Below, piece by piece: positions 1-64,000 of a stretch of DNA of 64,000 nucleotides. The notes beneath the pieces were generated by a model. The model did not search any database. It had not been told where the DNA came from and saw nothing but the letters and a program-made list of their open reading frames with translations. Both the position numbers and the translations under genes were made by a program. The stretch is taken from positions 2,197-66,196 of the forward strand of contig JAQTPW010000003.1 in NCBI GenBank assembly GCA_028712565.1, in the 5' to 3' direction. Numbering within the stretch: the stretch's first letter is position 1; the number at the start of each line of letters is the position of its first letter. Source of the DNA: Minisyncoccota bacterium (lineage in GTDB: Bacteria; Patescibacteriota; Minisyncoccia; Minisyncoccales; JAQTPW01).

Positions 1-2
1 TA

Positions 3-1313
3 ATGTATTTAGCTGCGTCTTTGAAAAAGGCTGGCCATCAGCCTTTAATTTTAGATTTTTTATTGGAAAAATTTACTCCCGAAGCCCTTTTTAAAAAATT
101 GACTCCCGAAATCAAAGTAATTGGAATTACTGCTGTTACCCCAAATATTGCGGAAGCTGTATCTTTGGCCGATTTTATTAAAAAAAACTTCCCGGAAAAA
201 ATTATTATTTTTGGCGGACCTCATCCTTCCCTTTTGCCGCGAGAAACTTTGGCTAGCTCAAAAAGCATAGATTTTGTTTTAAAGGGGGAGGGAGAAGAGA
301 GAATGTGCCATTTTTTAGACTATTTGGAAGGGAAACGAAAAGAAGCGGAATTAGATGGGATTATTTCCAGAAAAAATAAAGAAATTTTTGATTTTTCCCA
401 AAAAAAGTTTATTGAAAATTTAGATGACTTGCCTTTTCCCGCTCGAGAATTGGTTTCAATAGAAGAATATTCAGAAATCTTGGAAAGCCGGGAAAAGCCC
501 GCTACTACCTTAATCACGAGCCGCGGATGCCCCTTTCATTGCATTTATTGCTCAAAACCGATATTCGGAAATGTTTTTCGGGCAAGATCTCCAGAAAACG
601 TTGTAAAAGAGATAGAATTTCTTAAAGAAAAATATAAAATCAGGGAACTTATTTTTTACGATGATACTTTTACTTTTAACCGGGAAAGAACAGTGGAACT
701 TTGTAATTTGCTGATCGAAAAAAAGTTAAATATAAAATGGAAATGCGAAACAAGAGTTAATTTGGTTGACGAAGAATTATTGGAACTTATGAAAAAAGCC
801 GGATGTTATTTGATAGGTTTTGGCATCGAATCGGGGAATTCTAGAATTCTGAATATTTTAAAAAAAGGTATTACCATTGAACAGGTAAGAATTGCGGTAA
901 AAGCTGCAAAAAAAGTCGGCATTGAAATTTTGGGTTACTTTATTCTTGGTATTCCCGGTGAAACCGAAAAGGAAATTAAAGAAACTATAAATTTTGCAAA
1001 GAGTTTGGATGTGGAATACGCTCAATTTTCAATTGCTACTGCTTTTCCGGGAACTGAACTATATCAGATAGCTAAATCTTCTGGTAGATTGCCGGATTTG
1101 GGAGAAAGTTTTTATGCCCTGGCTGGCAAGGTGGATTTTAGCCTTTGCGATGTTCCGCCCAAAGAGCTTCAAAGATATCTTAGAAAAGCTTATTCTTCTT
1201 TTTATTTGCGTCCCAAATATATATTCAGCAAGGTAAAAAAAATAAGGTCATTTTATGATATTTTTTTCTATCTTAAAAACCTTAAAAATCTGATAATAAT
1301 AATCAAACCTTAA
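3..1313 (+). CDS. B12-binding-domain radical SAM enzyme (5' end cut by window edge)
   Basis: Rossmann-like B12-binding N-terminus followed by radical SAM CxxxCxxC (RGCPFHCIYCS); ORF open to position 3. Confidence 0.8.
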   Translation: MYLAASLKKAGHQPLILDFLLEKFTPEALFKKLTPEIKVIGITAVTPNIAEAVSLADFIKKNFPEKIIIFGGPHPSLLPRETLASSKSIDFVLKGEGEERMCHFLDYLEGKRKEAELDGIISRKNKEIFDFSQKKFIENLDDLPFPARELVSIEEYSEILESREKPATTLITSRGCPFHCIYCSKPIFGNVFRARSPENVVKEIEFLKEKYKIRELIFYDDTFTFNRERTVELCNLLIEKKLNIKWKCETRVNLVDEELLELMKKAGCYLIGFGIESGNSRILNILKKGITIEQVRIAVKAAKKVGIEILGYFILGIPGETEKEIKETINFAKSLDVEYAQFSIATAFPGTELYQIAKSSGRLPDLGESFYALAGKVDFSLCDVPPKELQRYLRKAYSSFYLRPKYIFSKVKKIRSFYDIFFYLKNLKNLIIIIKP

Positions 1314-2698
1314 TATTTTTTAATCAAGGTATTTATTTTTTGAGATATTGTTCTGAAAGCAACTTTGAAAAAATCTTGAGAATAGGCATGGTGCCAGATA
1401 TTTTTAAGGTTTCGGAAAAATCGCTGGCGTTGAAATTTTTTGTAAATTTTCCAAATTTCCTTTCTGTCTAAGACTTCTGATAAAATTAATGCGTCTTTTG
1501 GATTTTGGCCAAAATTAATATTTAACAAATCCCAATTCATATTTTTGGAAACCAGCCCCTTTTTTTCGGCAAATTCCCAAACCGGAGTGCCTGGTAACGG
1601 AGTTAAGGTGTAAGTGTCTACCAAATCCAAAGGATTTTTTTTTATAAAATTATAAGTTTCTAACATTTCCGCTTTCGTTTCGTAGGGAGAGCCAATTATA
1701 AAGGAAGCATCGGCAGAGATGCCGTATTCTTTTAATATTTTAATTGCCCTTGTGTTATCTTTTACGGTAACCGAGCCGCCTTTTAGATAATTTAGGGTTT
1801 TTTCGCATCCGGATTCCAACCCCATTCCCACTGAAACTACTCCCATTTCTTTTAATAATTTAACAATGTCGTCGTTTACAAGATTCGCCCGGCAGGAGCA
1901 AGTAAATTTTACTTTTCCATAAAATTTTTCTTTTTTCAAAAGAGATACCAATTTTTCTATTCTTTCTTTATCAATTATAAAAAGATCATCAAAAAAACTT
2001 ATTAAGGTCACATTGTATTTTTCTACCAGTTCTTTTATTTCTTTTAATATATATTCCGCAGAAAATAATCGAACTCTCGCCCAATATCGGGAAGAGGCGC
2101 AGAAAACACATCTGTAAGGGCAGCCGCGGGAAGAAAAAACATAAGAATGCTTTTCAATTTTTAGAATTTCCCGCGCTGGAAACGGAACGCTGTCTAGGTT
2201 TTCTATTAAGTCTCGAGGTTCTGTTAAAACAATCTTTCCATTTTCTTCATAGCAAATTCCTTTGATTTTTTTGAGTTCTTCTTTTGGAAATTTCCCCTGT
2301 TCTAGAAAAAGTTCCATTATTTCAATAACTGTTATTTCTCCTTCTCCGATGCAGCCCAAATCCATATCTTTGGATAAAGATTCGGGAAGCATTGAAATAT
2401 GTATTCCGCCGGCAATTACAGGGATATTTTTTGTTTTTGCTATTTCTGCATATTTTTTAGCCAAGTTGAAATTCTGGCTGACAGAAGAAATCCCAATCAG
2501 ATCAGGAGAAAAGGCAATGATTTCCTTTTCGATATCCCGGTCTATTATCTTAAATAAAAATGCATCTTTGCCAAAATGTTTTCTTAGAGAGCTTGCAAGA
2601 TAACCTAATCCCAAACTTGGGTATCTCTGCTCCACTTCAATTACCGGATTTATTGCGTTTATTAATAGAATTTTCTTTTTCATTTTACCCTCAATCAT
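1310..2698 (-). CDS. B12-binding-domain radical SAM enzyme
   Basis: Same architecture as the neighbouring gene; CxxxCxxC motif SSRGCPYRCVFCAS; convergent with 4-nt overlap. Confidence 0.8.
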   Translation of the reverse strand: MIEGKMKKKILLINAINPVIEVEQRYPSLGLGYLASSLRKHFGKDAFLFKIIDRDIEKEIIAFSPDLIGISSVSQNFNLAKKYAEIAKTKNIPVIAGGIHISMLPESLSKDMDLGCIGEGEITVIEIMELFLEQGKFPKEELKKIKGICYEENGKIVLTEPRDLIENLDSVPFPAREILKIEKHSYVFSSRGCPYRCVFCASSRYWARVRLFSAEYILKEIKELVEKYNVTLISFFDDLFIIDKERIEKLVSLLKKEKFYGKVKFTCSCRANLVNDDIVKLLKEMGVVSVGMGLESGCEKTLNYLKGGSVTVKDNTRAIKILKEYGISADASFIIGSPYETKAEMLETYNFIKKNPLDLVDTYTLTPLPGTPVWEFAEKKGLVSKNMNWDLLNINFGQNPKDALILSEVLDRKEIWKIYKKFQRQRFFRNLKNIWHHAYSQDFFKVAFRTISQKINTLIKKY

Positions 2699-3740
2699 TA
2701 AGAGTAATTTCGGAAAGCCTTAAAGAGTATTTCTTAAATAAATTATATATTTCTTTATTATTTAATTTTTTATTTTTTTGTATAAATTTTCTTTTATTTA
2801 GCATTTCGGGCAGGCCCCGCAGTGCTGAAATATATGACTTCAATAAAATAAAAACTAATTGGAATTTCGGAGACTGATATCTGGCGCCCGCCCCTCTTTT
2901 AGTTAAAAGGCCAAAAATTATAAATGAATATCTTAAAACTGTATAAAAAGGGAGAAAGAGAATAAGTTTTGGCGGGAAATTTTTTAATACAACCCAAAAA
3001 TGGTTTCTTTCAACCAAAAATGCCTTAAAGCTAGAGTATTTTCCGGAAGTCCCCGAATAATAATGCTGGATAACCGCCGAAGGAACAAATTGGGCTTGCC
3101 AGCCAGCCAATCTTCCTCGCAGGCCCAAATCAGTATCTTCGCAATAAGCAAAAAACCTTTCATCAAACAGGCCGATTTCATCGAGCATTTCCTTCCTATA
3201 AAGGGCGGCGCAGCCGCTGGGAATTAGTATTTTCTCTATTTTATCATATTGGCCATTGTCAATTTCTTTTCTGCCTCTCCCGCGGGACATGCCGTCAAAA
3301 TAAATATTAACCCCAACCGAATCAATTAATTTTGAATTTTGGATTGATAATATTTTTGTTGCAGCCATACCTATTTTATCGTTTCTTTCTGCAACTTCCA
3401 CCAATTTTTCAAGGCAATTTTTATCTACTTTTGTGTCATTATTGAGTATAAAAACGTATTTTCCTTGAGCTATTCTTATTCCTCGATTGTTGCCTTCGGC
3501 AAATCCTAAATTTTTTTTATTTTCAACTATTATAGTTTTCGGAAAATTTTCTTTTACAAAACTGACTGAATCATCTTCCGAGCCATTATCTGCAAAAATA
3601 ATTTCAAAATTGGTAAAACTTTGATTTTCCAATGACGTAAGGCAGTCATTCAAATATCTTTTTCCGTTCCAATTAAGGATAACCACAGAAACTAAGGGCT
3701 TATTTTGTCGAGATTCTTTTTGATTTTTAACAATTATCAT
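2691..3740 (-). CDS. Family 2 glycosyltransferase
   Basis: GT2 N-terminal pattern VSVVILNWNG..., DNGSEDDS, NNDT; 349 aa. Confidence 0.8.
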   Translation of the reverse strand: MIIVKNQKESRQNKPLVSVVILNWNGKRYLNDCLTSLENQSFTNFEIIFADNGSEDDSVSFVKENFPKTIIVENKKNLGFAEGNNRGIRIAQGKYVFILNNDTKVDKNCLEKLVEVAERNDKIGMAATKILSIQNSKLIDSVGVNIYFDGMSRGRGRKEIDNGQYDKIEKILIPSGCAALYRKEMLDEIGLFDERFFAYCEDTDLGLRGRLAGWQAQFVPSAVIQHYYSGTSGKYSSFKAFLVERNHFWVVLKNFPPKLILFLPFYTVLRYSFIIFGLLTKRGAGARYQSPKFQLVFILLKSYISALRGLPEMLNKRKFIQKNKKLNNKEIYNLFKKYSLRLSEITLND

Positions 3741-4314
3741 TTATTTTTTTTAGAACAATTACCTCTTTATTATGAGTAAAATAGTTGCCTATTTTTTTCG
3801 GTAGGGGATAAAAAAAATGTTTTTGAGGAACAAATCTTCCCTTTGTAATGTCCAGAATTTCCTGAAAACTTATAAAATGCTTATGCCCTGTATTTAATTT
3901 CAGGCCGGAAATATATCCTTTTTGATTTGGAATCAAAATTAAAAAAAAAGCCCCTGTCTCTAAAATCCGGAAGACCTCATCAAAAATTTTTTCAGCATCT
4001 TTTAACTCGAAATGTTCCAAAACGTCGTGGGAGATCACCCATTTAAAAAAGTTATCCGGAAAAGGCAGCTTTTCTCTAATGTCTCCTTCAAAAACTTTAT
4101 ATCCCAAATCTTTTAAATAAGCTACACAATCGGGATTAAAATCTATTCCGCAAGCCCTAGGATTAATTTTAAAGTAAAACCCCCAGCCGCATCCCAAATC
4201 CAATACCTTTTCTTTTGCCCCCTTTGTTTTAAAAAGCGGCGAGCTTAGAAAATGTATTCTTATTAGTTCTTTGATTTTTGATTGTTTGGGAGTGAAATAT
4301 TTTTGTTCCGGCAT
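3727..4314 (-). CDS. Class I SAM-dependent methyltransferase
   Basis: SAM-binding motif I VLDLGCGWGFY; 195 aa. Confidence 0.7.
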   Translation of the reverse strand: MPEQKYFTPKQSKIKELIRIHFLSSPLFKTKGAKEKVLDLGCGWGFYFKINPRACGIDFNPDCVAYLKDLGYKVFEGDIREKLPFPDNFFKWVISHDVLEHFELKDAEKIFDEVFRILETGAFFLILIPNQKGYISGLKLNTGHKHFISFQEILDITKGRFVPQKHFFYPLPKKIGNYFTHNKEVIVLKKINDNC

Positions 4315-4380
4315 AAATAAAAACCCTCTTTGGATTTTTGGGAATTTATTGTTTGAGAATATTACAAATTGCTTAAAATT

Positions 4381-5379
4381 TTAGAGCTTTAGCCATTTTT
4401 TATTTTCAAGCATCCATCTTATCATTTTGTCAAAGCTTTGGTCTAAAGTAAATTTTGGCTGCCAGCCCATTTCTTTTAATTTTGTTCCATCGAGAGCATA
4501 TCTTCGGTCATGCCCAGGCCTAGTTTTATGGTAATCTAAGTACTCTATTTCGTTTTCGGCCAGATCCCTGTTTTTAATAATGCGTGAAATCCGATTTGCC
4601 AGATCTAGGGCGCTTCTTTCTTCTCCCACGATATTATAGATATCTTCACGTTCGCCTTTTTCCATCAAAAACAACAGGGCATCGCAGACATTTCGGGCAT
4701 GGATCCAGCATCTTGAACTTATCTGGCCAGGGACTCCATGGACCAAAACAGGTTTTCCTTCTAAAATAGTTTTTACGGTTTTTGGGATAAATTTTTCAGG
4801 GTGCTGGCGTTCTCCAAAAATATTCATTGATCTGGTAATTAAGATAGGTAATCCAAAGGAATGAGCGAAGGCAAATGCCATCATGTCTCCGCCTGCTTTG
4901 GCTCCCGAATAAGGGTTTGACGGTTTTAATCTATCCCATTCTTTATAATATACGCCTTCAGGAGCTGGGCCATAAACTTCATCGGTAGAAAATTGGACGA
5001 ATTTTTTAAGATTCGGTTGGTAATGTTTTATATATTCAAGAAGATTTGCTGTTCCTAAAACATTTGACATCACAAAAGGGATTGAGTCTTCCAAGCTCCT
5101 TTCAACATGGCTTTCGGCCGCCAAGTTCCAGATATAATCCAAATCTCCTATCATTTTATGGGTAGTTTCAGCTATTGGAGATTTTAAATCATGCCAGATA
5201 AATTTGACTCTGTGTTTTTCTTTTTCCCAGATTAAAATATCCGTCAGGCGGTTTAAGTTGCCGGCGTAAGTCAAACAGTCAAGAATTACAATTTCCCAGT
5301 CAGTATTTTTTAAAACCCCTTCAACTAAATGATGTCCGACAAAGCCTGCGCCGCCCGTCAATAAAAGTTTTTTGCTCAT
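4381..5379 (-). CDS. rfbB: dTDP-glucose 4,6-dehydratase-like NDP-sugar dehydratase (extended SDR)
   Basis: LLLTGGAGFVGHH Rossmann motif, catalytic YSGAKAG, 332 aa. Confidence 0.75.
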   Translation of the reverse strand: MSKKLLLTGGAGFVGHHLVEGVLKNTDWEIVILDCLTYAGNLNRLTDILIWEKEKHRVKFIWHDLKSPIAETTHKMIGDLDYIWNLAAESHVERSLEDSIPFVMSNVLGTANLLEYIKHYQPNLKKFVQFSTDEVYGPAPEGVYYKEWDRLKPSNPYSGAKAGGDMMAFAFAHSFGLPILITRSMNIFGERQHPEKFIPKTVKTILEGKPVLVHGVPGQISSRCWIHARNVCDALLFLMEKGEREDIYNIVGEERSALDLANRISRIIKNRDLAENEIEYLDYHKTRPGHDRRYALDGTKLKEMGWQPKFTLDQSFDKMIRWMLENKKWLKL

Positions 5380-5389
5380 ATTTTAAAAC

Positions 5390-5761
5390 TCATTTTAAAA
5401 TTAAAAAAATTCCTGCGAAAATAATAATTGTTCCAATAATTTTGAGAATTGTTATGCTTTCTCCCAGAAAAAGCCAGGATAATAAAAATAACAAAACGTA
5501 AAATATTCCGCTGGCAATGGGGAAAACGGCAGTCAGGTCTTTTTTTGAAATAACCGATACCCAAAATAATGCTGCAAAAATAGCAATTACTGCGCCAAAA
5601 ATAAAATATTTTTCCTGCAGTAATTTTATAAAGCTTCCAAAAAATTCCGGGAAATTATTTATTTGAATTCCCCCTGTCTTTATCAGTCCTTTCTTTAAAA
5701 AAATCTGGCTGGTTACCGTCAGCAAAGACACTAAAAATATTAAAGGTATAATCTTTATCAT
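5390..5761 (-). CDS. Small 4-TM EamA/SMR-like protein (ArnE/GtrA-like lipid-linked sugar flippase candidate)
   Basis: 123 aa, four hydrophobic helices; divergent from the GT-C gene. Confidence 0.5.
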   Translation of the reverse strand: MIKIIPLIFLVSLLTVTSQIFLKKGLIKTGGIQINNFPEFFGSFIKLLQEKYFIFGAVIAIFAALFWVSVISKKDLTAVFPIASGIFYVLLFLLSWLFLGESITILKIIGTIIIFAGIFLILK

Positions 5762-5841
5762 TTTTTGATTTTTAGCTTAACTTGCCAATAAATCGTTCTT
5801 CACTTATTATAAAAAAAACAGGTAAAAAATCAACTTTTAAC

Positions 5842-7119
5842 ATGAAGCCTATTTTAAACTTTTTCAAAGCAATTTACGAAAGGGAAAAATACTTAACATT
5901 CCTTATTTTTTTTCTTTCCATTATTTGTTCCCTTCTTTTTTTAATTTTCTTTAAAAACATCGGGCCTTCTGAGCATCAAATCCCGGGAAGTGATTATTTT
6001 GCCTATTATGAACCGCTCGCAAACAGCATTCTTTCCGGAAGGGGCTTTGTCATTTTCGGGAAAGTTCCTTTGAATGTTGGGCCAATATATCCTATTTTTC
6101 TTTCCGGAATATTAATGATTTCCCGTTTTTTCTGGTTTGATAAATTTTTTTTAATAACTATATTCAATGTTATTCTTGCGGCAGCTTCTTCCTGTTTCTT
6201 GTTTTTGCTAGCCCGGGAAATATTTAATAAAAAAATAGCGCTTCTTTCCTCAATTTTATGGATGAGCTATCCTTTTAATCTCTGGTTTATTAAAAACCCC
6301 AATACTGAAGTGCCATTTATTCCCTTGCTTTATTTCGGGATTTTTCTTTATATTCTGGCGGCAAAGAAAAAAGATTTAAAAATCATGTTTTTTAGCGGCT
6401 TAATTCTTGGACTTTCTTCTCTGGCAAGGTTAATAAATTTGTTTCTTCCTCTGGCACTTTTCCTTTTTATCTTTTTTCTTCTGGAGGGCGAGTTAAAAAA
6501 GAAAAAATTGATTTTCGCGACGGTTTTTCTACTGGGAGCAGTAATTTCATTTTTGCCATGGGGACTTTATACTTTTGCAAAAACCGGAAATTTTATCCCT
6601 TTTTCACACATTGCTTCAAAGGGAATTATCCAGGGCTTCGTCACGCTTTCGCGGGAAGGCAAAGGGGTGGGAGGCAAGGCAGATGTAGTATTGGAGGAGG
6701 TAAAAGCCGTAGATGCTCTTGGCAACGAAACAGGCACATTTTATTTTTTAATTCGCACATTTTTTAAAAATCCTTTTGTATTCATAAAATTAATTGGATT
6801 GAAAATGGCAAGGTCTTGGTATGCAACTTATATGATGTGGTGGGAAAGCGCCATATTGGCAGTTCAGATGGTTTATATTTCCAGCTCTCTTTTTGGACTG
6901 ATTTATTGCCTAAAAAAATGCAAAGATAAGATAAAGCATATAACTCTTATTTTAATTATTATATTTTACTTTTGGGCAATAGACATTTTAACTGGATCTA
7001 TTTTAAGATATATGGTGCCGGCAATGGGGATTTTGATTATTTTTTCCGCAATTACAATCAGCTTATTATTAGATAAAATAAGAAAAAAATTTCAATGGAA
7101 ACAAAATTTGTCTCAATAA
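5842..7119 (+). CDS. GT-C fold membrane glycosyltransferase (ArnT/PMT-like)
   Basis: Polytopic membrane protein of about 425 aa with many TM helices. ATG at 5842 is preferred over the TTG at 5782. Confidence 0.6.
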   Translation: MKPILNFFKAIYEREKYLTFLIFFLSIICSLLFLIFFKNIGPSEHQIPGSDYFAYYEPLANSILSGRGFVIFGKVPLNVGPIYPIFLSGILMISRFFWFDKFFLITIFNVILAAASSCFLFLLAREIFNKKIALLSSILWMSYPFNLWFIKNPNTEVPFIPLLYFGIFLYILAAKKKDLKIMFFSGLILGLSSLARLINLFLPLALFLFIFFLLEGELKKKKLIFATVFLLGAVISFLPWGLYTFAKTGNFIPFSHIASKGIIQGFVTLSREGKGVGGKADVVLEEVKAVDALGNETGTFYFLIRTFFKNPFVFIKLIGLKMARSWYATYMMWWESAILAVQMVYISSSLFGLIYCLKKCKDKIKHITLILIIIFYFWAIDILTGSILRYMVPAMGILIIFSAITISLLLDKIRKKFQWKQNLSQ

Positions 7120-8069
7120 TAATTCCCTGCAGGAACGAGGAAAAATATATTGAAAAATGCTTGAATTCAGTGATTTCACAGGATTATCCAAAAGAAAACT
7201 TTGAGATATTAGTTATAGATGGAGCTTCAGAGGACAAAACAAAAGAAATTGTAAAAAACTATATTGCCAAATATTCGTTTATTCAGATTTTAGATAACCC
7301 AAATAAATTCACTCCTTTTGGATTAAATATTGGAATTCGCGCTTCAAAAGGGAAAATTATTATTAGAATGGATGCTCATGCGGGTTATGAAAAAGATTAT
7401 ATTTCAAAATGCGCAAAATATCTTGGAGAATATAATGCCGATAACGTCGGCGGCGTAATTAAAACCCTGCCCGCAAATGATACATTGGAAGCAAAAGCCA
7501 TTTCTATATCTTTGTCGCATCCTTTTGGGGCGGCTTCTGGATTTAGATTGGGTTTGCAGACCCCAAAAGAAGTAGATACTGTTTTTGGCGGATGCTATAA
7601 AAGAGAAGTTTTTGATAAAATCGGCTTTTATAATGAGAATTTGACAAGAAGCCAGGATTTGGAATTGAATTTAAGGCTGAGTAAGGCCGGTGGTAAAATT
7701 ATGTTATTTCCGGACATCGTGGCTTATTATTATCCATCTTCAGATTTTGAAGGGTTTTTTAAACACAATTTTTCTGATGGGTTTTGGGTAACCTATCCCT
7801 TAAAGTTCGGAATCCATGCTTTTTCTTCCAGGCACTTGATCCCCATGGTGTTTGTTTTAGGTTTAATCTTTTCTTTTTTATTATTTCCAAAATCCATATT
7901 TTTATTCATATTTTTTATTTATCTTTTTGCAAGCCTGTACTTTTCTTTAAAGGTCTTTCAAAAAGAAAAAAATTCTAAATATTTAATTTTGCTACCGCTA
8001 GCTTTTGCCTGTCGGCATTTTGGATATGGCATAGGATCTATTGCCGGTTTAATAAGAACACTTTTTTAG
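7095..8069 (+). CDS. GT2 polyprenyl-phosphate glycosyltransferase (GtrB/ArnC/DPM1-like)
   Basis: VSIIIPCRNEEKYI, DGASEDKT, RMDAH plus C-terminal TM helices; overlaps the upstream gene by 25 nt. Confidence 0.75.
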   Translation: METKFVSIIIPCRNEEKYIEKCLNSVISQDYPKENFEILVIDGASEDKTKEIVKNYIAKYSFIQILDNPNKFTPFGLNIGIRASKGKIIIRMDAHAGYEKDYISKCAKYLGEYNADNVGGVIKTLPANDTLEAKAISISLSHPFGAASGFRLGLQTPKEVDTVFGGCYKREVFDKIGFYNENLTRSQDLELNLRLSKAGGKIMLFPDIVAYYYPSSDFEGFFKHNFSDGFWVTYPLKFGIHAFSSRHLIPMVFVLGLIFSFLLFPKSIFLFIFFIYLFASLYFSLKVFQKEKNSKYLILLPLAFACRHFGYGIGSIAGLIRTLF

Positions 8070-8075
8070 TAGCTT

Positions 8076-8861
8076 ATGGAAGAAAGAAAAAATAAAGAAA
8101 TAGAATATTACAATAGGCAGGCAGGGGAGTATTTAAAAAAAATTTCCGGCGAAAAAACCGGGGCCGATTTTGAGGGCTTTACGCCTTTATTTTTAAACAG
8201 TTATCAATTTTGTTACGAGTGGCTGGCAAAAAACGTTCGCGGTAAAAAAGTTTTAGATTATGGCTGCGGGAATGGGATTCATTCAATTTTTCTTGCCAAG
8301 ACAGGTGCAGAAAAAGTGACCGGCATTGATCTATCGGAAAAATCACTGGAAATTGCCAAATCGCGGGCAAAAGCCGCAAGAGTGGAAGATAAAATTGAAT
8401 TTTTATTAATGGATTGTGAGGGTTTAAAATTTCAAGGCAATTCTTTTGACATTATTTTTGATGAGGGAACTTTTTCTTCGTTAGATCTAAAAAAAGCTCT
8501 TCCAGAATTAGCTCGGGTTTTAAGGCCACAAGGTTTTCTTTTGGGTATTGAAACCTTAGGGCATAATCCTTTTACTAATTTTAAAAGAAAAATTAACAAA
8601 ATTATGGGGAAAAGAACTGGCTGGGCAGAATCTCATATTTTTCAAATGAAAGATTTGAAACTCGCGAAAAATTATTTTAATAAAGGGGAATCCCATTTTT
8701 TTCATTTGATTTCCTGGGTGTCATTTCCATTAATTAATTTTCCAGGGGGAAAATTTATCTTAAAGATACTTGAAAGTTTAGATAAAATTTTTCTTAACAC
8801 CCCAATTTTAAAAAAATACGCGTTTAAAATAGTTTTTATTTTTTCTGAACCTAAAAAATAA
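8076..8861 (+). CDS. Class I SAM-dependent methyltransferase
   Basis: Motif I VLDYGCGNG; 261 aa. Confidence 0.75.
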   Translation: MEERKNKEIEYYNRQAGEYLKKISGEKTGADFEGFTPLFLNSYQFCYEWLAKNVRGKKVLDYGCGNGIHSIFLAKTGAEKVTGIDLSEKSLEIAKSRAKAARVEDKIEFLLMDCEGLKFQGNSFDIIFDEGTFSSLDLKKALPELARVLRPQGFLLGIETLGHNPFTNFKRKINKIMGKRTGWAESHIFQMKDLKLAKNYFNKGESHFFHLISWVSFPLINFPGGKFILKILESLDKIFLNTPILKKYAFKIVFIFSEPKK

Positions 8862-8862
8862 T

Positions 8863-9456
8863 ATGGCAAAAAGAATTTTTGATATTATTTTTTCTTTTTT
8901 AGGATTAGTCATTTTATCACCGTTTTTGTTATTAATTTCTTTATTAATAAAATTAAATTCTAAAGGCCAGGTTTTTTATCGAGGAATTAGGATAGGGAAG
9001 GATGGAAAACAATTTAGAATTTTTAAATTCAGGACAATGGTTGAGAATGCTGAAAAATTAGGAGGTCCGTCCACTGCCGGAGACGATGTAAGGCTTACGA
9101 AATTAGGAAAATTTCTAAAAAAATATCAAATAGATGAACTGCCTCAACTAATAAATGTCTTAAAGGGAGAAATGAGTTTTGTCGGCCCAAGGCCGGAAGT
9201 TCCTTTTTATATTGATTTACTTTCAGAGGAAGAAAGAAAAACTATTCTATCAGTTCCTCAGGGGATGACAGATTATGCTTCACTTTGGAATTTCCACGAA
9301 GGAGATGTTTTAAAAGGGAGTGCAGATCCTGAAAAAGCTTATCAGGAGAAAATTCGTCCGGAAAAAATCAAGCTGCAAATAAAATACGTAAAAGAAAACT
9401 CTTTTTTTACCGACATTAAAATAATTTTAAAAACTGTGGCGAAAATATTTCAATAA
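8863..9456 (+). CDS. Small monotopic phosphoglycosyl transferase (PglC/WbaP C-terminal type sugar transferase)
   Basis: N-terminal re-entrant helix, DELPQLINVLKGEMSFVGPRP signature; 197 aa. Confidence 0.85.
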   Translation: MAKRIFDIIFSFLGLVILSPFLLLISLLIKLNSKGQVFYRGIRIGKDGKQFRIFKFRTMVENAEKLGGPSTAGDDVRLTKLGKFLKKYQIDELPQLINVLKGEMSFVGPRPEVPFYIDLLSEEERKTILSVPQGMTDYASLWNFHEGDVLKGSADPEKAYQEKIRPEKIKLQIKYVKENSFFTDIKIILKTVAKIFQ

Positions 9457-9485
9457 TAAGAAAAGTTGTAAGATTCCAAATAAAT

Positions 9486-9518
9486 GAGCCCGACCAGTAA
9501 ACTGGTGGGCTCTTTTGT
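9486..9518. terminator. Bidirectional hairpin between convergent genes
   Basis: GAGCCCGACCAG-TAAA-CTGGTGGGCTC followed by TTTTG. Confidence 0.5.
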
Positions 9519-9534
9519 GCGTTTTGTCGTTTTG

Positions 9535-10533
9535 TTAAAATTTCAGTACCATTGCCGTGATTTCGTGTTGAGAAACATAATTCTCAAAACCACTGGCTTC
9601 TTCATAGCTTCTGGTAGACTGGGCGATCCCCATCAAACCAATTCGTTTTTCCATTTCTATAATATATTTTCCCAAAGTATTGGTTTCCATGTTTTTCAAT
9701 AAGTTCCAGGGGATGAGGCCGTCGGAAAATAAAATAATTTTATGAATATCCTCTGTGTTAAAATTATTTATTCTCCACATTTTTACCAAATTTGGGTCGC
9801 CATTAAGCGATGCATACCCCGAAAGTAAGTCGGGGTTATTTATTGCCTCGGTTCGGGCTTTTTCAAGAAATGGTCGGAAACGGTTCCACATCTCGTCGTT
9901 TATTTTTTTATTTTCAGATTGCGACGTTTTTTTAGGATTTATTTTCCATTCTTTGGCTATCTGGTATTTCAGGCGGGAGATCTCCGCATGCATCATCTTA
10001 TCGTGTTTTTTAACTTGGTTTTTGGAGAAATAGGGTTTCCCGTTCTTAAAACTTACCAGCAAAAAACAATCTCCAATAGTAATCGTTTCGGTCAGCTTTT
10101 CGTCGGGTTTTACCAATGCCGCGGAAGCGCCGGCGAGTCGGCTTATTTCCCGAGGTACGGAAAAAACGACATTTTTTACAGTCCAAACACTAGTATTTGC
10201 GCATTCTATAATATCAGATAGTTGTTTAGTTTGGGAAACGGAGTCCCCTTGGGATTCTTCAGTTATTGATTTTTCAATTGTTCTGACATTAATCTCGCCG
10301 AGGGATTCACCTTCTTTTATTAAAAGGGGGTGATCAGGGGAGTTTGGTTCGGAAAAAGCATCAAATACTCCGAAAATATTCTCTTTAGTTACTACCCAGC
10401 CGTCTTCCTTCCTTTTTGAAGATCCAGGTCCGTATAACCCGGAAAATTCGCCAAAGTCAAACTTATCGCTGAATAGTTCGAACCTTTCAATATCCAACAT
10501 ACAATCCTCCATAATCCATACTTTTTGTTCCAT
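9535..10533 (-). CDS. Hypothetical protein with weak PP2C/SpoIIE-like phosphatase features
   Basis: FGVFDAFSE near the N-terminus, ITIGDCFLLV mid-protein, ILFSDGLIPW near the C-terminus. Start uncertain (TTG 10557 or ATG 10533). Confidence 0.4.
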   Translation of the reverse strand: MEQKVWIMEDCMLDIERFELFSDKFDFGEFSGLYGPGSSKRKEDGWVVTKENIFGVFDAFSEPNSPDHPLLIKEGESLGEINVRTIEKSITEESQGDSVSQTKQLSDIIECANTSVWTVKNVVFSVPREISRLAGASAALVKPDEKLTETITIGDCFLLVSFKNGKPYFSKNQVKKHDKMMHAEISRLKYQIAKEWKINPKKTSQSENKKINDEMWNRFRPFLEKARTEAINNPDLLSGYASLNGDPNLVKMWRINNFNTEDIHKIILFSDGLIPWNLLKNMETNTLGKYIIEMEKRIGLMGIAQSTRSYEEASGFENYVSQHEITAMVLKF

Positions 10534-10657
10534 TTTATTCCAATATGAAGTTATCAAAGATCCATTTTAGTGATTTTATATTAGATAATTTATTTTTTTT
10601 GTCAACATTGTCAATATTGAAATATCATCTTTTTTGATTTATAGTTAAATTATTAAA

Positions 10658-11422
10658 ATGATAAAGCCAAAAAATGGCGAAAAATCCTTAGAAGACCTTG
10701 CAAAGAAAATACGGCAAAATATTCTAAAAGCCAGCTTTGAGGCTGTTGCCGGACATATTGGGTCTTCTTTATCATGCGTTGAAATACTAGTAAGTTTATA
10801 TTTTAAAATCCTTAAAAGGGGAGATGTTTTTCTTTTTTCCAAAGCCAGCGGCGCCTGCGCTCTTTACGCGGTTTTGGCGGAAAAGGGGATAATTAACCCT
10901 AAAAAAGTTTCCAATTACTTAAAAAGATATCCTTTGGCATCAAAAGAGATCCCCGGAGTCATTTGGTCAGGCGGAAGTTTAGGCCATGGTTTTCCAGTAG
11001 CAGTAGGTTTGGCTTTTGCCGACAAGAAAAGAAAAGTTTTTTGTTTGGTTTCCGATGGCGAGCTAGATGAAGGGACAACTTGGGAAAGCGCTTTATTTGC
11101 CAATCATCAAAATTTAAATAATTTAACCGTCATTATTGATAGGAATATGTTGCAAGCTTGCGGTAGCACTGAAAAAATTGTTAAATTAGAGCCCTTAAAG
11201 GAAAAATGGGAAGCTTTTGGTTGGGAGGCAAAAGAAATAAATGGCCACAGTTTTTCTAAATTAGAACAGGCCTTGAATGCAAAACATAAAAAACCATTGG
11301 TAATTATTGCCAAAACGATAAAGGGAAAAGGAGTCAGCTTTATGGAAAATAATTATGAGTGGCATTACAAAAATTTAACACCCGAACTTTATGAGACAGC
11401 TATTCTCCAAGTATCTAAATAA
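10658..11422 (+). CDS. Transketolase, N-terminal (TPP-binding) subunit
   Basis: GHIGSSLS, GSLGHGFPVAVG, SDGELDEG, AKTIKGKG motifs. Confidence 0.85.
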   Translation: MIKPKNGEKSLEDLAKKIRQNILKASFEAVAGHIGSSLSCVEILVSLYFKILKRGDVFLFSKASGACALYAVLAEKGIINPKKVSNYLKRYPLASKEIPGVIWSGGSLGHGFPVAVGLAFADKKRKVFCLVSDGELDEGTTWESALFANHQNLNNLTVIIDRNMLQACGSTEKIVKLEPLKEKWEAFGWEAKEINGHSFSKLEQALNAKHKKPLVIIAKTIKGKGVSFMENNYEWHYKNLTPELYETAILQVSK

Positions 11423-11861
11423 ATTACTGAAAAAAGACAAAAATGTATTTTTTTTGACGGGAGATTTGGGTTATTCTTTTTTTAAAGAAACCGCAGATAA
11501 ATTTCCTGACCGTTTTATAAATTGCGGCATTATGGAGCAATCAATAGTTGGGATTGCAGCCGGATTGGCATTGTCTGGAAAAAAACCTTACTGCTATTCA
11601 ACTTCTCCGTTTTTAGTTTATAGAGCTTTGGAGCAAATAAGAGATGATGTTTGTTATCAGAATCTCAATGTAAAATTTGTCGGAACCGCACTCGGAGGAT
11701 TTATTGGCTTTACCCATAATTTAGAAGGCAAAGAAAATGAAGAAGATTTGTTGAAGAATTTACCCAACATGAAAAGATATTATCCAAAAACAGAAAAAGA
11801 ATTACAAGTTGATTTAGAAAAAATGTATAAATCAAATAATCCGGCTTTTATAAAACTGTGA
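11391..11861 (+). CDS. Transketolase C-terminal subunit, short form (pyrimidine-binding domain only)
   Basis: FLTGDLG, FPDRFINCGIMEQSIVGIAAGLA. It ends at NNPAFIKL with no C-terminal domain; 156 aa. Confidence 0.7.
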   Translation: MRQLFSKYLNKLLKKDKNVFFLTGDLGYSFFKETADKFPDRFINCGIMEQSIVGIAAGLALSGKKPYCYSTSPFLVYRALEQIRDDVCYQNLNVKFVGTALGGFIGFTHNLEGKENEEDLLKNLPNMKRYYPKTEKELQVDLEKMYKSNNPAFIKL

Positions 11862-11992
11862 CCCCGTTAAAAGTTTTGGGCAGAAAAAATTAGTAAAATT
11901 TTTTCTGCTATGGATAAACGGGGTAAAATAATAAAAATTTGTCTGTCTGAAATTAACAATAATGTTATATAACTGACAGACTTTTAACGGGG
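11862..11992 (+). repeat. Structured intergenic element, copy 1 (terminal inverted arms, internal AT hairpin, TATATAA box, ends in GTG start)
   Basis: CCCCGTTAAAAGT (11862-11874) is complementary to ACTTTTAACGGGG (11980-11992). Hairpin at 11881-11907. Homologous to 36380-36512. Confidence 0.6.
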
Positions 11993-13122
11993 TGAAATAC
12001 AAAGTAGATTTTATAAATTCAAGCTACCGGAGATATTATAAAGCCCATAGGGCAGAAATTTTAAAAGCAATAGATGGGTGCTTTTCTTTGGGCAATTTTG
12101 TTTTAAGAAAAGATGTTTTGGAATTTGAAGGAAAATTAGCAAATTTTGTGGGGACAAAATATGCAGTTGGAGTAAATTCTGGAACAGATGCATTAAAGTT
12201 ATCTTACAAAGCTTTGGGCTGCGGGCCGGGAGATGAAGTTATTACCGTAGGCCATACTTTTATTTCTTCAATTGAAGAAATTGTCCATTTGGGCGGAAAA
12301 CCTATTTTAATTGATGTTTGTGAAGACGGTTTGATGGATGTTTCGCAAATTGAAAAGAATATTACAAAGAGGACTGTCGGAATAGTTCCAGTTCATTTAT
12401 CGGGAAAGGTGTGCGATATGGATGAGATAATGCGAATAGCGAAAAAATATAAGCTCTGGGTTGTAGAAGATGCCTGCCAGGCGCTAGGAGCCTACTGGGG
12501 AGATAAAAAGGCGGGAAGCATAGGAAATACGGGTTGTTTTAGTTTTATATCTCCTAAGACCTTAGGCGGTGCCGGAGACGGGGGTGGAATAGTCACTGAC
12601 AGCCGAAAGTTATATGAAAAGTTGAGATTGATGAGGAATCATTGGAATATTACTCAAGGCGCATTACACGGGGTTCAGCCAAAGGCACCTGAAATTATGG
12701 ATTGGGGATATAATACCCGGCTCGACAACATTCAAGCCGCAATTTTAAACGTAAAGTTTAAATATTATCCGGCAATGCTAAAAAGAAGAAGAGAAATTGG
12801 AATGATGTATAATAAGGGCCTGAAAGATTTGCCTTGCATTTTGCCAACCCAGCAGCCAAAGCAGATTTATCAAGAATATATTATTAAGGTTGACGACATG
12901 TGGGGATTTAAAAAATTTATGGATAAAATGGGAGTTGAACTTTTGATTAGAGATACAATTCCAAATCATAAATTAAAAGGTTTGGGGATGAGCCACTTTA
13001 AGTTGCCGATTACTGAAAAAATAGCAGTCCAGTCTGTAAGGTTGCCGACTTATCCCGAATTAACAAATAAAGAAGTAGAATACGTAATAAATTCTATCAG
13101 GAAATATTATAATGCTGCCTAA
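11992..13122 (+). CDS. DegT/DnrJ/EryC1-type PLP sugar aminotransferase (PglE-like)
   Basis: Full-length family alignment by eye (GTDALKL, VPVHLSG, FSFISPKTLG); GTG start is the only in-frame start. Confidence 0.85.
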   Translation: MKYKVDFINSSYRRYYKAHRAEILKAIDGCFSLGNFVLRKDVLEFEGKLANFVGTKYAVGVNSGTDALKLSYKALGCGPGDEVITVGHTFISSIEEIVHLGGKPILIDVCEDGLMDVSQIEKNITKRTVGIVPVHLSGKVCDMDEIMRIAKKYKLWVVEDACQALGAYWGDKKAGSIGNTGCFSFISPKTLGGAGDGGGIVTDSRKLYEKLRLMRNHWNITQGALHGVQPKAPEIMDWGYNTRLDNIQAAILNVKFKYYPAMLKRRREIGMMYNKGLKDLPCILPTQQPKQIYQEYIIKVDDMWGFKKFMDKMGVELLIRDTIPNHKLKGLGMSHFKLPITEKIAVQSVRLPTYPELTNKEVEYVINSIRKYYNAA

Positions 13123-14953
13123 AAGAAAATTCCTATTTTTAATAGCCGATATTGTTTTGATTGTCGCTGCGATTTATTTGTCGTTTTTGCTTAGATTTGA
13201 TGGAAAAATTCCACCGCAGCATATACCCAATATTTTAGGGATGACGATTTTAGCGATAATCTTTTTAATCCCAACCTTCTATTTTTCCAAACTTTATTTT
13301 TTTTCCTGGACGTATGTCAGCACAGAAGAACTGATTTCTTTAGCAAAAGCTACTGCATTATCATTTTTATTTTTAGGCGCATCATTTTTTGTTCTAAAAG
13401 ATAGGCCATTTTTTTACGGCTTTCCAAGGTCTGTTTTTTTTATAAGCTATTTTTTAATTTTCTTCTTCTGCGGCGGACTCCGTTTTTCGAAAAGAATTTA
13501 TCTTCAGCTATTTCGCGGCGATGAATTTAAGAAAAGCGAACGGACTCTTATTGTCGGAGCCGGCGATGCCGGTGAACACATTTTGAGAAATATTCTTAAT
13601 TCGCACCAGAATTCTTTTTTTCCAATAGGTTTTGTCGATGACAATCCCGTAAAACAGAAAATGATTATCCATGGCTTGAAGGTTTTTGGAAAAATTAATG
13701 ATATCCCAGAAATTGTAAGATCAGAAAGGATAAAAAGCATGATTATTGCTTTGCCATCTGCCGGAACTAAAGTCATAAAGAGAGCTGTTGAGTTAGGAAG
13801 AAAGGCCCAATTAAAAAAAATAAAAATAGTTCCTCCCCTGAATGAAATTATTGGTGGAAAAATTACAATCGGGAACCTCCGGGAGGTTGAGGGAGAGGAT
13901 TTGTTGGGCAGAGATGAGGTGGAATTGGAGTTAAAGTCAATTGAAAATTTTATAAACAGTAAAACCATTTTAGTCACAGGAGCTGCCGGCTCTATTGGCT
14001 CTGAGCTCTGCCGGCAGATTGCAAAATTTAATCCCGGAAAAATTTTAATGCTTGACCAGGACGAAACAGGAATTTTCAATATTTCCGAAGAAATGCAGGA
14101 TAATTTTCCAGAGATAAAGGCGATTCCAATTGTCGGCGATATTTCTGATGAGAAAAAAATTGAGCAGGTTTTTAACCAATTTTCTCCCAATTTGATTTTT
14201 CATGCCGCAGCTTATAAGCATGTTCCTTTGATGGAAGTAGAACCTGAAGAAGCAGTAAAAAATAATATATTCGGCACAAAAAAAATTGCAGAAGCTGCAG
14301 TAAAATATAAAATAGAAAAATTCGTTTTCATATCAACCGACAAGGCAGTAAGACCGGTTTCGGTGATGGGAGCCACAAAAAGGATTGGAGAAATGATTTG
14401 CCAAGTGTTTAACAAAAAAAATTCAACAAAATTTGTTTCAGTCCGCTTTGGCAACGTATTAGATAGCCGGGGAAGCGTAATCCCAATTTTCCGGGAACAA
14501 ATAAAAAAAGGAGGCCCAGTGGAGATTACCCATCCCGATATGAAAAGATATTTTATGACCACCTCTGAGGCTTGTCTTTTGTTGCTTCAGGCATCGGCCA
14601 TGAGCGAAGGCGGAGAAGTTTTTGTTTTGGATATGGGAAAACCAATTAGAATATTGGATTTAGCAAGAGAAATGATTAAACTCTCGGGTTTGGAGCCCGA
14701 TAAAGACATCCCGATTGTCTTTACAAAACCTAGACCCGGAGAAAAACTTTTTGAGGAAATTCTTACAGCCGAAGAAGGCGTTTTGGCGACTAAAAATCAA
14801 AAAATTTTTGTCGCAAAACTTTCCAACGCAAATGAAGAAAAATTGAACTCGGGCCTGCAGAAATTAAATGAGGCCGCAATTTCCGTAGATAGAAAAGCAA
14901 TTATTAAACTAATGTCAGAAATTATTCCGTCGTATTCCCCGTCTGTTTACTAA
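13112..14953 (+). CDS. Membrane-anchored NDP-sugar 4,6-dehydratase/epimerase (CapD/PglF/WbpM-like)
   Basis: N-terminal TM helices, VGAGDAG and VTGAAGSIGSEL Rossmann motifs, 613 aa. Confidence 0.85.
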   Translation: MLPKRKFLFLIADIVLIVAAIYLSFLLRFDGKIPPQHIPNILGMTILAIIFLIPTFYFSKLYFFSWTYVSTEELISLAKATALSFLFLGASFFVLKDRPFFYGFPRSVFFISYFLIFFFCGGLRFSKRIYLQLFRGDEFKKSERTLIVGAGDAGEHILRNILNSHQNSFFPIGFVDDNPVKQKMIIHGLKVFGKINDIPEIVRSERIKSMIIALPSAGTKVIKRAVELGRKAQLKKIKIVPPLNEIIGGKITIGNLREVEGEDLLGRDEVELELKSIENFINSKTILVTGAAGSIGSELCRQIAKFNPGKILMLDQDETGIFNISEEMQDNFPEIKAIPIVGDISDEKKIEQVFNQFSPNLIFHAAAYKHVPLMEVEPEEAVKNNIFGTKKIAEAAVKYKIEKFVFISTDKAVRPVSVMGATKRIGEMICQVFNKKNSTKFVSVRFGNVLDSRGSVIPIFREQIKKGGPVEITHPDMKRYFMTTSEACLLLLQASAMSEGGEVFVLDMGKPIRILDLAREMIKLSGLEPDKDIPIVFTKPRPGEKLFEEILTAEEGVLATKNQKIFVAKLSNANEEKLNSGLQKLNEAAISVDRKAIIKLMSEIIPSYSPSVY

Positions 14954-14980
14954 ATTTTTAGATAATATAGAATAAATTTT

Positions 14981-17035
14981 ATGGGAAAAAGATCACGAGA
15001 AAAAAAAGAAAGAAGGGAAGAAGAAGTTCCAATTCCAGAAGCGGAAGTTTCAGAAAGCCCCTGGACATCGTTCCTGAAACTTATAATTTTTATAGGAATT
15101 GGTTTTATTCTTTTTACTCCATTTATTATTGGAACTAGGTATTTTTTTCCTTTTGTCGGGCCAAAAAGCATTTATTTCATGGCGTTTGTGGAAATAATTT
15201 TTGCCGCTTGGCTGATTTTAATATTTTCTGCACCCAGATACCGGCCCAAATTTAACGCCCTCCTTGTTGCCTTAATTATATATTTGGCTGTTTTTTCTTT
15301 GTCTTCTTATCTGGGAGTGGATTTTATAAGATCGTTCTGGTCAAAATTTGAAAGAATGACCGGGCTTTTGATGCAGATCCACCTTTTCGCCTTCTTTTTA
15401 GTCGTTTCTTCAGTATTCCAAAAGAAAAAAGATTGGATTGTCCTTTTTGGAATTTCAATTGTTGCGGCGATTTTAATGAGTATTATGAATTTGCTTCCTA
15501 AAATTTCAGAAAATTTTTTGAGCACTTCTTTAATGGCCTCTTCAAGAGGAGGAGCCACAATCGGGAACAGTTCTTTTTTGGGAACTTACCTTTTATTTAA
15601 TTTATTTTTCGCTCTTTATCTATTTATAAATTCAAAAAAGGACTGGATTAAAATTTTTTCGGGTTTTGGAATTATCATCATCGGCTGGGCTTTGCTTTTC
15701 AGCACTGCCCGGGCGGCAATTTACTCAACCGCGGGCGGACTTTTTTTGCTTTTTATTTTATGGATGATATTCAGCAAAGCAGGAAATTTGAAATTAATCG
15801 GTATTTCCCTTTTGGCAATTCTTGCGATTTTTTCATTAGTGGTTTTGGTTTTTTCAATCCGTCCGAATAACTATATTCACAAATTAGTAGTTGAGGATTT
15901 TTTTGGAGAAACATTTGGAGGGAGGTTTATTGTTTGGAAGGGAGCGTGGAAAAGCTTTTTAGAAAAGCCGTTTTTGGGCTGGGGTCCGGAAAATTTTGAA
16001 TTAGCTTTTACTAAAAATTATGATGCCTGCATGGGGACTCCAAGATGCGGTAGCGATGTCTGGTATGACAGGGCTCACAATATTGTTTTTGACACATTGG
16101 TTACAACAGGAATTTTTGGGTTTTTATCTTATCTTGGATTATTTGCTGCCGTTTTTTATATTTTATGGAAGCAATTTGCAAAACAGAATATTAATTTTTG
16201 GACAGCCGGGATTTTTTCAGTAACCTTGATTGCTTATTTTATCCAAAACCTAACTGTTTTTGATATGGTTAACAGCTACATGCTTTTTTTCTTGACTCTT
16301 GGATTTATTGGTAGCATATCTCAAACTGAACCACTGGTTTTTAAAAAAGAATCTTTTAATTTTTGGATAATTTTAATTGTTTTGCCGTTATTATCTTTTT
16401 CACTAATTAAATTTGTCAAACAGCCGTTATCATCCGATGGCGATATAATAAAAGCGATAAACGCCCAAGTTGGCTCAAAAGAGAGGAAAGATTTATACAC
16501 GAAAACTTTGGAAAATACTCCGATGGGAAAATACCAGATTAGGGATTTTTTTGCCCAATCGCTTTCAGAATTTATACAAGGTGGAAAATATACAGATATT
16601 CCGGTAGAAGATATGAAAGGAGAAGTTGATTATATAACTGGAGAACTGGAAAAAAGCGTAAAAGAATCTCCTTTGGATTTCCGTTCTTATTTAAAGCTTG
16701 GACAAATTTATAATTCTTATTATTCTCTTTTTGGGCTTTCGGTTGGGCAAAGGGCAGAAGAGGTTTTAACAAAAGCAATAGAGATTGGCCCCAACAATCA
16801 GCAGGGTTATTGGGCTTTAGCTCAAACTAAAATTTACGAAAAGAAAATAACGGAAGCTCTTGCTTTGGCGGAAAAAGCGCAAAATTTGGAACCAAAACTT
16901 AAAACATCTTACTTGATATTGGTTCAGGTTGCCAAAATAGCAGGCGATACTGATTTGGCAAATAAAAAAATTGAGGAAGCTATAAAAATAGATCCGTCTT
17001 GGGAAGCTGAATTAAAAGCAATTTTGGCAAATTAA
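14981..17035 (+). CDS. O-antigen ligase (Wzy_C)-like polytopic membrane protein with C-terminal TPR repeats
   Basis: About 12 TM helices, then a soluble C-terminus with TPR-like repeats (GYWALAQTKIYEKKITEALALAEKA). Confidence 0.7.
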   Translation: MGKRSREKKERREEEVPIPEAEVSESPWTSFLKLIIFIGIGFILFTPFIIGTRYFFPFVGPKSIYFMAFVEIIFAAWLILIFSAPRYRPKFNALLVALIIYLAVFSLSSYLGVDFIRSFWSKFERMTGLLMQIHLFAFFLVVSSVFQKKKDWIVLFGISIVAAILMSIMNLLPKISENFLSTSLMASSRGGATIGNSSFLGTYLLFNLFFALYLFINSKKDWIKIFSGFGIIIIGWALLFSTARAAIYSTAGGLFLLFILWMIFSKAGNLKLIGISLLAILAIFSLVVLVFSIRPNNYIHKLVVEDFFGETFGGRFIVWKGAWKSFLEKPFLGWGPENFELAFTKNYDACMGTPRCGSDVWYDRAHNIVFDTLVTTGIFGFLSYLGLFAAVFYILWKQFAKQNINFWTAGIFSVTLIAYFIQNLTVFDMVNSYMLFFLTLGFIGSISQTEPLVFKKESFNFWIILIVLPLLSFSLIKFVKQPLSSDGDIIKAINAQVGSKERKDLYTKTLENTPMGKYQIRDFFAQSLSEFIQGGKYTDIPVEDMKGEVDYITGELEKSVKESPLDFRSYLKLGQIYNSYYSLFGLSVGQRAEEVLTKAIEIGPNNQQGYWALAQTKIYEKKITEALALAEKAQNLEPKLKTSYLILVQVAKIAGDTDLANKKIEEAIKIDPSWEAELKAILAN

Positions 17036-17071
17036 ATTCTTCTCCCCGGTTTTTTTGGGGGCTTCGAAGGG

Positions 17072-17100
17072 TTGACAAAATATCATTATTCTGCTAATAT
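17072..17100 (+). promoter_or_regulatory. Sigma-70-type promoter
   Basis: TTGACA-17 nt-TAATAT. Confidence 0.5.
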
Positions 17101-17106
17101 TGTTTA

Positions 17107-17285
17107 AGTGAGTGCGGAACTCTCTAAGTCGACAGCAGACCTCTCTTAAGCGAGGCCTGTTGTTTTTTCTGAGGCGAATTGATATTATAGAGTTGGGTCG
17201 GGAGGATAGCACTCACTAAAGACTTAGAATAGGAGTTAACTCTCCTGGCCCGCTCAAAACCCAGCCTTGGCTGGGTTTTGAGTTT
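17107..17285 (+). ncRNA. Candidate structured RNA / murB leader with two intrinsic terminators
   Basis: Long-range pairing AGTGAGTGC (17107-15) with GCACTCACT (17209-17). Terminator 17132-17169 (12-bp stem + T6). Terminator 17253-17282. Confidence 0.35.
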
Positions 17286-17326
17286 ACAAAGTTTTGAGCT
17301 ATTATATAAAAACGCAATTATTGTGT

Positions 17327-18214
17327 ATGAAAATAAAAATAGGAAAATTATTGCCGGGAATTAAAAAAAATATTCCACTAAAAAAATATACGACTTTTCG
17401 GATTGGAGGAAAGGCAAAATATTTTCTGGAAGCAAAGACAAGTGAAGATTTGATGCTTGCAATTTCAACGGCAAAAAAATTTAGTCTGCCGTTTTTTATT
17501 TTGGGCGCAGGATCCAACCTATTAATTTCCGACCGAGGATATAGGGGATTGGTGATAAAAATAAAAAACCAAAAATTAAATATAAAAAATAAAAAGGTAA
17601 ATGTCGGAGCCGGAGTATTATTATCAACCTTGGTTTACGAATCTATAAAGAATTCTTTAGCTGGAATCGAGTGGGCGGTAGGCATTCCGGGAACGGTGGG
17701 GGGTTCGATTTTTGGAAATGCAGGTGCTTTTAAAAAATCAATGAAGAATATTATCGAAGAAGTCGAAGTCTTTGATAAGAAATCGGGAAAAATTAAAATT
17801 TTTAAAAATCAGGATTGCAAATTTGGTTACCGCGAGAGCATTTTCAAAAAGGATAAAAATTTAATTATACTTTCAGCGAGAATTAAGTTAAAAAAAAGTT
17901 CTAAAGAAAAAATAAAAAGTGAGATAAAGGAATATTCGGGGAATAGAAGAAAGACGCAACCTTTGAATCTTCCGTCAATTGGAAGTATTTTTAAGAATCC
18001 AAAAAATTTTTCAGCCGCCGGTCTTATTGAAAAGTGCAATTTAAAAGGAAAACGAGTCGGAAATGTCAAAATTTCTGAAAAACACGCCAATTTTATTGTG
18101 AATTTAGGGAACGGAAAGGCAAATGAAGTAAAAAAACTTATAAATTCGGCAAAAAAAGCGGTAAAAAACAAATTTGGAATAATTTTGGAAGAAGAAATCC
18201 AATATTTGCCATGA
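17327..18214 (+). CDS. murB: UDP-N-acetylenolpyruvoylglucosamine reductase
   Basis: PLKKYTTFRIGG, ILGAGSNLL, FKNP motifs. ATG 17327 is preferred over the TTG at 17294. Confidence 0.85.
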   Translation: MKIKIGKLLPGIKKNIPLKKYTTFRIGGKAKYFLEAKTSEDLMLAISTAKKFSLPFFILGAGSNLLISDRGYRGLVIKIKNQKLNIKNKKVNVGAGVLLSTLVYESIKNSLAGIEWAVGIPGTVGGSIFGNAGAFKKSMKNIIEEVEVFDKKSGKIKIFKNQDCKFGYRESIFKKDKNLIILSARIKLKKSSKEKIKSEIKEYSGNRRKTQPLNLPSIGSIFKNPKNFSAAGLIEKCNLKGKRVGNVKISEKHANFIVNLGNGKANEVKKLINSAKKAVKNKFGIILEEEIQYLP

Positions 18215-18454
18215 ATTTATAAAAATTTTTTAAAAAATTAAAATTTTCTTAAATTTTTAGTTATGCACACTTGACAAACTTGCTTGACATGAAAAAATGA
18301 ACTAATAGATGTTTTTTCAAAAAAATAGAAGAAACATTTTGGCAAATAGTGGTCGACTATTTGTATGGAATTTTTTGAAAAATTTGAAAATCGACCGATA
18401 AAAAACAAACCTATGGCAAAAAAGAAAAAGAAGAAGAGATAAAATCTCTAGGGA

Positions 18455-18535
18455 CCCCCACACTTATTTTACGCTTAAGTATTAGGATTTCGATGTAAAA
18501 TCATCGGCGTAAAGTAAGTGTGGGGGTTTTGTTTG
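18455..18535 (+). terminator. 20-bp stem hairpin with U-tract (terminator or structured RNA 3' end)
   Basis: CCCCCACACTTATTTTACGC (18455-74) pairs with GCGTAAAGTAAGTGTGGGGG (18507-26), with one G-U pair, then TTTTGTTT. Confidence 0.5.
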
Positions 18536-18562
18536 GATTGAAAATTTCTAAACTAAAACCTA

Positions 18563-18591
18563 TTGCATTTTTATCGAGCAACTAATATAAT
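18563..18591 (+). promoter_or_regulatory. Sigma-70-type promoter of the polyamine operon
   Basis: TTGCAT-17 nt-TATAAT. Confidence 0.5.
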
Positions 18592-18708
18592 AGATAAATA
18601 AACAAATAAACTATTAATCGCTTTTTGTTAACTCTTTGTTTTTAGGTAAGAAAATTTTCTTACTAAAGAGCTCTAAAATATTTTTAGGGTAAGCGATTAT
18701 TGAAATAC

Positions 18709-19107
18709 ATGATTAAAACAAAGAGATCCATTCAATGGGTCAAAGAAAAAAATAAATCAGCTTATTCGGGCATTCATTTGATTGCTGAATTTTGGGGTGG
18801 CAAAATAATTGATGACTCCAAAAAGATAAAAAAAATTTTATTTGAAGCAGTAAAACGGGCAAACAATACTCCTTTGGATATAGTTATCCATAAATTTCAA
18901 CCTCAAGGATTAACCGGGGTTGTTTTATTGGCAGAATCGCATATTGCTATTCATACCTGGCCAGAATTTAATTATGTGGCTTTGGATATTTATACCTGCG
19001 GGGATAAAGCCAATCCTTACAAATCTTTGGAATATTTAAAGGAAGAATTTCAGCCGCTGAAATCAGAACTAAAAAAAATTAAAAGAGGTTCGTTTTGTAA
19101 AATATGA
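18709..19107 (+). CDS. speD: S-adenosylmethionine decarboxylase proenzyme (pyruvoyl, SpeH/SpeD type)
   Basis: GIHLIAEFWG and the self-cleavage region LLAESHIAIHTWPE; about 130 aa. Confidence 0.8.
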   Translation: MIKTKRSIQWVKEKNKSAYSGIHLIAEFWGGKIIDDSKKIKKILFEAVKRANNTPLDIVIHKFQPQGLTGVVLLAESHIAIHTWPEFNYVALDIYTCGDKANPYKSLEYLKEEFQPLKSELKKIKRGSFCKI

Positions 19108-20231
19108 AAAATTTTTTAAGAAATCTCTACAAAGAATTTTTAGTTTCTGATAAATCCGATTTTCTTCTCAATGCTACAAAATTTTCCACAAGTTTATCTG
19201 GTTTGCATCTGTCCCCAAAAATAATTGAAGATTTTTTTAATAACTATAAAAAAATCCCATTTTTCATTTTTTTAAAAAGGGTAAAAAGTTTGATATATTC
19301 AAAAGATGTCTTTGGGTTTATTTCAAAAACTTCCTCTGAAGATTGGGAATTATGGCCGTATCTAAAATTCCTGAAGGATAAAAAAATAATTGATGTTAAA
19401 AGAAACGGCCAAATTTTGCTTTTAAAAAAAGAGCTTTTAAATACCATCCCGCGGCCCCAATCTGAAAAAGAAATTGAGCAGAAAATCGAAAAAAAGCTAA
19501 AAATTAAGGTTAGCGGAAAAGAGCCGGTCATTAATTTATTTAAAAAATTCCAGGATTTTGAGGTCAAGGCAAAATGGGACCAGATGCCAATTTCTCAAGA
19601 ATCGGCTATTTTTGTAGCTAAAAAAATATTGGAAAATCTGCCTCAAAATGAAAGATTTTTGTTCGTTGGAGACGATGACTTCATTTCTGTGATTTTGGGG
19701 CTGGCCGATCCAAACATAGAGAGTCTGGTTATTGATGCCGACGATAATCTTTTAGATTGCATCAATTTTTTAGCTAAAAAATTTAATTTGAAGATCAAGA
19801 CAAAAAAAGTTGATCTTAGAAAACAAAAATATTTGGGAGAAAAATTTGTTGGTTTTTTAGTAAACCCGGTTTATACTGAAGCCGGAGTAAAAGATTTTGT
19901 GAAATTTGGTAAAAATCAGCTTGGCGAAGATGGCGGAGTGGCCTTTCTGGAGGTCGGGGATGAATCTATCGGCAACCGATTTTTATTTTTGCAGGAATTC
20001 TTTTCCAAAAATAATTTAATTATAAAAGAACTGATATTAGAAAAAGTTTATTATCCCTACATCGCGCTTTATGAAGAAGATAAAGAGTTAATGAGGAGGT
20101 TTTCCCAGATGATAGATGCAAGAATTATTAAAAAATCCCCGAGATTGGCCGCGTCTTTGTATGTTTTTGACTATTTGCCATCAAGGCCTAAAAAAATCAA
20201 ATTCAAAAAGCCCATTTATGCCTATCTCTAA
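19104..20231 (+). CDS. DUF43/BpsA-like aminopropyltransferase (branched/long-chain polyamine synthase candidate)
   Basis: WDQMPISQESAIFVAKKIL, FVGDDDFISVILGL and LVNPVYTEAGVKDF resemble remembered BpsA blocks (FDQAYVTPE, LGDDDLTSVA, DPPET). ATGA overlap with speD. Confidence 0.55.
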   Translation: MKNFLRNLYKEFLVSDKSDFLLNATKFSTSLSGLHLSPKIIEDFFNNYKKIPFFIFLKRVKSLIYSKDVFGFISKTSSEDWELWPYLKFLKDKKIIDVKRNGQILLLKKELLNTIPRPQSEKEIEQKIEKKLKIKVSGKEPVINLFKKFQDFEVKAKWDQMPISQESAIFVAKKILENLPQNERFLFVGDDDFISVILGLADPNIESLVIDADDNLLDCINFLAKKFNLKIKTKKVDLRKQKYLGEKFVGFLVNPVYTEAGVKDFVKFGKNQLGEDGGVAFLEVGDESIGNRFLFLQEFFSKNNLIIKELILEKVYYPYIALYEEDKELMRRFSQMIDARIIKKSPRLAASLYVFDYLPSRPKKIKFKKPIYAYL

Positions 20232-21087
20232 ACTAAAATGGTTTTGCGAAGGATCTGTTCCCGGGAAAAGATTGGGCAAAGTGAGGCACTGTTTTTATAT
20301 CGATAAATTAGTTTTTAAAGGGAGAACGCCTTATCAGGAAATTTTAATTTTTGATAACTCGGTTTACGGAAGGACTTTTGTTTTAGACGGGATCGTCCAA
20401 TTGTCAAAAATTGATGAATTTATCTATCACGAAATTATAGTCCATCCTATTATGTTTTCTCATCCCAGCCCAAAGAAAGTTTTGATTGTGGGCGGCGGAG
20501 ACGGAGGAGTATTAAGAGAAGTGTTAAAGCATCCAATAGATGAAGTTTATTTAATTGATATCGATGAAAAACTTATTGAAATTTGCAAAAAGTATTTGCC
20601 TTTTGTTTCACAGAATTCCTTTGCAGACAAACGAGCTAAAATAAATATCGGAGACGGAATGGCCTTCGTAAATAAATTTGAAGATTTTTTTGATGTTGTT
20701 ATTATAGATTCTAATGATCCAATTGGCCCTTCCAGCAAGTTATTCTCTCAAAAATTCTATGGCGATGTTTTTAGGGCTTTGAAAAAAGACGGAATAATGA
20801 TTGCCCAAATAGGATCTTTTTTGGATTTCGAAAGCATGATAACTGGAACTTATAGGAAATTAAAGAAAATTTTTCCTTTTGTTTATCCTTATAAACTCAC
20901 TATGCCTTCCTATAACTGCGGAGACTATTGTTTTATGGGGGCTTCAAAGGGAATTGATTTGGCAAGGGTGGATTTTAGAAATATCGAAAAAAGATTTCAG
21001 AAGATTCAAAAAAAGTTAAAATATTATTCGCCCAAAATTCATCAGGCAAGCATGACTTTGCCAAAAATTTGGCAAATTAAGGGATAG
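20218..21087 (+). CDS. speE: Spermidine synthase (aminopropyltransferase)
   Basis: VLIVGGGDGGVLREVLKH, IIDSNDPIGP; ATG 20218 overlaps the upstream stop. Confidence 0.85.
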   Translation: MPISKLKWFCEGSVPGKRLGKVRHCFYIDKLVFKGRTPYQEILIFDNSVYGRTFVLDGIVQLSKIDEFIYHEIIVHPIMFSHPSPKKVLIVGGGDGGVLREVLKHPIDEVYLIDIDEKLIEICKKYLPFVSQNSFADKRAKINIGDGMAFVNKFEDFFDVVIIDSNDPIGPSSKLFSQKFYGDVFRALKKDGIMIAQIGSFLDFESMITGTYRKLKKIFPFVYPYKLTMPSYNCGDYCFMGASKGIDLARVDFRNIEKRFQKIQKKLKYYSPKIHQASMTLPKIWQIKG

Positions 21088-21094
21088 AATCGCA

Positions 21095-22114
21095 ATGGAA
21101 AAAGATTTCAAGGTTTTAATTTTAGGCAAAGGGAGGATTGGTCGGGCAGTCCTCTTTTATTTAAAAAAGCTAAAAACCGCGAAAAAGGTTGTTGTTTTGG
21201 GCAGTGAAAAAGAAATCAAAAATTGCGATTTATTAATTTCTGCCCTGCCAGGCAGCGCTGGAGAAAAAGGTTTAAAACTTGCCTTAGAATATAAAAAGGA
21301 TTTAATTGATGTTTCTGTTCTTCCCATTCCTTTCTATATGAAATTTAAAAATGCAATTTTAAAAAAGGGGATTATGGTAATTCCCGGATGCGGTTTTTCC
21401 CCGGGATTAGTTAATCTAATAATCGGGGCTGAAGCAAAAAAATTCCAAAGGATAAACAAAATAGAAATAGAAGCCGGAACGCTTCCCCAAAATTCCCAAT
21501 TCGTTTTTCCATTTACTTGGTGCTTTGAAGACTTGATTGAGGAGCACTTAGATGAATCTGCAGTTATAAAAAACGGCAAAAAAATAACTCTACCCGCCTT
21601 TTTTGGCTATCGGAAAGATGAGCTAAAGGAAGTGGGAGAATTCGAAAGTTATTTTTTTGAAGAATGGACCAGCTTGTCTTATAGTTTTAAAGTTAAAGAT
21701 CTCGTTTTCCGGGTAATCCGGCCGATAGGATTTCTTTATTTCATTCAATTTTTAAAAAGTTATGGTTTTTTTGAAAAAGAAAACTTTGCTTTCACAAAAA
21801 AATTATTGACGGCGAGACAAACGGACAATGTTACTTTAGCTAAAGTTTCGGTTTTTGGGATTTCGCAAAAAAAGAAACAGGAAGTTTTATGGAAAATTTT
21901 CAGCTTTTCCAAGAAAAAGGAAATCTTAAATTCCATGCAAAAAATCACCGGGATAATTCCCGCGGTTATAACAAATTTTATTAATGAAAACAAAATTCAA
22001 AACAAGGGAATTTTATTTATGGAAGAAATAGGAAAAGATGACGGGCTTTTTCGTGAGATTTTAAAAGAGTTGGAAAAAGAAAAAGGTTTAATCGTCCAAA
22101 AAGAAAACTCCTAA
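21095..22114 (+). CDS. Saccharopine-dehydrogenase-like NAD(P)-binding oxidoreductase
   Basis: N-terminal VLILGKGRIGRAV Rossmann motif; last gene of the polyamine operon. Confidence 0.5.
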   Translation: MEKDFKVLILGKGRIGRAVLFYLKKLKTAKKVVVLGSEKEIKNCDLLISALPGSAGEKGLKLALEYKKDLIDVSVLPIPFYMKFKNAILKKGIMVIPGCGFSPGLVNLIIGAEAKKFQRINKIEIEAGTLPQNSQFVFPFTWCFEDLIEEHLDESAVIKNGKKITLPAFFGYRKDELKEVGEFESYFFEEWTSLSYSFKVKDLVFRVIRPIGFLYFIQFLKSYGFFEKENFAFTKKLLTARQTDNVTLAKVSVFGISQKKKQEVLWKIFSFSKKKEILNSMQKITGIIPAVITNFINENKIQNKGILFMEEIGKDDGLFREILKELEKEKGLIVQKENS

Positions 22115-22132
22115 TTTCAGATTAGGAGTTTT
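22104..22132. terminator. Bidirectional terminator between convergent genes
   Basis: AAAACTCCTAAT-TTCAG-ATTAGGAGTTTT followed by a T-run. Confidence 0.55.
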
Positions 22133-22144
22133 CTTTTTGAAAAA

Positions 22145-22705
22145 TTAATTGGCTCTTTCTACGTATTCGCCCGTTTCGGTATTTATTCTTATAACTTCTC
22201 CGGCTTCAATAAAGACCGGCACGTTTATTTCCAGCCCCGTTTCTAATTTTACTTTTTTCAATCCTCCGGTTGCCGTGTCTCCTTTGAAAGATGGGGGAGC
22301 TTCAATAACTTTTAGCTCCACTTTTATTGGGATATCCACCGAAATCAGCTTTCCTTCAATATAAACTAAGTTAACTTCCGTATTTGGTTTGATGTACTGG
22401 ATTTTATCTTGAGTCGATTCAAGAGGCAATGAAATCCTCTGGTTTGTGCTTTTTTCCAAAAAAACGGAATTCCTACGGTCGCTGTATAAATAAACAGCCG
22501 GCTTGCGATCAAGTTCAACCTCGTCAAATTCCTCTCCTGATTTAAAGGTCCTTTCGACAAATTTCCCAGTTTTTAAATTTTTTATTTTTACGCGCGTAAA
22601 AGCCCCTCCTTTCCCCGGGCTTACAAATTGGTGTTCTGCAATCATCCACGGCTGGTCGTCTATTTTTAGGATCATTCCGTTTTTGAATTGTGTAGTAGAA
22701 ATCAT
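22145..22705 (-). CDS. efp: Elongation factor P
   Basis: FKNGMILKIDDQPW...SPGKGGAFTRVKIKNLKTG with the conserved modified-Lys loop PGKG; 186 aa. Confidence 0.9.
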   Translation of the reverse strand: MISTTQFKNGMILKIDDQPWMIAEHQFVSPGKGGAFTRVKIKNLKTGKFVERTFKSGEEFDEVELDRKPAVYLYSDRRNSVFLEKSTNQRISLPLESTQDKIQYIKPNTEVNLVYIEGKLISVDIPIKVELKVIEAPPSFKGDTATGGLKKVKLETGLEINVPVFIEAGEVIRINTETGEYVERAN

Positions 22706-22711
22706 ATGTTT

Positions 22712-23746
22712 TTATTCATTAAATAAATCTTTCGCCGGGAATGGAAGCAAATCATTAATATCGGAAATATCCAATAAAAGCATTTGCAATCTTTCTACTC
22801 CCAAAGCGATTCCGCCACAGGGCGGTAAATTTAATTCTAAGGCTTTAATTAGATCTTTGTCAATGGGAATTATATCTTTTTTCATATTTTTTCGCAAGAT
22901 TTTTTCTTCTTTGAATCTTTTAAATTGTTCTTTGGCATCGGTTAATTCGGAAAAAGCATTGGCCAATTCCATCCCAGCAATAAATACTTCAAATCTTTCT
23001 GCGTAAAAACTATTTTTAGTTTTCTTTTTTGCCAAAGCCGCTTGGGGAAGAGGATAGTCGTAAATTATAATTGGTTTATCTTTTGGAATCCTTGGCTCTA
23101 TTTCATTTAAAAAAACAAGATAAAAAAGATCGTTCCAGTCATTACTCTGAGTAAAATATTGCCTGTTTTTAATTTTTTTCTTAAAATCTTCAATATTTTT
23201 TACTTCGTCAAGGTTTATTTTTGCAAAATTTAAAAAAGCTTCTTTTACAGATAATCTTTTCCAAGGCGTTTTCAAGTTTATTTTTTCCCCTCGGCACTTT
23301 AAATAATTGGAATGGTTTATCTTTTTATTCAAAAAAAGAATAAGCTCTTCCGTATCTTTCATAATTTGCAGATAAGAAGAATCTTTTCTATACCATTCCA
23401 GCATTGTAAATTCGGGGTTATGATTTCCGCCAAAGCTTTCATTCCCTCTAAAAACCCTGGCCAATTCAAAAATTTTATTAAAGCTTGGCAATAATTTTTT
23501 CAAAGAATATTCTGGAGAAGTTATCAAATATCCACAATAAGTTTTATTATTTTCATCTTTAAAAAATGTTTTAAAGGGGGAGAGGTAGGGGGATTCATCG
23601 GCAGATTTTACCAAGGTCGGCGTTTGGCATTCTAAAAAACCCTTTTTAACAAAAAACTCGCGGATTAAATTTAAGATTTCTCCCCGCTTAATTTGTATTT
23701 TCCTAAATTCCGGGTTTAAGCTTATTTTTTCCCAATTTTTCACCAT
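22712..23746 (-). CDS. epmA: EF-P lysine-lysyltransferase (truncated class II LysRS paralog, EpmA/PoxA/GenX)
   Basis: Class II aaRS catalytic-core motifs with no anticodon-binding domain; 344 aa; immediately upstream of efp. Confidence 0.75.
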   Translation of the reverse strand: MVKNWEKISLNPEFRKIQIKRGEILNLIREFFVKKGFLECQTPTLVKSADESPYLSPFKTFFKDENNKTYCGYLITSPEYSLKKLLPSFNKIFELARVFRGNESFGGNHNPEFTMLEWYRKDSSYLQIMKDTEELILFLNKKINHSNYLKCRGEKINLKTPWKRLSVKEAFLNFAKINLDEVKNIEDFKKKIKNRQYFTQSNDWNDLFYLVFLNEIEPRIPKDKPIIIYDYPLPQAALAKKKTKNSFYAERFEVFIAGMELANAFSELTDAKEQFKRFKEEKILRKNMKKDIIPIDKDLIKALELNLPPCGGIALGVERLQMLLLDISDINDLLPFPAKDLFNE

Positions 23747-23767
23747 AATAATGTATATTAATATATA

Positions 23768-23796
23768 TTGACTTTTAAGTCAAAATATGCTATAAT
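23768..23796 (+). promoter_or_regulatory. Sigma-70-type promoter upstream of secA
   Basis: TTGACT-17 nt-TATAAT. Confidence 0.55.
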
Positions 23797-23885
23797 GTCG
23801 TTATTCTGAAATTTCAGGTTTTGTCTGTTTTTACAGGCAAACCTGTTGATGTAGTTATTTACCAAACAATATGTGTTTTCCATAA

Positions 23886-23918
23886 AAAGGGAGACCAAAA
23901 ATCTCCCCTTTATTTTTT
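23886..23918 (+). terminator. Hairpin + T6 inside the secA leader
   Basis: AAAGGGAGA-CCAAAAA-TCTCCCCTTT then TTTTTT, 30 nt before the secA ATG. Confidence 0.45.
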
Positions 23919-23949
23919 GGGAAAAAGTTATACAATATAGAATATTACT

Positions 23950-26508
23950 ATGTCGCTATTCTCTAAAATTTTTGGCGATGCGAATGAAAAATATCTAAAA
24001 CGCATCCAGCCAATAGTTGAAAAAATAAATTCTCTTGAGCCGGAATTTGTAAAGCTTTCTGACGCAGAATTAAAACAAAAAACCTCTGAATTCAAAGAAA
24101 GATTAAAAAAAGAATCTGCTCCGGTTCATCAGACTTTCGAAAACTCTGGGGAAGGGGACATTGGCAAACAAAATTTAGATGATATTTTGCCAGAAGCTTT
24201 TGCTTTGGTCAGGGAGGCTGCAAAAAGAACGCTAAAACAGCGCCATTTTGATGTCCAGCTAATCGGGGGCATTGTTTTGCATCAGGGGAAAATAGCTGAA
24301 ATGAGAACTGGAGAAGGAAAAACATTGGTTGCTACTCTGCCTGTTTATTTAAATGCTTTGGAGGGCAAGGGCTGCCATTTAGTTACGATAAATGATTATT
24401 TGGCGAGGAGAGATGCGGTTTGGATGGGCCAAATATATAACTTTTTGGGATTGACTACTGGATGCTTAAATCATGAACAATCATTTATTTACGATCCAAA
24501 CTATAAATTAAATCAAATATCAAATACCAAAGATCAAAAAGATGAACGAGATGAAACTAGGGATTTGCTTGGGGGATTTAAGGTTGAGGAATCTTATTTG
24601 CGCCCTTGCTCTAGGAAAGAGGCCTATGAAGCAGATATTACTTACGGAACCAACAATGAATTTGGTTTTGACTATTTAAGAGATAATATGGTTTATGATT
24701 TGAACCAGAAAGCCCAGAGGGGATTTAATTTTGCCATAGTTGATGAGGTGGACTCAATTTTAATTGATGAAGCAAGGACGCCTTTGATTATTTCCGCTCC
24801 CGATACTGAAAGCTCCAAATGGTATCAGGAATTTGCCAAAATTATTCCGAAACTTAATTCCGAAACCGATTATGAAATCGATGAAAAAATGAGAACAGTT
24901 ACCTTGACTGAAAACGGCATTAACAAAATAGAAAAAATTTTAGGTTCTAACAATATATATGAAGAAAAGGGGATTAAATATCTGCATCATTTGGAGCAAG
25001 CCTTAAAAGCCGAAGCCCTTTTTAAATTAGACCGGGACTATGTCGTAAAAAATGGGGAGGTAATAATCGTTGATGAATTTACCGGGAGATTGATGCCAGG
25101 AAGAAGGTGGTCAGGCGGGCTTCACCAGGCAGTAGAGGCAAAAGAGGGAGTTTCAGTTCAGGCAGAATCTATGACTTTGGCTTCCATTACTTTCCAGAAT
25201 TACTTCCGGCTTTACAAAAAATTATCAGGTATGACCGGAACTGCCGCGACTTCTGCTGAAGAATTTTTCAAAGTTTATAATTTGGATACCATTATAATTC
25301 CCACGAATAAACCCATGATAAGGAAAGATCAGCCGGACAGAATTTATAAGACAGAAAATGGGAAATTCAAAGCTTTGGTTAGAGAAATTGGAGAAAGGCA
25401 TAATGCCGGCCAGCCGGTTTTGGTAGGAACTAGATCGGTGGAAAAAAACGAGTATCTGGGAAAATTATTAGATATATCCGGAATCCCGCACACAATTTTA
25501 AATGCAAAATACCACGAAAAAGAAGGAGAAATTATAGCCCAGGCAGGAAAATTGGGGCAGGTGACAATTGCCACTAATATGGCAGGAAGAGGAGTTGATA
25601 TCATTCTGGGCGGGAACCCACAAAATCCGGAGGAGGCGCAAAAAATAAGAGAATTAGGCGGGCTACACGTAATCGGCACTGAACGGCATGAGGCAAGAAG
25701 AATTGATAATCAGCTTCGGGGGAGAACAGGCAGGCAGGGCGACCCGGGATCAACGCAATTTTTCGTTTCCTTGGAAGATGATTTAATGAGAATTTTTGGC
25801 GGGGACAGAATAAAATCCTTAATGAATCTTTTGAAAATTCCTGAAGATGAATCAATTGAAGCTGGCATTATTTCGAAATCTCTTGAAGAGGCCCAATCGC
25901 GAATTGAAGGATTTAATTTTGACGCTAGAAAGCACCTTTTGGATTATGACGATGTGATGAACAAGCACAGAGAAGTTGTTTATAAGAAAAGAGAAGAAAT
26001 ATTAAAGATTGGAAATTGGAAGCAAGAAATCAGAGATTTGGCAAAAACAGATGAAGAGAAAAAAGCATTGGAGGATAAAATAAAAGAATTTGGAGAAAAA
26101 TTTGATGAAGTAGCTAAGTTCATTAGCTTAAGAACTCTTGATATGCTTTGGATGGATCATTTGGAAAATATGGAATATTTAAGAGATTCAGTAAGTTTAA
26201 GAGCTTACGGCCAGCAGGATCCTTTGGTGGAATATAAAAATGAAGGACATAAAATGTTAAAAGAATTGCTAAATGGCTTTGAAGAAAATGTTGTAAATAC
26301 AATTATGAAGGCAAGGATAACTGCGCAAAGAGAAATTCAAAATGACAAATCACAGATTACAAACAATTCCCAAAATAAAAATTTCAAAAACGTCGGCAGA
26401 AACGACCCTTGTCCATGCGGTGCAATTAATCCTGGAACTGGTCAGCCCTATAAGTATAAAAAATGCGGGTTAATCAACGCGCCCTATCATAAAAGCAAAG
26501 TTACGTAA
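23950..26508 (+). CDS. secA: Preprotein translocase ATPase SecA
   Basis: MRTGEGKTL Walker [20 protein letters not shown]-terminal zinc motif CPCG...KKCG; 852 aa. Confidence 0.95.
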
Positions 26509-26719
26509 AGCACGATTGAGTCCGGCAGCGAGCAGCTAAAATTATTTTTGTATGTAAAAACAAAATTAATATGTGTAGTAATAAGAACGCGATCGCAGAA
26601 TTAATAATATAGTAGCGAGAATAGAATGTGGGAATAGAATAAAAAAGAGTTGTGATTATGCATATAAAAAAATCATTTTAAAAATAGATGAATAAAATAA
26701 AGAAATTTTGCGGGAGGTA

Positions 26720-27118
26720 ATGCAAAAAATTTTTCTTACTCAAAAAGCTATAATAGTAAATGAGAATGGCAGCTTTCTTGCGATACGGCGCTCAAAGACC
26801 GATCCTGCGCGGCCGCTTTTTTGGGATTTACCAGGCGGAGGTTTAGATTTTAGCGAAGATGCAAAGCAGGGAATTATCCGGGAGACAAAAGAAGAAACTG
26901 GCTTAGATGTGGAAAATTTTAAAGTTAAGGATGTTATTTCTAGGTTGAACGATAGAGGGGAATTTTGGATAACCATTTTCTATGTCGGCAAAACCACAGC
27001 TTCTAAAGTTATTTTAAGCTATGAGCACGATGATTATAAATGGACTGCCGCCGATGAATTTCTGAAATTAAAAATATCTCCTACTCTTCAAAAGTTTGTT
27101 GAGAAATTCAAATCGTAA
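26720..27118 (+). CDS. NUDIX hydrolase
   Basis: Nudix box GGGLDFSEDAKQGIIRETKEETGL; GGGAGG just upstream of the ATG. Confidence 0.8.
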   Translation: MQKIFLTQKAIIVNENGSFLAIRRSKTDPARPLFWDLPGGGLDFSEDAKQGIIRETKEETGLDVENFKVKDVISRLNDRGEFWITIFYVGKTTASKVILSYEHDDYKWTAADEFLKLKISPTLQKFVEKFKS

Positions 27119-27139
27119 AATTTTTGTATAAAAAATAAT

Positions 27140-27487
27140 ATGCCAAAGAAAATAACACAGTTAAGATTCAGGCAGGCAGACAGGAAAATTTTTAATGCAA
27201 TAAAATCGGGAGAAAAAAGAGTTGAAACTCGCGCGGCGACGACAAAATTCTTAAATTTAAAACGGGGGGATGGTTTACGGTTTGTTTGCGGAAAAGATCG
27301 GTTTGAAAAACAGGTAAAAAAATTCGCCATATTTAAATCAATTGACGAATTAGTGAAAAAATATAAAGTAAAAGAAATTAATCCTTTTATTTGTTCATCA
27401 GAAGATTTGAAGAAAATGTATTATAGTTTTCCGAATTATAAAGAAAAAATCAAAAAATACGGAATTATTGCGCTCGAATTGGAATAG
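27140..27487 (+). CDS. ASCH-domain-like small protein
   Basis: N-terminal FNAIKSGEKRVETR pattern typical of ASCH/PUA-like folds; 115 aa. Confidence 0.45.
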   Translation: MPKKITQLRFRQADRKIFNAIKSGEKRVETRAATTKFLNLKRGDGLRFVCGKDRFEKQVKKFAIFKSIDELVKKYKVKEINPFICSSEDLKKMYYSFPNYKEKIKKYGIIALELE

Positions 27488-27532
27488 CGCACTCTTTTAA
27501 CCGATTTCAAAATATGCTAGGGTATTAAGAGT

Positions 27533-28954
27533 ATGTCAAAAAATAAAATTTATATAAATTTAACGTTAATATTTATTTTGGCCTTTTTTTCTATAAACTT
27601 ATGCTACCCGAAGTATTTTAACCTTGGGGCAGATTTTTTGAATTCAAAACTAAAATTAGGGCTTCCGCATTTTTGGGAAAAGCCATTCAAGTTGGGCCTT
27701 GATTTGCAGGGAGGAGTCCATTTAATTTATCAGGCAGATCTAACGAATATTCCCGATGACAGCAAATCAAAAGCTATGGATGGGTTAAGAGATGTGATTG
27801 AAAGAAGGGTTAATCTTTATGGCATAAGCGAGCCCGCAATCCAGGTTCAGGGAGAAAAATTAATTGTTGAATTGGCTGGAATAACCGATATTTCCGAGGC
27901 AATTAAAATGATAGGCGAGACGCCGTTTCTGGAATTTAAAGAACAAAAATCAGACGAGGAAATCCAAAAAATTTTAGATAAGCAAAAAGAAATTGAGGGA
28001 AAAACAGAGGAAGAAAGAGAAAAAATTGAAAATTGGCAGTTAGCTTATGAAGATCCTTTCCAGCCAGCTACTTTAACCGGAAAATATTTGAAAGAAGCCC
28101 GGCTTGGTTCCGATCAAAATACAAATAGTCCCATAATTCAGCTCCAATTTAACGAACAAGGAACTAAATTGTTTGAAGAAATAACTGAAAGGAATGTCGG
28201 AAAAAGGTTGGCAATTTTTTTGGATGGGGCTTCGATTGTAGATACTAATGGCGACGGGAAAATCACTCAAGACGATTTATATGCGCCGCGTGTTGATGCC
28301 AAAATTTCAGGGGGGGAAGCAATGATTACAGGAGACATGGATTTGCAGAGGGCCAAAGAGATTGTAAAAAGATTAAATTCTGGGGCCTTGCCAGTTCCCA
28401 TAAAATTAGTTTCCCAGCAAACGGTGGGGCCTACTTTAGGCAAGGTTTCCTTGGACAAATCTATAAAAGCCGGTTTTTATGGATTTTTTGCAATAATTTT
28501 GTTTATGATAATTTTTTATCGGCTGCCCGGAGTAGTAGCCTCAGTTGCTTTGGTAATTTATGCAGCTTTAATCCTTTCTTTATTTAAACTGATTCCGGTT
28601 ACTTTGACTTTGGCTGGAATCGGCGGTTTTATTTTATCAGTAGGCATGGCGGTTGATGCCAATGTTTTAATTTTTTCAAGGATGAAAGAGGAGTTAAAAG
28701 AAGGAAAAACCTACCGCCTTTCTTTGGAAGAAGGATTTAGAAGGGCTTGGCCGTCTATTCGCGATGGAAATTTGACAACCTTAATAGTGGCTGCAATTTT
28801 ATTTGCTTTTGGGACGAGCTTTATTAAAGGTTTTGCCTTAACCTTGAGCATTGGGGTTTTAATATCTATGTTTTCGGCAATTATTATTACCAAAAATATT
28901 TTAAAGATTTGGGAAGGCGGAAAATTGGAAAATATAAAATGGCTCTGGGGATAA
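27533..28954 (+). CDS. secD: Protein translocase subunit SecD
   Basis: LGLDLQGGVHL, periplasmic domain, C-terminal six-TM block. Confidence 0.9.
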   Translation: MSKNKIYINLTLIFILAFFSINLCYPKYFNLGADFLNSKLKLGLPHFWEKPFKLGLDLQGGVHLIYQADLTNIPDDSKSKAMDGLRDVIERRVNLYGISEPAIQVQGEKLIVELAGITDISEAIKMIGETPFLEFKEQKSDEEIQKILDKQKEIEGKTEEEREKIENWQLAYEDPFQPATLTGKYLKEARLGSDQNTNSPIIQLQFNEQGTKLFEEITERNVGKRLAIFLDGASIVDTNGDGKITQDDLYAPRVDAKISGGEAMITGDMDLQRAKEIVKRLNSGALPVPIKLVSQQTVGPTLGKVSLDKSIKAGFYGFFAIILFMIIFYRLPGVVASVALVIYAALILSLFKLIPVTLTLAGIGGFILSVGMAVDANVLIFSRMKEELKEGKTYRLSLEEGFRRAWPSIRDGNLTTLIVAAILFAFGTSFIKGFALTLSIGVLISMFSAIIITKNILKIWEGGKLENIKWLWG

Positions 28955-28963
28955 TTAAAAAAT

Positions 28964-29845
28964 ATGAATTTTAATTTTGTAAGATATAGAAAAACTTATT
29001 ATATATTTTCAGGAATCATAGTTCTGGCAAGCTTATTTTCTTTAATTAAATTTGGCTTAAAGCCCGGCATTGATTTTACAGGCGGAACGATTTTGGAATT
29101 TGAATATAAGGGCGAGAGGCCGTCAAATCAGGCAATATCTGAATCGCTTTCCGCTTTAAAATTGGGAGATATATCGGTGCAGCCATACGGAGAAAAAGGC
29201 GTTATTCTGAGAATGGAGTCTATAGATGACGCAACCCATCAGCAAATTGTTGAAACCCTTGGAGATATAGAAGAAAAACGTTTTGAATCAATCGGGCCCA
29301 CAGTGGGGTTGGAGTTAAAAAATAAAACCCAAATTGTCGCGGTTTTGGCGATAGCGGCTATGGTTTTGTATATTGCTTTTGCCTTCCGGAAAGTTTCTTT
29401 TCCTGTAAGCTCGTGGAAGTATAGCGCAGTTACATTAATTATACTTTCCCACGACGTTTTAATTCCTCTTGGAGTATTTGCAGTTTTGGGAAGACTTTAC
29501 GGAGTTCAGATCACAATTCCGGTTATTGTGGCTTTTTTGACTGTCATAGGTTATGCAATTAATAATGTTGTAGTGGTTTTTGACAGGATCAGGGAAAATT
29601 TAATAAGAAGGTCCGCTGTTGATTTTGAGGAAACGGTAAACGCGGCAATAAATCAGACATTGAGCCGCCAGCTAAATAATTCACTTACCACTTTATTCCC
29701 GCTGATTTTCATTTTTACTTTGGGGGGAGAAACTTTAAAGTATTTTTCTTTGGCTCTAATTTTAGGTCTTGTAGCAGGCACTTATTCCTCCATATTTTTA
29801 TCCGGCCCCATTCTAGTCAGCTGGTTAGGATTTAGAAAGCATTAA
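28964..29845 (+). CDS. secF: Protein translocase subunit SecF
   Basis: GIDFTGGT motif and C-terminal TM block; directly after secD. Confidence 0.9.
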   Translation: MNFNFVRYRKTYYIFSGIIVLASLFSLIKFGLKPGIDFTGGTILEFEYKGERPSNQAISESLSALKLGDISVQPYGEKGVILRMESIDDATHQQIVETLGDIEEKRFESIGPTVGLELKNKTQIVAVLAIAAMVLYIAFAFRKVSFPVSSWKYSAVTLIILSHDVLIPLGVFAVLGRLYGVQITIPVIVAFLTVIGYAINNVVVVFDRIRENLIRRSAVDFEETVNAAINQTLSRQLNNSLTTLFPLIFIFTLGGETLKYFSLALILGLVAGTYSSIFLSGPILVSWLGFRKH

Positions 29846-29896
29846 CAATTATTTTAAAGCAATTGTCTTTGGGGCAGGGATTTGGGTTATCAACAG

Positions 29897-29925
29897 TTGA
29901 CAAAGATATTAAAAAATGCTTTAAT
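29897..29925 (+). promoter_or_regulatory. Candidate promoter
   Basis: TTGACA-17 nt-TTTAAT. Confidence 0.4.
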
Positions 29926-29960
29926 AAGCGAATGACAATATTAAATTTGAAAAAAAACAC

Positions 29961-30935
29961 ATGAATCAAAATTATCAAAAAATTTGCCAAGACCTGCTTA
30001 AAAAATTATCGCCTCGAATAAAGGACGTAATTTTACGTCGCTTTGCGCTAAAGGGCGGAGAAAAGGAAACCTTAGAATCAATTGGAAAGGACTTAAAAGT
30101 TACCCGAGAAAGGGTTCGCCAAATTGAAGAATCAGGATTGGAAAAAATAAGGCCTGAAATCAAAAACTATTCTAAAATTTACCAAGATATTTCCGAATAT
30201 ATTTCTTTAGAAGGCGGTTTAAAAAAAGAAAATGTTTTGTTAGAAAAGTTTGGCGGGAAAAAATATCAGGCGCAAATTAATTTCCTTTTATCGCTTTCAG
30301 ATGATTTTAAGAGATTTGGCGAAACCGAAGATTTTTATTCTTTCTGGACAAACAACGAGGATTCTTTTGAGCTGGCAAGAAAAACAATTAATTCTCTTTT
30401 AAATAAACTAAAGGAAATCGGAAAGCCGATAACTTTTGATAAATTAAAATCGCTTGAGTCAGCAGACGAAAAAACTTTTTTATCTTTTCTTGAAATTTCA
30501 AAAAAAATCCAGAAAAATCAAGAAGGGCTTTACGGATTGAAAGAATGGCCGGAAATAAATCCCCGGGGGATAAAAGACAAGGCATTTTTGATTTTCAAAA
30601 AAGTTGGGAAACCTTTGCATTTTACAGATGTAACCAAATTAATTGAGGGGGCTTTGACTCAGACAGTCCATAATGAATTGATCCGGGATTCAAGGTTTGT
30701 TTTGGTTGGCAGGGGAATTTATGCGCTTTCTGAATGGGGGTATAAGCCGGGCCAAGTAAAAGACGTGATTTTAAAAATTCTAAAAGAGTCCAAAAGGCCA
30801 ATGACAAAAGAAGAAGTTTTGTCTGAAGTTGCAAAGCAAAGATTAGTAAAAGAAAATACGATTTTGTTAAATTTAAGCAATAAAAATTATTTTTCACGCG
30901 ACCCGGAAGGGAAATATATTGTCAGGGAAATTTAA
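29961..30935 (+). CDS. Sigma-70 region-4-like HTH protein with C-terminal HARE-HTH-like domain
   Basis: TLESIGKDLKVTRERVRQIEESGLEKIR (region 4.2-like); C-terminal AFLIFKKVGKPLHFTDVTKLI resembles HARE-HTH. Confidence 0.6.
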   Translation: MNQNYQKICQDLLKKLSPRIKDVILRRFALKGGEKETLESIGKDLKVTRERVRQIEESGLEKIRPEIKNYSKIYQDISEYISLEGGLKKENVLLEKFGGKKYQAQINFLLSLSDDFKRFGETEDFYSFWTNNEDSFELARKTINSLLNKLKEIGKPITFDKLKSLESADEKTFLSFLEISKKIQKNQEGLYGLKEWPEINPRGIKDKAFLIFKKVGKPLHFTDVTKLIEGALTQTVHNELIRDSRFVLVGRGIYALSEWGYKPGQVKDVILKILKESKRPMTKEEVLSEVAKQRLVKENTILLNLSNKNYFSRDPEGKYIVREI

Positions 30936-30941
30936 AAAAAT

Positions 30942-32282
30942 ATGCCACCAGAAGTTTTAGCTTTTTCTAAAACAATCTGGCAATTCATACACCCATTTTT
31001 AAAGCCAATCTGGGAAATTTTTAAAGATTGGTGGTGGGTTCCTTTGCCTTTCATATTATGGAAGCGTTTTTTATTTATGTGGCTGTGGTGGAAGAATGAA
31101 AAATGGTTATATAGCAAAGAATACAGGCCGGTTATGCTGGAGATTAAAATTCCCAGAGAAATTTTAAAGCCCATTCGCGCAATGGAAGCGGTTATGTCCA
31201 GCCTTCATGCTGTGATTTATCATCCGCCTGACTGGTGGGAAAAATGGATTGACGGCCAACTGCAGCTTTCTATGGCTCTGGAAATAGTTTCCATAGGAGG
31301 CGCTCCTCATTTTTTTATAAGATTTAATTATCCTTACCGCAAAGCTGTGGAAGCGGCTCTTTATTCCCAATATCCGAATATAGAAATTCAGGAAGTTGAC
31401 GATTATTCAAAATACGTGCCTCAAGACATACCAAACAAAGAATGGGATTTATGGGCCGCAGATTACAGGTTATTAAAACCAGATCCTTATCCAATTAAAA
31501 CATACGCCCAGTTTGAAACAGAGTCAGAAGCGCTTGAAGAAAAAAGAATAGATCCAATAGCTGATTTACTGGAGGCAATGGCGAAAATGACTCCAGATGA
31601 ACAGCTCTGGATTCAAATAAGGGCCGAGCCCTTGTCTCAGCCGGATGAGAACGCCCAGTATGCCCATTTTCTAAAAGAAGGAGAAGAAATCCGCGATAAA
31701 ATTGCAAGAAGGAAAAAACCGCCAGAGCCGGTGTCAATGCTCAAAGAAATGGTAAATGTGATTTCCGGCAATCCATCTGCCCCGCCTGCTGAAGAAAAAG
31801 AAATGATACCTTCTGAAATGAAAATGACGCCCGGAGAAAGAGAAATAATTACTGCTGTTGAGCAAAAAATGTCAAAACCCGCTTTTTCTGTCGGAGTAAG
31901 ATTTATTTATCTTGGCAAAAGAGACGTCTTTTATAACCCGAATTTCAGATTGGCATTTACCTATTTTAATGAATTTGTAACCGCAAATCTTAACAACATT
32001 CAGCCCTTCCATGTCACTAAAATAAAAAAATCTTGGTTTTTGCCGTATAATTTGTTAAGGCCGAGAAGGGATTATTTGAGATGTCGGCGACTTTTTAGAA
32101 ATTACAGAGAAAGATTTTCTCCTTTTTATCCAAGATTCAAAATTACCAAAGGAACCTTTATTTTAAACACTGAAGAGCTGGCTTCTTTATATCATTTCCC
32201 GAGCGCCATAGTTTCTCCTGTTCCGACTATCCCAAGAATAGAATCAAAAAGAGGAGGGCCGCCTCCAGAATTGCCAGTATAA
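30942..32282 (+). CDS. Membrane-anchored hypothetical protein (Trp-rich N-terminal TM region, large soluble domain)
   Basis: 446 aa; N-terminal WWWVPLPFILWKRFLFMWLWW; no recognisable catalytic motif; 35 nt upstream of the ATPase gene. Confidence 0.6.
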   Translation: MPPEVLAFSKTIWQFIHPFLKPIWEIFKDWWWVPLPFILWKRFLFMWLWWKNEKWLYSKEYRPVMLEIKIPREILKPIRAMEAVMSSLHAVIYHPPDWWEKWIDGQLQLSMALEIVSIGGAPHFFIRFNYPYRKAVEAALYSQYPNIEIQEVDDYSKYVPQDIPNKEWDLWAADYRLLKPDPYPIKTYAQFETESEALEEKRIDPIADLLEAMAKMTPDEQLWIQIRAEPLSQPDENAQYAHFLKEGEEIRDKIARRKKPPEPVSMLKEMVNVISGNPSAPPAEEKEMIPSEMKMTPGEREIITAVEQKMSKPAFSVGVRFIYLGKRDVFYNPNFRLAFTYFNEFVTANLNNIQPFHVTKIKKSWFLPYNLLRPRRDYLRCRRLFRNYRERFSPFYPRFKITKGTFILNTEELASLYHFPSAIVSPVPTIPRIESKRGGPPPELPV

Positions 32283-32317
32283 TAATTTTTAAATTCAAAA
32301 TTTAAAAGCTGTTTTAA

Positions 32318-34048
32318 ATGACAAAAGATGAAGAGATAAATTTTTTTGGATTAACCACTTTTAGAAACCAAAAGAAAAAATTTGGGATAAAGCCCGATGA
32401 CAGGCGACGGCATATTTATGTTGTCGGAAAAACCGGCATGGGAAAGACCGAAATGCTTGCAAATATGGCAATCCAAGACATCCAGGCGGGGAGAGGAATT
32501 TGTTTTGTTGATCCCCACGGAGAGGTGGCAGAAAAATTGCTGGATTTTGTCCCCTCAAAAAGAGTAAACGATGTGGTTTATTTTAACCCGGCCGACATTG
32601 ATTATCCGATTGCTTTTAATGTTATGGAGAAAGTGGATCCCGAGCACAGGCATTTGGTGGCGGCGGGGTTGATGGGCGTTTTCAAAAAAATATGGCCCGA
32701 TGTTTGGTCTGCCAGAATGGAATATATTTTAAATAATTCTGTTTTGGCGCTTTTGGAATATCCGGGTTCTACCCTGCTGGGAGTAAATAGGATGTTGGCT
32801 GATCCCGATTATCGGAAAAAAGTTGTGGAAAGAGTAAATGACCCGGTGGTAAAGTCCTTTTGGGTCCAGGAATTTGCCAGATATACCCAAAGATACGAAA
32901 CAGAAGCCACGGCCGCAATCCAAAACAAAATCGGCCAATTTATTTCCAATCCTTTGATAAGGAATATAATTGGTCAAGTTCAGTCCACTGTAAATATGCG
33001 GAAAATAATGGATGAAGGAAAGATTTTAATTGCCAATATCTCAAAAGGCAGAATAGGCGAGGATAATTCCCGGCTTTTGGGAGCCCTAGTCATTACAAAA
33101 ATTCAGCTAGCGGCAATGTCTCGGGTGGATATTTTAGAAGAAAAAAGAAAGGACTTTTATTTGTATGTTGATGAATTTCAAAACTTTGCCACCGATGCTT
33201 TTATTAATATTTTATCTGAGGCAAGAAAATACAGGTTAAATTTAACATTAGCTAACCAATATCTGGGCCAGCTTGAAGAAATGACAGCTGCCGGTAAGAG
33301 CGAAAAAGTGAGAGATGCGGTTTTTGGCAACGTTGGAACCATAATTTGTTTCAGAGTAGGCGCTGAAGACGCGGAATTTTTGGAAAAAGAATTTATGCCG
33401 GAATTTTTAGCTACGGATCTGGTAAATTTGGGAAAATACAACATATATTTGAAATTAATGATTGACGGCATAGCCGGCATGCCGTTTTCCGCAATAACCT
33501 TGCCGCCTTTTCCAAAATCTCAAACAATAAATACTGAAAAAATCATAAAAGTTTCTCGGGAAAGGTACGGTACTCCCAAAAAAATAATTGAAGAAAAAAT
33601 TATAAAATGGGTGGGAGCTGCAGAATCTCAGGAGGCGCCTCAAAGACCGGCGGCTCCTGCGTCGGCCTCCTCTGTTTTATACGATGCAAAATGCGCAGCC
33701 TGCGGGAAGTGGACAAAAGTCATTTTTCCTCCAGACGGAAAAAGGCCTGTCTACTGCAAATCTTGTTTGAATAAAGTAAAAAATAAGGACAATCAAACTT
33801 CTTCAGCTCCTCAAAATCCCCCTCAGCAAAACGAAAGCTTTGTTCAAACCCCGCCTATGCCGCAAACCCCGCCTTCTGCTTTATCCCTTGATGAAGCAGT
33901 AAAAGAAGCCACTATACCCTTTTCACCTTCTAAAAAAAATATAGACATAAAAGAAAAGCCAAAAAGAAAGGAAGTAAACTTGGAAGAATTGAAAAAGGTT
34001 TTGGAAGAATCTTTGAAAAAGAATGATGAAAACACTAAAGGATCTTAA
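32318..34048 (+). CDS. VirD4/TraD/HerA-FtsK-superfamily P-loop ATPase with C-terminal zinc ribbon and Pro/Gln-rich tail
   Basis: Walker A VVGKTGMGKTE, Walker B FYLYVDEFQNF, CAACGKWTKVIFPPDGKRPVYCKSC. Confidence 0.75.
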   Translation: MTKDEEINFFGLTTFRNQKKKFGIKPDDRRRHIYVVGKTGMGKTEMLANMAIQDIQAGRGICFVDPHGEVAEKLLDFVPSKRVNDVVYFNPADIDYPIAFNVMEKVDPEHRHLVAAGLMGVFKKIWPDVWSARMEYILNNSVLALLEYPGSTLLGVNRMLADPDYRKKVVERVNDPVVKSFWVQEFARYTQRYETEATAAIQNKIGQFISNPLIRNIIGQVQSTVNMRKIMDEGKILIANISKGRIGEDNSRLLGALVITKIQLAAMSRVDILEEKRKDFYLYVDEFQNFATDAFINILSEARKYRLNLTLANQYLGQLEEMTAAGKSEKVRDAVFGNVGTIICFRVGAEDAEFLEKEFMPEFLATDLVNLGKYNIYLKLMIDGIAGMPFSAITLPPFPKSQTINTEKIIKVSRERYGTPKKIIEEKIIKWVGAAESQEAPQRPAAPASASSVLYDAKCAACGKWTKVIFPPDGKRPVYCKSCLNKVKNKDNQTSSAPQNPPQQNESFVQTPPMPQTPPSALSLDEAVKEATIPFSPSKKNIDIKEKPKRKEVNLEELKKVLEESLKKNDENTKGS

Positions 34049-35063
34049 TTTTGAAAATAAAAAAACTCTAGTCAGGTGCGATTTTAATGTTCCCTTGGAT
34101 AGTTTGGGAAATATTTTGGACGATTACAGAATTTTAAAAAGCGTGCCGATAATTAAATATCTGGCAGAAAAAAAAGCAAAAGTGATTTTAATGAGCCATT
34201 TAGATGATCCCGGAGGAAAAATAGTGGAGAGCTTAAGGTTAGATTCTATTCAGAAAAAATTAACAGAATATTTAGGTTTCCCTGTTATAAAAGTATCGGA
34301 TTGCATAGGATTAGACGTCCAAAAAAAAGCATTTAATATGAAAGAAGGGGAAGTTTTGCTTTTGGAAAATTTAAGATTCCACTCTGAAGAAGAAAAAAAT
34401 GATGATAGTTTTGCCAAAGAACTTTCAAAATTGGGAGAAATTTACATCAATGATGCGTTTTCCTGCTCACACAGGGCCCATGCCTCAATAGCCGGGGTGC
34501 CAAAATATTTAGAAGGCGGAATTGGGTTTTTATTTGAAAAAGAAATTGAGGTTTTGGACAATTTATTTAAAAATCCAAAAAAGCCGCAAATTTCAATAGT
34601 AGGAGGGAAAAAGGTGGAAACAAAAACTGCATTTTTAGATAAAATTTCCGAAAATTCTTCTTATGTATTAGTTGGCGGGCTGATTGAGAAAGAAATAAAA
34701 GAAAAAAATATAAAACTAAAGCATCCAGAAAAAATAATATTTCCAGTTGACGATATTGATACTTTTGATATAGGGCCAAAAACACTAGATCTCTTTAAAG
34801 AAAAGATAAAAATAGCAAAAACAATTATTTGGAATGGCCCCTTGGGACAGATTGAAAAAAAAGAATATTCAAATGGGTCTTTAGAAATCGCAAAAGCAAT
34901 CATAGAAAGCAGGGCTTTTTCGGTAGCTGGCGGAGGAGAAACAGTGGAGTTTATAAATAAAAAAGGCCTTTCTGAAAAATTCAGCCATCTTTCGACTGGC
35001 GGAGGGGCGATGATTGCTTTTTTAGCAGGAGAAAAGCTTCCCGGAATCGAAGTTTTAAGGTAA
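34023..35063 (+). CDS. pgk: Phosphoglycerate kinase
   Basis: VRCDFNVPLD, MSHLDDPGG, STGGGA motifs; overlaps the upstream ATPase gene by 26 nt. Confidence 0.9.
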   Translation: MMKTLKDLNFENKKTLVRCDFNVPLDSLGNILDDYRILKSVPIIKYLAEKKAKVILMSHLDDPGGKIVESLRLDSIQKKLTEYLGFPVIKVSDCIGLDVQKKAFNMKEGEVLLLENLRFHSEEEKNDDSFAKELSKLGEIYINDAFSCSHRAHASIAGVPKYLEGGIGFLFEKEIEVLDNLFKNPKKPQISIVGGKKVETKTAFLDKISENSSYVLVGGLIEKEIKEKNIKLKHPEKIIFPVDDIDTFDIGPKTLDLFKEKIKIAKTIIWNGPLGQIEKKEYSNGSLEIAKAIIESRAFSVAGGGETVEFINKKGLSEKFSHLSTGGGAMIAFLAGEKLPGIEVLR

Positions 35064-35107
35064 ATATTTAACGAAAAGCGCCACACTTTGTTGGCGCAAA
35101 ATTATCT

Positions 35108-35180
35108 GGTGGCCGGACGCTGAGAACCGCAATTTGCGGAGAGGTGCCGGGGTGAAGGCCCCGTCCCAGCGTTGCCGGCC
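35108..35180 (+). ncRNA. GC-rich structured RNA candidate (class unknown)
   Basis: GGCCGGACGCTG...CAGCGTTGCCGGCC closing helix enclosing the hairpins CCGCA-ATT-TGCGG and CCGGGG-TGAAGG-CCCCG; much more GC-rich than its surroundings. Confidence 0.35.
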
Positions 35181-35224
35181 ATATATACTAGCTATAATAT
35201 AATTAATTTTTTTATCTTTGTCAA

Positions 35225-36388
35225 ATGCCAAATGAAATTAAAAACCTAACTCAGGCTTCTGAAAAAATTTTAGAGGCGATTAAAAAAAAGGAAAAAATTA
35301 TCCTTTATGGGGATGCGGATTTAGATGGCGTATCTTCCGTAATTATCTTAAAAGAAGCTATCAAAAATCTAAACGGCAAAGTAGCCGCTGTTTATTTTCC
35401 GGATCGCGAAACCGAAGGATATGGAATTACAAAGGCCGGATTGGATTCTCTAAAAATATTTTCTCCGGCTTTATTGGTTGCTCTGGATTTGGGCATTGGG
35501 AATTTTGCCGAAGTAAAATTAGCAAAAAAATTGGGCTTTGAAGTCATAATTATTGATCATCATGAAATCTTGGACAAGCTTCCTGACGCCAAAGTTATTG
35601 TAGATCCAAAGCAGGAAGGGGATAAATATCTTTTTAAAAAATTTGCCAATGCGGGCTTGGTTTTTAAGCTTTCCGAGATTTTATTAAGAGATTTAATGAC
35701 CGAAGCTTTGCGCAAAAATTTTTTGGAGTTAACCGCGCTGGCAACAATCGCCGATATGATGCCGAAAGAAGCCGAAAATGAAATTTTTATAGCGGAAGGG
35801 TTAAAATCTTTGGAAAATTCCTGGCGGCCGGGAATTCGCGCCTTTTTTGAAGGGAAATATTTTAACGATTTTTCTCCCGAGCAAAGAATATCAAAAATCA
35901 TCTCCATTTTAAATGTCCGCGATGTGGAAAATGGCTATCCTGCCTGTTTTCGATTATTTAGTTTTTCTTCAATTGATGAATCTAAAAAATTAATTGAAAA
36001 ACTTTTGGAAAAAAGAGAGCAAAGCCGCAAAGAAATGGAAGATATTGTCCAGGAAATAGAAAATCGGCTTATGGGAAAACCCGAAGAAAAAATTATTTTT
36101 GAGGGAGACCGTGGCTGGGAGTTTACCTCTATTTCTCCAATAGCTTCAATACTTAGCCAAGAATATAAAAAACCAGTTTTTATTTTTAAAATATTGGGGA
36201 AAGAAAGCCAGGGAACAGTGAGGGCGCCAAAAGGAGTAGATATTGTGGTTTTGATGAAAAAATGCAAAAACCTTCTTTTAACTTATGGCGGGCATCCTTT
36301 GGCTGCTGGTTTTAGGATAAAAAACGAAAATTTGGAAAAATTTAGAAAATGCCTAATTAAAAACTTAAAAGGTATGAAACCCCGTTAG
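35225..36388 (+). CDS. DHH/DHHA1 phosphoesterase (RecJ-core/NrnA-like)
   Basis: YGDADLDGVSS, IIIDHHE, YGGHPLAAGF motifs; 387 aa. Confidence 0.75.
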   Translation: MPNEIKNLTQASEKILEAIKKKEKIILYGDADLDGVSSVIILKEAIKNLNGKVAAVYFPDRETEGYGITKAGLDSLKIFSPALLVALDLGIGNFAEVKLAKKLGFEVIIIDHHEILDKLPDAKVIVDPKQEGDKYLFKKFANAGLVFKLSEILLRDLMTEALRKNFLELTALATIADMMPKEAENEIFIAEGLKSLENSWRPGIRAFFEGKYFNDFSPEQRISKIISILNVRDVENGYPACFRLFSFSSIDESKKLIEKLLEKREQSRKEMEDIVQEIENRLMGKPEEKIIFEGDRGWEFTSISPIASILSQEYKKPVFIFKILGKESQGTVRAPKGVDIVVLMKKCKNLLLTYGGHPLAAGFRIKNENLEKFRKCLIKNLKGMKPR

Positions 36389-36512
36389 AAATCTTATGTA
36401 GAAAAATTTTCATTAAAATTTTTCTACTTGATTATTCGCGGGAGCATAATTAACTACAAAATATTTGTCAAAAAATGATTTTAAGTTATATAATGACAGA
36501 TTTCTAACGGGG
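36380..36512 (+). repeat. Structured intergenic element, copy 2
   Basis: CCCCGTTAGAAATC (36380-93) is complementary to GATTTCTAACGGGG (36499-512). Hairpin 36398-36427. TTGTCA-18-TATAAT at 36465-36494. Confidence 0.6.
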
Positions 36513-36952
36513 TGAAAAAAATAATTATTTATACAGACGGCGGCTCCCGGGGAAATCCGGGGGAATCAGCAATTGGAGCTGTTTTTTGCAATGAAAGGGG
36601 AGAGATTTTCAAAAAACATTCTGAATGTTTGGGCAGGGCCACCAATAATGAAGCTGAATATCAAGCTGTAATTCTTGCCCTGAAAAAATTTAAATCTCTT
36701 TTCGGAAATAAACTCGCTCAAAATTCCGATATTGAAATAAAATCAGATTCTGAATTATTGGTAAAGCAGTTAAACGGCGAGTATAAAATTATGGAGCCGG
36801 AAATCGGAAATCTTTTTTTGAAAATCTGGAATTTGAAAACTGATTTTAAGAAAGTAAAATTTACTCTTATTTCCCGCGAAAAAAATAAAGAAGCGGACAG
36901 GTTAGTAAACGAGGCGTTGGACTCACAAGTTGCCGCTCAAAAATTATTTTAA
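36512..36952 (+). CDS. rnhA: Ribonuclease HI
   Basis: IYTDGGSRGNPG, TNNEAEYQAVILAL, D-E-D-D catalytic pattern; GTG start. Confidence 0.85.
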   Translation: MKKIIIYTDGGSRGNPGESAIGAVFCNERGEIFKKHSECLGRATNNEAEYQAVILALKKFKSLFGNKLAQNSDIEIKSDSELLVKQLNGEYKIMEPEIGNLFLKIWNLKTDFKKVKFTLISREKNKEADRLVNEALDSQVAAQKLF

Positions 36953-36953
36953 G

Positions 36954-36987
36954 CACCAAAAAACAGCCCGCGGGCTGTTTTTTGGTG
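36954..36987. terminator. Perfect palindromic bidirectional terminator
   Basis: CACCAAAAAACAGCCCGCGGGCTGTTTTTTGGTG, shared by rnhA (+) and RNase P RNA (-). Confidence 0.7.
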
Positions 36988-37460
36988 TTCCAGCAAATCT
37001 GTAAGCCGAATTCTGTGTCACCCGCCGAAGCCCAATGGGCGAAGGCGGGCCAGGTGATTATCTATCTGCCGCGTAAATTACTCTACGCGATCAAGCGAAC
37101 TACTTTTCACAAAAGCTCTAGATGAAACCAGATCTTTTGTTTTGTTCTTGCGCCCAATAAGGATTTAGCCGTTTCACTTCAGCCTTTGGTTGAAGTGTCC
37201 TTCCGTAGCTCCTTGCGGAGCGAAGGAGAACCACAACCTTATAGTTGAACTCGTCCTCCTACGCTTTTTTGAGCTTCGGAGGACTCCTTCGGCCTTTCGG
37301 CCTCAGTCGTCTCTGATCGCACCTCTACCTTGCGGTTGGCGGCTGTTAGCCGCTATCTTTTTAGATCCGCCTAATCGGCGGAAATGGGTGTTCGGACTTT
37401 CCTCTCGCCCGCAATGCCATCATATGGCTTTGGGCGAGCAATCACCCGACTTGCTGGAAC
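36987..37460 (-). ncRNA. rnpB: RNase P RNA, bacterial type A
   Basis: On the - strand: GAGGAAAGTCCG (37404-37393), ACAGAATTCGGCTTA near 37015-37001, and P1 pairing of GTTCCAGCAA (5') with TTGCTGGAAC (3'). Confidence 0.85.
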
Positions 37461-37466
37461 GAGTTT

Positions 37467-37496
37467 ATTTTAACAAGAAATTATTTGTTTTGTCAA
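37467..37496 (-). promoter_or_regulatory. Promoter of RNase P RNA
   Basis: - strand TTGACA (37496-91), 18-nt spacer, TAAAAT (37472-67), about 7 nt before the P1 5' end. Confidence 0.5.
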
Positions 37497-37544
37497 CCCA
37501 TTCGACTCCGCTCAGGGTTGACACTTAGCTTGTCGAAGAGTCAA

Positions 37545-37577
37545 ATCAAAAATAAAAAGCCGGTGGTTTAACCGGCT
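37545..37577 (-). terminator. pyrB terminator
   Basis: AGCCGGT-GGTTTA-ACCGGCT hairpin containing the stop codon, followed on the - strand by TTTTATTTTT. Confidence 0.55.
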
Positions 37578-38491
37578 AGAATCATTTTTAATAAAGCCAT
37601 TCGAATATAAAGTCCGTTTTCAGCTTGTCGAAAATAAGCCGCTCTCGGATCTTTATCAACTTCTTTTGAAATTTCATCATTTCGAGGCAGGGGATGCATT
37701 ACAATCGCGTCCTTTTTCATCAGATCCAGCACTTCTTTATTTACTATACAGAAATCGTCTTTGGCGTACGCCACAGAAGTGCCCCGTTCTTTTTGGGTCC
37801 TAGTTTGATAAATCACATCAACCAATCCTGCAACTTTCCGAATGTCGTTTGTTTCTTCAAACCAGATGCCGTGTCTTCTGAGATAATCTTTAATATCATC
37901 TTTTATTTTTGCGGTTTCCGGAGAAATGTAATAAATTTTTATTCCGGAAAATTTGCCGGCCAAGTAAGAAAGCGATCGGACTGTTCTGCCATTTACTAGG
38001 TCTCCCATCATAGCGATTGAGATGCCGGCAATTTTGCCCACTTCTTTTTTTATCGTGTATAAATCAAGCAGGGCTTGGGTTGGATGCTGGCCTGAGCCGT
38101 CACCCGCATTAATAATTGGGACTTTTGAATATTCTGTTGCAGTTTTTGCCATTCCTTCTTTGTCAGATCTTAAAACAATGACATCTGGCCGATAGCCCGA
38201 AAGTATTCGTATTGTGTCTTCGATATTTTCTCCTTTTGCGGCTGAAGAAAACTCTCTGGCATTTTCGGTAGAAAAAACTACACGTCCGCCTAAAAAATCC
38301 ATTGCCATATGAAACGATAATCTAGTTCTCGTGCTTGGCTCATAAAAGAAGCTAACCATCCGTTTTCCGGAAAGCTCATTGGATCCCTTGCTCCTGGCAA
38401 CTTTTTCCATTTCATCAGCTAAGGGGAAAAGCTCTTTTTCGAGCCATTCTCTGCTGAATTGCTGCGCCTCGATAATATGATTTGTCTTCAT
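37568..38491 (-). CDS. pyrB: Aspartate carbamoyltransferase catalytic subunit
   Basis: EPSTRTRLSF, HPTQALLD, HPLPR motifs; 307 aa. Confidence 0.85.
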   Translation of the reverse strand: MKTNHIIEAQQFSREWLEKELFPLADEMEKVARSKGSNELSGKRMVSFFYEPSTRTRLSFHMAMDFLGGRVVFSTENAREFSSAAKGENIEDTIRILSGYRPDVIVLRSDKEGMAKTATEYSKVPIINAGDGSGQHPTQALLDLYTIKKEVGKIAGISIAMMGDLVNGRTVRSLSYLAGKFSGIKIYYISPETAKIKDDIKDYLRRHGIWFEETNDIRKVAGLVDVIYQTRTQKERGTSVAYAKDDFCIVNKEVLDLMKKDAIVMHPLPRNDEISKEVDKDPRAAYFRQAENGLYIRMALLKMILAG

Positions 38492-38602
38492 TGTCTATCG
38501 TTTTGTTTAAACGATAAAAACTTTTGTCCTCCTGCCATAAAATTATCATTAATCAGATAATTTGTAAATCAGGGTATATTATATTAAAATAAAAAAGATT
38601 AA

Positions 38603-40243
38603 ATGTTAAAACGAATTTTTAATTCCCAATCAAAAACTATTACCGGGGCTACCGGCATTTTGGCAGTTTCTTCTATAATCAGCGGCCTTTTGGGTCTTTT
38701 GACAGACAGGTTTTTGGCACATCGCTTTGGGGCAAGCATGGAAACGAGCATTTATTTTGCCGCCTTTCGAATTCCCGACTTAGTTTATAATATCTTAATT
38801 TCCGGCGGAATTTTGGTTGCCTTTTTGCCAATTTTTACTGAATACTTTTCCTCTGATGAAAAAAAAGCTTGGCAAATGACAAATTATGTTTTAAATATTT
38901 TTTTCCTTCTTTTGGTTTTAATTTCCATTGCGCTTTTTATTTTAACGCCTTGGCTGATTGGCAAATTTATACTTCCTGATTTTAGCGGTGAGGGAAAGGC
39001 TTTGGCGATTATTTTAACGAGAATTTTACTTATCCAGCCAATTTTTTTGGGGCTATCTAATATTTTTTCCGGAGTTTTGCATTATTTCAATAGGTTTTTA
39101 ATCTATAGTTTAGCCCCCATATTTTATAATTTGGGAATTATATTCGGCATTTTATTTTTGGCGCCCTATTTTGGAATTTTGGGAGTTGGCCTCGGGGTGA
39201 TCCTAGGAGCTTTTCTGCATTTGGCAATTCAGATTCCGTCTGCGATAAATTGCGGATTTAAATACGAATTTCTTTTTAATTTTAAATATCCGGCAGTTAA
39301 AAAAATATTTTCTTTAATGGGTACTCGAATTTTTGCCCTTTCGGCAAACCAGATTAACTTGATTGCATTAACCGCCATTGCCTCAAGAATTGCCGAAGGC
39401 AGTATTGCTATTTTTAATTATTCCAGCGCCATACAAGGCCTGCCCGTGACGATTTTAGGAATTTCTTTGGCAACAGTTGCGTTTCCCACTTTTTCCCGGC
39501 TTTGGGTAAATGGCCAAAAAAAAGCATTTGCGGAAAAGTTCTCGCAAATAATACGCCAGATTTTCTTTTTAATAATACCGGCCAGCATTTTAATTTTTCT
39601 TTTGCGAGCTCAAATCGTAAGAATAATTTTAGGAACTGGCCGTTTTGGCTGGGATGATACTAGGTTGGCCGCAGCTTCTTTGGGATTGTTTGCTTTGGGA
39701 ATTTTTGCAGCGACTATTACACCTTTTCTAATCAGAATATTTTTTTCTTTCCAAGATACTAAAATTCCAACTTTTACCGCCGTAATTTCAGCTATGATCA
39801 GCATTGGCCTTGCCTTTATTTTTAAATCCGCCTTAAATTCCCCTAATTTTTTTAGCAATTTTGCAAATAATAACCTGAAGCTTCAAGGCGTTGGGAATAT
39901 CGCCGTAATCGGCCTGCCTTTGGCAATTTCAATTGCAAGCATTCTGCAGTTTTTACTGCTTTCTATTTTTCTTTATAAAAAAATCGGGGACTTTGGAGTA
40001 AAAGAAATTTTAAATTCCCTAAAAAAAATTTTATTAGCAAGTATTTTAATGGCGGAAATTACTTATGTTTCTCTTATGGCCGCGGCGCATTTTGTCAATA
40101 TGCAAACCTTTTTTGGCGTTTTTCTCCAAGCCGCAATCGCTGGCTCTATCGGAATTTTGGTTTATGTTTTAATAACATTTTATTTAAAATCTCCCGAATT
40201 TGATTCATTTAAATTAAGCATTCAAAGCAAATTTAGAAAATAA
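38603..40243 (+). CDS. murJ: Lipid II flippase MurJ (MviN)
   Basis: 14-TM MOP-family pattern with N-terminal SRxLGLxRD-like motif (SGLLGLLTDRFLAHRFG). Confidence 0.85.
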   Translation: MLKRIFNSQSKTITGATGILAVSSIISGLLGLLTDRFLAHRFGASMETSIYFAAFRIPDLVYNILISGGILVAFLPIFTEYFSSDEKKAWQMTNYVLNIFFLLLVLISIALFILTPWLIGKFILPDFSGEGKALAIILTRILLIQPIFLGLSNIFSGVLHYFNRFLIYSLAPIFYNLGIIFGILFLAPYFGILGVGLGVILGAFLHLAIQIPSAINCGFKYEFLFNFKYPAVKKIFSLMGTRIFALSANQINLIALTAIASRIAEGSIAIFNYSSAIQGLPVTILGISLATVAFPTFSRLWVNGQKKAFAEKFSQIIRQIFFLIIPASILIFLLRAQIVRIILGTGRFGWDDTRLAAASLGLFALGIFAATITPFLIRIFFSFQDTKIPTFTAVISAMISIGLAFIFKSALNSPNFFSNFANNNLKLQGVGNIAVIGLPLAISIASILQFLLLSIFLYKKIGDFGVKEILNSLKKILLASILMAEITYVSLMAAAHFVNMQTFFGVFLQAAIAGSIGILVYVLITFYLKSPEFDSFKLSIQSKFRK

Positions 40244-40245
40244 TT

Positions 40246-42024
40246 ATGCAAAACATCAGAAATTTCTGCATAATCTCGCATGTCAATCATGGAAAATCAA
40301 CTTTGGCTGATAGGTTTTTGGAAATAACTAACACTATACCCAAGGAAAAAATGAAACCTCAGTATTTGAATTTAATGGATTTGGAAAGGGAAAAAGGAAT
40401 TACCATTAAAATGCAGCCGGTCAGAATGTCCTATATTCTAAATTCTAAATCCTATATTCTCAACCTAATTGATACCCCGGGCCATGTTGATTTTTCTTAC
40501 GAAGTATCAAGGTCTTTGGCGGCGGTTGAGGGAGCTATTCTGTTAGTCGACGCGACAAGAGGAATTCAGGCGCAAACCATAGCTAATTTGGAATTGGCAA
40601 AAAAGCAGAATTTAGTTATCATCCCGGCACTAAACAAAATAGATTCGCCGCAGGCAAGGACCGAAGAAGCAAAAGAGGAATTGGCTTATTTGTTAAATAT
40701 TCAAAAGGAAGAAATCTTTTCTGTTTCGGCAAAAAACGGTACAAATGTTGAACAGGTTTTGTCGGCCGTAATTGAAAAAATTCCCGGTCCGCGGGGCGAC
40801 TCAAATAAGCCCTTCCGCGCCTTAATTTTCGGCTCTCAATATGATTCGTTCCAAGGAGTAATTGCTTATGTCAGAGTTATTGATGGAGAAATTAGAGCCG
40901 GTGAAAAAATTAATTTATTGCAGGCAAAGGCTTTGGGAGACGTAAAGGAAGTAGGATATTTCAAGCCCGAATTTAAAAAGTCGGATAAATTATTTTCTGG
41001 AGAAATAGGTTATATCGCAACGGGAATTAAAGAGCCCGGAAAAGTAAGAGTGGGAGACACCATTTCAAAAATTATTGAAGCAGAACCCTTGCCCGGATAC
41101 GAAGAGCCAAAACCTATGGTTTTTGCCAGTTTGTACCCGGAAAACCCTGCCGACTTTGAATTATTAAAAGATGCTTTGGAAAAATTAAAATTAAAAGATG
41201 CTTCCCTAACCTTTGAATTGGAGTCGCAGGAAACTTTAGGCCGCGGGTTCCGCTGCGGATTTTTAGGGTCTTTGCACGCCGAAATCGTTTCGGAAAGATT
41301 GCTAAGGGAATTTGGCTTGACCTTGGTAATTTCCCGGCCTTCTGTTGTATATAAAATTATAAATCAGCAGAATAAAGAAATTTTAATTTTTTCTCCATCC
41401 GACTGGCCGCTTTCCACCGAAATAAAAGAAATTCAGGAGCCTTGGGTAGAGCTGGAAGTGATCACTCCCCAAGAATATATGGGTCAAGTTATGGAATTAA
41501 TAAAAAAATTAAAGGGGAATTTTGTAAAAAGCGATTATTTTGTTTCTGAGAAAACAGTATTTGTTTACGAGGTTCCGTTAAGAGAAATTATTGTTGGTTT
41601 TTATGATAGTTTAAAAGAAGTAAGCAGGGGATTTGCATCAATGAATTATAAGGTTTTGGGATACAGGCCGGGGGATTTGGTTAAAATGGAAATTTTAGTC
41701 GCCGGGAAAAAGGAAGAAGCATTTTCTAAAATAGTCCAAAAAGACGACGCCTTTGACGAAGGGAAAAAAATAGTTCAAAAATTAAAAGAAATTTTGCCAG
41801 CCCAGTTATATGCGGTGGCTTTGCAGGCGAGCATTTCAGGAAAAATTATTGCCCGGGAAAATATTGGAGCAAAAAGAAGAGATGTTATTGCTCCGCTTTA
41901 CGGCGGCGACTATACAAGGAAGAGAAAATTATTAGAAAGGCAAAAAGAAGGCAAAAAAGACCTAAAAGAAAAAGGGGATATTAGAATTCCCCAAAAAGTA
42001 TTTTTGGAAATGTTCCAGAGCTAG
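40246..42024 (+). CDS. lepA: Translation elongation factor 4 (LepA)
   Basis: IRNFCIISHVNHGKSTLADR, LIDTPGHVDF, NKID, and a LepA-specific C-terminus. Confidence 0.95.
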   Translation: MQNIRNFCIISHVNHGKSTLADRFLEITNTIPKEKMKPQYLNLMDLEREKGITIKMQPVRMSYILNSKSYILNLIDTPGHVDFSYEVSRSLAAVEGAILLVDATRGIQAQTIANLELAKKQNLVIIPALNKIDSPQARTEEAKEELAYLLNIQKEEIFSVSAKNGTNVEQVLSAVIEKIPGPRGDSNKPFRALIFGSQYDSFQGVIAYVRVIDGEIRAGEKINLLQAKALGDVKEVGYFKPEFKKSDKLFSGEIGYIATGIKEPGKVRVGDTISKIIEAEPLPGYEEPKPMVFASLYPENPADFELLKDALEKLKLKDASLTFELESQETLGRGFRCGFLGSLHAEIVSERLLREFGLTLVISRPSVVYKIINQQNKEILIFSPSDWPLSTEIKEIQEPWVELEVITPQEYMGQVMELIKKLKGNFVKSDYFVSEKTVFVYEVPLREIIVGFYDSLKEVSRGFASMNYKVLGYRPGDLVKMEILVAGKKEEAFSKIVQKDDAFDEGKKIVQKLKEILPAQLYAVALQASISGKIIARENIGAKRRDVIAPLYGGDYTRKRKLLERQKEGKKDLKEKGDIRIPQKVFLEMFQS

Positions 42025-42167
42025 TTCGGCTTGATTTACAAGAAGACTTTGTTAGTATCTAAACAGTGGAGCAATCAAAATACCAATAGTGCTTAGAGCC
42101 ACTATTACGACGCCAGTTACCCAAATTATTCTAAATATTTTTTTGCCAGTAATTTTCATCAATTTCT

Positions 42168-42551
42168 ATGATATCAAGAAAAAATAAAAAAGAAAATACA
42201 ACTCAAGGCGCAATTTTTGCAATAGCGGTGGCAATAATTACGGTTTTAGTAACGGTATTTTTAGTGGTTTCTAACTGGAGAATAAACCAAAGAAAAACAG
42301 ATCTTACACAAAAGGCCGAATCTTTAAAAAAAGAGATTCAGACGTTAGAAGATAAAATTACAAATTTAAAAGCGAACGCAACGCAGACCCAAAATCAGGA
42401 ATATTTGGAGCAGATTGCGAGAGATAATTTAGGGCTGAAAAAAGAAGGAGAAGAAGTAGTTGTTGTTACATCAGAAGCTACCACGACAGAAATAAAAACC
42501 GAAGTGAAAAAAAATTTTTGGCAAAAGATTTGGGACAAACTCGGGTTTTAA
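42168..42551 (+). CDS. Septum formation initiator family protein (FtsB/DivIC-like)
   Basis: Single TM helix + coiled coil + EQIARDNLGLKKEGEEVVVV signature. Confidence 0.65.
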   Translation: MISRKNKKENTTQGAIFAIAVAIITVLVTVFLVVSNWRINQRKTDLTQKAESLKKEIQTLEDKITNLKANATQTQNQEYLEQIARDNLGLKKEGEEVVVVTSEATTTEIKTEVKKNFWQKIWDKLGF

Positions 42552-42576
42552 ATTTATCTGAAAATTTCTTTATGTT

Positions 42577-42647
42577 GCGGGCGTAGTATAGTGGTAGTAC
42601 ATAACCTTCCCAAGGTTAATACGTGGGTTCGATTCCCATCGCCCGCT
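42577..42647 (+). tRNA. tRNA-Gly (anticodon CCC)
   Basis: Cloverleaf read by hand: acceptor GCGGGCG/CGCCCGC, anticodon loop TTCCCAA, T-loop TTCGATT; no encoded CCA. Confidence 0.9.
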
Positions 42648-42768
42648 CAAAAACCAATCTCAATTTTTCAGCGAGGCTTGCCAACACGAAGATGAGCGGC
42701 CCGCTTGGATATAAACAATCGCGTTCTTGCGCGTTTTTTTGTTCAAGTTTCTGTCGATGGTGGACAGA

Positions 42769-42812
42769 CCTTGCCGTAGAATTGTAGCCATGGCTACAAT
42801 TCTACGGCAAGG
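42769..42812. repeat. Perfect 44-bp palindrome (22-bp arms, no spacer)
   Basis: CCTTGCCGTAGAATTGTAGCCA|TGGCTACAATTCTACGGCAAGG. Confidence 0.95.
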
Positions 42813-42917
42813 ATTTGAAAAAAATAAAAAGCCAAAATGAGTAAGGGCTTGATTTTTTTACGCGCCATAATAAGATTAGAATAGTTCTATATCCAGAATA
42901 TTAAAAAGGAGTGAAAA

Positions 42918-43245
42918 ATGGCAGAATTGTCGTCCGAAGAAAGAAAAAAAAGCGCTCGATTTGATTCATAAACAGCCCGATAATTTTCGATGGAGGATTA
43001 ACGGAGTTGTTATCACACGCGACGAAATTATCAAAAGGATTACTAAAGATTCAAAAGAAACCATTGACTTGGTGAATTCACAATCAGGACTCGATTCTGA
43101 AAGTAAAACTGTTCTCGGGAAGCGGTATCTGTGTTTAGTATGCGATACTGAGGCGCTTTGCACTAAAGCTGGCTTGGCTATTTTGTCTTGCTGTAATCAA
43201 GCGATGGTTGTCCAAGGCGCAAAGCAGCTAGCAGCGTCGGATTAG
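42918..43245 (+). CDS. Small protein with C-terminal desulforedoxin-like CxxC...CC domain; reading frame interrupted at an A8 tract
   Basis: Strong SD AAAGGAG + ATG at 42918 gives MAELSSEERKK. The frame then shifts +1 at A8 (42944-42951) into the 42961-43245 ORF (YLCLVCDTEALCTKAGLAILSCCNQAM). Confidence 0.5.
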
Positions 43246-43386
43246 TAATAATTGTCTAATTATCACTGCGGGATGATAACTTCACCCCGCTTTTCTATTT
43301 AATTTTAGACCTTAATTTTAATTGATTTTTGCTTCTTGTAATGATAAACTTGGTATGAAGAAACGCGCGGTTTACCCGCCCTTTAT

Positions 43387-43458
43387 GCCGATGTAGCTCA
43401 GTGGTAGAGCAACTGTTTCGTAAACAGTAGGTCGTCGGTTCAAGTCCGACCATCGGCT
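43387..43458 (+). tRNA. tRNA-Thr (anticodon CGT)
   Basis: Acceptor GCCGATG/CATCGGC, D-arm GCTCAGTGGTAGAGC, anticodon loop TTCGTAA, T-arm GTCGGTTCAAGTCCGAC. Confidence 0.9.
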
Positions 43459-43475
43459 CAAAAAAGTGAGAAATT

Positions 43476-44510
43476 ATGGAAAAAAATTTTAAAAAAATTT
43501 TTATAATCGCATTAATATCTTTGGGTTTTTTAACTCCTGTTTTTTCTTTTGCCAAAAATTTTGAAAAAGATCTTTATTTTGGCTTGAAAGGGAATTCAGA
43601 CGTAATAAATCTTCAGAAGTTTTTAGCTTCGGTCGGCAGTTATTCGGGCCCTGTTACCGGAAATTTTCTTTCTATGACCTTGGAAGGCGTTAAAAATTTT
43701 CAAAAAAAACAGGGAATTACTCCGGTTGCCGGCTATTTCGGCCCCAAAACCCGGCAAAGGGCGAATGAGTTGCTGGCTTTAAAAACCGAGACTGCCGGAA
43801 CCACTACAAGAGCGAATTTAACCAGCACTGTCGCGAACGCAACAAGCGCGGTTGCAACCTCAAGCATTTCAAACCGGATTTTAATAATCGGGGATTCATT
43901 TATGGCTTTGGGCGGCGGAATCGGAAATCCTTTAGAACAAGAATTATGGACTTATAAAGATATAATAATTTACAGGTATGGTAAGGTTTCAAGCGGCCTT
44001 TCGGTTCCAAGCTTTTTTGATTGGAATGTAAAAGCAAAAGAAATGATCTCTCAATATAACCCCAATATTGTAATCATTATGTTGGGAGCAAATGACAATC
44101 AAAATCTAAGGACGCCCGAAGGGAAATTAATATTTTATGGGAATGCGGGCTGGAATGAAGAATATGCAAGAAGAGTAGGTGTTTTTTTAAAAATTTTTGA
44201 AGAGAATAATATTACGGTTTTTTGGGTAGGGCAGCCAATAATGCGAGATGCGAATTTTTCAAACGCAATGAAAAGATTAAACTCAGTTTATGAAGCCGAG
44301 ATAAATGACCATAAAAATTCTTATTATATTTCTATCTGGAATATTATGTCTGATGATACGGGAAATTATACCGATTATATAACAGGAGAGAATGGCGAAA
44401 AAATATTAGCCCGGGTTTGGGACGGAATACATATTAATTATTCTGCCGGCAAAATTGTGGCTTTGGATATCATTAGCAAAATAAAAGAAGCTATAAAATT
44501 GGAAAAGTAA
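43476..44510 (+). CDS. Secreted peptidoglycan-binding-domain + SGNH/GDSL hydrolase
   Basis: PG_binding_1-like LQKFL...GPVTGNF...TLEGVKNFQKKQGI, then ILIIGDSF, MLGANDNQ, DGIH blocks. Confidence 0.7.
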   Translation: MEKNFKKIFIIALISLGFLTPVFSFAKNFEKDLYFGLKGNSDVINLQKFLASVGSYSGPVTGNFLSMTLEGVKNFQKKQGITPVAGYFGPKTRQRANELLALKTETAGTTTRANLTSTVANATSAVATSSISNRILIIGDSFMALGGGIGNPLEQELWTYKDIIIYRYGKVSSGLSVPSFFDWNVKAKEMISQYNPNIVIIMLGANDNQNLRTPEGKLIFYGNAGWNEEYARRVGVFLKIFEENNITVFWVGQPIMRDANFSNAMKRLNSVYEAEINDHKNSYYISIWNIMSDDTGNYTDYITGENGEKILARVWDGIHINYSAGKIVALDIISKIKEAIKLEK

Positions 44511-44528
44511 AATTTCACAAATTCAGTG

Positions 44529-45833
44529 ATGAAAATAAAAAACTCTCTCGAGCAAAAGTCAAAAAAAGGCGAAAAATTTTATATTTTTGCCCTTTTTGCA
44601 TTAATAATAATCTCTTCTTTTATATTTTTAAACGGAAAGGTTTTTAATTTAAAGGAAGCTGCAATAATTGAGTCAAATAATTTAATTGATATTTTCCAAA
44701 AAACCGGGGCAACTTCTTCGGAAATAGTACCCGAAAAAGAATCCAAAAAGCCAGAAATTGGCACAGAAAAAACAAATACAGCCCAGCAAAAAATAATTAC
44801 AAATTTAATAGATCCAGCGGGGCAACTCGTACACCATCTTTTTAATATAGAAAATGTACCGGCGGCAAAAGGTGTAGTTTTTACTCCAAACGATAAAGAA
44901 ATTTGGATGACTTTGCTTTTAAATGAAAATTCAGGAGTCAGCATTTTTGAAGCAAAAAGCGGAAAGAAAATTACTGATATAAATTTAGCAGGCGGAGGCG
45001 GAGTAGAAATTATTTTTTCAAAGGATGGAAGTCGGGCTTATGTCAGCCAAATGGAAACTGCAAAAGTTTTTGAAATAAATGCCATAACCAAAAAAGTTTT
45101 AAGAGTTTTTGATACAAAAAGCACTTGGACTAAAGTTCTTGAACTTTCTCCGGATGGTAAAACTCTTTTTGCTTCCAATTGGGTAGGGAATGACGTTTCG
45201 GAAATAAACCTTGAGACCGGAAAATTACTTCGCAATATTCCTGTGGTAAAAACGCCAAGGGGGCTTTATGCGACAAAGGATGGAAACTATCTTTATGTGG
45301 CAGGTTTTGGAAATGGAGAAATTGAAAAAGTGGATTTAAAAACTGGAAAAGGAAAAATACTTTATACTTCGGGCGGAGCTATGCGTCATATTGTGGCTGA
45401 TGAAGAAAAAGGAGTTCTTTATATTTCTGATATGGGGAAAAATGCGATTTTTCAGCTTTCGCTTTCCGACGATTCGGTAAAAAAATTTGCGGACACTGAT
45501 AAAAACCCAAACACGATTGAATTGTCTCCCGATAAAAAAATTCTTTATGTTTCCTGCAGGGGAGAAAATTATTCCGCAACAAATTATTATGTTCCTGGTC
45601 CTGAATGGGGAACTGTTTTACTTTTTGATACTCAAGACGGAAAAATGCTGGATGCAATTGTCGGCGGAAACCAGCCAACTGCTCTTGATGTCTCAAACGA
45701 TGGAAAATATCTTATTTTTTCCGATTTTTTAGATAATAGAATGGAAGTTTTTGAAATTCCTTCATATGAAATATTAAAAGCGGGCAATGGCGGAAGGAGC
45801 AATATCTATAAAAGCGATATAAAAAAATATTAA
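44529..45833 (+). CDS. Membrane-anchored beta-propeller repeat protein (YVTN/lactonase-like)
   Basis: N-terminal TM helix; repeated about 40-aa units with SPDGK/SNDGKYL/TKDGNYLYV motifs. Confidence 0.6.
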   Translation: MKIKNSLEQKSKKGEKFYIFALFALIIISSFIFLNGKVFNLKEAAIIESNNLIDIFQKTGATSSEIVPEKESKKPEIGTEKTNTAQQKIITNLIDPAGQLVHHLFNIENVPAAKGVVFTPNDKEIWMTLLLNENSGVSIFEAKSGKKITDINLAGGGGVEIIFSKDGSRAYVSQMETAKVFEINAITKKVLRVFDTKSTWTKVLELSPDGKTLFASNWVGNDVSEINLETGKLLRNIPVVKTPRGLYATKDGNYLYVAGFGNGEIEKVDLKTGKGKILYTSGGAMRHIVADEEKGVLYISDMGKNAIFQLSLSDDSVKKFADTDKNPNTIELSPDKKILYVSCRGENYSATNYYVPGPEWGTVLLFDTQDGKMLDAIVGGNQPTALDVSNDGKYLIFSDFLDNRMEVFEIPSYEILKAGNGGRSNIYKSDIKKY

Positions 45834-45858
45834 TTCGTCCATTTTTAGTTATCCACAC

Positions 45859-45887
45859 TTGACACCAATTCTTTCCTAAAATATAAT
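45859..45887 (+). promoter_or_regulatory. Consensus sigma-70 promoter
   Basis: TTGACA-17 nt-TATAAT, preceded by TTATCCACA. Confidence 0.6.
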
Positions 45888-45893
45888 GTAATG

Positions 45894-46039
45894 TATAAGG
45901 GATTACAAATCCAATTGTTCTCCAGGAGAATCAACCCCTTATTATAGCACCTTCACAACGTTTTATTTATAAGATTAAAGGAGACTCTGTTCTCCTTTTT
46001 CTTTTTCTTCAAATTATTTAAGCCCAACCGGGCTTTTTT
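45894..46039 (+). ncRNA. Candidate small RNA / prfB leader with two tandem terminators
   Basis: 5' ATAAGGG pairs with CCCTTAT about 40 nt downstream, around two small hairpins. Terminators at 45979-46001 and 46020-46039. Confidence 0.3.
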
Positions 46040-46094
46040 GCATTTTTGAGTGCTCTTTTAATTTTTAAAAAAAATGATATGATTCAAATTGAAT

Positions 46095-47196
46095 ATGGAC
46101 AATTTTTTAGAGAAAATTAAGGATTTAAAATTAAAAATCCGCCACTTGGCGGACTGCCTTTGACGCTGAAAATAAGAAAAAAACAATACAATATTTGGAA
46201 GCTGAGATGCAAAAGCCCGATTTCTGGCAAGACAAGGAAGGGGCTGCCAAAATTTCAGAAGAATTGGCAAATTTAAAAGAAGAAGTTTCGCAAATTGAAA
46301 TTTTGGAAAAAGAAATTAAGGATTTGGAAGAATTAGCAAATTTATCTGACGAAACTTTGCAGGAAGAGTTGGATAAAAAAATAGAAAGTTTGGAAATAAA
46401 ATTAAAAAAAGAAGAAAGAAAAACTTTCTTATCGGGAAAACACGATAGGGGAAACGCAATTTTATCAATTTATTCAGGTGCCGGAGGCCAGGATGCCCAG
46501 GACTGGGCAACTATGTTATTGAGAATGTATCAAAGATACTGCGAGAGAAAGGGTTTTAAATCAGAAATTTTAAGCCAGTCATTCGGAGACGCTGGAGGCC
46601 CGGAAGGAAGAATTGGAACAAAATCAGCTACGTTGGAAATAAAGGGAAGCTATGCTTACGGGCTTTTGAAAAAAGAAACCGGAGTCCACAGATTGGTGCG
46701 GCTTTCTCCGTTTTCTGCCCAGTCCTTGCGGCATACCTCATTTGCATTAGTTGAAGTTTTGCCGGAAATTACAACCGAAGATGAAAAAGAAATTGAGATA
46801 AAGCCCGAAGATTTAAAAATTGATTTTTATTGCTCTTCTGGTCCGGGCGGCCAATATGTAAATAAAAGAGAAACAGCTGTCCGGATAACTCATCTGCCCA
46901 CAGGAATTATAGTCACCTGCCAATCGGAAAGATTGCAGGGTGAGAACAGAAAGAAAGCCATGAAAATGTTATTATCTAAATTATATAAGTTGCGGGAAGA
47001 AAACCAGAAAAAAGAATTATCAGAGATCAAAGGAGAAAAAATTTCTGCCAGCTGGGGGAATCAAATAAGAAGCTATGTCTTGCATCCATATAAATTAGTA
47101 AAAGACTTAAGAACCGATCTTGAAGTTAAAAACCCCGAAGATGTTTTAGATGGAAATTTAGACCAATTTATTGAAGCGGAAATACAATTAAAATGA
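46095..47196 (+). CDS. prfB: Peptide chain release factor 2 with programmed +1 frameshift (46095-46160 joined to 46162-47196)
   Basis: ORF0 MDNFLEKIKDLKLKIRHLADCL ends at CTT TGA C (46158-46164). The +1 frame continues DAENKK...PDFWQD and carries SPF and GGQ (SGPGGQYVNK) motifs. Confidence 0.9.
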
Positions 47197-47888
47197 TAAA
47201 ATTTGAAAATATAACAAAAATTTATCCGGCAGGAACAGAATCAGATGAAATTGTTGCTTTGGAAGATGTTTCTTTTGAAATTAAAAAAGGCGAGTTTATT
47301 TTGATTGTCGGCAGGTCAGGGGCGGGAAAAACAACTTTGTTAAAATTGCTTTTGGCCGAAGAAAAACCAACAAACGGAAAAATAACTTTTGAAGACCAAG
47401 ATATCCATAAAATAAAATCGCATCATTTGCCGGAATTGCGAAAAAGAATCGGGTCTGTTTTTCAAGATTATAAATTATTGTCCTCAAAAAATGCTTTTGA
47501 AAATGTAGCTTATGCTTTGGAAGTAGTTGGCGCTAATGACGAAGAAATAAAAAGAGACGTGCCAAAGGTTTTGGAAATAGTTGGATTAAAAGAAAGAGCT
47601 TTTAATTTTCCCAAAGAGCTTTCCGGAGGAGAAAAGCAGAGAGCGGCAATTGCCAGAGCTTTAATCCACAGGCCCAATGTGATTTTAGCGGACGAGCCGA
47701 CAGGAAACTTGGATCCTTACAATTCAGCTGACATAATCCAGTTGCTTCTAAAAATTAATAAAATGGGGACTACTGTTATTTTGGCAACACACGATAGGGA
47801 TATAATCAATACTTTGAAAAAAAGAGTGATTACTTTGGATAAAGGCCGCGTAGTCAAAGATGAAGAAAAAGGGAAATTTATATTGTGA
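47193..47888 (+). CDS. ftsE: Cell division ATP-binding protein FtsE
   Basis: GRSGAGKTT Walker A, LSGGEKQR signature, ILADEPTGNLD; ATGA overlap with prfB. Confidence 0.9.
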   Translation: MIKFENITKIYPAGTESDEIVALEDVSFEIKKGEFILIVGRSGAGKTTLLKLLLAEEKPTNGKITFEDQDIHKIKSHHLPELRKRIGSVFQDYKLLSSKNAFENVAYALEVVGANDEEIKRDVPKVLEIVGLKERAFNFPKELSGGEKQRAAIARALIHRPNVILADEPTGNLDPYNSADIIQLLLKINKMGTTVILATHDRDIINTLKKRVITLDKGRVVKDEEKGKFIL

Positions 47889-47930
47889 ATCCTAAATTCT
47901 AAATCCTAAATTCTAAATTCTAAATATTAA
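47889..47930. repeat. Six tandem heptamers ATYCTAA filling the ftsE-ftsX spacer
   Basis: ATCCTAA ATTCTAA ATCCTAA ATTCTAA ATTCTAA ATATTAA. Confidence 0.85.
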
Positions 47931-47931
47931 G

Positions 47932-48840
47932 ATGTTAACCCAATTTAAAAGAGCAATTCGTTTGAGCTGGACAAACTTTTTAAGGCAAGGCGCCCTTTCC
48001 TTTGCCACTTGTTTTATATTAGTAATGGCAATTGCTTTAGTTACCTCGCTTTTTATTTTAAAAGACGCAAGCCAGTTTATGATTTCTAATCTTCAGGAAA
48101 GAGTTGATATATCAGTTTATTTTAAAAATGAATCTCAAGAAGAAGATATTTTGAAAGTAAAAGATGAAGTTGCAAAAATACCGGAAGTAAAATCCATAGA
48201 ATATGTTTCAAAGGAAGAGGCGCTGGAGGCCTTTACGCAAAAGCACCAGGACGATTCTATTTTGATGGAATCTTTGACCGAATTGGGAGAAAATCCGCTA
48301 TTGGCATCTTTAAATATAAAAGCTTGGCAGCCAGACCAATACCAAAAAGTTTCAGATTACTTGAATGGCCTTGAGTCAGAAAATTTGATTGAAAAAATTG
48401 ATTATTCTCAAAGGAAATCAATAATTGAAAGAATCTTTGTTTTAACCTCCGGATTTAAAACCGCAGGTTTAATCGCTGGAATCATACTGTCTTTGGTCGC
48501 AGTTTTAATTACATTTAATACAATTAGGTTGGCGATTCTAAACCAAAAAGAAGAAATTTCCATTCAGAGATTAGTTGGCGCTTCCAACTGGTTTATCCGC
48601 GGCCCATTTTTGATCCAAGGAGCTATTGCCGGATTTTTCGCTTCTTTGATTTCTCTTTTAATTTTTGGAATATCCTGCTGGCTTTTGAGCCCCAAAATAG
48701 AAATTTTATTTTCTGACTTGAATATTTTCGGTATTTTTGTTAATAATTTCTGGATGCTGTTTTTAATCCAGCTGGCTACCGGAATTATTCTCGGAGCCAT
48801 TTCCAGCCTAATCGCCGTCAGAAAGTATTTGAAGGTGTAA
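47932..48840 (+). CDS. ftsX: Cell division permease-like protein FtsX
   Basis: N-terminal TM, periplasmic domain, three C-terminal TM helices; follows ftsE. Confidence 0.85.
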   Translation: MLTQFKRAIRLSWTNFLRQGALSFATCFILVMAIALVTSLFILKDASQFMISNLQERVDISVYFKNESQEEDILKVKDEVAKIPEVKSIEYVSKEEALEAFTQKHQDDSILMESLTELGENPLLASLNIKAWQPDQYQKVSDYLNGLESENLIEKIDYSQRKSIIERIFVLTSGFKTAGLIAGIILSLVAVLITFNTIRLAILNQKEEISIQRLVGASNWFIRGPFLIQGAIAGFFASLISLLIFGISCWLLSPKIEILFSDLNIFGIFVNNFWMLFLIQLATGIILGAISSLIAVRKYLKV

Positions 48841-48856
48841 AATTTATCTTCAAAGC

Positions 48857-48927
48857 TGCGGAGTCGTCTAATGGTAGGACTGCAGCCTCTGGAGCTGTGT
48901 ATGTTGGTTCGAATCCAACCTCCGCAG
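48857..48927 (+). tRNA. tRNA-Gln (anticodon CTG)
   Basis: Acceptor TGCGGAG/CTCCGCA, anticodon loop CTCTGGA, T-arm GTTGGTTCGAATCCAAC, discriminator G. Confidence 0.9.
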
Positions 48928-48950
48928 CTTTGAAGATAAGTAGTAATAAA

Positions 48951-49069
48951 TTTGGCGGGGTGAAGTAGGACTGTAGCCTTCCCGTCTGCGGCGGGATAAA
49001 CTGGCTTGCCCCGCTATGGCGGGGAGCCATTAATCTTGGTTCGCCTGCCCCGTAGTGAACCGAGATTTT
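48951..49069 (+). ncRNA. GC-rich structured RNA / attenuator-like leader candidate (class unknown)
   Basis: Two GCGGGG and two CCCCG segments; strong hairpin 49002-49029; terminator-like TCTTGGTTC...GAACCGAGA + TTTT at 49034-49069. Confidence 0.35.
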
Positions 49070-49129
49070 CAAGATTCTACTACTGGGAATCCAAGCCCGG
49101 CAGCCGTTCGTATTTAAACTAAAGAGCTT

Positions 49130-50248
49130 ATGAAAAAGAAAGTTTTAATAATAATTGGAATTTTGCCGGCATTTTTATTGGTGGCCTTGATCGCTTTATT
49201 TTTTATTTTGCGCGTTATAGCCCCTCCTGATGAAATGGGCTTCGGCTGGGATGGAATAAGTTCCAATGGAACTTTACCTTGGTTAAAATGGACTATTTTA
49301 GACCAAAAGCAAATCAATCAAAAGCTGCTGCCGCTTTATGCTCCCGCCCAAAATTTTGACCCACTTGCTTTGTGCGAAAAAATTACATCAAACGAGGAAA
49401 AATTTACTTGTCTGGCCATTATTAAAAATGACAAAAAGATATGCGACAACATTAATGATTCAGACGAAAAAAATTATTGCGATCTAAAACTAGATGAAGT
49501 TGCCGGACTTTCCCCTGCATTATGTGAGCAGAGAGAAGGATATTTAAAGCAGGAATGTTACGCTACTTTGGCCATTAATGAAAAAGATCCTTCTTTCTGC
49601 GGAAAGATAGATGATGGCGTTGATAAAGATTTGTGTTTTTATAATGTGGCAGTTGAGGCAGAAAATAAAACATTTTGCGAGAGAATAGCAGATGAAAATT
49701 TTTATTATATGGAGTCTTGTTTTATGGCCGTTGCTGAAAAAAACGGTGATTTCGCAACGTGTGACGAGATAGCGGACAGCCAAAAAAAGAAGAGTTGCAA
49801 ACAAGATATTAAAAATTCCATGTTGCAAAATAAAGCAATAAGCGAAAACAGTCCTTCGCTTTGTAATCAAATAAAAAGCCCAGATGGCGGAATTTCAGCC
49901 TTGCTGAATGAAAATGATGAAAAAAAATATCTGAGAGATAATTGCTATTATGAAACTGCAATAGCCAACAAAAACGCTGAAATCTGCAAAAAGATAAAAG
50001 AAGAGTGTCAACAAGCAATTTGCATAGCAGAAATAAAAAATCCCTATGCTTGTGAAAGATGTAAGGATGAAGCGTGTTGCGGAGTAATAAGTATGCGGCA
50101 ATCTTGCTACAATAAAGCCGCAATTTCTTTAGAAGATCCATCTTTTTGCGGCGATGCTACGATTACTCAGGGAAAAAATGAATGCTATTTTCTTATCGCC
50201 CTAAAATCTGCGGGAATAGACATTAAAGATTTTCTTCATGAATATTAG
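49130..50248 (+). CDS. Secreted/membrane-anchored Cys-pair repeat protein
   Basis: N-terminal TM/signal helix, then about ten repeats of about 20-24 aa of the form C-x6-9-[DN]-x2-3-C-x2-I. Confidence 0.7.
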   Translation: MKKKVLIIIGILPAFLLVALIALFFILRVIAPPDEMGFGWDGISSNGTLPWLKWTILDQKQINQKLLPLYAPAQNFDPLALCEKITSNEEKFTCLAIIKNDKKICDNINDSDEKNYCDLKLDEVAGLSPALCEQREGYLKQECYATLAINEKDPSFCGKIDDGVDKDLCFYNVAVEAENKTFCERIADENFYYMESCFMAVAEKNGDFATCDEIADSQKKKSCKQDIKNSMLQNKAISENSPSLCNQIKSPDGGISALLNENDEKKYLRDNCYYETAIANKNAEICKKIKEECQQAICIAEIKNPYACERCKDEACCGVISMRQSCYNKAAISLEDPSFCGDATITQGKNECYFLIALKSAGIDIKDFLHEY

Positions 50249-50347
50249 CTTTATAGTTTTAAAATTAGTTTAAAATAGAAATGTAAAATATTTTTTGTAT
50301 TTGTATAATAAAAGATGAAAATATAAAAAAGCAATAAATAAAGCGCT

Positions 50348-51121
50348 ATGGGCAAAGAAAATAAATCAATACACGAGTTTGACTTAAACTTAATTTGTGA
50401 ATTACATTTAGGACTGGAACGGCAGGGGCCTGGCAGTCCTGAAATGACTATTAAGGCATTAAGTTTTCTGGATAATCTTAATAAAAATTTACGGGTAGCG
50501 GATTTGGGCTGTGGAACCGGCGGGCAAACAATGGTTCTTGCACAAAATATTACTGGGAATATCACTGGCGTAGATTTTTTCCCCGGTTTTATAAATATTT
50601 TTAACGACAATGCCAAAAAATTGAATCTCCAAGAAAGAGTAAATAGTATTGTCGGCTCAATGGAAAACCTTTCTTTCCAAAAAGAAGAATTTGACCTTAT
50701 ATGGTCTGAAGGGGCTATTGCCAGTATTGGTTTTGAAAAAGGCCTGAACTATTGGAAGGACTTCCTGAAAACAGGCGGCTATATTGCCTTAACATACGAA
50801 TCATGGTTTACCGATGAGCGCCCCGCCGAAATTGAAAAGTGGTGGGTTGATAATGTTCCTGAAATAAGCACGATAGGGCATAATATCTCAATAATGCAAA
50901 AAGCGGGTTATCGTCTTGTTGCCGCGTTTACATTGCCCGAAAAATGCTGGACAGATAATTATTTTATTCCGCGGCAAGCCGCAGGAAAAGCGCTTTTAGA
51001 AAAATATGCCGGAAATAAAACCGTAGAGGATTTTATTGCAAATATGGAATATGAGGCGGAATTGTATTCAAAATACAAACAGTATTATGGATATGTTTTC
51101 TATATCGGCAAGAAAATATAA
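50348..51121 (+). CDS. Class I SAM-dependent methyltransferase
   Basis: Motif [13 protein letters not shown]; 257 aa. Confidence 0.8.
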
Positions 51122-51204
51122 AGGCATCATTTTCCCATTTATAATGAAATTAAACCGAAGATATTATTAAAACATGCGAAGTCAGGTGACTGAGACGCAT
51201 GAAA

Positions 51205-51235
51205 GGAAAACCGCCCGAAACAGGCGGTTTTCCTT
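51205..51235. terminator. GC hairpin terminator at the left edge of the GC-rich cassette
   Basis: GGAAAACCGCC-CGAAACA-GGCGGTTTTCC followed by TTTTC. Confidence 0.5.
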
Positions 51236-51262
51236 TTCTACTCCAAGCTGAGTCGCAAACCC

Positions 51263-51291
51263 TTGACAAAGTTTATTTATAGTAATGTAAT
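51263..51291 (+). promoter_or_regulatory. Candidate promoter of the GC-rich ORF
   Basis: TTGACA-17 nt-TGTAAT. Confidence 0.45.
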
Positions 51292-51362
51292 GAAGATGTA
51301 AAAAGAGAATATCTTTTTGCTGCCCTAAACGGCATACGCACATTGAAAAGGAGATTTGTTTG

Positions 51363-51866
51363 ATGGAAAAGATTCTGAGTGTTCGTCGCATTGGCTTGGT
51401 TGCACGCATCGCCGACATGCTGATGGTGCCGATCATGTATATTTCTTCGGGTACGTTTCGCGAGAAACCCCAGCATACGCACGCATGGAACGTGCAGAAT
51501 TTGCCAGCAGACGGAGACAAGCGTCTGGTCAACCAGGCAATGGCTCACTGCAAGGGTATCGCCGAACAGATAGCTCGGCGTCACTGGTTGGACTTTCAGT
51601 TCCACATACTGATTATTGGAGGATGGCGTAACTACGTCGTCCTTCAGCCCGAATATGAGGAAGTGTGGCATGTTGGTTGGAGGGCGTCTGACGCAGGTGC
51701 CCAGATTTCCATATTGCCCCTCGTTGGCCCGGTACGCATGCTGATTGGTTCCGAAGACGTATCGTTCTTCGGCGTCACCGACGACGGCGTCCAAATTCCG
51801 ATCCGTGAGATCGGCAAGGGTCGCATCGGAGATTGCGGAGAGTTTTCCAAAATTCAGCTTTATTGA
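51363..51866 (+). CDS. Hypothetical protein in a GC-rich, foreign-looking cassette
   Basis: SD AAGGAG 9 nt before the ATG, own promoter and terminator. A mirror ORF on the - strand (51273-51872) shares codon register, so strand choice is not certain. Confidence 0.5.
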   Translation: MEKILSVRRIGLVARIADMLMVPIMYISSGTFREKPQHTHAWNVQNLPADGDKRLVNQAMAHCKGIAEQIARRHWLDFQFHILIIGGWRNYVVLQPEYEEVWHVGWRASDAGAQISILPLVGPVRMLIGSEDVSFFGVTDDGVQIPIREIGKGRIGDCGEFSKIQLY

Positions 51867-51908
51867 TATCATCCCAAATGGGATGGACGTTCAACAAGGC
51901 GACAGGTT

Positions 51909-51938
51909 ACCGCCTACCTGAGTTAAAGGCGGTTTTTT
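51909..51938 (+). terminator. Terminator of the GC-rich ORF
   Basis: ACCGCCT-ACCTGAGTTA-AAGGCGGT followed by TTTTTT. Confidence 0.55.
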
Positions 51939-52329
51939 CTTTACTTCGACTCGTTTCATTCGTTCAGCGCAGGCTCTTATTCTACCCCGGGATTTTGCGG
52001 GCGAAAGTTTTTGTTTATCCTGAGCGCAGTCGAACAGATTGAAATTTATCGGAAAAAGCATAAAGTTAATATAAGAAATACGTAAAAAATAACAAGGGAG
52101 TAGGTAAATTTTATGAAAAAACAATCTCAAAATTTAATTGTTGGAAATCCGGACAATAAAACAAGCTTTTGAGCTTTTGAATATTCACTATTAATATAAA
52201 TAATAAAGGTATTTTGAAAACTAATTGTTTTGTTGGTTGTAGAGATGGGCGATATAAAAAACCGAATATTTTAAAATTGAAAAAAGTTAAAAATAGTATT
52301 TTAAAAAAAGTAAAATAAAAAATTAAATT

Positions 52330-55300
52330 ATGAATATGGGTGGTCTTTTTGAAAATTATATCCAATCTATCTCTTCTAAATTTTCTCATGCAGAGACGAG
52401 TGAAATGGGATACCGTACGGACTTTGAGAATTTAATTAAAGAGATTTTCGAGGCGATTAAAGTCTATCGGATAGACCATGACGCAAAAGCTGAAAAGGGC
52501 AATAAGCCAGATTTTGTTGTGCTCAAATATGATGTGCCAATTTTGTATATTGAAACAAAAGATATCGGTGTTTATTTGGATAAAGTTGAAAAATCAGAGC
52601 AAATGGCAAGGTATTATGGTTATACAAATTTAGTTCTTACCAATTATGTCGAATTTCGTTTTTATAGAAATGGAATCCGTTATGAAGAGCCGATAAAAAT
52701 TGCCAATTACGATATAAAAAATAGAATAATTTCTCCAATTCCCGAAAATTACGAGCATATCGCCAAATCATTAGTTGAATTTACTCAAACTTACAAGGAG
52801 CCGATACGTTCAGGCGAGCACCTCGCAAAGATTATGGGTGGGAAAGCGCAAAGAATTAGGGATAATGTGCGTCAATTTTTTGTTTCCGAATCAGATAAAA
52901 GTATTGAACTCTTCCATGTTTATGAAACTGTAAAAAAACTCCTTGTTCATGATCTTACGCCAGACGCTTTTTCTGATATGTATGCGCAAACTCTAGTCTA
53001 TGGCCTTTTTGTCGCTCGTTATTATGACGAATCACCAGATACCTTTACGCGACAAGAGGCCCGCGATCTTGTTCCCGATTCCAATCCTTTTCTTGGACAT
53101 TTTTTTGATCACATCGTTGGACGGAATTTTGATAAGCGACTCGAATATATCGTAAATGAATTGTGCGAAGTTTTTGCCCATTCTAATGTAAAAGAATTAA
53201 TGGGCCAATATTTCAAGACGGATTTATTCGATAAGACCCATGAAGAACCCGATCCGGTTATTCATTTTTATGAAGATTTTTTAAAGGAATACGATCCCGA
53301 ATTAAGGAAAAAAATGGGGGCGTATTATACGCCGTTGCCCGTTGTCAGGTTTATTGTACGAGCTGTAGATAAAATTCTCGAAATGGATTTTGGATTGGTT
53401 AGGGGGCTTGCCGATAATGTTAAAAATACTGCCGGAATTCACCGCGTGCAAATTCTTGACCCAGCCGTCGGTACGGGTACTTTTATTAGTGCGATAATTC
53501 GGGCTATTTATGAACGTATTTTGAAAGCCAAGCAGGAAGGAAGTTGGCCAGCTTACGTGCATCACGATCTTTTACCTCGTATCCATGGATTTGAATTGAT
53601 GATGGCTCCATACACAATAGCTCATTTAAAATTGAGCATGGCGTTTGAAAAAACTGGATTTTGGAAATTTCATCGTCGGCTTGGTATCTATCTTACGAAT
53701 TCCCTCGAAGAGAGTCCTATCCAAAAGGATTTATTTACCGGCTTTGGTTTTGCCGAAAGTATTGCCGAAGAGTCAAAAGAAGCATCAGTTATAAAAAATA
53801 AAACCCCGATTATGGTGGTTGTTGGTAATCCGCCTTATAGCGTAAGCTCCTCAAACAAAGGCGAGTGGATACAAAATCTCATTAAGGATTATAAAAAGGG
53901 TCTCGGTGAACGGAAGATTAATCTTGATGACGATTATATTAAATTCATCCGTTTTGCCGAACACTTTATAGAGAAAAATAAAAGCGGCATTGTCGCGATG
54001 ATTACCAATAACTCATTTATAGACGGTATCACTCATCGTCAAATGAGAAAGCATCTACTTGAAACATTTAATGATATTTATATTCTTGACCTTCACGGAA
54101 ACTCCAAGAAAAAAGAAAAGGCGCCGGACGGGAGGAAAGATGAAAACGTCTTCGATATCCAGCAGGGTGTTTCGATTAATGTTTTTGTACGCGAGGAAGG
54201 TGAAAAAAAGGGTCTCGGTACTGTCCGCCACGCCGAACTTTATGGAAAAAGAGAAAATAAATTTGAAACATTAAGCAAAAACGATATAACAACTATTAAA
54301 TGGAAAAAACTTAATTCACCCGAACCATATTATTTTTTCGTACCAAAGGATTTCGGAGTGGAAGCGGAGTATAGTAAAGGGTTTAAAGTCGATGAATTAT
54401 TTAACATCTTTAGCGTCGGTATTGGTACAAAAGTTGATTCTATATCCGTTGATTTTGATAAAGATAAATTGATAAGAAGAGTAATTGATATTTTGAATAA
54501 CAAGTATAAAAAAGAGTCATTAATTTTAAAGTTTGAATTAGAAAATAATACGACTTGGGAGTACGAGAGAGCCCTTAACGCAACGTTTGAAGAAAATAAA
54601 ATAGTTGAATATGATTATCGTCCCTTCGATAAAAGATACACTTTTTATGATCACGATTTTCTGTCTAGAGGTCGGCGGAATGTAATGGATAATTTTTTCA
54701 ATAAAAATAATTATGGTCTTGAACTGGGTCGAACGTCATTCGTTGCTTTTATATCTAAGGACTTAAGTGACGAGCATTTCGGAGGTCCTAAATCTTATAA
54801 ATTTCCTCTCTATATTTGGGCTGCCGGCAAAAATCGAACACCAAATTTTAAAAAATCAATTATTGAAGAAATAGAAAAAATTATAGGCAAGGCATCCCCT
54901 GAAGATATTTTCGATTACATTTATGCCGTTCTTCACTCGCCAAGCTATCGCGAAAAATACAAGGAATTTTTGAAGATTGATTTTCCTCGAATACCTTATC
55001 CGAAAAATAAAATAAGCTTTAAGAAGCTTGTAGCGTTTGGCACGGAATTACGTTCACTGCACCTTCTTGAATCTCCAAAAATTAACAAATTTATAACAAC
55101 ATATCCTATTACTGGATCAGATACCACCGATAAAATAACTTATAAAGATAATAAAGTATTTATCAATAATGATCAGTATTTTGGCAATGTATCTGAATTA
55201 GCTTGGAATTTCTATGTCGGCGGTTATCAACCAGCACAAAAATGGCTCAAAGACCGCAAGGGCCGTACCCTCACAAATGCCGATATTGAACACTACCAAA

Positions 55301-55377
55301 AAATAATTGTTGCACTCACCGAAACAGATAAAATCATGAAAGAAATTGATAAAATTTATGTTAAAAAAGCAAGATAA
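52330..55377 (+). CDS. Single-polypeptide type IIG-like restriction-modification enzyme (PD-ExK nuclease + gamma N6-adenine methyltransferase + C-terminal specificity domain)
   Basis: N-terminal KPDFVV...LYIETKD; motif I ILDPAVGTGTF; motif IV VVGNPPYS; C-terminal FLKIDFPRIPYP...LRSLHLLES, as in type ISP/IIG specificity domains. No helicase/ATPase motifs. Confidence 0.8.
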   Translation: MNMGGLFENYIQSISSKFSHAETSEMGYRTDFENLIKEIFEAIKVYRIDHDAKAEKGNKPDFVVLKYDVPILYIETKDIGVYLDKVEKSEQMARYYGYTNLVLTNYVEFRFYRNGIRYEEPIKIANYDIKNRIISPIPENYEHIAKSLVEFTQTYKEPIRSGEHLAKIMGGKAQRIRDNVRQFFVSESDKSIELFHVYETVKKLLVHDLTPDAFSDMYAQTLVYGLFVARYYDESPDTFTRQEARDLVPDSNPFLGHFFDHIVGRNFDKRLEYIVNELCEVFAHSNVKELMGQYFKTDLFDKTHEEPDPVIHFYEDFLKEYDPELRKKMGAYYTPLPVVRFIVRAVDKILEMDFGLVRGLADNVKNTAGIHRVQILDPAVGTGTFISAIIRAIYERILKAKQEGSWPAYVHHDLLPRIHGFELMMAPYTIAHLKLSMAFEKTGFWKFHRRLGIYLTNSLEESPIQKDLFTGFGFAESIAEESKEASVIKNKTPIMVVVGNPPYSVSSSNKGEWIQNLIKDYKKGLGERKINLDDDYIKFIRFAEHFIEKNKSGIVAMITNNSFIDGITHRQMRKHLLETFNDIYILDLHGNSKKKEKAPDGRKDENVFDIQQGVSINVFVREEGEKKGLGTVRHAELYGKRENKFETLSKNDITTIKWKKLNSPEPYYFFVPKDFGVEAEYSKGFKVDELFNIFSVGIGTKVDSISVDFDKDKLIRRVIDILNNKYKKESLILKFELENNTTWEYERALNATFEENKIVEYDYRPFDKRYTFYDHDFLSRGRRNVMDNFFNKNNYGLELGRTSFVAFISKDLSDEHFGGPKSYKFPLYIWAAGKNRTPNFKKSIIEEIEKIIGKASPEDIFDYIYAVLHSPSYREKYKEFLKIDFPRIPYPKNKISFKKLVAFGTELRSLHLLESPKINKFITTYPITGSDTTDKITYKDNKVFINNDQYFGNVSELAWNFYVGGYQPAQKWLKDRKGRTLTNADIEHYQKIIVALTETDKIMKEIDKIYVKKAR

Positions 55378-56110
55378 AACATATATTTTTATTGACGAGT
55401 CTGGTAAACCCGAGGTGTATTCAGTAAGAGGCGTCAATTTAGTTGAACAAGGATTCGCTACTAAATTTTTTGTATTAGCTGCGATCCGAAGTGACGATCA
55501 ATTAGCCATACAACAGAAAGTTACCGATTTTAAATCAGAATTATTGCACGATAAAAATTTAACAAAAATATTTTCTTCCGCTTACACTCTTGACGCTTTT
55601 CACGCACAAACCGATTATCCCGAAGTTAAAGAAAAATTCTATCAATTTATAAACAGTTTAGATATCAAAATAGATGTAATTGTTGTAGAAAAGTTAAAGT
55701 GCTATCAAGCGCTTAAACAAAATCCAGGCAAAATGTATGGGATAATGGCTGGACAGCTTTTAAAGAATATTTGTCATAAGTCAAAAAGAACAGAAATAGT
55801 TTTTTCTCGCAAAGACAGTAAGCTTAAATTTCGGCAAGAGCTAGAAATCGAAGTGGAGCGGATTAGATTAGAATGGTTACAACAACATAAAAATCTTGAC
55901 GGGAAATTTACTCTCTCATATCAGCATAATCCTCACCATACTCACGGCGGATTACAGATTGCCGACTATGTTGCTTATGCTATTTTTCAAGCGTACGAAC
56001 ATGGAAAAAATCAGTGGTATGAAGTTATCAAAAATAAAATCGGAGAAATCCACGATATATGCAACAAAAAATACTTCACTAGGAGCAATCCGCTAAAACT
56101 ATCCACTTAA
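55358..56110 (+). CDS. DUF3800-like protein
   Basis: N-terminal YIFIDESG and C-terminal GGLQIADYVAYAIF motifs; start overlaps the R-M gene stop by 20 nt. Confidence 0.65.
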   Translation: MLKKQDKTYIFIDESGKPEVYSVRGVNLVEQGFATKFFVLAAIRSDDQLAIQQKVTDFKSELLHDKNLTKIFSSAYTLDAFHAQTDYPEVKEKFYQFINSLDIKIDVIVVEKLKCYQALKQNPGKMYGIMAGQLLKNICHKSKRTEIVFSRKDSKLKFRQELEIEVERIRLEWLQQHKNLDGKFTLSYQHNPHHTHGGLQIADYVAYAIFQAYEHGKNQWYEVIKNKIGEIHDICNKKYFTRSNPLKLST

Positions 56111-56439
56111 AGGAAGTGCGAACTTCGCACGTTTCATTAAGCGAATTGCTCTCAATGAAGTATTTAAGGGTACAATTGCATTGTACCACAAAAGCGGGCG
56201 TCAAGGCAAAAGTTATCCACAGATAGAAAAAAGCGGGCTTTGAGCCCGGAGTGCGCTTTCGTAGATTAATCCTATAATGTTTTCTGCATTACTATAATTC
56301 CTACTGGAATTGTAGTAAAAACTAAAACAAATTTTGAAACAGTTTCAATAGATGATTTATTGGAGAATAAATATATGTACGCAGATTTACTTTTGAATCC
56401 GAACGCCGTATGATAAGAAAAAAATAATCAAAATTTAGT

Positions 56440-56643
56440 ATGAAAAGACAAATTACAAAAAAAGCTTTTGAAAAAGAGATTAAGATGTGTGAGAAATTAG
56501 CAAAAGAAAAGAAAGGGAAATGCGGTTGGGGAAAATGTAAAGATTGTGGAGTGATTCCACTTTTGTATAAGTTGCACAAAGGGAAATTATTGGAGAAATC
56601 GGCGGAAATTAAAAAAGCTAAAGAAAAAATAATCAAAATATAG
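56440..56643 (+). CDS. Small Lys-rich protein with a CxWGxCxxCG cysteine cluster
   Basis: 67 aa, MCEKLAKEKKGKCGWGKCKDCGVIPLLYKL; 24 nt upstream of the CYTH gene. Confidence 0.45.
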   Translation: MKRQITKKAFEKEIKMCEKLAKEKKGKCGWGKCKDCGVIPLLYKLHKGKLLEKSAEIKKAKEKIIKI

Positions 56644-56667
56644 CCGAAGTTAAATAAAAATATTTTT

Positions 56668-57246
56668 ATGGCGTCGTTGTTTGAGTGTGAGGTTAGATAC
56701 AAAATAGAAAATATAAAAGAATTTGAAGGGAAAATAAAAAAAATGGGAGCTAAGCTTTTATATCCCTATGAATTTACTGATTATTACTACGGGCCAAAAG
56801 ATAAAAACTGGGATTTAGTTAGGGAAAATTTAAGGATAAGGGAATGGAAAGAACCTAAAAATCCAACGACGATTTATTTTGTAAAAAACGAAGTTGTATC
56901 GATTGGTAATGTTCGGTTTAAAAGAGCGCTTTATCCTCAAGGAAAAGTTCCTCTTTTCAGCGGCAAATTGAAAGTATGTAAATCTTTGATTGATGACCTA
57001 GGATTTAAAAAATTATTTACTGTTAAGAAAGAAAAAGCGACTTTTTGGGAACTACCGCAAGGGTTTAAAACAGTTCTTGAATATATAAGGGGAATTGGTT
57101 GGTGGGGCGAACTTGAATTTAAAGGAGAAAACCCGGCTTTTGCCAAAAAAGAAATAGAGAGAGCATTAAAAATTCTCGGGATTAAAAAAGAAAATGTGAG
57201 TTATAAGACCGTTTCCGCGATTTTCTCTGAAAAAATTAAAAGATAA
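56668..57246 (+). CDS. CYTH-domain protein (class IV adenylate cyclase / triphosphate tunnel metalloenzyme)
   Basis: N-terminal ExExK-type motif (FECEVRYK), alternating charged beta-strand pattern, GELEFKG near the C-terminus; 192 aa. Confidence 0.7.
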   Translation: MASLFECEVRYKIENIKEFEGKIKKMGAKLLYPYEFTDYYYGPKDKNWDLVRENLRIREWKEPKNPTTIYFVKNEVVSIGNVRFKRALYPQGKVPLFSGKLKVCKSLIDDLGFKKLFTVKKEKATFWELPQGFKTVLEYIRGIGWWGELEFKGENPAFAKKEIERALKILGIKKENVSYKTVSAIFSEKIKR

Positions 57247-57249
57247 CTA

Positions 57250-57300
57250 GTCCTTCGATAAAGCTCAGGACAGTACTGGAGCTTGATTTTTGGGTTTTTT
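57250..57300 (+). terminator. Overlapping hairpins + T-run after the CYTH gene
   Basis: GTCCT...AGGAC and AAGCTC...GAGCTT followed by GATTTTTGGGTTTTTTT. Confidence 0.5.
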
Positions 57301-57335
57301 TGTGTTAAAGTAAGAGGGTTTGAACGTACATATAT

Positions 57336-58820
57336 ATGAACAATGGAGAAACCATATTGAGATTTAATAAAGTGTCTTTTGCGTACGGACAGGAAAAACC
57401 CATATTAGATGAGGCGGATTTTTCTGTGAGAAAGGGATCAAAAATTACTTTAATGGGCCAGAACGGCGCCGGAAAAAGCACGATTTTTAATCTTATCACG
57501 GGAGATTTAAGTCCCGATTCGGGAGCGGTCAATCTCGGCGTCGGAGTTACGGTTGCGGAAGCCAAGCAGGTAATTTCCAGAGATCTGCTTCCTTTAACCG
57601 TACGCGAATTTTTTCAAAAATGCTTCAGCAAACCCACCTTCGCCAAGGCTTCGGCGGGTCAAGCGAAGATATACGACATTGACCCGAGGATAGATGAAGT
57701 TTTGGAAATAGTAAATCTTGAGGCCGACCATGACAAAATTATAAAATCTTTTTCGGGCGGCCAGCAGGCGAGAATTCTTTTGGCTTCGGCGATTATCCAA
57801 AATCCGGATCTTTTGCTTTTGGACGAGCCGACAAATAATCTGGACAAGGAAGGCATTTTGCATTTAACAAAGTTTCTCATTGATTATAAAAAAACCTGCA
57901 TTGTCATTTCTCACGACGCCGATTTTTTAAACGCATTCACCCACGGCGTCCTTTATTTGGATGTTTTTACCCGCAAGATTGAGCAGTATGTCGGAAATTA
58001 TTTTGATTTATTGGTTGAAATTTCCGCAAGGATAGAAAGGGAAAACAGGAAAAATGCGCAATTGGCAAAACAGATTCAGGAGAAAAAAGACAAGGCAAAT
58101 TATTTTGCCCACAAGGGAGGCCAGCTTAGATTTTTGGCAAAAAAAATGCGGGAAAAAGCAGAAGAAATGGAAGAGGAAAAAGTTGATGTGAGAAAAGAGG
58201 ATAAAACCATCAGGCAATTTTTTATTCCCACGCAGGAAAACATCGGAGGGGAAATTTTAAATATAACTTCTTTTTCAGTGATGAAAAACCGAAAGTCGGT
58301 CAAACGAGAAGCGAATATTTCTTTGAGAAAAAGGGAGAGATTGCTTTTGGCAGGACCAAATGGCATCGGCAAGACGACATTGCTGGAAGCTTTGGTTTCC
58401 GGGAAAGCAAAGGGCGCTAAAATTGCGCCGAACGTGCAAGTGGGGTATTACCGCCAGGATTTTTCCACTCTTAATTTTGACGATACGGTTTACCAGTCAT
58501 TAAGCGCGGTTGCGGCAGATATGCCCGAAGACAAGCTTCGTTCTCTTGCGGCAGGATTTTTAATAACGGGGGACTTAATGCATTCAAAAATTGGCAGTTT
58601 ATCAGAGGGGCAGAAAGGCCTTGTATCTTTTGCAAGGCTTGTGCTTCAAAAACCTGGGCTTTTGATTTTGGACGAACCGACAAACCATATAAACTTCCGG
58701 CACTTGCCGATTATAGCCTCCGCTCTTAATAAATACGAAGGAGCTATGATTTTAGTCAGCCATATCCCGGAGTTCGTAAAGCAGATAAGAATAGATGAAA
58801 TTATCGACTTGGATAAATGA
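57336..58820 (+). CDS. ABC-F family ATPase (two fused ABC domains, no TM domain)
   Basis: Two Walker A motifs (GQNGAGKST, GPNGIGKTT), two signature motifs (FSGGQQAR, LSEGQKG), charged linker. Confidence 0.9.
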   Translation: MNNGETILRFNKVSFAYGQEKPILDEADFSVRKGSKITLMGQNGAGKSTIFNLITGDLSPDSGAVNLGVGVTVAEAKQVISRDLLPLTVREFFQKCFSKPTFAKASAGQAKIYDIDPRIDEVLEIVNLEADHDKIIKSFSGGQQARILLASAIIQNPDLLLLDEPTNNLDKEGILHLTKFLIDYKKTCIVISHDADFLNAFTHGVLYLDVFTRKIEQYVGNYFDLLVEISARIERENRKNAQLAKQIQEKKDKANYFAHKGGQLRFLAKKMREKAEEMEEEKVDVRKEDKTIRQFFIPTQENIGGEILNITSFSVMKNRKSVKREANISLRKRERLLLAGPNGIGKTTLLEALVSGKAKGAKIAPNVQVGYYRQDFSTLNFDDTVYQSLSAVAADMPEDKLRSLAAGFLITGDLMHSKIGSLSEGQKGLVSFARLVLQKPGLLILDEPTNHINFRHLPIIASALNKYEGAMILVSHIPEFVKQIRIDEIIDLDK

Positions 58821-58895
58821 ATTCTTCTACGATCCGTCGGTGTGACTCGGGGCGATTTTTTTACACTGAGTCTTTCGGAGTGGTAGGATGAAACA

Positions 58896-59313
58896 ATGAA
58901 ATACGCAACTTTTAATGTTTCATTCAAGCTAATTCTCAGAAAAATAATAAGATATTGATATTAACCGAATCTGAAACTATTTTTTTGGATTTTCCGGGTG
59001 GGAGAATAGAGAAAAAATAAATGAAACTTCCCATTACGGATTTATTCAAAAGAGAAATAACCGAAGAATTAGGCAAAGACGTTAAATATAAAATTTTGGG
59101 GCTAGCCATCAATATCGAAGGTATAATAAATACACCAAGATGTATGCTTTAATTACTATATATGAAGCAAAATATCTATCAGGAAAAATTAAACTTTCCA
59201 GTGAGCATGGTAAATACGAATGGGTGAATCTAAAAATATATAATCTGAAAGATAAAAAAAATAATAATAAAGAAGAGCGATTGGCGCTCAAAGAGTATTT
59301 TGGAAGATACTGA
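58896..59313 (+). pseudogene. Degraded NUDIX hydrolase gene
   Basis: Nudix-like pieces in different frames: MKYATFNVSFKLILRK / KILILTESETIFLDFPGGRIEKK-stop-MKLPITDLFKREITEELGKDV / YEAKYLSGKIKLSSEHGKYEWV. Confidence 0.55.
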
Positions 59314-59414
59314 TGGAGAGAGCGTCTTAATATGGTTTTATGTTCCAATATTTACAATTTGACAATTAAGAAAAATGGTTTAATATTAAAATATCATTAA
59401 AGTAATTAAATAAT

Positions 59415-60440
59415 ATGCGAATAAAATTATCTATTCTACTAATTATAATAATTTTAATAATGGTTGGATATTACGGTTTCCAAAAGTATAAAATTTACTC
59501 AAGTGTTGGTAAAAATGAGTCTTTAACAAATATTAATATTGGTTGGCAAATACCATGGGCTACCGAAGGACAGCTTACCCAAGTTTTAAAAAATACAGAT
59601 ATTCTTAAGAAATATGGATTGCAGGGTGATTTTAAGGGTTTCAGTTCTGGGGCGCCATTAAATGAAGCGGCTTTAGCGGGCGATGTTGACGTCTTATTCA
59701 CTGCTGATCAACCCGCGGCTACTTTATTGGCAAAAGATCCTAACTGGACAATCATTGGCCGATTAATGTATAACCGAGTTTCACTGTATGTTCCGCCACT
59801 TTCTCCAATTAATTCGGTTGCCGACTTAAAAGGTAAAACCGTGGCAATGCCATTTGGTGCCGCCGCGCAAAGGATGGCGCTAAAAGCAGAAAAAGACGCT
59901 AATCTGGATCCTAAAAAAGATGTCAATAATATAAATTTGGATATATACGAACAAAGCGATTTAGTTCGCGATTTAAATGCAGTTAAGTGGGGTTCAATTG
60001 ATGCAATGGCAGGATTCGATCCAACACCTGCAATTTTTGAAGAAAAGGGATTAATAAAGGTTTTACAAACGGGCAAAGTAGTGTCTCTTATCGTTATGTC
60101 TAATAAATTCATCGAAAAAAATCCAGATGCTCCCATGCAATTTTTAAAAGCCTTTTATGATGCCTATGATTATTATAGGAGTAATATTGCTCAAGCAGAT
60201 AATTGGTTTAAAGATGATGCTAAATTAGACATAACGCCCAAGGCGCTGGAAATTTCCGCAAGCATTGAGCCCAATTTAAAAGTTGACTCAAAATCGGATA
60301 TAAGGATTGATTTAACTAATGAAGATTTGACTATTATGCAGGAAGCAGCCGATTTTATTTTTGACCAAGGGTTAGTAAAAAAGAGATTAGAAATGAAAAA
60401 TTTTGTCGATTTAAGCTATCTTAAAAAAGCTTTAAAATAA
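59415..60440 (+). CDS. ABC-type substrate-binding protein, NMT1/SsuA/TauA-like
   Basis: N-terminal anchor helix, INIGWQIPWATEGQ, FSSGAPLNEAALAGDVDVLF pattern. Confidence 0.7.
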   Translation: MRIKLSILLIIIILIMVGYYGFQKYKIYSSVGKNESLTNINIGWQIPWATEGQLTQVLKNTDILKKYGLQGDFKGFSSGAPLNEAALAGDVDVLFTADQPAATLLAKDPNWTIIGRLMYNRVSLYVPPLSPINSVADLKGKTVAMPFGAAAQRMALKAEKDANLDPKKDVNNINLDIYEQSDLVRDLNAVKWGSIDAMAGFDPTPAIFEEKGLIKVLQTGKVVSLIVMSNKFIEKNPDAPMQFLKAFYDAYDYYRSNIAQADNWFKDDAKLDITPKALEISASIEPNLKVDSKSDIRIDLTNEDLTIMQEAADFIFDQGLVKKRLEMKNFVDLSYLKKALK

Positions 60441-60444
60441 TTTT

Positions 60445-61575
60445 GTGAAGAAGAATCTTATATTAATTTCTTTAGATACCGTTAGGGCCGATGTGGCCTA
60501 TAGTGGGAAATTTAAAACAATAGAACAATTGCGCAAGAAAAGCGTTACTTTTTTAAATACGGTTTCCTCTTCTCCATTAACGCCAGTAAGCCATGCTACG
60601 GTACTAACGGGACTTCAGCCATACAATCACGGTATAAGACATCTTTTTAAGGAAAAATTAAAAAAAAACGTTAAGACGCTGGCTCAAATTTTAAAACAAA
60701 AAGGATATAAAACTGCGGCAATTGTATCCTGTCCTGGCATGAATGAATGGTACGGTTTTGCCAAAGGATTCGATTATTATGACGATACAATACCTAAATT
60801 AGCCGATGGGTCTGATCCATTAAAGACGGTGGACGTTAAAAAAAGAGGAACTGCATTAAAAAAAGCAGATTTAGTTGTAAATAAAGCAATTGAATGGATA
60901 GATGCAAATAAGAATAAAGAGCTTTTTCTTTTTATTCATTTTTTTGATACGCATTGGCCATATAAAATTCCTAAAAATTTTTACGGTAATAATAAATATG
61001 AAAATGCGATGGCCTATCTAGATTTTTGTTTAGGACTATTTTTCGACAGACTAAAGGCAACTGGATTATTTGAAAAATCCACAATTTTATGTTTTTCTGA
61101 TCACGGCGAAGATCTATGCGGGATGTATAAAAACGATAAGGGTGGTAAGAATCTAGGTCATCCCGAAGAGTCGGGGCACGGATGCCTATTATACGATCAA
61201 ACGCAAAAAACAGTATTGATGATTAAGGACGATGCATTACCTGCCAACAAGAATATTAAACAGCAAGTGAGGTTAGTCGATATTTTACCGACTATTTTAA
61301 ATATTCTTAAAATTCCTTATAAAGCCGGGCAATTTGATGGGATTTCTTTATTAGATATTATAAAGAATAATAGAAATCTAAATTTACTGGGTTATTCTGA
61401 AACCTTCTATCCTGAAGAGCAAACATTGGCAACGGGAGGGCGATTTTCTAATGCTCAAAATAAAATTTCCTTTAGAATAAACAATAAGTATAAGATTATT
61501 CTTCACCAAGGCAATAATCAAATAGAGTTTTATGATCTGGAAAATGATCAAAACGAATTAAACAACTTAATGTAA
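60445..61575 (+). CDS. Alkaline-phosphatase-superfamily sulfatase-like hydrolase/transferase
   Basis: LILISLDTVRAD metal-binding start, nucleophile region SSSPLTPVSHATVLTG, FSDHGE; GTG start. Confidence 0.7.
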   Translation: MKKNLILISLDTVRADVAYSGKFKTIEQLRKKSVTFLNTVSSSPLTPVSHATVLTGLQPYNHGIRHLFKEKLKKNVKTLAQILKQKGYKTAAIVSCPGMNEWYGFAKGFDYYDDTIPKLADGSDPLKTVDVKKRGTALKKADLVVNKAIEWIDANKNKELFLFIHFFDTHWPYKIPKNFYGNNKYENAMAYLDFCLGLFFDRLKATGLFEKSTILCFSDHGEDLCGMYKNDKGGKNLGHPEESGHGCLLYDQTQKTVLMIKDDALPANKNIKQQVRLVDILPTILNILKIPYKAGQFDGISLLDIIKNNRNLNLLGYSETFYPEEQTLATGGRFSNAQNKISFRINNKYKIILHQGNNQIEFYDLENDQNELNNLM

Positions 61576-61607
61576 TGAATAAAGTTTTAACAGAATAAAT
61601 TTTATTA

Positions 61608-62513
61608 TTGGTAAAAGAAATTATGGATATTAAAGAAATTAAAAATATATTAGATGATAAATTTAATATAAATAATGCCCCCCTAGATTTACCATTCAGT
61701 AGGATTCTTCCCATTGCATATAATAAGATAGGCATAAATTTCAGAGATTATTTTATGAAAGATTTCTTGACTTCTTTTCACGGGCTGATGATTAAAAATA
61801 GCGAATACGCAAATAAAGTTTATCTAGCAGTCTTTTTGAGTAAAGAAATTTTAGATAAAATTTTTTTAAGGAATGAAAATGATATTTTAATATTCTCTCA
61901 TCACCCGATGGATATGGAGTCAAGTAATCGGGGATTTTTGCCGTTAGAGGAAAAGTATTTTTGGGAAATGCAGCGTAGAAGAATATCTGTTTATATTTTG
62001 CATACCCCTTTAGATATTCATAAGATTATTTCAACTAGCCGAAGTATCGCTAAGGCGTTAAAGCTAAAAGATGTACATGAATATAGTAAGTGTTCTGTTG
62101 GTTACGCGGGAATTTATGGCACGTTAAATAATAAAGTTCATTTGGATAACTTTATAAATACGCTCAAAAATATTTTTAATATTAATGAAGTGCATTATTC
62201 TCAAAAATTTCCCAGTGTTTCTAAGATAGGTATTATAGCGGGCGGAGGGGCAGAAGTAGAATATATGAAAGAAACGATTGGTCTCGGATGCGATACATAT
62301 TTGTCGGGAGATTATTTAAATAAAGTAAAAACGGAGAATTCCATACGTCGCAGAAAGGAGTTTGAGGACATAAGAGATTCTTTAAATATTAATTTAATTG
62401 AATGTTCTCATTATGCGACAGAAAGATTAGTTTTAATAAACGAAATGCAAGATTATTTTCAAGAATTAGGATTAGTGGCTGAATTTATTGATAGGACTAA
62501 TTACTGGAAATAA
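61608..62513 (+). CDS. NIF3-family dinuclear-metal protein
   Basis: FSHHPM, ILHTPLD, ECSHYATE motifs. Start uncertain (TTG 61608 or ATG 61623). Confidence 0.75.
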   Translation: MVKEIMDIKEIKNILDDKFNINNAPLDLPFSRILPIAYNKIGINFRDYFMKDFLTSFHGLMIKNSEYANKVYLAVFLSKEILDKIFLRNENDILIFSHHPMDMESSNRGFLPLEEKYFWEMQRRRISVYILHTPLDIHKIISTSRSIAKALKLKDVHEYSKCSVGYAGIYGTLNNKVHLDNFINTLKNIFNINEVHYSQKFPSVSKIGIIAGGGAEVEYMKETIGLGCDTYLSGDYLNKVKTENSIRRRKEFEDIRDSLNINLIECSHYATERLVLINEMQDYFQELGLVAEFIDRTNYWK

Positions 62514-62517
62514 TTTT

Positions 62518-63930
62518 ATGGAGATATATCCAATCATGACAAGAAAGGGAGCGGTGCCTAGATTAAAGATTGAAGAAGTTGTAGCCTCAGTTCTTTTAAT
62601 GAGATCTAGGGTTAAAAAAAATATGGCCAATGTTGTGTTTTTTCCTGAAGCCGGAGGTTTACTGTTAAAATATATTTTTCAACGCATTATCACGGAACAA
62701 GATTGTTGCAATATAAAAATTTTTTCTTCCAAAATAACCGCTGCAATAAAATCACCACTTAGTAAACAAATTTGTTCTATTTTGAGTCCGGCAGAAAGAA
62801 AAAAACATTTAACAACCAATCAGGTGGCTGATTTTAAAATAGCTATAGCGAAATTACCTCAATCGTCAAAAAGTGCGGTTGAACAGAGTGTGAACATTGG
62901 GCGGTTGCATAAATTACAGATTTGTGAATTAATCCGCACCATAAGCGAAATTGGATTATATGTTCCTAGCGAAGATAGATCAAATTGGGTTAAAGCCGGA
63001 ATTATAAATAACAACAATTATTTGCCAGAGGATGATAATTTAAAGAATTTTCAAAATTTTAGAAAAAAGATGATTAATTACAGCCTAGATTCCATTTCTG
63101 ATATTATTCATGAGACTAGGCCATTGTTTAATATTGTTTTGGCGCAAACTAGTTTTGCTAAAGCAATTCATCAAAATACAATTTATGTTATAGATGAGGC
63201 GATAAGTCGGGGACGAGCATTAAATGCTTTAGAAATTATTTTTAAAGCATTTGACAAAGATGCAAAATGGAAAATCGGGGTATTGTTTTGTCCGCTTAAC
63301 GCCACTGGTCATGGCAACGTCGATTTTATATTAAGCAACGACCGCATTCCGTCGTTCTCAAATCGTTTTGATTTAATGGGCAGCATGGTACTTGAATCTA
63401 AAGAAGTATTTGTAAGGTATGATATCGACAAACTTTTATTAAAAACAAATAAAGTGCTTCGCAAATTCAAACAAAAGAAAATTGTCGAGTATTTTAAAAG
63501 AATCCGCGCGTATGTATCCAGTAAGTTTTCTATGTTTTTAGAACCAGGATTAATATACAAAGACGATTTAATTCGATTATTTAATTTTATTTTTGAATGT
63601 AATAAAGAAGGGGTTATCAAACGTTGTCTTGACCTGAACCCCGTAAGAATACGCAATATGATCGAAGAAGTAAGTTTTTATATTAATATGCCAAATCCCT
63701 TTGATCCAATGCCGATACGGAAAAAATATAAAGATGGGATGCTCGGTACCCTCGAATATATTAAAAAAATACCAGCGGGAAGTTCAACTGTTAAGGAACT
63801 TAACAAGCTTGGAAAAGAATTTCATTCTATTAAGAGAGACTGTGAGCAATTAGAATTGCGCTGCTGGTCTAATCGTTATCATAAAATACTATCTGAAATA
63901 GATAACACATTAAAGTGCAGGAAATTATAA
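62518..63930 (+). CDS. Hypothetical protein with phosphoribosyltransferase-like motif
   Basis: VVFFPEAGGLLL and IYVIDEAISRGRAL resemble PRT-fold elements separated by a long insertion; about 470 aa. Confidence 0.4.
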   Translation: MEIYPIMTRKGAVPRLKIEEVVASVLLMRSRVKKNMANVVFFPEAGGLLLKYIFQRIITEQDCCNIKIFSSKITAAIKSPLSKQICSILSPAERKKHLTTNQVADFKIAIAKLPQSSKSAVEQSVNIGRLHKLQICELIRTISEIGLYVPSEDRSNWVKAGIINNNNYLPEDDNLKNFQNFRKKMINYSLDSISDIIHETRPLFNIVLAQTSFAKAIHQNTIYVIDEAISRGRALNALEIIFKAFDKDAKWKIGVLFCPLNATGHGNVDFILSNDRIPSFSNRFDLMGSMVLESKEVFVRYDIDKLLLKTNKVLRKFKQKKIVEYFKRIRAYVSSKFSMFLEPGLIYKDDLIRLFNFIFECNKEGVIKRCLDLNPVRIRNMIEEVSFYINMPNPFDPMPIRKKYKDGMLGTLEYIKKIPAGSSTVKELNKLGKEFHSIKRDCEQLELRCWSNRYHKILSEIDNTLKCRKL

Positions 63931-63932
63931 TT

Positions 63933-64000
63933 ATGGAAAAATTAAAGTGTCATCAATATCAGCATATTATTTTGATATCTCTTGATTCGTTGCGGAACGA
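63933..64000 (+). CDS. Second alkaline-phosphatase/sulfatase-like gene (3' end beyond window)
   Basis: MEKLKCHQYQHIILISLDSLRN matches the metal-binding N-terminus of the 60445 gene. Confidence 0.4.
   Translation, partial: MEKLKCHQYQHIILISLDSLRN

What the first reader, a model, noticed from the sequence alone, without database searches (positions are those of the whole stretch)
11862..11992. Structured ~130-nt intergenic element (copy 1) with covarying terminal stems, placed exactly between a stop codon and a GTG start
Two spacers (11862-11992 and 36380-36512) share one architecture:
- Left arm CCCCGTTA + 5-6 nt.
- AT hairpin AGAAAAAWTT...AATTTTTCT.
- A promoter-like box GTTATATAA(C)TGACAGA.
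- Right arm ending TAACGGGGTGAAA, whose GTG is the start codon of the next gene (DegT here, rnhA in copy 2).

The variable parts of the arms differ between copies but stay complementary within each copy: AAAAGT/ACTTTT here and AGAAATC/GATTTCT in copy 2. That is compensatory change. Pairing of the arms would bury the GTG start and bring it next to the upstream stop codon. Copy 1 also has an internal AAACGGGG (11916-23) that could pair with the left arm instead.

Possible roles are a MITE-like mobile promoter cassette, a translational-coupling or occlusion structure, or a small RNA. I do not recognise it as a known family.
Basis: seen in the sequence. Interest (0 to 1): 0.65.

Follow-up and report, generated by a model that had tools for sequence, protein, structure and literature searches.

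The report
Mobile mini-element sitting on gene starts
The 131-base spacer is a copy of a small jumping DNA element, widespread in ultra-small (CPR/Patescibacteria) bacteria, that lands on the junction between two genes and rebuilds the next gene's start codon; its gene-carrying relatives encode only a tiny GIY-YIG nuclease, which may point to an undescribed way of moving DNA.

Summary
Both spacers (11862-11992 and 36380-36512) have the described arms, AT hairpin, box and GTG.

They are not a local duplication or a dedicated regulatory RNA. [quoted passage not shown]
- **Ends:** 14-15 bp terminal inverted repeats, consensus CCCCGTTAGAAGTC.
- **Target duplications:** 4 bp in 78 of 95 non-redundant copies, usually TGAA.
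- **Empty sites:** syntenic relatives lack the element at both window loci.
- **Nesting:** nested and tandem insertions occur.
- **Spread:** more than 130 copies across diverse CPR genomes and metagenomes.

Insertion is typically at an ATGA stop/start overlap. The left TGA keeps the upstream stop. The element's last G plus the duplicated TG makes the GTG start, and 52 of 95 copies open a long ORF there. Orientation is strongly biased, 45 TGAA against 3 TTCA, so the box-bearing end faces the gene. The box looks like a sigma-70 promoter in copy 2, but not in copy 1.

The arm covariation is real but looks DNA-level. Pairing is strictly Watson-Crick, with no preference for G·U.

Unexpectedly, 281-285 bp elements with the same ends and duplications carry only an 86-aa GIY-YIG nuclease gene. 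More distant nuclease clades carry different ends. I infer, without a test, that this nuclease mobilises the family.

The parts
11859..11861 (+). Left copy of the target duplication (TGA). It is also the stop codon of the upstream Transket_pyr gene (11391-11861).
   Evidence: Relatives have an ATGA stop/start overlap here.
11862..11992 (+). Copy 1: a 131-bp non-autonomous inverted-repeat element (MITE), with its box-bearing end facing the DegT-family gene.
   Evidence: nhmmer E = 1.7e-23. Absent from syntenic loci L134-L137.
11862..11874 (+). Left terminal inverted repeat, CCCCGTTAAAAGT.
11880..11908 (.). Subterminal AT-rich perfect palindrome: GCAGAAAAAATT, loop AGTAA, AATTTTTTCTGC.
   Evidence: Family-wide it is strictly Watson-Crick, with 64 arm variants.
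11916..11923 (+). Internal partial copy of the right end (AAACGGGG), followed by a TAAAAT/TATAAT-like box.
11966..11972 (+). Conserved TATATAA box (-10-like). In copy 1 it is followed by C, so it is not a canonical sigma-70 match.
11980..11992 (+). Right terminal inverted repeat, ACTTTTAACGGGG. Its last G is the first base of the GTG start.
11992..11995 (+). Rebuilt GTG start of the DegT-family gene (11992-11994). It overlaps the right copy of the target duplication, TGA (11993-11995).
36375..36379 (+). Left copy of the target duplication (TGAAA). The A at 36374 plus TG is the displaced original ATG of rnhA.
   Evidence: Empty sites in L011 and L012.
36380..36512 (+). Copy 2: a 133-bp MITE of the same family (GAAATC arm subtype), facing rnhA.
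   Evidence: E = 4.2e-20. Absent from syntenic loci L011 and L012.
36380..36394 (+). Left inverted repeat, CCCCGTTAGAAATCT. It supplies the TAG stop (36386-36388) of the DHH/DHHA1 gene.
36398..36427 (.). Subterminal AT-rich palindrome: GTAGAAAAATTTT, loop CATT, AAAATTTTTCTAC.
36465..36494 (+). Outward-facing sigma-70-like promoter, TTGTCA-18-TATAAT (11 of 12).
36498..36512 (+). Right inverted repeat, AGATTTCTAACGGGG. Its last G starts the GTG of rnhA.
36513..36517 (+). Right copy of the target duplication (TGAAA).

Best explanation
**What it is.** Copy 1 (11862-11992) and copy 2 (36380-36512) are non-autonomous mobile DNA elements (MITEs). They belong to a family spread through CPR/Patescibacteria.

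**Shown.**
- The element has 14-15 bp inverted-repeat ends, consensus CCCCGTTAGAAGTC.
- It duplicates 4 bp of target, T-N-N-A/G, most often TGAA. In this window the repeats read as 3 bp (TGA) at copy 1 and 5 bp (TGAAA) at copy 2.
- In this genome it landed on the xTGA stop/start overlap of Transket_pyr/DegT, and on the ATGAA start of rnhA.
- The left duplicate keeps the upstream stop. In copy 2 the left arm itself supplies a TAG.
- The element's terminal G plus the right duplicate's TG recreates a GTG start at the native N-terminus.

**Inferred.**
- The host gene's ribosome-binding site is now about 130 bp away. Expression therefore probably depends on the element's right half: a TATATAA/-10-like box about 17-18 nt before the GTG, which is a full TTGTCA-18-TATAAT in copy 2. 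This would give a short-leader mRNA. It would explain why copies overwhelmingly point this end at the gene.
- The matched arms and the strictly Watson-Crick internal palindrome reflect a DNA-level requirement, such as stem or cruciform formation, or templated homogenisation during transposition. They are not an RNA switch.

**Inferred, about 50% likely.** The family is mobilised in trans by the 86-aa GIY-YIG (UPF0213/SLX1-like) nuclease. This is the only gene in the 281-285 bp elements that carry the same ends and the same 4-bp duplications. When such an element sits at ATGAA, its ORF borrows the host ATG (N-terminus MNPVRS...). The ORF ends at the TAA inside the right repeat, with only CGGG between that stop and the rebuilt GTG.
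For: **Family and spread.**
- A strict two-arm pattern found 10 loci in GTDB species genomes. Eight carry CPR names (Nealsonbacteria, Kazan, Parcubacteria, Saccharibacteria-labelled, Patescibacteria UBA4787). My estimate of the chance expectation was about 0.5.
- 128 of 138 right ends have a left arm within 250 nt. The size mode is 129-134 nt.

**Target duplications.**
- All 16 distinct copies examined first have 3-5 nt direct repeats.
- In 95 non-redundant copies the repeat is 4 bp in 78: TGAA 45, TATG 8, TTGA 6, TGAG 5.

**Empty sites.**
- PGK-DHH-rnhA-OTCase relatives have stop, then 2-7 nt, then ATGAA, with no element.
- TK_N-TK_pyr-DegT relatives have an ATGA overlap, with no element.

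**Other marks of mobility.** Nested and tandem insertions occur.

**Start-codon rebuilding.**
- 52 of 95 copies open a long ORF at the terminal G plus TG. Eight have ATG within a TATG duplication, and three have TTG within TTGA.
- Reconstructed targets are canonical SD-ATGAA gene starts.
- Window N-termini align with those of relatives.

**Orientation.** 45 TGAA against 3 TTCA.

**Promoter.**

**DNA-level pairing.**

**Nuclease link.**
- L085 1046-1330 has the same ends, a TCAA duplication and an 86-aa ORF matching Pfam GIY-YIG at E = 2e-14.
- Six more independent ORF-bearing elements have the same ends, with duplications TTGA three times, TGAA twice and TTG once.
- The family has 641 close homologues. 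Of the 120 listed, 34 have an N-terminus that translates the left repeat (xPVRS/N), and 96 end in F, the TTC-TAA of the right repeat.
- Catalytic Y, Y-x-G, R, H and E are invariant.
- The nearest solved relatives are the UPF0213 protein BH0048 and SLX1.
- Homologues at 37-50% identity carry different ends, CCCCGTACCACAG and CCCCGTAATAC..., both with TATG duplications.
Against: **Promoter and expression.**
- No transcript or biochemical data exist.
- The box is a canonical -10 (at least 5 of 6, with A2 and T6) in only 28 of 93 copies. Copy 1 fails the scan.
- How GTG is translated without a ribosome-binding site is unexplained.

**Copy 1 detail.** Its duplication is 3 bp (TGA), not 4.

**Start-codon bias.** The window has 12 xTGAA gene starts against 73 intergenic TGAA/TTCA sites. 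So the bias needs either selection or extra target specificity, and I could not separate the two.

**Nuclease hypothesis.**
- To my knowledge, GIY-YIG enzymes cut DNA but are not known to join strands.
- MITEs share only about 15 bp of ends with the ORF-bearing elements.
- The only ORF-bearing copy from the same sample lies in a different Pacebacteria MAG (accession MDD4990375.1 against MDD51455xx). None is in the window.
- A DDE transposase elsewhere in these genomes cannot be excluded.
Confidence: 0.8

Rival explanations
1. It is the same MITE, but a conventional and so far unseen transposase mobilises it, for example one of the IS1380/piggyBac type. The small GIY-YIG gene would then be cargo, or a selfish passenger, that has been caught between the same ends.
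For: **Known enzymology.** A 4-bp duplication beginning with T and ending with A, and ends starting CCC..TAGAA, recall piggyBac.
- The piggyBac left end appears as CCCTAGAAAGATAGTCTG... in an oligonucleotide listed in PMC5861402, which also describes a 13-bp terminal repeat plus a subterminal palindromic repeat, TTAA targets and hairpin intermediates.
- ISEcp1 has the left repeat CCTAGATTCTACGT and 5-bp direct repeats (PMC6061673).

**Weak link between MITEs and the nuclease elements.** They share only the roughly 15-bp ends.

**Chemistry.** To my knowledge, strand transfer is established for DDE enzymes and not for GIY-YIG enzymes.
Against: - No transposase-like ORF lies between such ends, or recurs, in 844 kb around more than 130 copies. 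None of the window ORFs scanned has a transposase domain.
- TTAA never appears among the 95 duplications.
- The nuclease ORF is interlocked with the ends. Its stop is inside the right repeat, and its start is borrowed from the target ATG through the left repeat.
- Distinct nuclease clades carry distinct ends, as expected of a protein that recognises its own ends.
Confidence: 0.3
2. The element is a cis-acting RNA structure or small RNA. The long terminal stem would sequester the GTG start in read-through transcripts, or couple it to the upstream stop. The element would be conserved for that regulatory role.
For: - The predicted RNA fold is very stable, and the GTG is paired in the stem.
- The arms covary.
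- One position in copy 1 is U·G on the + strand.
Against: - Target duplications, empty sites and nested copies show that the element is inserted DNA.
- No Rfam family matches.
- Mismatches in the arms are 8 G·U-type against 7 A·C-type. In the hairpin they are 2 against 2, among 1131 Watson-Crick pairs. That is no wobble tolerance and no strand bias, which I regard as atypical of selected RNA helices.
- The same ends occur on 30-nt bare palindromes and on a protein-coding element.

An RNA-level side effect on read-through transcripts is still possible.
Confidence: 0.05
3. The spacers are a site-specific recombination site (integron attC-like), or simply a local duplication of one intergenic spacer.
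For: The imperfect palindrome of about 130 bp, sitting between cassette-like genes, superficially recalls an attC site.
Against: - The ends read CCCCGTTA...TAACGGGG, not RYYYAAC...GTTRRRY (the attC consensus is from my own knowledge).
- The elements are flanked by target duplications.
- No integrase is present among the window ORFs scanned.
- More than 130 copies lie in unrelated contexts and genomes.
- The two window copies are only 82% alike and belong to different arm subtypes.
Confidence: 0.01

Closest known systems
Correia elements (CREE/NEMIS) of Neisseria, and bacterial MITEs in general
   Same: They are elements of about 100-150 bp with terminal inverted repeats and short target duplications. 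They are present in many copies, sit next to gene starts, carry promoter-like boxes, and fold into long hairpins when transcribed. No transposase has been identified for Correia elements. (All of this is from my own knowledge.)
   Different: - The ends are unrelated (CCCCGTTAGAAGTC).
- The duplication is 4 bp, T-N-N-A/G, against TA.
- The host range is CPR-wide rather than one genus.
- Insertion is typically inside the start codon or stop/start overlap, with the start codon rebuilt.
- A candidate partner element exists, and it encodes a GIY-YIG nuclease rather than a transposase.
piggyBac / IS1380-family elements (including ISEcp1)
   Same: - The duplication is 4-5 bp.
- The ends begin with a C run followed by TAGA(A).
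- A palindromic repeat sits just inside the end, and the piggyBac mechanism has a hairpin intermediate.
- ISEcp1 is known to drive neighbouring genes from an outward promoter (my own knowledge).
   Different: - No DDE transposase was found.
- TTAA is never the target.
- The resemblance of the ends covers only about 10 bases and could be chance.
- Membership was not demonstrated.
Free-standing GIY-YIG homing endonuclease genes, and UPF0213/SLX1-type GIY-YIG nucleases
   Same: The partner ORF has the GIY-YIG fold signature with invariant catalytic residues. Its closest solved relatives are UPF0213 BH0048 and SLX1. Homing-endonuclease GIY-YIG genes are selfish and mobile (PMC1564403).
   Different: - Homing copies a gene into a cognate allele by repair. 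The enzyme recognises the uninterrupted target, not its own mobile DNA; inverted-repeat ends and target duplications are, to my knowledge, not features of homing.
- Here the gene is bounded by inverted repeats and 4-bp duplications at unrelated sites, and it has non-coding derivatives.
- The protein is the catalytic domain alone (85-86 aa), with no DNA-binding domain.
REP/REPIN-RAYT and IS200/IS605-derived palindromic elements
   Same: They are small palindromic non-coding elements whose mobility depends on DNA hairpin structure and on a single small nuclease-type protein supplied in trans (my own knowledge).
   Different: Those elements make no target duplication, have no true terminal inverted repeats, and use a HUH/Y1 enzyme.
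Rickettsia palindromic elements
   Same: They are palindromic elements in reduced genomes that are tolerated inside genes (my own knowledge). Here one reverse-oriented copy is read through in frame as a 44-aa N-terminal extension (L017).
   Different: RPEs sit within coding regions and have no known protein partner. This family sits at gene boundaries.

Membership tests
MITE (miniature inverted-repeat transposable element) | Small size (under about 500 bp) with no transposase ORF | tested here: met
   The copies are 131 and 133 bp. The family mode is 129-134 bp. The mini-ORF entering from the flank is not conserved.
MITE (miniature inverted-repeat transposable element) | Terminal inverted repeats | tested here: met
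   Matched ends of 13-15 bp in both copies. The family consensus is CCCCGTTAGAAGTC.
MITE (miniature inverted-repeat transposable element) | Target-site duplication flanking each copy | tested here: met
   TGA and TGAAA in the window. The duplication is 4 bp in 78 of 95 non-redundant copies. A random-pairing control is dominated by the shared TGAA.
MITE (miniature inverted-repeat transposable element) | Many copies at unrelated sites, with empty sites in relatives | tested here: met
   Empty sites. Nested copies.
MITE (miniature inverted-repeat transposable element) | A cognate autonomous element with the same ends that encodes a transposase | tested here: inconclusive
   Elements with the same ends and duplications exist, but they encode only a GIY-YIG nuclease. 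No classical transposase was found.
Any Rfam RNA family | Covariance-model match at the curated threshold | tested here: not met
   Only three tRNAs in the window reach the gathering score. Nothing credible appears at E up to 10 on 11800-12050.
Intrinsic terminator | G+C-rich stem followed by a T run | tested here: not met
   No terminator-like sites in either region. The hairpin is AT-rich and its T run lies inside the stem.
Sigma-70-type promoter (outward-facing, within the element) | -35 and -10 hexamers at 16-18 nt spacing | tested here: inconclusive
   Copy 2 matches 11 of 12. Copy 1 has none. 28 of 93 family members have a canonical -10, and 9 have both hexamers. There are no transcript data.
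piggyBac / IS1380 superfamily | DDE transposase between the ends; TTAA target (piggyBac) or 4-5 bp duplications | tested here: not met
   The 4-bp duplication is met. TTAA is never seen. No DDE ORF was found.
Integron attC site | RYYYAAC ... GTTRRRY core sites and an associated integrase | tested here: not met
   The ends read CCCCGTTA...TAACGGGG. No integrase domain is present among the window ORFs scanned. The core-site consensus is from my own knowledge.
GIY-YIG nuclease superfamily (for the ORF of the partner elements, not for the window element) | Pfam PF01541 match and conserved catalytic residues | tested here: met
   PF01541 at E = 2e-14, 54 bits against a cut-off of 22.6. Y5, Y16, G18, R26, H30 and E62 are invariant in 28 sequences. 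Nearest solved relatives are 1ZG2 (UPF0213) and SLX1.
GIY-YIG nuclease acting as the family's transposase | Cleavage at element ends and integration into T-N-N-A targets | not testable with these tools
   Only comparative evidence is available: the ends are interlocked with the ORF, and nuclease clades vary together with their ends.

The most novel reading that the evidence does not exclude
The window's elements may be the non-coding derivatives of a previously undescribed class of prokaryotic transposon. Its autonomous form would be only about 285 bp long and would encode nothing but an 86-aa GIY-YIG, structure-specific-type nuclease.

That nuclease would recognise the paired CCCCG...CGGGG ends. 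The element would insert with a 4-bp stagger into gene start codons and ATGA overlaps.

Once inserted, it would become an extra cistron. It borrows the host's ribosome-binding site and ATG. It hands translation back through the TAA-CGGG-GTG junction.
Probability: 0.45. Interest if true: 0.9.

Novelty: new variant of a known kind. Interest (0 to 1): 0.72.

Why it matters
CPR/Patescibacteria genomes are tiny and densely packed. A mobile element that thrives there by inserting without disrupting either neighbouring gene shows how selfish DNA can survive where almost every base is coding. It does this by keeping the upstream stop, rebuilding the downstream start, and bringing expression signals.

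There are practical consequences for annotation.
- Gene callers record these genes as GTG-initiated.
- They also extend small nuclease ORFs with the MNPVRS prefix, which is encoded by the left inverted repeat.
- Recognising the element explains and corrects both.

If the 86-aa GIY-YIG protein is the mobilising enzyme, it would, to my knowledge, be the smallest autonomous DNA transposon known. It would also add a new catalytic class to transposition, and a compact, structure-guided DNA-insertion activity worth testing.

Tried and rejected
1. **The element truncated the upstream transketolase gene.** Rejected. The 156-aa Transket_pyr-only protein is the normal length in hundreds of relatives, and the junction is an intact ATGA overlap in relatives.
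2. **DHH and rnhA were once a fusion gene.** Removing copy 2 and one duplicate joins the two ORFs in frame. But all 120 listed homologues are about 380-435 aa and unfused, and relatives have a stop 2-7 nt before rnhA. The native stop was probably lost after the element supplied a TAG.
3. **A known RNA family.** None found.
4. **The AT hairpin is an intrinsic terminator.** Not by the scan.
5. **A conserved peptide, or translational coupling through the MITE.** Rejected. The ORF from the old ATG stops at variable positions. Only 1 of 45 stops at the repeat's TAA, and element lengths show no multiple-of-three bias.
6. **Search for an autonomous copy with a classical transposase.**
   - Arm pairs 260-6000 bp apart with matching duplications turned out to be neighbouring MITEs flanking ordinary genes.
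   - All-against-all clustering of 575 ORFs from the loci gave only housekeeping families.
   - No transposase domains were found in the window.
7. **Viral contigs.** There were no two-arm matches. Twenty single-arm 15-mer matches included only one short element; I judge the rest chance or unrelated.
8. **Plasmid collection.** Only weak, partial low-complexity matches (E 0.3-4 in the rows listed).
10. **Literature.** Nothing on MITEs in CPR, on this sequence, or on GIY-YIG genes bounded by inverted repeats.
11. **Is the ORF-bearing copy P0310 in the window's own genome?** No. It is in another Pacebacteria MAG from the same run.
Full report
**1. The observation**

Both spacers are as described.
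- The ends are CCCCGTTA...TAACGGGG.
- An AT-rich hairpin lies just inside the left end.
- The box GTTATATAA(C)TGACAGA is present.
- An ORF starts at the GTG that overlaps the last G of the right arm. It is DegT-family at 11992 and RNase H at 36512.

The two copies are 82% alike. Their arms differ at two paired positions, and both changes are compensatory.

The folds are far more stable than shuffled controls. As RNA, z = -6.9 and -8.35. As DNA, z = -9.0.

Two details need correcting.
- The upstream ORF of copy 2 ends at a TAG inside the left arm (36386-36388).
- Only copy 2 has a consensus sigma-70 promoter, TTGTCA-18-TATAAT. Copy 1 has none.

A family profile finds only these two copies in the window.

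**2. It is a widespread family, not a local duplication**

A strict pattern (both arms plus TGACAGA) found 10 loci in one-genome-per-species GTDB contigs. Eight carry CPR names: Nealsonbacteria, Kazan, Parcubacteria, Saccharibacteria-labelled, and Patescibacteria including UBA4787. The other two are a 'bacterium isolate WY2.bin141' and an unplaced Patescibacteria isolate. My estimate of the chance expectation was about 0.5.

Of 138 right ends, 128 have a left arm within 250 nt, and sizes peak at 129-134 nt.

The window comes from a 'Candidatus Pacebacteria' MAG, on a 69,370-nt contig.

**3. It is inserted DNA**

*Target duplications.* Every one of the first 16 distinct copies is flanked by a 3-5 nt direct repeat. 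Among 95 non-redundant full copies the repeat is 4 bp in 78. The commonest are TGAA (45), TATG (8), TTGA (6) and TGAG (5).

*Empty sites.*
- Relatives with the same PGK-DHH-rnhA-OTCase order, at 67-71% DHH identity, have the DHH stop followed 2-7 nt later by ATGAA(A/G)AA. They have no element.
- Relatives with the same TK_N-TK_pyr-DegT order have an ATGA stop/start overlap and no element.

*Other marks of mobility.*
- Elements are found inside one another (L079).
- Elements occur in tandem, separated by TGAA (L031).
- Shorter forms (59-118 nt) and bare palindromes of about 30 nt carry the same ends and 4-bp repeats, mostly TAAA/TTTA and TGAA.

**4. Where it lands, and why the GTG is there**

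Reconstructed pre-insertion sites are ordinary gene starts, often a Shine-Dalgarno sequence followed by ATGAA. With a TGAA duplication three things follow.
- The left copy preserves the upstream gene's TGA.
- The original A of the ATG stays on the left.
- The element's terminal G plus the right-hand TG gives GTG.

A long ORF begins exactly there in 52 of 95 copies. Another 8 have ATG inside a TATG duplication, and 3 have TTG inside TTGA.

In the window the N-termini line up with those of relatives. VKKIIIYTDGG aligns with MKKIIIYTDGG, and VKYKVDFIN aligns with M(S/T)(F/Y)KVPFVN.

Copy 1 sits on an xTGA overlap. Its visible repeat is only TGA, one base short of the usual four.

The window has 12 gene starts reading xTGAA but 73 intergenic TGAA/TTCA sites. 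Avoidance of coding sequence alone therefore does not explain the start-codon bias.

**5. What the non-coding copies probably do**

Orientation is strongly biased. TGAA appears 45 times and its reverse complement TTCA 3 times, although both orientations would rebuild GTG and both pass the search pattern. One of the rare reversed copies survives because it is read through in frame as an N-terminal extension.

So the right half matters to the downstream gene. It carries a TATATAA(T/A/G) box ending about 17-18 nt before the GTG.
- In copy 2 it forms a good promoter.
- In the family, 28 of 93 copies have a canonical -10 hexamer in the last 40 nt (16 of these hexamer matches lie at the conserved position), and 9 of 93 have both hexamers. 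None of 93 does in the mirror position on the other strand.

I infer an outward promoter giving a short-leader mRNA. This is not shown.

How GTG is translated with its ribosome-binding site displaced is unexplained. The mini-ORF entering from the old ATG ends at variable places, and only 1 of 45 ends at the repeat's TAA. Coupling through the MITE is therefore unlikely.

**6. The covariation**

It is real and family-wide. Arm subtypes GAAGTC, GAAATT, GAAATC and GAAGTT occur matched on both arms. ORF-bearing elements add GAAACT and GAAACC.

The pairing behaves like DNA, not RNA.
- In the arms, G·U-type and A·C-type mismatches are equally rare, 8 against 7.
- In the internal palindrome, 93 elements with 64 different arm sequences have 1131 Watson-Crick pairs and only 6 others: 2 G·T, 2 A·C and 2 other mismatches.

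No Rfam family matches, and the hairpin is not terminator-like.

**7. The unexpected partner**

One 285-bp element (L085 1046-1330) has the same ends and a TCAA duplication. It is filled by a single 86-aa ORF, a GIY-YIG nuclease (Pfam E = 2e-14). Its stop codon is the TAA of the right repeat.

The protein has 641 close homologues of 85-93 aa at 73-85% identity. Sources name Jorgensen-, Wildermuth-, Nealson-, Wolfe- and Pacebacteria among their hosts.

Six further independent loci show the same ends and duplications.
- TTGA three times. In at least two of these it reads on into TTGACA, a -35-like hexamer.
- TGAA twice.
- TTG once.

At ATGAA sites the nuclease ORF has no start of its own.
- It begins at the host ATG and reads through the left repeat. 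In L181 this is ATG AAC CCC GTT AGA AGT, giving MNPVRS.
- It ends TTC TAA CGGGG TGAA. This leaves only CGGG between its stop and the rebuilt GTG of the host gene.
- L181 lies between a His_biosynth-domain (HisF-like) gene and a GATase-domain (HisH-like) gene. L183 lies between two sugar-pathway genes.

Of the 120 listed homologues, 34 carry this repeat-encoded N-terminus and 96 end in F.

The catalytic residues are invariant. The nearest solved relatives are the UPF0213 protein BH0048 and the structure-specific nuclease SLX1.

More distant homologues (37-50% identity) in the fetched loci are bounded by different ends.
- CCCCGTACCACAG, with a TATG duplication.
- CCCCGTAATAC..., with a TATG duplication.
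- ACCCCGCCCTCTA.
- An unrelated 17-bp repeat.

This co-variation of protein clade with ends is what one expects if the protein recognises its own ends.

No classical transposase was found near more than 130 copies or in the window.

The ORF-bearing copy from the same sequencing run belongs to a different Pacebacteria MAG. None lies in the window.

**8. Comparison with what is known**

By its defining features the window element is a MITE: small size, inverted-repeat ends, target duplications, many copies, and no transposase gene.

It works like Correia-type promoter-bearing MITEs. It differs in its ends, its duplication, its host range, and its habit of sitting in the start codon and rebuilding it.

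The ends and the 4-bp T...A duplication recall piggyBac and IS1380. However, TTAA is never used and no DDE gene was found, so I do not file it there.

The partner ORF is a member of the GIY-YIG superfamily. A GIY-YIG gene bounded by inverted repeats and target duplications, with non-coding derivatives, matched nothing in the searched literature.

**9. Verdict**

- The MITE reading is well supported (about 0.8-0.9).
- The promoter role is plausible (about 0.5).
- The RNA-switch reading is unlikely.
- The nuclease as the mobilising enzyme is an attractive inference (about 0.45-0.5). It needs biochemistry.

Noticed in passing
window 35064-35224: A GC-rich, self-complementary stretch of about 75 nt (GGTGGCCGGACGC...GCCGGCCA) lies between the PGK and DHH genes. 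In the syntenic relative L011 the two genes abut. It has no Rfam match.
   Followed up: partly
window 48940-49115: A GC-rich region of about 170 nt lies directly after tRNA-Gln and starts GGCGGGGTGAAG. It looks like a structured RNA, but neither ARAGORN nor Rfam (E up to 0.1) recognises it.
   Followed up: partly
window 48844-48939: tRNA-Gln (48857-48928) is embedded in a perfect 20-nt inverted repeat, TTATCTTCAAAGCTGCGGAG / CTCCGCAGCTTTGAAGATAA. The repeat extends the acceptor stem by 13 bp.
   Followed up: no
window 42769-42812: A perfect 44-nt palindrome (CCTTGCCGTAGAATTGTAGCCA and its complement) lies in an intergenic region after tRNA-Gly.
   Followed up: no
window 18215-18699: An unusually long spacer of about 480 nt precedes the AdoMet decarboxylase gene. 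It contains a 21-nt inverted repeat (18454-18474 / 18507-18527, 95% complementary).
   Followed up: no
window 11391-11861 and 10658-11422: A split 'transketolase' pair sits inside a sugar-modification cluster. The second subunit is a 156-aa Transket_pyr-only protein, conserved at that length in hundreds of CPR relatives. It lacks the Transketolase_C domain.
   Followed up: partly
window 52330-56165: A Type ISP restriction-modification gene is followed by a DUF3800 gene (55346-56110). A 29-nt inverted repeat (56069-56097 / 56137-56165) lies at its 3' end.
   Followed up: no
L031 697-1036; L079 about 40-413; L086 2344-2610: Three elements sit in tandem, separated only by TGAA. Elsewhere there are double and triple nested insertions. 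This suggests repeated use of the duplicated target, and of sites inside the elements themselves.
   Followed up: partly
L017 2573-3565 (also L048): A reverse-oriented copy at an ATGAA start is read through in frame. This gives a methyltransferase a 44-aa N-terminal extension, MNPVRSLSV...TSNGV.
   Followed up: partly
L158 3262-3300; L161 about 1759-1790; L160 about 2262-2300: Three ORF-bearing elements have TTGA duplications. In L158 and L161 the sequence reads on into TTGACA. In L158 it is TTGACA-17-TATAAT. These elements may have landed in the -35 box of a promoter and preserved it.
   Followed up: no
L024 2791-3057; L094 3301-3551: More distant small GIY-YIG genes are bounded by quite different inverted repeats: the 17-bp TAAAATTTAAAAATGTT, and ACCCCGCCCTCTA. 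This hints at a wider set of nuclease mini-elements.
   Followed up: partly
L126 720-1709: A 329-aa ORF lies next to one element. It resembled a LAGLIDADG-type homing endonuclease to my eye, but I did not scan it.
   Followed up: no

Follow-up and report, generated by a model that had tools for sequence, protein, structure and literature searches.

The GC-rich block described here lies in a window of 64,000 nucleotides (the whole stretch of contig JAQTPW010000003.1, from a Minisyncoccota bacterium, that was analysed). It probably contains a single gene on the plus strand that belongs to a family of the Patescibacteria, with a long minus-strand ORF that is a by-product, a GC excess that characterizes one clade of the family and an organization as a relocated cassette; we consider this joint explanation clearly the best available. 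The jump in base composition described in the first-pass annotation was borne out and is extreme. Between 51350 and 51950 the GC content was 0.52-0.55 in 300-nt windows, against 0.30-0.39 on either side, and the five 500-nt windows with the highest GC in the 64 kb all fall in the block (0.518-0.534; mean 0.355, sd 0.042). The gene has a GC3 of 0.61, compared with 0.317±0.039 (maximum 0.45) in the 52 other ORFs of the window, and its GC is shifted relative to the host at codon positions 1, 2 and 3.

The promoter, ribosome binding site, ATG and two ORFs given by the same annotation were all located, together with GC hairpins on both sides and, downstream, a Type IIG/ISP restriction-modification (R-M) gene and a DUF3800 gene (Table 1). 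Read from the sequence, the plus-strand features indicate a single monocistronic transcription unit made of promoter, structured 5' UTR, Shine-Dalgarno, CDS, 3' hairpin and terminator. Both promoter hexamers are kept in L001, L004, L007, L009, L012, L013, L055 and L056 (the L numbers designate loci of relatives). The -10 is TATAAT in all the relatives examined and TGTAAT in the window copy, which may perhaps be weakly transcribed because of the G at the critical position -11 of the predicted promoter. The promoter scan requires an A at the second position of the -10, so the window promoter was not listed. The 5' UTR folds with an MFE of -14.0 (z -2.02), and the 3' UTR hairpin is retained in L007 as CGUCUC/GGGACG, by a compensatory A-U to G-C change. 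The terminator is nearly identical in L007, L055 and L056 and forms the right boundary of the conserved unit. The left hairpin (MFE -23.2, z = -6.35, matched by 0 of 200 shuffles) looks like a bidirectional intrinsic terminator closing the upstream methyltransferase gene; it is outside the conserved unit, homology with the same three loci starting only at 51256-51257. A strict terminator scan listed neither this hairpin nor the right terminator. The degenerate TTCGA...GCTCAGG hairpin motifs proposed at 51947-52039 could not be sustained, nor could an attC-like palindrome on the 3' side, as expected of an integron-type gene cassette: the folding of 51940-52045 does not exceed that of shuffled sequence (z = -0.33 on the plus strand and +0.18 on the minus strand), and the stretch is not conserved, homology with the relatives ending at 51943. 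No repeated junction motif was found in 48700-57400, and the search for att-type direct repeats of the tRNA gave nothing above chance.

Table 1 Features of the GC-rich block and its borders (window coordinates)
Feature	Position	Strand	Description
Left inverted repeat	51202-51236	.	Perfect 14 bp, AAAGGAAAACCGCC-N7-GGCGGTTTTCCTTT, 100% complementary
Conserved unit, promoter to terminator	51257-51943	+	Matched by the loci of the closest relatives, unlike the rest of the window
Predicted sigma-70-type promoter	51263-51291	+	TTGACA 51263-68, 17-nt spacer, TGTAAT 51286-91
5' UTR	51298-51362	+	Start at ~51298 inferred; two hairpins and Shine-Dalgarno
5' UTR hairpins	51298-51320; 51321-51334	+	GUAAAAAGA/UCUUUUUGC; UGCC/GGCA; both kept in L007, L055 and L056
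Shine-Dalgarno	51348-53	+	AAGGAG, 9 nt upstream of ATG 51363
CDS, 167-aa protein	51363-51866	+	Homologues, dN/dS, codon-position pattern
Mirror ORF, 199 aa	51273-51872	−	In codon register with the plus-strand ORF; judged not to be a gene
3' UTR hairpin	51870-51885	+	CAUCCC-AAAU-GGGAUG
Intrinsic terminator	51909-51943	+	ACCGCCU (51909-15)/AGGCGGU (51927-33), 11-nt loop, then UUUUUCUUU
AT-rich spacer before R-M gene	51944-52329	.	Without homology in relatives

The coding strand was established from 13 full-length homologues of the 167-aa protein (46-85% identity) and from substitution patterns. The pN was 0.08-0.41 against a pS of 0.46-0.90, with dN/dS values of 0.10-0.26. The differences by codon position were 0.36/0.28/0.61, with the peak at the third position, and the gaps of the alignment fall between codons. 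This pattern strongly indicates that the plus-strand ORF is a genuine gene whose protein is under strong purifying selection. The protein had been described as matching no recognizable family, but it is a member of a large phylum-wide one, with 412 clusters at 50% identity (E<=1e-3; 361 at E<=1e-10) among 1.84e9 representatives. It can be aligned over its whole length with 95 members of 157-189 aa, and the match to the profile of this unannotated Patescibacteria family of ~165 aa is full-length, with comparable length and E values of 2e-109 to 5e-38 over the first 14 members. All the invariant or near-invariant residues of the family are present in the window protein (M25, Q37, H40, W42, G87, G105 and Q144, and also E34, P36, H81, W88, W102 and R125). 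The same family includes the hypothetical proteins PHF44_02085 (identical sequence), H6780_00225 (Ca. Nomurabacteria) and A3C91_04950 (Ca. Azambacteria). Hypothetical proteins from Patescibacteria MAGs match the HMM over the full length, the E values going down to 1e-84; they are as long as the window protein and have in common with it the motifs PQxTHxWN, FHxPxxGGW(R/K)xYxVL, WHVGW, GPVRxLxG, FFG and GxGRIGD. Judging by the record titles, a few of which name non-CPR taxa, members are found in Paceibacteria, Nomura-, Azam-, Kaiser-, Moran- and Andersenbacteria and Saccharimonadia. The family had no match in Pfam, NCBIfam, PHROG or PADLOC, and searches of PDB sequences (E<0.05) and PDB sequence profiles also gave nothing.

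The AF2 model built from an alignment of 96 sequences (pLDDT 91.2, pTM 0.86; an earlier model from 14 sequences had a pLDDT of 77) shows a beta-sandwich preceded by an N-terminal helix at residues 12-29. Foldseek comparison of both models with PDB and BFVD found no match at E<=1e-3, the best E values being 0.15 (PDB) and 0.03 (BFVD) with TM<0.4. The predicted fold is thus confident, and neither the solved nor the viral structures include a significant neighbour. The top matches, none of them significant, were cupins, CBM35, lectin BclA, the nucleoplasmin core and the Anabaena sensory rhodopsin transducer. Beta-sandwich/jelly-roll domains share the general all-beta sandwich topology with residues ~90-154, but with E >= 0.15, TM of 0.13-0.39, identities of 6-15% and no sequence-profile match, and nothing in them corresponds to the conserved N-terminal helix or the PQxTHxWN segment.

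The GC excess is not a property of the whole family. This possibility was rejected, as gene GC tracks host GC across 40 GTDB loci (r = 0.73, mean excess +0.018). The comparisons indicate that it is instead a trait of one clade, formed by the window copy, L007/L055/L056, L001, L009 and L012, all of them in AT-rich hosts. With GC3 mapped on an NJ tree, the excess was +0.18 to +0.39 across this clade, with a GC3 of 0.58 in one case where the host is at 0.20. At every clade locus the gene and the GC island fall together, and the shift extends to all degenerate codon classes and to the amino-acid composition. Many other family members are operonic and have a host-like composition, unlike the window clade, which is 14-18 GC points above its hosts, and unlike the window copy, which is a single-gene unit with a promoter and terminator of its own. 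In three of the clade loci the context is syntenic (HSP20-PrsW-aaRS, the gene, TsaD), with flank proteins 46-83% identical and the gene product 57-64% identical, which indicates that in this trio the gene was vertically inherited and co-diverged with its flanks. Conserved vertical orthologues, which the first-pass annotation had set against acquisition, therefore exist in part of the clade, while the deviation in composition holds.

Horizontally acquired genes are reportedly subject to amelioration, as in the model of Lawrence & Ochman. The window gene resembles such genes in its GC shift at all three codon positions, in its location within a tRNA-adjacent island and in the direction of its substitutions. 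The polarised synonymous changes (S->W:W->S) were 12:4 in the window, 12:1 in L007 and 9:6 in L055, that is 33:11 in the window subclade, near the neutral expectation of ~3:1, and fit those of an ameliorating gene. The clade would have descended from a GC-richer Patescibacterial background, and the source of the unit was likely within the same phylum. In the window lineage the unit lies in a variable island after the tRNA-Gln and would now be losing GC under the AT pressure of the host. The claim of an acquisition is partly supported by this GC->AT bias and by the variable island, but the GC excess belongs to the clade and is not proof of a recent arrival here. The composition evidence is split, since neutral amelioration fits the window subclade and not the trio, in which a GC3 excess of +0.18 to +0.39 survives in syntenic, co-diverged genes at saturated dS, at odds with simple amelioration. 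Something more would be needed to explain the excess of the trio, and selection for an mRNA that is GC-rich, structured and stable is the most plausible candidate.

Extended to the excess as a whole, such selection on the transcript would mean that the GC content is kept by a dual-purpose, structured mRNA for stability or high expression and is not a relic of transfer. We regard this as possible but rather unlikely. Besides the persistence in the trio, the idea gains from the shift of all degenerate classes, including the G-ending two-fold codons, and from the near-consensus promoter and strong Shine-Dalgarno of all clade members. The folding of the CDSs was compared with that of synonymous shuffles: all six tested gave a negative z, and two of them fold far better than their shuffles (z -7.1 in L009 and -3.4 in L001; -2.1 in L012; controls -0.70±1.2). 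The RNAalifold consensus gave a modest signal (z -2.1): of 100 codon-aware column shuffles, two did equally well. Double changes were counted at 23 pairs (14.5±2.3 in the shuffles), the structure used for this count having come from the alignment itself. However, the window (z -1.6) and L007 (z -1.3) are inside the control range, so L009 and L001 agree with selection for structure and these two copies do not; the nearly neutral substitutions towards AT in the window subclade, the host-like GC of most of the family and the lack of sequence conservation at synonymous sites also speak against it. Classical translational selection for high GC3 is unlikely because G-ending two-fold and CGN arginine codons are enriched too. 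A search of the literature on GC3 or expression outliers in CPR found nothing relevant.

The neighbourhoods of the gene in other lineages give some indication of its function. A GH1 gene adjoins it in 12 of ~47 loci, in six of them with a gap of -25 to +17 nt and followed by EamA and a TIM-barrel glycosidase. A large branch of the family has the gene at the head of a compact GH1-EamA-glycosidase operon, L031 and L033 being examples of operonic lineages. The 64-kb window contains none of these three partner genes. We tentatively propose that the protein could be a small cytoplasmic or membrane-peripheral ligand-binding protein or enzyme, perhaps with a putative conserved site rich in Trp, His, Gln, Glu and Arg. 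A carbohydrate-related function is suggested because of this operon position in other lineages, gene neighbourhood being its sole basis. It is conceivable, although we think it improbable, that the family represents an undescribed fold and activity in the core biology of Patescibacteria, for example as a glycan-binding or glycan-modifying partner of the GH1-EamA-glycosidase operon, and that in one clade the gene has turned into an autonomous, exchangeable cassette with a GC-rich, highly structured mRNA selected for in AT-rich hosts. If true, the composition anomaly would reflect an RNA-level function and not transfer history alone.

Turning back to the reading that we prefer, the evidence for a relocated cassette comes from the closest relatives. 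By BLASTN the unit has 82.8% identity over 698 nt with L007 (51257-51943), 79.3% with L055 (51256-51942) and 73.2% with L056 (51257-51937), and these loci have no other homology with the 64-kb window beyond the unit. A 100% identical contig, L057, is present in SRR22315508. The closest relatives (73-85% aa identity) therefore hold a unit of ~690 nt in other contexts, and among them it occurs with three different sets of neighbours. In the window the neighbours identified by Pfam are prfB, ftsEX, the tRNA-Gln (at 48857, upstream of the unit), the methyltransferase, R-M, DUF3800, CYTH and an ABC ATPase; in L007 a large serine recombinase is found 4 kb from the unit. The unit would thus have been relocated or exchanged as a promoter-to-terminator cassette, which agrees with the earlier description of an acquired or relocated element, although the sharp boundaries of the homology could also be due to functional constraint alone rather than to mobility. 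The upstream methyltransferase is itself 80-93% identical across phyla, with DNA homology limited to the CDS, and its homologues sit in unrelated contexts without the unit. The presence or absence of the unit beside it in relatives is uninformative because the methyltransferase itself is promiscuous.

The first-pass annotation had gone further and proposed a moron-type insertion with a role in anti-restriction, immunity or abortive infection. The self-contained promoter-SD-ORF-terminator unit and its composition foreign to the surroundings stand; these functional labels do not, nor does an antisense gene pair. Like phage morons, the unit has its own sigma-70 promoter and terminator, another terminator just upstream, a deviant composition and a position that varies between close relatives. 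It also lies directly upstream of the R-M and DUF3800 genes, in an island after a tRNA gene, and the serine recombinase of L007 points in the same direction. Unlike phage morons, it is outside any prophage, and the family is phylum-wide, chromosomal and partly syntenic. Furthermore, no family member was found in IMG/VR (pattern scan) or in INPHARED and PLSDB (BLASTN and TBLASTN), and there was no match in PHROG. PADLOC gave 0 matches for seven diverse family members and recognized only the neighbours (REase_MTase_IIG and DUF3800_VII). Such defence neighbours were present at one of the ~47 loci examined, that of the window, while the other loci adjoin aaRS, TsaD, MreC, dnaE, ftsEX, CTP synthase or the GH1 operon. 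A recently acquired moron-type or defence-linked gene working with the adjacent Type IIG R-M/DUF3800 pair is thus very unlikely.

The two remaining alternatives concern what the block encodes. That it is a structured non-coding RNA with an incidental ORF has practically no credibility: the other GC peaks of this AT-rich genome in the window are indeed tRNAs and the RNase P RNA, and some relatives fold unusually well, but the conservation at the protein level is overwhelming and Rfam gave no match in the block at the gathering threshold, nor in its body even at E<=10. The matches obtained at E<=10 (ohsC, IS128 and rli52, at 51158-51316) were discarded as terminator look-alikes on the upstream hairpin.

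The minus-strand ORF is full-length, open and in register with the gene, which is unusual for this genome. A codon-aligned antisense frame was open in none of the 75 comparable segments of 167 codons taken from other genes, and 6.7 stops would be expected under host codon usage. The frame is open because the sense strand has no TTA, CTA or TCA codon (0 of 167), as a result of its GC-rich codon choice, and all indications are that the ORF is a mechanical by-product of that choice. In 39 of the 40 GTDB relatives the minus frame is in fact interrupted, by 1-15 stops; of eight distinct close loci, the window and L001 alone leave it open and the other six have 1-7 stops. The substitution pattern is consistent with plus-strand coding only, as the most variable codon position of the plus frame would become position 1 of the minus frame, and the Pfam matches of the minus ORF (zf-RING_15 and PNK3P) were sub-threshold noise. 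That this ORF is a real gene, or the second gene of an overlapping antisense pair, can hardly be entertained.

For annotation, the outcome is one plus-strand gene; the mirror ORF is best left unannotated. The finding also advises caution, as a deviant GC alone gives no date for a transfer into the genome at hand. The GC excess of this clade, which lasts in syntenic orthologues and yet decays in the window lineage, offers a compact natural test case of amelioration after transfer versus selection on mRNA composition or structure. The family itself, with at least 412 clusters across the phylum and no name in any curated database, is a sensible choice for structural and functional studies of CPR bacteria, which are poorly understood.

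The 167-aa gene (51363-51866, +) lies in a GC-rich block of an otherwise AT-rich Patescibacterial contig. GC in 300-nt windows goes from 0.35 to 0.52-0.55 at ~51350-51950 and drops to 0.23-0.32 beyond, and the five highest-ranking 500-nt windows of the 64 kb all fall within this block. GC3 is 0.61 in this gene versus 0.317±0.039 (maximum 0.45) in 52 other long ORFs. The first-pass annotation had described a GC-rich, moron-type cassette open on both strands, and the GC jump, left hairpin, promoter, AAGGAG, ATG, both ORFs and right terminator that it listed were all found, as were its R-M/DUF3800 neighbours (a Type IIG/ISP restriction-modification enzyme and a DUF3800 protein downstream). The hairpin motifs it placed on the right flank were not recovered: in 51940-52045 the predicted folding does not exceed that of shuffled sequences. 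After this block, the highest GC in the window (~0.51) is that of a bacterial class A RNase P RNA at 36986-37457 (-) (full model, 1-367; 96.1 bits, E 5e-30), missed by the gathering-threshold scan because its score falls just short of the Rfam gathering score of 100; it is flanked by RNase HI-like and aspartate carbamoyltransferase-like ORFs.

Features of the GC-rich unit and of the region upstream
Feature	Position	Strand	Basis or remark
tRNA-Gln(CTG)	48857-48928		
SAM methyltransferase	50348-51121	+	upstream of unit
Perfect 14-bp hairpin	51202-51236		folding z -6.35
199-aa ORF	51273-51872	−	sequence
Promoter TTGACA-17-TGTAAT	-10 box at 51286-51291	+	sequence
AAGGAG	51348-53	+	sequence
ATG start of 167-aa ORF	51363	+	sequence
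Terminator	51909-51943	+	sequence and folding

The + ORF is a real gene within its own transcription unit. Full-length homologues number 13 (161-169 aa, 46-85% identity), and their profile retrieved 412 clusters (E<=1e-3) from 1.84 billion representatives; almost all of these are of 140-240 aa and matched end to end. For the eight loci with DNA available, the three codon positions differ by 0.36/0.28/0.61, with pS 0.46-0.90 (near saturation), pN 0.08-0.41 and omega 0.10-0.26. The mirror ORF is an artefact and not a gene. Among close relatives its frame is open only in the window and in one other locus (L001), with 1-7 stops in the others, and in GTDB genomes 39 of 40 loci interrupt it with 1-15 stops, which disposes of the proposed antisense pair. 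That both strands read open was correctly seen and is unusual for this genome (none of 75 control segments had an open codon-aligned antisense frame), but it is a by-product with a mechanical cause, since the sense strand lacks TTA, CTA and TCA (0 of 167 codons), whereas 6.7 antisense stops would be expected from the codon usage of the host.

The protein belongs to a large unannotated CPR family whose members are all named "hypothetical protein" at source, and an identical sequence was already deposited (PHF44_02085, from a Candidatus Pacebacteria MAG). Record titles include Pace-, Nomura-, Azam-, Kaiser-, Moran- and Andersenbacteria, Minisyncoccia and Saccharimonadia. A distant member (29% identity) was found at 6010-6528 of L050, on a 487-kb contig titled 'uncultured Acidobacteriaceae', and others on three short contigs titled Bdellovibrionales or Novosphingobium; these records may reflect errors of binning or labelling, or else a family range that extends outside Patescibacteria. 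A Ca. Moraniibacteriota MAG carries tandem paralogues of 165 and ~164 aa, 109 nt apart (L019, 5989-6486 and the next ORF), and L024 a split copy, probably a pseudogene. The family gave no match in Pfam (including all 96 members of the family alignment), NCBIfam, PHROGs, PADLOC or PDB sequence searches. Polar and aromatic residues that vary little or not at all (D18, E34, Q37, H40, W42, N43, H81, W88, W102, W106, R125 and Q144) point to a possible ligand or active site.

We have compared the neighbourhoods by clustering the flanking ORFs of ~47 loci. A GH1 glycosidase follows the family gene on the same strand in 12 of them (gap of -25 to +17 nt in six of the 12), followed by an EamA membrane protein, a TIM-barrel glycosidase and then HtrA or a bactofilin-like protein; upstream are a YHYH protein, a PolB-type 3'-5' exonuclease, an ATP-grasp protein and a DsbA-like protein. 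Judging from gene order, this putative operon linkage is the best functional lead, of low confidence. Other loci adjoin prfB-ftsE-ftsX or CTP synthase, and in the window prfB-ftsE-ftsX-tRNA-Gln is found 2.5 kb upstream of the gene. Nothing connects the gene with phage or with known defence systems. Searches of IMG/VR, INPHARED phages and PLSDB plasmids yielded no family member, which together with the lack of PHROGs matches argues against a moron, and anti-restriction or abortive infection finds no backing in PADLOC, the window being the only one of the ~47 loci with defence-gene neighbours.

GC-richness is not a property of the family, since gene GC tracks host GC across 40 GTDB loci (r = 0.73, mean excess +0.018). 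It is a trait of one clade: in a neighbour-joining tree the strongly deviant members group together (L009, L001, L012 and the window with L007), with GC3 of 0.53-0.68 versus 0.20-0.43 in the hosts, and L055 and L056 also belong here. The GC island coincides with the gene in every clade locus. All degenerate classes are shifted, with G/(A+G) at two-fold sites of 0.52-0.71 versus 0.10-0.36, raised C/(C+T) and AGR replaced by CGN; the proteins have more G, R, W and V and less K and N. Classical translational selection does not fit this codon-class pattern.

Within the clade two lines of evidence diverge, vertical persistence versus relocation with decay. L001, L009 and L012 have a common setting, HSP20-PrsW-class I aaRS / gene / TsaD, and the pairs rank the same by their flanking proteins (46-83% identical) as by the gene (57-64%). 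Flanking GC3 is 0.19-0.37 versus 0.53-0.68 in the gene; with synonymous sites saturated, the GC of a neutral relic would be expected to have been lost by now, and some factor must be keeping it high there. These three CDSs also fold much better than synonymous-codon shuffles, with z -7.1 in L009, -3.4 in L001 and -2.1 in L012 (22 control gene segments, -0.70±1.2). The CDS of the window (z -1.6) is no more structured than controls. The RNAalifold consensus structure (z -2.1) has modest support, 2 of 100 codon-aware column shuffles being equally good, and covariation counts exceeded shuffles, though the structure came from the same data. Plausibly, the GC excess has been held longer in part of the clade via selection on mRNA structure or stability. 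L001 has a second GC-rich outlier gene at 1411-2394 (+), just downstream of T4SS-pilin genes (327 aa, no Pfam match; GC 0.58 in a 0.38 host, a related CPR genome); its CDS likewise exceeds synonymous shuffles in structure by a wide margin (z -4.2). Structured, GC-rich mRNAs may recur as a type in these genomes.

Alignment of the window copy with L007, L055 and L056 is limited to 51257-51943, a stretch that starts immediately ahead of the -35 box and ends with the T-run of the terminator. The neighbours differ between the loci. In the window they are the methyltransferase and the R-M gene; in L007 and L055 they are a small ORF and an acyltransferase, with an HTH protein and a large serine recombinase farther on, and in L056 dnaE. 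Parsimony-polarised synonymous changes GC->AT:AT->GC were 12:4 in the window, 12:1 in L007 and 9:6 in L055 (33:11 summed), far from the stationary 1:1 and near the ~3:1 expected under host mutation bias. The -10 box of the window has G at the critical -11 position versus TATAAT in L001, L007, L009, L012, L013, L055 and L056, and its start codon is ATG versus GTG in L007, L055 and L056; these signals hint that expression may be reduced in the window lineage. In both subclades a short putative stem of 4-5 bp would interleave with that of the terminator, giving a pseudoknot-like topology. In the window (51904-51933), AGGU at 51904-07 would pair with ACCU at 51916-19 in the terminator loop; L001 (~6524-6560) and L012 have GGUCG...CGACC, the 3' UTRs of L009, L011 and L012 are among those showing it, and the L009 terminator stem has a compensatory AGAGU/ACUCU change.

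The methyltransferase gene upstream seems to be one that is exchanged widely on its own. Copies 80-93% identical are found in Spirochaetota, Synergistota, Bacteroidota, Firmicutes and other Paceibacteria, with Acetomicrobium, Oscillospiraceae and Fibromonadaceae among the named sources (7398 matches at E<=1e-30). Compared with two other Paceibacteria contexts, its DNA homology (83-85%) covers only the CDS, the unit being absent there. Taken together with the R-M/DUF3800 pair and the tRNA-Gln, this gives the ~49 to 56 kb stretch the appearance of a mosaic whose single-gene pieces were acquired separately; neither att-like repeats nor attC-like sites were found. The tRNA-Gln is embedded in a perfect 20-nt inverted repeat (48844-48863 / 48920-48939) lengthening its acceptor stem by ~13 bp on both sides, which may form a processing or insulating helix. 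The first island gene after it (49130-50248, +) codes for 372 aa, with a hydrophobic segment at the N-terminus and numerous Cys at regular spacing in C-x-D/N...K-x-x-C-type repeats; the protein has no Pfam match.

The original interpretation is then supported in part: the acquired, self-contained cassette survives, with its own transcription unit, homology limited to this unit and different neighbours among close relatives, and the moron, anti-restriction, abortive-infection and antisense readings do not. The GC-rich clade most likely derives from a GC-richer Patescibacterial background, the unit would have moved as a promoter-to-terminator cassette, and the window copy is probably ameliorating within a variable island. 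The gene itself is ordinary in anatomy. What is new, if modestly so, is the recognition of a phylum-wide unnamed family without structural neighbour and of a clean, clade-specific compositional anomaly within it.

What the first reader, a model, noticed from the sequence alone, without database searches (positions are those of the whole stretch)
52330..56110. Type IIG-like single-chain R-M enzyme translationally coupled to a DUF3800 protein
The 1015-aa protein combines an N-terminal PD-ExK nuclease, a gamma-class N6-adenine methyltransferase (GTGTF, NPPY) and a C-terminal specificity domain of the kind seen in type ISP/IIG enzymes, but with no helicase module. The DUF3800-like gene starts 20 nt before its stop codon, which argues for co-expression. 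I do not know an established role for DUF3800 as an R-M partner. The pair could be a two-gene defence unit (for example sensor/effector or a modification-dependent backup). Neighbours are the GC-rich cassette, a small Cys protein, CYTH and ABC-F, which gives the region a defence-island flavour.
Basis: partly seen in the sequence, partly recalled or inferred. Interest (0 to 1): 0.55.

Follow-up and report, generated by a model that had tools for sequence, protein, structure and literature searches.

The report
Restriction enzyme beside RNA-partnered nuclease cassette

Summary
There is a 1015-aa type IIG enzyme (PD-ExK nuclease, gamma-class N6A methyltransferase, Type_ISP_C specificity domain, no helicase). 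A 250-aa DUF3800 gene starts at ATG 55358, 20 nt before the enzyme's stop codon.

None of 84 homologous DUF3800 loci (64-78% aa identity, all Patescibacteria) has this type IIG enzyme next to it, apart from one identical contig fragment. Five loci holding type IIG homologs have no DUF3800.

DUF3800 genes of this family are nonetheless enriched next to R-M genes of many types: 23 of 67 loci have one within two genes.

The constant partner of DUF3800 is a ~98-nt structured RNA on the opposite strand (window 56163 to 56066). It was found in every locus and overlaps the last 45 nt of the ORF. Its own sigma-70-like promoter and a stem plus U-run terminator are predicted from sequence. It has 10 covarying pairs, 99.3% standard pairing on the minus strand against 89% on the plus strand, and no Rfam match.

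In other genomes, DUF3800 plus this RNA forms a ~0.84-kb promoterless cassette flanked by direct repeats. My best reading is an autonomous R-M enzyme juxtaposed with a mobile cassette that I infer to be toxin/RNA-antitoxin-like (abortive infection); the module's function is untested.

The parts
52330..55377 (+). Single-chain type IIG (DrdV/MmeI-like) restriction-modification enzyme, 1015 aa. PD-ExK nuclease about nt 52417-52671, gamma-class N6A methyltransferase about 53251-54096, Type_ISP_C specificity domain about 54394-55344.
   Evidence: Nearest solved structures are DrdV 7lo5 (E 7e-45), LlaBIII 4xqk and LlaGI 5ffj. More than 8000 homologues at E<=1e-20.
55358..55377 (+). 20-nt overlap between the enzyme's last codons (Y-V-K-K-A-R-stop) and the first DUF3800 codons (M-L-K-K-Q-D-K).
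   Evidence: The tail is atypical for the type IIG family. The conserved DUF3800 core (YIFIDESG) starts at 55382, 4 nt after the enzyme's stop codon.
55358..56110 (+). DUF3800 protein, 250 aa, RNase HII-like fold. Invariant residues include E14, D86, D106, D153, Q200, D203 and D233; D13 and E111 are nearly invariant.
   Evidence: Pfam and PADLOC. Alignment of 37 homologues, 74% mean column identity. AlphaFold model with pLDDT 85. Foldseek best hits are RNase HII 1eke (E 6.7e-5, TM 0.50-0.55) and human RNase H2A 3puf.
56066..56163 (-). About 98-nt structured antisense ncRNA. The 5' end is at about 56163 and the U-run is the complement of A6 at 56066-56071. It overlaps the last 45 nt of the DUF3800 ORF, including its stop codon.
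   Evidence: Found in all 84 homologous loci (82 complete, 2 cut by a contig end). 28 pairs, 10 with compensatory changes, 99.3% paired, 0 of 500 shuffles as good. Minus strand: 218 G-U pairs and 14 mismatches; plus strand: 3 G-U pairs and 229 mismatches. MFE -43.6 kcal/mol, z = -8.0. Covariance model R1 scores 120 bits and finds one copy in the window. The non-coding half is 89% identical between loci, against 67% for the ORF body and 32% for the flank. No Rfam family matches.
56180..56209 (-). Predicted promoter of the ncRNA: TTGCCT, 18-nt spacer, TACAAT with a TG extension.
   Evidence: Across loci, 30 of 63 have a match of at least 10/12 to the sigma-70 consensus on this strand. In 24 of those 30 the -10 hexamer ends 6-10 nt before the first conserved base. 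Shuffles give 2.8%, and the opposite strand gives 1 of 63.
56213..56221 (+). Perfect DnaA-box-like 9-mer TTATCCACA just upstream of the ncRNA promoter, at the presumed right edge of the cassette.
   Evidence: 14 of 63 loci have a perfect copy within 200 nt, against 0.14 loci expected from the background. Its function is unknown.
56224..56248 (-). Terminator-like hairpin plus T-run on the minus strand, just outside the cassette.
   Evidence: Role inferred only.

Best explanation
Two separate modules lie side by side.

(A) The 1015-aa protein is an autonomous type IIG enzyme of the DrdV/MmeI kind. One polypeptide recognises a site, methylates adenine and cuts unmodified DNA. It needs no partner.

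(B) DUF3800 plus the antisense RNA is a self-contained mobile cassette of about 0.85 kb (about 55358/55382 to 56225).
- The RNase HII-like nuclease gene has no promoter of its own. I infer that it is transcribed, and probably translationally coupled, by read-through from whatever gene lies upstream; here that is the type IIG gene.
- The ~98-nt RNA appears to be made from its own promoter on the other strand and to end at a stem plus U-run inside the ORF's 3' end (predicted from sequence).
- Inferred mechanism: the RNA keeps the nuclease in check. It would do so by pairing with the mRNA's last 45 nt and 3' UTR (type I-like), by binding the protein (type III-like, as msDNA does in retron toxin-antitoxin systems), or both. 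Loss of the RNA on transcription shut-off or cassette loss would then release the nuclease, giving abortive infection or addiction.

The 20-nt overlap is a by-product of the junction, not a co-evolved design.
For: Shown:
- The type IIG enzyme is complete, and its family stands without DUF3800.
- DUF3800 homologues never have this enzyme beside them.
- The RNA is found in every DUF3800 locus and is more conserved than the ORF.
- Covariation and the strand asymmetry of G-U pairs point to a minus-strand RNA.
- A positioned promoter and a U-run are present.
- DUF3800 has an RNase HII-like fold with an intact acidic site.

Cassette behaviour:
- A 937-nt unit (DUF3800 plus RNA) lies between ~96-nt repeats of the radC 3' end in L014, L022 and L037.
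- Other flanking direct repeats occur in L009, L031, L042 and L074.
- The neighbours fall into 280 clusters among 448 proteins.
- Unrelated upstream genes abut the cassette tightly.

From the literature:
- Eleven unrelated RNA motifs associate with DUF3800 genes (PMC5737381).
- DUF3800 is the effector of type VII retrons (PMC7736814) and an accessory of Cas12a2/VI-F loci (PMC10910872, PMC12669027).
Against: - There is no transcript or activity evidence of any kind. The toxin/antitoxin role is an inference.
- The enrichment of R-M genes next to DUF3800 could reflect a functional link rather than shared hot spots.
- A different type IIG-like enzyme (Eco57I family) sits directly upstream of DUF3800 in L079/L080.
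- No flanking direct repeat was found in the window itself.
- Two mutually exclusive helices are both supported in the RNA and remain unexplained.
Confidence: 0.6

Rival explanations
1. One reading: the type IIG enzyme and DUF3800 form a dedicated, co-evolved two-gene defence system, co-expressed through the overlap.
For: The 20-nt overlap is real and there is no terminator between the genes. A second, unrelated type IIG-like enzyme directly precedes DUF3800 in L079/L080.
Against: None of the 84 homologous DUF3800 loci other than the identical fragment L001 has this enzyme. None of 5 type IIG homologue loci has DUF3800. The enzyme's tail is atypical and looks like a junction artefact. The same tight abutment occurs behind RadC, peptidase U32, formyltransferase, SNase and others.
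Confidence: 0.05
2. DUF3800 plus the RNA is a second-line nuclease functionally tied to R-M systems in general. The model is the PrrC anticodon nuclease embedded in the EcoprrI type I operon: it is held latent while R-M works and is released when a phage disables R-M.
For: R-M genes are enriched within two genes of DUF3800. In L035 and L050 the cassette has R-M genes on both sides, and in L019 and L045 it lies beside type I operons. Its neighbours include RhuM and Fic. That RhuM and Fic are typical passengers of R-M operons, and the PrrC precedent itself, rest on my own knowledge.
Against: About two thirds of loci have no R-M gene within two genes. The partner R-M types are heterogeneous. The invariant partner is the RNA, which already offers a means of control. 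The cassette also sits behind housekeeping genes.
Confidence: 0.2
3. The conserved ~100-bp element is not an RNA gene but a DNA recombination site (attC-like or dif-like, folding as single-stranded DNA) that mobilises a promoterless DUF3800 cassette.
For: The cassette is promoterless, sits in many contexts and is flanked by direct repeats. In L037 the DUF3800 3' end plus the element is duplicated (182 nt, 99% identity) around an inserted R-M cassette. G-T wobble pairs would also be tolerated in folded single-stranded DNA.
Against: - A well-positioned sigma-70-like promoter and a U-run fit a transcript.
- The repeats that bound the cassettes are copies of the target gene's 3' end, not of this element.
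- The element's sequence, loops included, is nearly invariant and always tied to the same gene, unlike attC sites.
- No integrase was seen nearby.
Confidence: 0.1

Closest known systems
Type IIG/IIL single-chain R-M enzymes (DrdV, MmeI)
   Same: One polypeptide of about 1000 aa with an N-terminal PD-ExK nuclease, a gamma-class N6A methyltransferase (motif I, then NPPY) and a C-terminal specificity domain. DrdV is the best solved relative.
   Different: Nothing notable. The recognition site is unknown. The C-terminal tail is lengthened by the junction with DUF3800.
Type ISP enzymes LlaGI and LlaBIII
   Same: The methyltransferase and Type_ISP_C specificity domain are homologous.
   Different: There is no helicase-like ATPase motor, so this is not a type ISP enzyme.
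DUF3800-associated RNA motifs (DUF3800-I to -XI, Weinberg et al. 2017, PMC5737381; Rfam RF02969, RF02968 and others)
   Same: A conserved structured RNA with a terminator-like 3' end, encoded next to a DUF3800 gene. UAA triplets are frequent, and the function is unknown.
   Different: It matches no Rfam model, even at E<=10 on a 321-nt stretch. Here the RNA is antisense to the DUF3800 ORF and overlaps its 3' end, and its promoter can be placed.
Type VII retrons (RT plus DUF3800 effector; Mestre et al. 2020, PMC7736814)
   Same: The effector family is the same, with an RNase H2-like fold, and the PADLOC DUF3800_VII model matches. A nucleic-acid partner probably controls the nuclease.
   Different: There is no reverse transcriptase nearby and no msr/msd. 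This protein keeps the QxxD motif (QIAD) that the retron clade lacks.
Type I and type III toxin-antitoxin systems; PrrC/EcoprrI
   Same: A cis-encoded antisense or structured RNA lies opposite a potentially harmful enzyme. The module sits in mobile or defence contexts and next to R-M operons.
   Different: The putative toxin is a 250-aa soluble nuclease, not a small membrane peptide as in type I. The RNA is a single unit, not a tandem-repeat array as in type III ToxI. Toxicity has not been tested.

Membership tests
Type IIG R-M enzyme | Nuclease, methyltransferase and specificity domain in one polypeptide | tested here: met
   Pfam and PADLOC. PD...ExK, DPAVGTGTF and NPPY motifs read in the translation.
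Type IIG R-M enzyme | Sequence-specific cleavage and methylation activity | not testable with these tools
   Needs methylome data or biochemistry.
Type ISP R-M enzyme | Helicase-like ATPase motor between the nuclease and the methyltransferase | tested here: not met
   No helicase domain in Pfam. The alignments to LlaBIII and LlaGI cover only the methyltransferase and specificity part.
DUF3800 (PF12686) | Profile match above the gathering score; N-terminal DE motif and C-terminal QxxD motif | tested here: met
   49.3 bits against a cutoff of 21. FIDESG and QIAD motifs; E14, Q200 and D203 invariant and D13 nearly invariant among homologues. RNase HII-like fold.
Type VII retron | Adjacent retron reverse transcriptase and msr/msd ncRNA | tested here: not met
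   No RT domain among the window neighbours or among the 25 most frequent Pfam families of each neighbour set (136 neighbour proteins in all). No retron or RT RNA family in Rfam.
DUF3800-associated RNA motifs (Weinberg 2017) | Conserved structured RNA encoded beside a DUF3800 gene | tested here: met
DUF3800-associated RNA motifs (Weinberg 2017) | Match to one of the described motifs (Rfam models) | tested here: not met
   No DUF3800-* family at E<=10. Caveat: I could not verify that all 11 motifs are in Rfam, and the paper's supplement is not held.
Type I toxin-antitoxin | Antisense RNA overlapping the toxin mRNA; small hydrophobic toxin | tested here: inconclusive
   The antisense overlap is met (45 nt plus the 3' UTR). 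The toxin type is not met, because the protein is a 250-aa enzyme.

The most novel reading that the evidence does not exclude
DUF3800 plus its antisense RNA is a widespread mobile cassette of Patescibacteria. A structured RNA acts as antitoxin or sensor for an RNase H-like nuclease, an RT-less counterpart of retron toxin-antitoxin systems. The cassette travels in integron-like arrays of promoterless defence cassettes, separated by repeats of a target gene's 3' end (for example radC), together with R-M cassettes. If so, this locus gives the first mechanistic handle on the function of the DUF3800-associated RNAs, for which their discoverers could offer no hypothesis and for which I found no later functional study.
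Probability: 0.3. Interest if true: 0.7.

Novelty: new member of a known kind. Interest (0 to 1): 0.42.

Why it matters
As proposed, the finding would have added DUF3800 as a partner of type IIG enzymes. That specific claim does not hold, and the enzyme itself is ordinary.

What is worth keeping is a DUF3800 clade whose RNA partner has a clear strand, predicted promoter, terminator and covariation-supported fold, and overlaps the nuclease ORF. This turns the question of what the DUF3800 RNAs do into simple experiments: toxicity with and without the RNA, and RNA binding.

The cassette arrays at radC also hint at how genome-reduced CPR bacteria shuffle small defence modules.

Tried and rejected
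- Rfam at gathering and at lax E-values, on the window, on 7 kb and on 321 nt: only generic long-hairpin (miRNA precursor) hits and no DUF3800, RT or toxin-antitoxin RNA family over the element.
- Retron hypothesis: no RT found.
- The 230-aa gene that overlaps the stop codon of the closest type IIG homologue (L086) is not a divergent DUF3800 (hhalign probability 0.2%).
- Genome-contig scan with the single protein gave only 4 loci. The metagenome scan with an alignment gave 80.
- The supplement of the Weinberg paper is not held.
- A literature search for later functional work on the drum, skipping-rope and DUF3800 RNAs found none.
- The GC-rich segment 51130-52080 has no E. coli match and no Pfam, PHROG or PADLOC hit.
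- No significant direct repeats flank the cassette in the window, only A-rich 23-25-mers.
- The plus-strand reading of the element (3' UTR or terminator of the DUF3800 mRNA) was rejected: it gives 229 mismatches against 14 and has no conserved T-run.
Full report
**1. Observation**

The window holds ORF 52330-55377 (+, 1015 aa) and an ORF ending at 56110. The first protein carries three parts.
- Type_ISP_C (aa 689-1005, E 2.7e-79).
- N6_Mtase/Eco57I/MmeI_Mtase (aa 308-589).
- A weak N-terminal HSDR_N-type nuclease hit.

PADLOC calls it REase_MTase_IIG at 912 bits. The translation shows PDFVVLKYDVPILYIETK (PD...ExK), DPAVGTGTF (motif I) and GNPPYS (motif IV). With the specificity domain last, the order is gamma-class. 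No helicase domain is present. The nearest solved structures are DrdV (7lo5), LlaBIII and LlaGI, aligned over the methyltransferase and specificity part only.

The second gene is a true DUF3800: PF12686 at 49.3 bits against a cutoff of 21, and PADLOC DUF3800_VII at E 1e-19. Its start is ATG 55358, which agrees with the deposited 250-aa protein and with the homologues. The enzyme's TAA is at 55375-55377, so the 20-nt overlap is real. The source is a Candidatus Pacebacteria MAG.

**2. Is the pair conserved? No**

I collected 84 loci encoding DUF3800 homologues of 64-78% identity, all from Patescibacteria MAGs or metagenomes. tblastn with the window's type IIG protein finds it beside none of them. 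The one exception is L001, a 2.2-kb contig identical to the window.

In the other direction, the type IIG family is very large: more than 8000 hits, with relatives of 67-81% identity annotated in Patescibacteria, Bacteroidota and Atribacteria. In five homologue loci the next gene is an unrelated small gene (no Pfam hit, pP_pnuc_1 or DUF6998) and never DUF3800.

Type IIG homologues end ...IMKEIDK plus 0-4 residues. The window enzyme ends ...EIDKIYVKKAR, and this extra tail is the out-of-frame reading of DUF3800's first codons. The conserved DUF3800 core (YIFIDESG) begins 4 nt after the enzyme's stop codon. The overlap therefore looks like a junction by-product (inference).

The same tight abutment recurs behind many unrelated genes. 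In 18 of 43 same-strand cases the upstream stop codon lies within 35 nt of the core. The upstream genes in those cases include RadC, peptidase U32, formyltransferase, SNase, N6 methylases and a ResIII helicase.

**3. Is DUF3800 enriched near R-M genes? Yes, generically**

The 448 proteins within four genes of DUF3800 fall into 280 clusters. The largest clusters are N6_Mtase/HsdM (17 loci), N6_N4_Mtase (9 and 6 loci) and HsdR/ResIII (8 loci). NYN, PDDEXK_1, RadC, peptidase U32, RmuC and UvrD-nuclease follow.
- Genes homologous to the R-M clusters make up 20%, 16% and 14% of positions +1, +2 and +3, and 10% of position -1.
- At five or more positions away the rate is 1.9% (27 of 205 against 6 of 316, p 3.6e-7).
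- 23 of 67 non-redundant loci have such a gene within two genes.

Because that set was defined from near genes, I repeated the count with Pfam.
- Near proteins: 11 N6_Mtase, 7 N6_N4_Mtase, 9 ResIII and 3 Methylase_S among 136.
- Far proteins: 5 HsdR-type, 2 Methylase_S, and fewer than 2 each of the DNA methylase families among 140.

In L079/L080 a different type IIG-like enzyme (Eco57I family) directly precedes DUF3800. In L035 and L050 the cassette has R-M genes on both sides. The defence-island link holds, but it is not specific to this enzyme.

**4. The constant partner: an antisense structured RNA**

Aligning the 3' ends of the loci showed a ~100-nt block that is nearly invariant. It starts abruptly ~53 nt downstream of the window ORF's stop codon and runs into the ORF.
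- *Conservation.* Mean pairwise identity is 89% for the non-coding half, 88% for the half inside the ORF, 67% for the ORF body and 32% for the flank.
- *Structure.* RNAalifold gives a long closing stem in three segments and an internal hairpin GUGCGA-AGU-UCGCAC. Of 28 pairs, 10 show compensatory changes. 99.3% of cells are paired, no shuffle out of 500 does as well, and slid controls give 30-49%.
- *Strand.* Read on the window's minus strand there are 218 G-U pairs and 14 mismatches. On the plus strand there are 3 G-U pairs and 229 mismatches.
- *Terminator.* On the minus strand the closing stem is followed by U6. This is the complement of the AAAAAA in the invariant N-K-K-Y codons.
- *Promoter.* In 30 of 63 loci a match of at least 10/12 to TTGACA-N16-18-TATAAT lies upstream. 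In 24 of those 30 the -10 hexamer ends 6-10 nt before the first conserved base. Shuffles give 2.8% and the other strand gives 1 of 63. In the window the scan finds TTGCCT-N18-TACAAT with a TG extension at 56209-56180.
- *Window copy.* It spans 56163 to 56066, folds at -43.6 kcal/mol (z = -8.0) and is the only copy in the window.
- *Novelty.* It matches no Rfam family.
- *Open point.* A second helix (alignment columns 33-40 with 69-76), mutually exclusive with the base of the main stem, is also supported by compensatory changes. This remains unexplained and could indicate a switch.

**5. The protein**

The AlphaFold model (pLDDT 85) best matches RNase HII (1eke, E 6.7e-5) and human RNase H2A. 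This agrees with Mestre et al. (PMC7736814). The residues E14, D86, D106, D153, Q200, D203 and D233 are invariant, and D13 and E111 are nearly invariant, so an active nuclease is likely (inference).

**6. Cassette behaviour**

In L014, L022 and L037 a 937-nt unit lies directly after radC. It is made of the DUF3800 ORF, the RNA and the RNA's promoter, and it is followed by a ~96-nt copy of the radC 3' end. Further cassettes (NYN, Fic, a methylase with a 173-aa protein) are each followed by another copy.

L037 also carries a 182-nt, 99%-identical second copy of the DUF3800 3' end plus the RNA and promoter. L009, L031, L042 and L074 show other flanking direct repeats of 28-70 nt; the L074 repeat resembles part of a tRNA by eye.

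The window shows no such repeat. By analogy its cassette would span about 55358/55382 to 56225 (inference).

**7. Mechanism**

*Shown*
- The two modules occur independently of each other.
- There is no intergenic space and no terminator-like site between the type IIG gene and DUF3800.
- Sequence features of an RNA gene (promoter, fold, terminator) lie on the opposite strand.

*Inferred*
- DUF3800 is expressed by read-through from the type IIG gene.
- The RNA controls DUF3800 by pairing with its mRNA, by binding the protein, or both.
- Loss of the RNA frees an RNase H-like nuclease, giving abortive infection or addiction.

I put about 0.6 on the claim that these are independent modules and that DUF3800 plus the RNA is a mobile two-part cassette. 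Within that, I put about 0.35 on the toxin/RNA-antitoxin mechanism. The main rival (0.2) is a PrrC-like functional tie to R-M systems in general.

**8. Comparison and novelty**

The type IIG enzyme is a routine member of a known family. DUF3800 is known as the type VII retron effector and as an accessory of Cas12a2/VI-F loci (PMC7736814, PMC10910872, PMC12669027). Eleven unrelated RNA motifs are already known to accompany DUF3800 genes, with no proposed function (PMC5737381).

This RNA appears to be a further, undescribed member of that kind. It has the added features of an antisense overlap with the ORF and a definable transcription unit. The proposed IIG-DUF3800 system is not supported.

Noticed in passing
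L014:9900-12235, L022:9901-10933, L037:359-3964: Arrays of small promoterless cassettes (DUF3800 plus RNA, NYN, Fic, a methylase with a 173-aa protein, then HsdR) lie directly after radC. Each cassette is followed by a ~93-97-nt copy of the radC 3' end (79-89% identity). This is an integron-like or island-array pattern in Patescibacteria, and no recombinase was identified.
   Followed up: partly
L037:1095-1276 and 3719-3900: A 182-nt direct repeat (99% identity) comprises the last ~27 codons of DUF3800, the RNA and the RNA's promoter. The second copy is an orphan RNA with only a gene remnant, and sits after an inserted R-M cassette.
   Followed up: partly
window 56213-56221, and the same position in 13 other loci: A perfect DnaA-box 9-mer TTATCCACA, in either orientation, lies just upstream of the ncRNA promoter in 14 of 63 loci, against about 0.14 loci expected. 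With one mismatch allowed the count is 24 of 63 against about 4 expected. Its meaning is unknown; it could be a regulator site or the cassette end.
   Followed up: partly
L094:3860-3899 (IMG/VR contig, GC-rich): The central ~36 nt of the RNA (GAAACGUGCGAAGUUCGCACUUCCUUAAnUGGAUAG) occurs almost unchanged in a GC-rich viral contig with no DUF3800 gene within 4 kb (R1 local hit of 33.6 bits). The core may belong to a wider RNA class.
   Followed up: partly
A2 alignment columns 33-40 with 69-76 (window about 56101-56108 and 56137-56144, minus strand): The RNA has two mutually exclusive helices, CCGCU with AGCGG and CCGCUUAA with UUAAGUGG. Both keep pairing through compensatory changes. This could be a conformational switch spanning the ORF's stop codon.
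   Followed up: partly
window 51270-52050: A GC-rich segment (about 46% over 1 kb, against about 34% for the window) holds overlapping ORFs on both strands (168 and 199 aa) with no Pfam, PADLOC, PHROG or E. coli match. Hairpin plus T-run sites flank it at about 51199-51236 and 51905-51940. There is a weak sub-threshold Rfam ohsC/IS128 hit at 51158-51284.
   Followed up: partly
window 48844-48939: tRNA-Gln(CTG) at 48857-48928 is enclosed by a perfect 20-nt inverted repeat that extends the acceptor stem by 13 bp.
   Followed up: no
window 48950-49110: A GC-rich intergenic stretch after tRNA-Gln looks structured (repeated GCGGGG/CCCCGC-type arms). It has no Rfam match at E<=1.
   Followed up: partly
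window 56414-56438 and 56619-56643: A 25-nt direct repeat (88% identity) brackets the 67-aa Cys-rich ORF (56440-56643). A-rich 23-mers also recur upstream of the type IIG start, at the IIG/DUF3800 junction and at this ORF's end (52302, 55361, 56609). The sequence is low-complexity, so this may be chance.
   Followed up: no
L086, L089, L090, L092 (type IIG homologue loci): Type IIG homologues are often preceded by a small HTH_17/MerR-like gene (a possible controller). They are also followed at -4 to +23 nt by unrelated small genes. The slot behind this enzyme may therefore be a recurrent landing site.
   Followed up: no
window 5000-6000: Cumulative GC skew reaches its minimum here and rises steadily to the window's end. 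A replication origin may lie near 5-6 kb.
   Followed up: no
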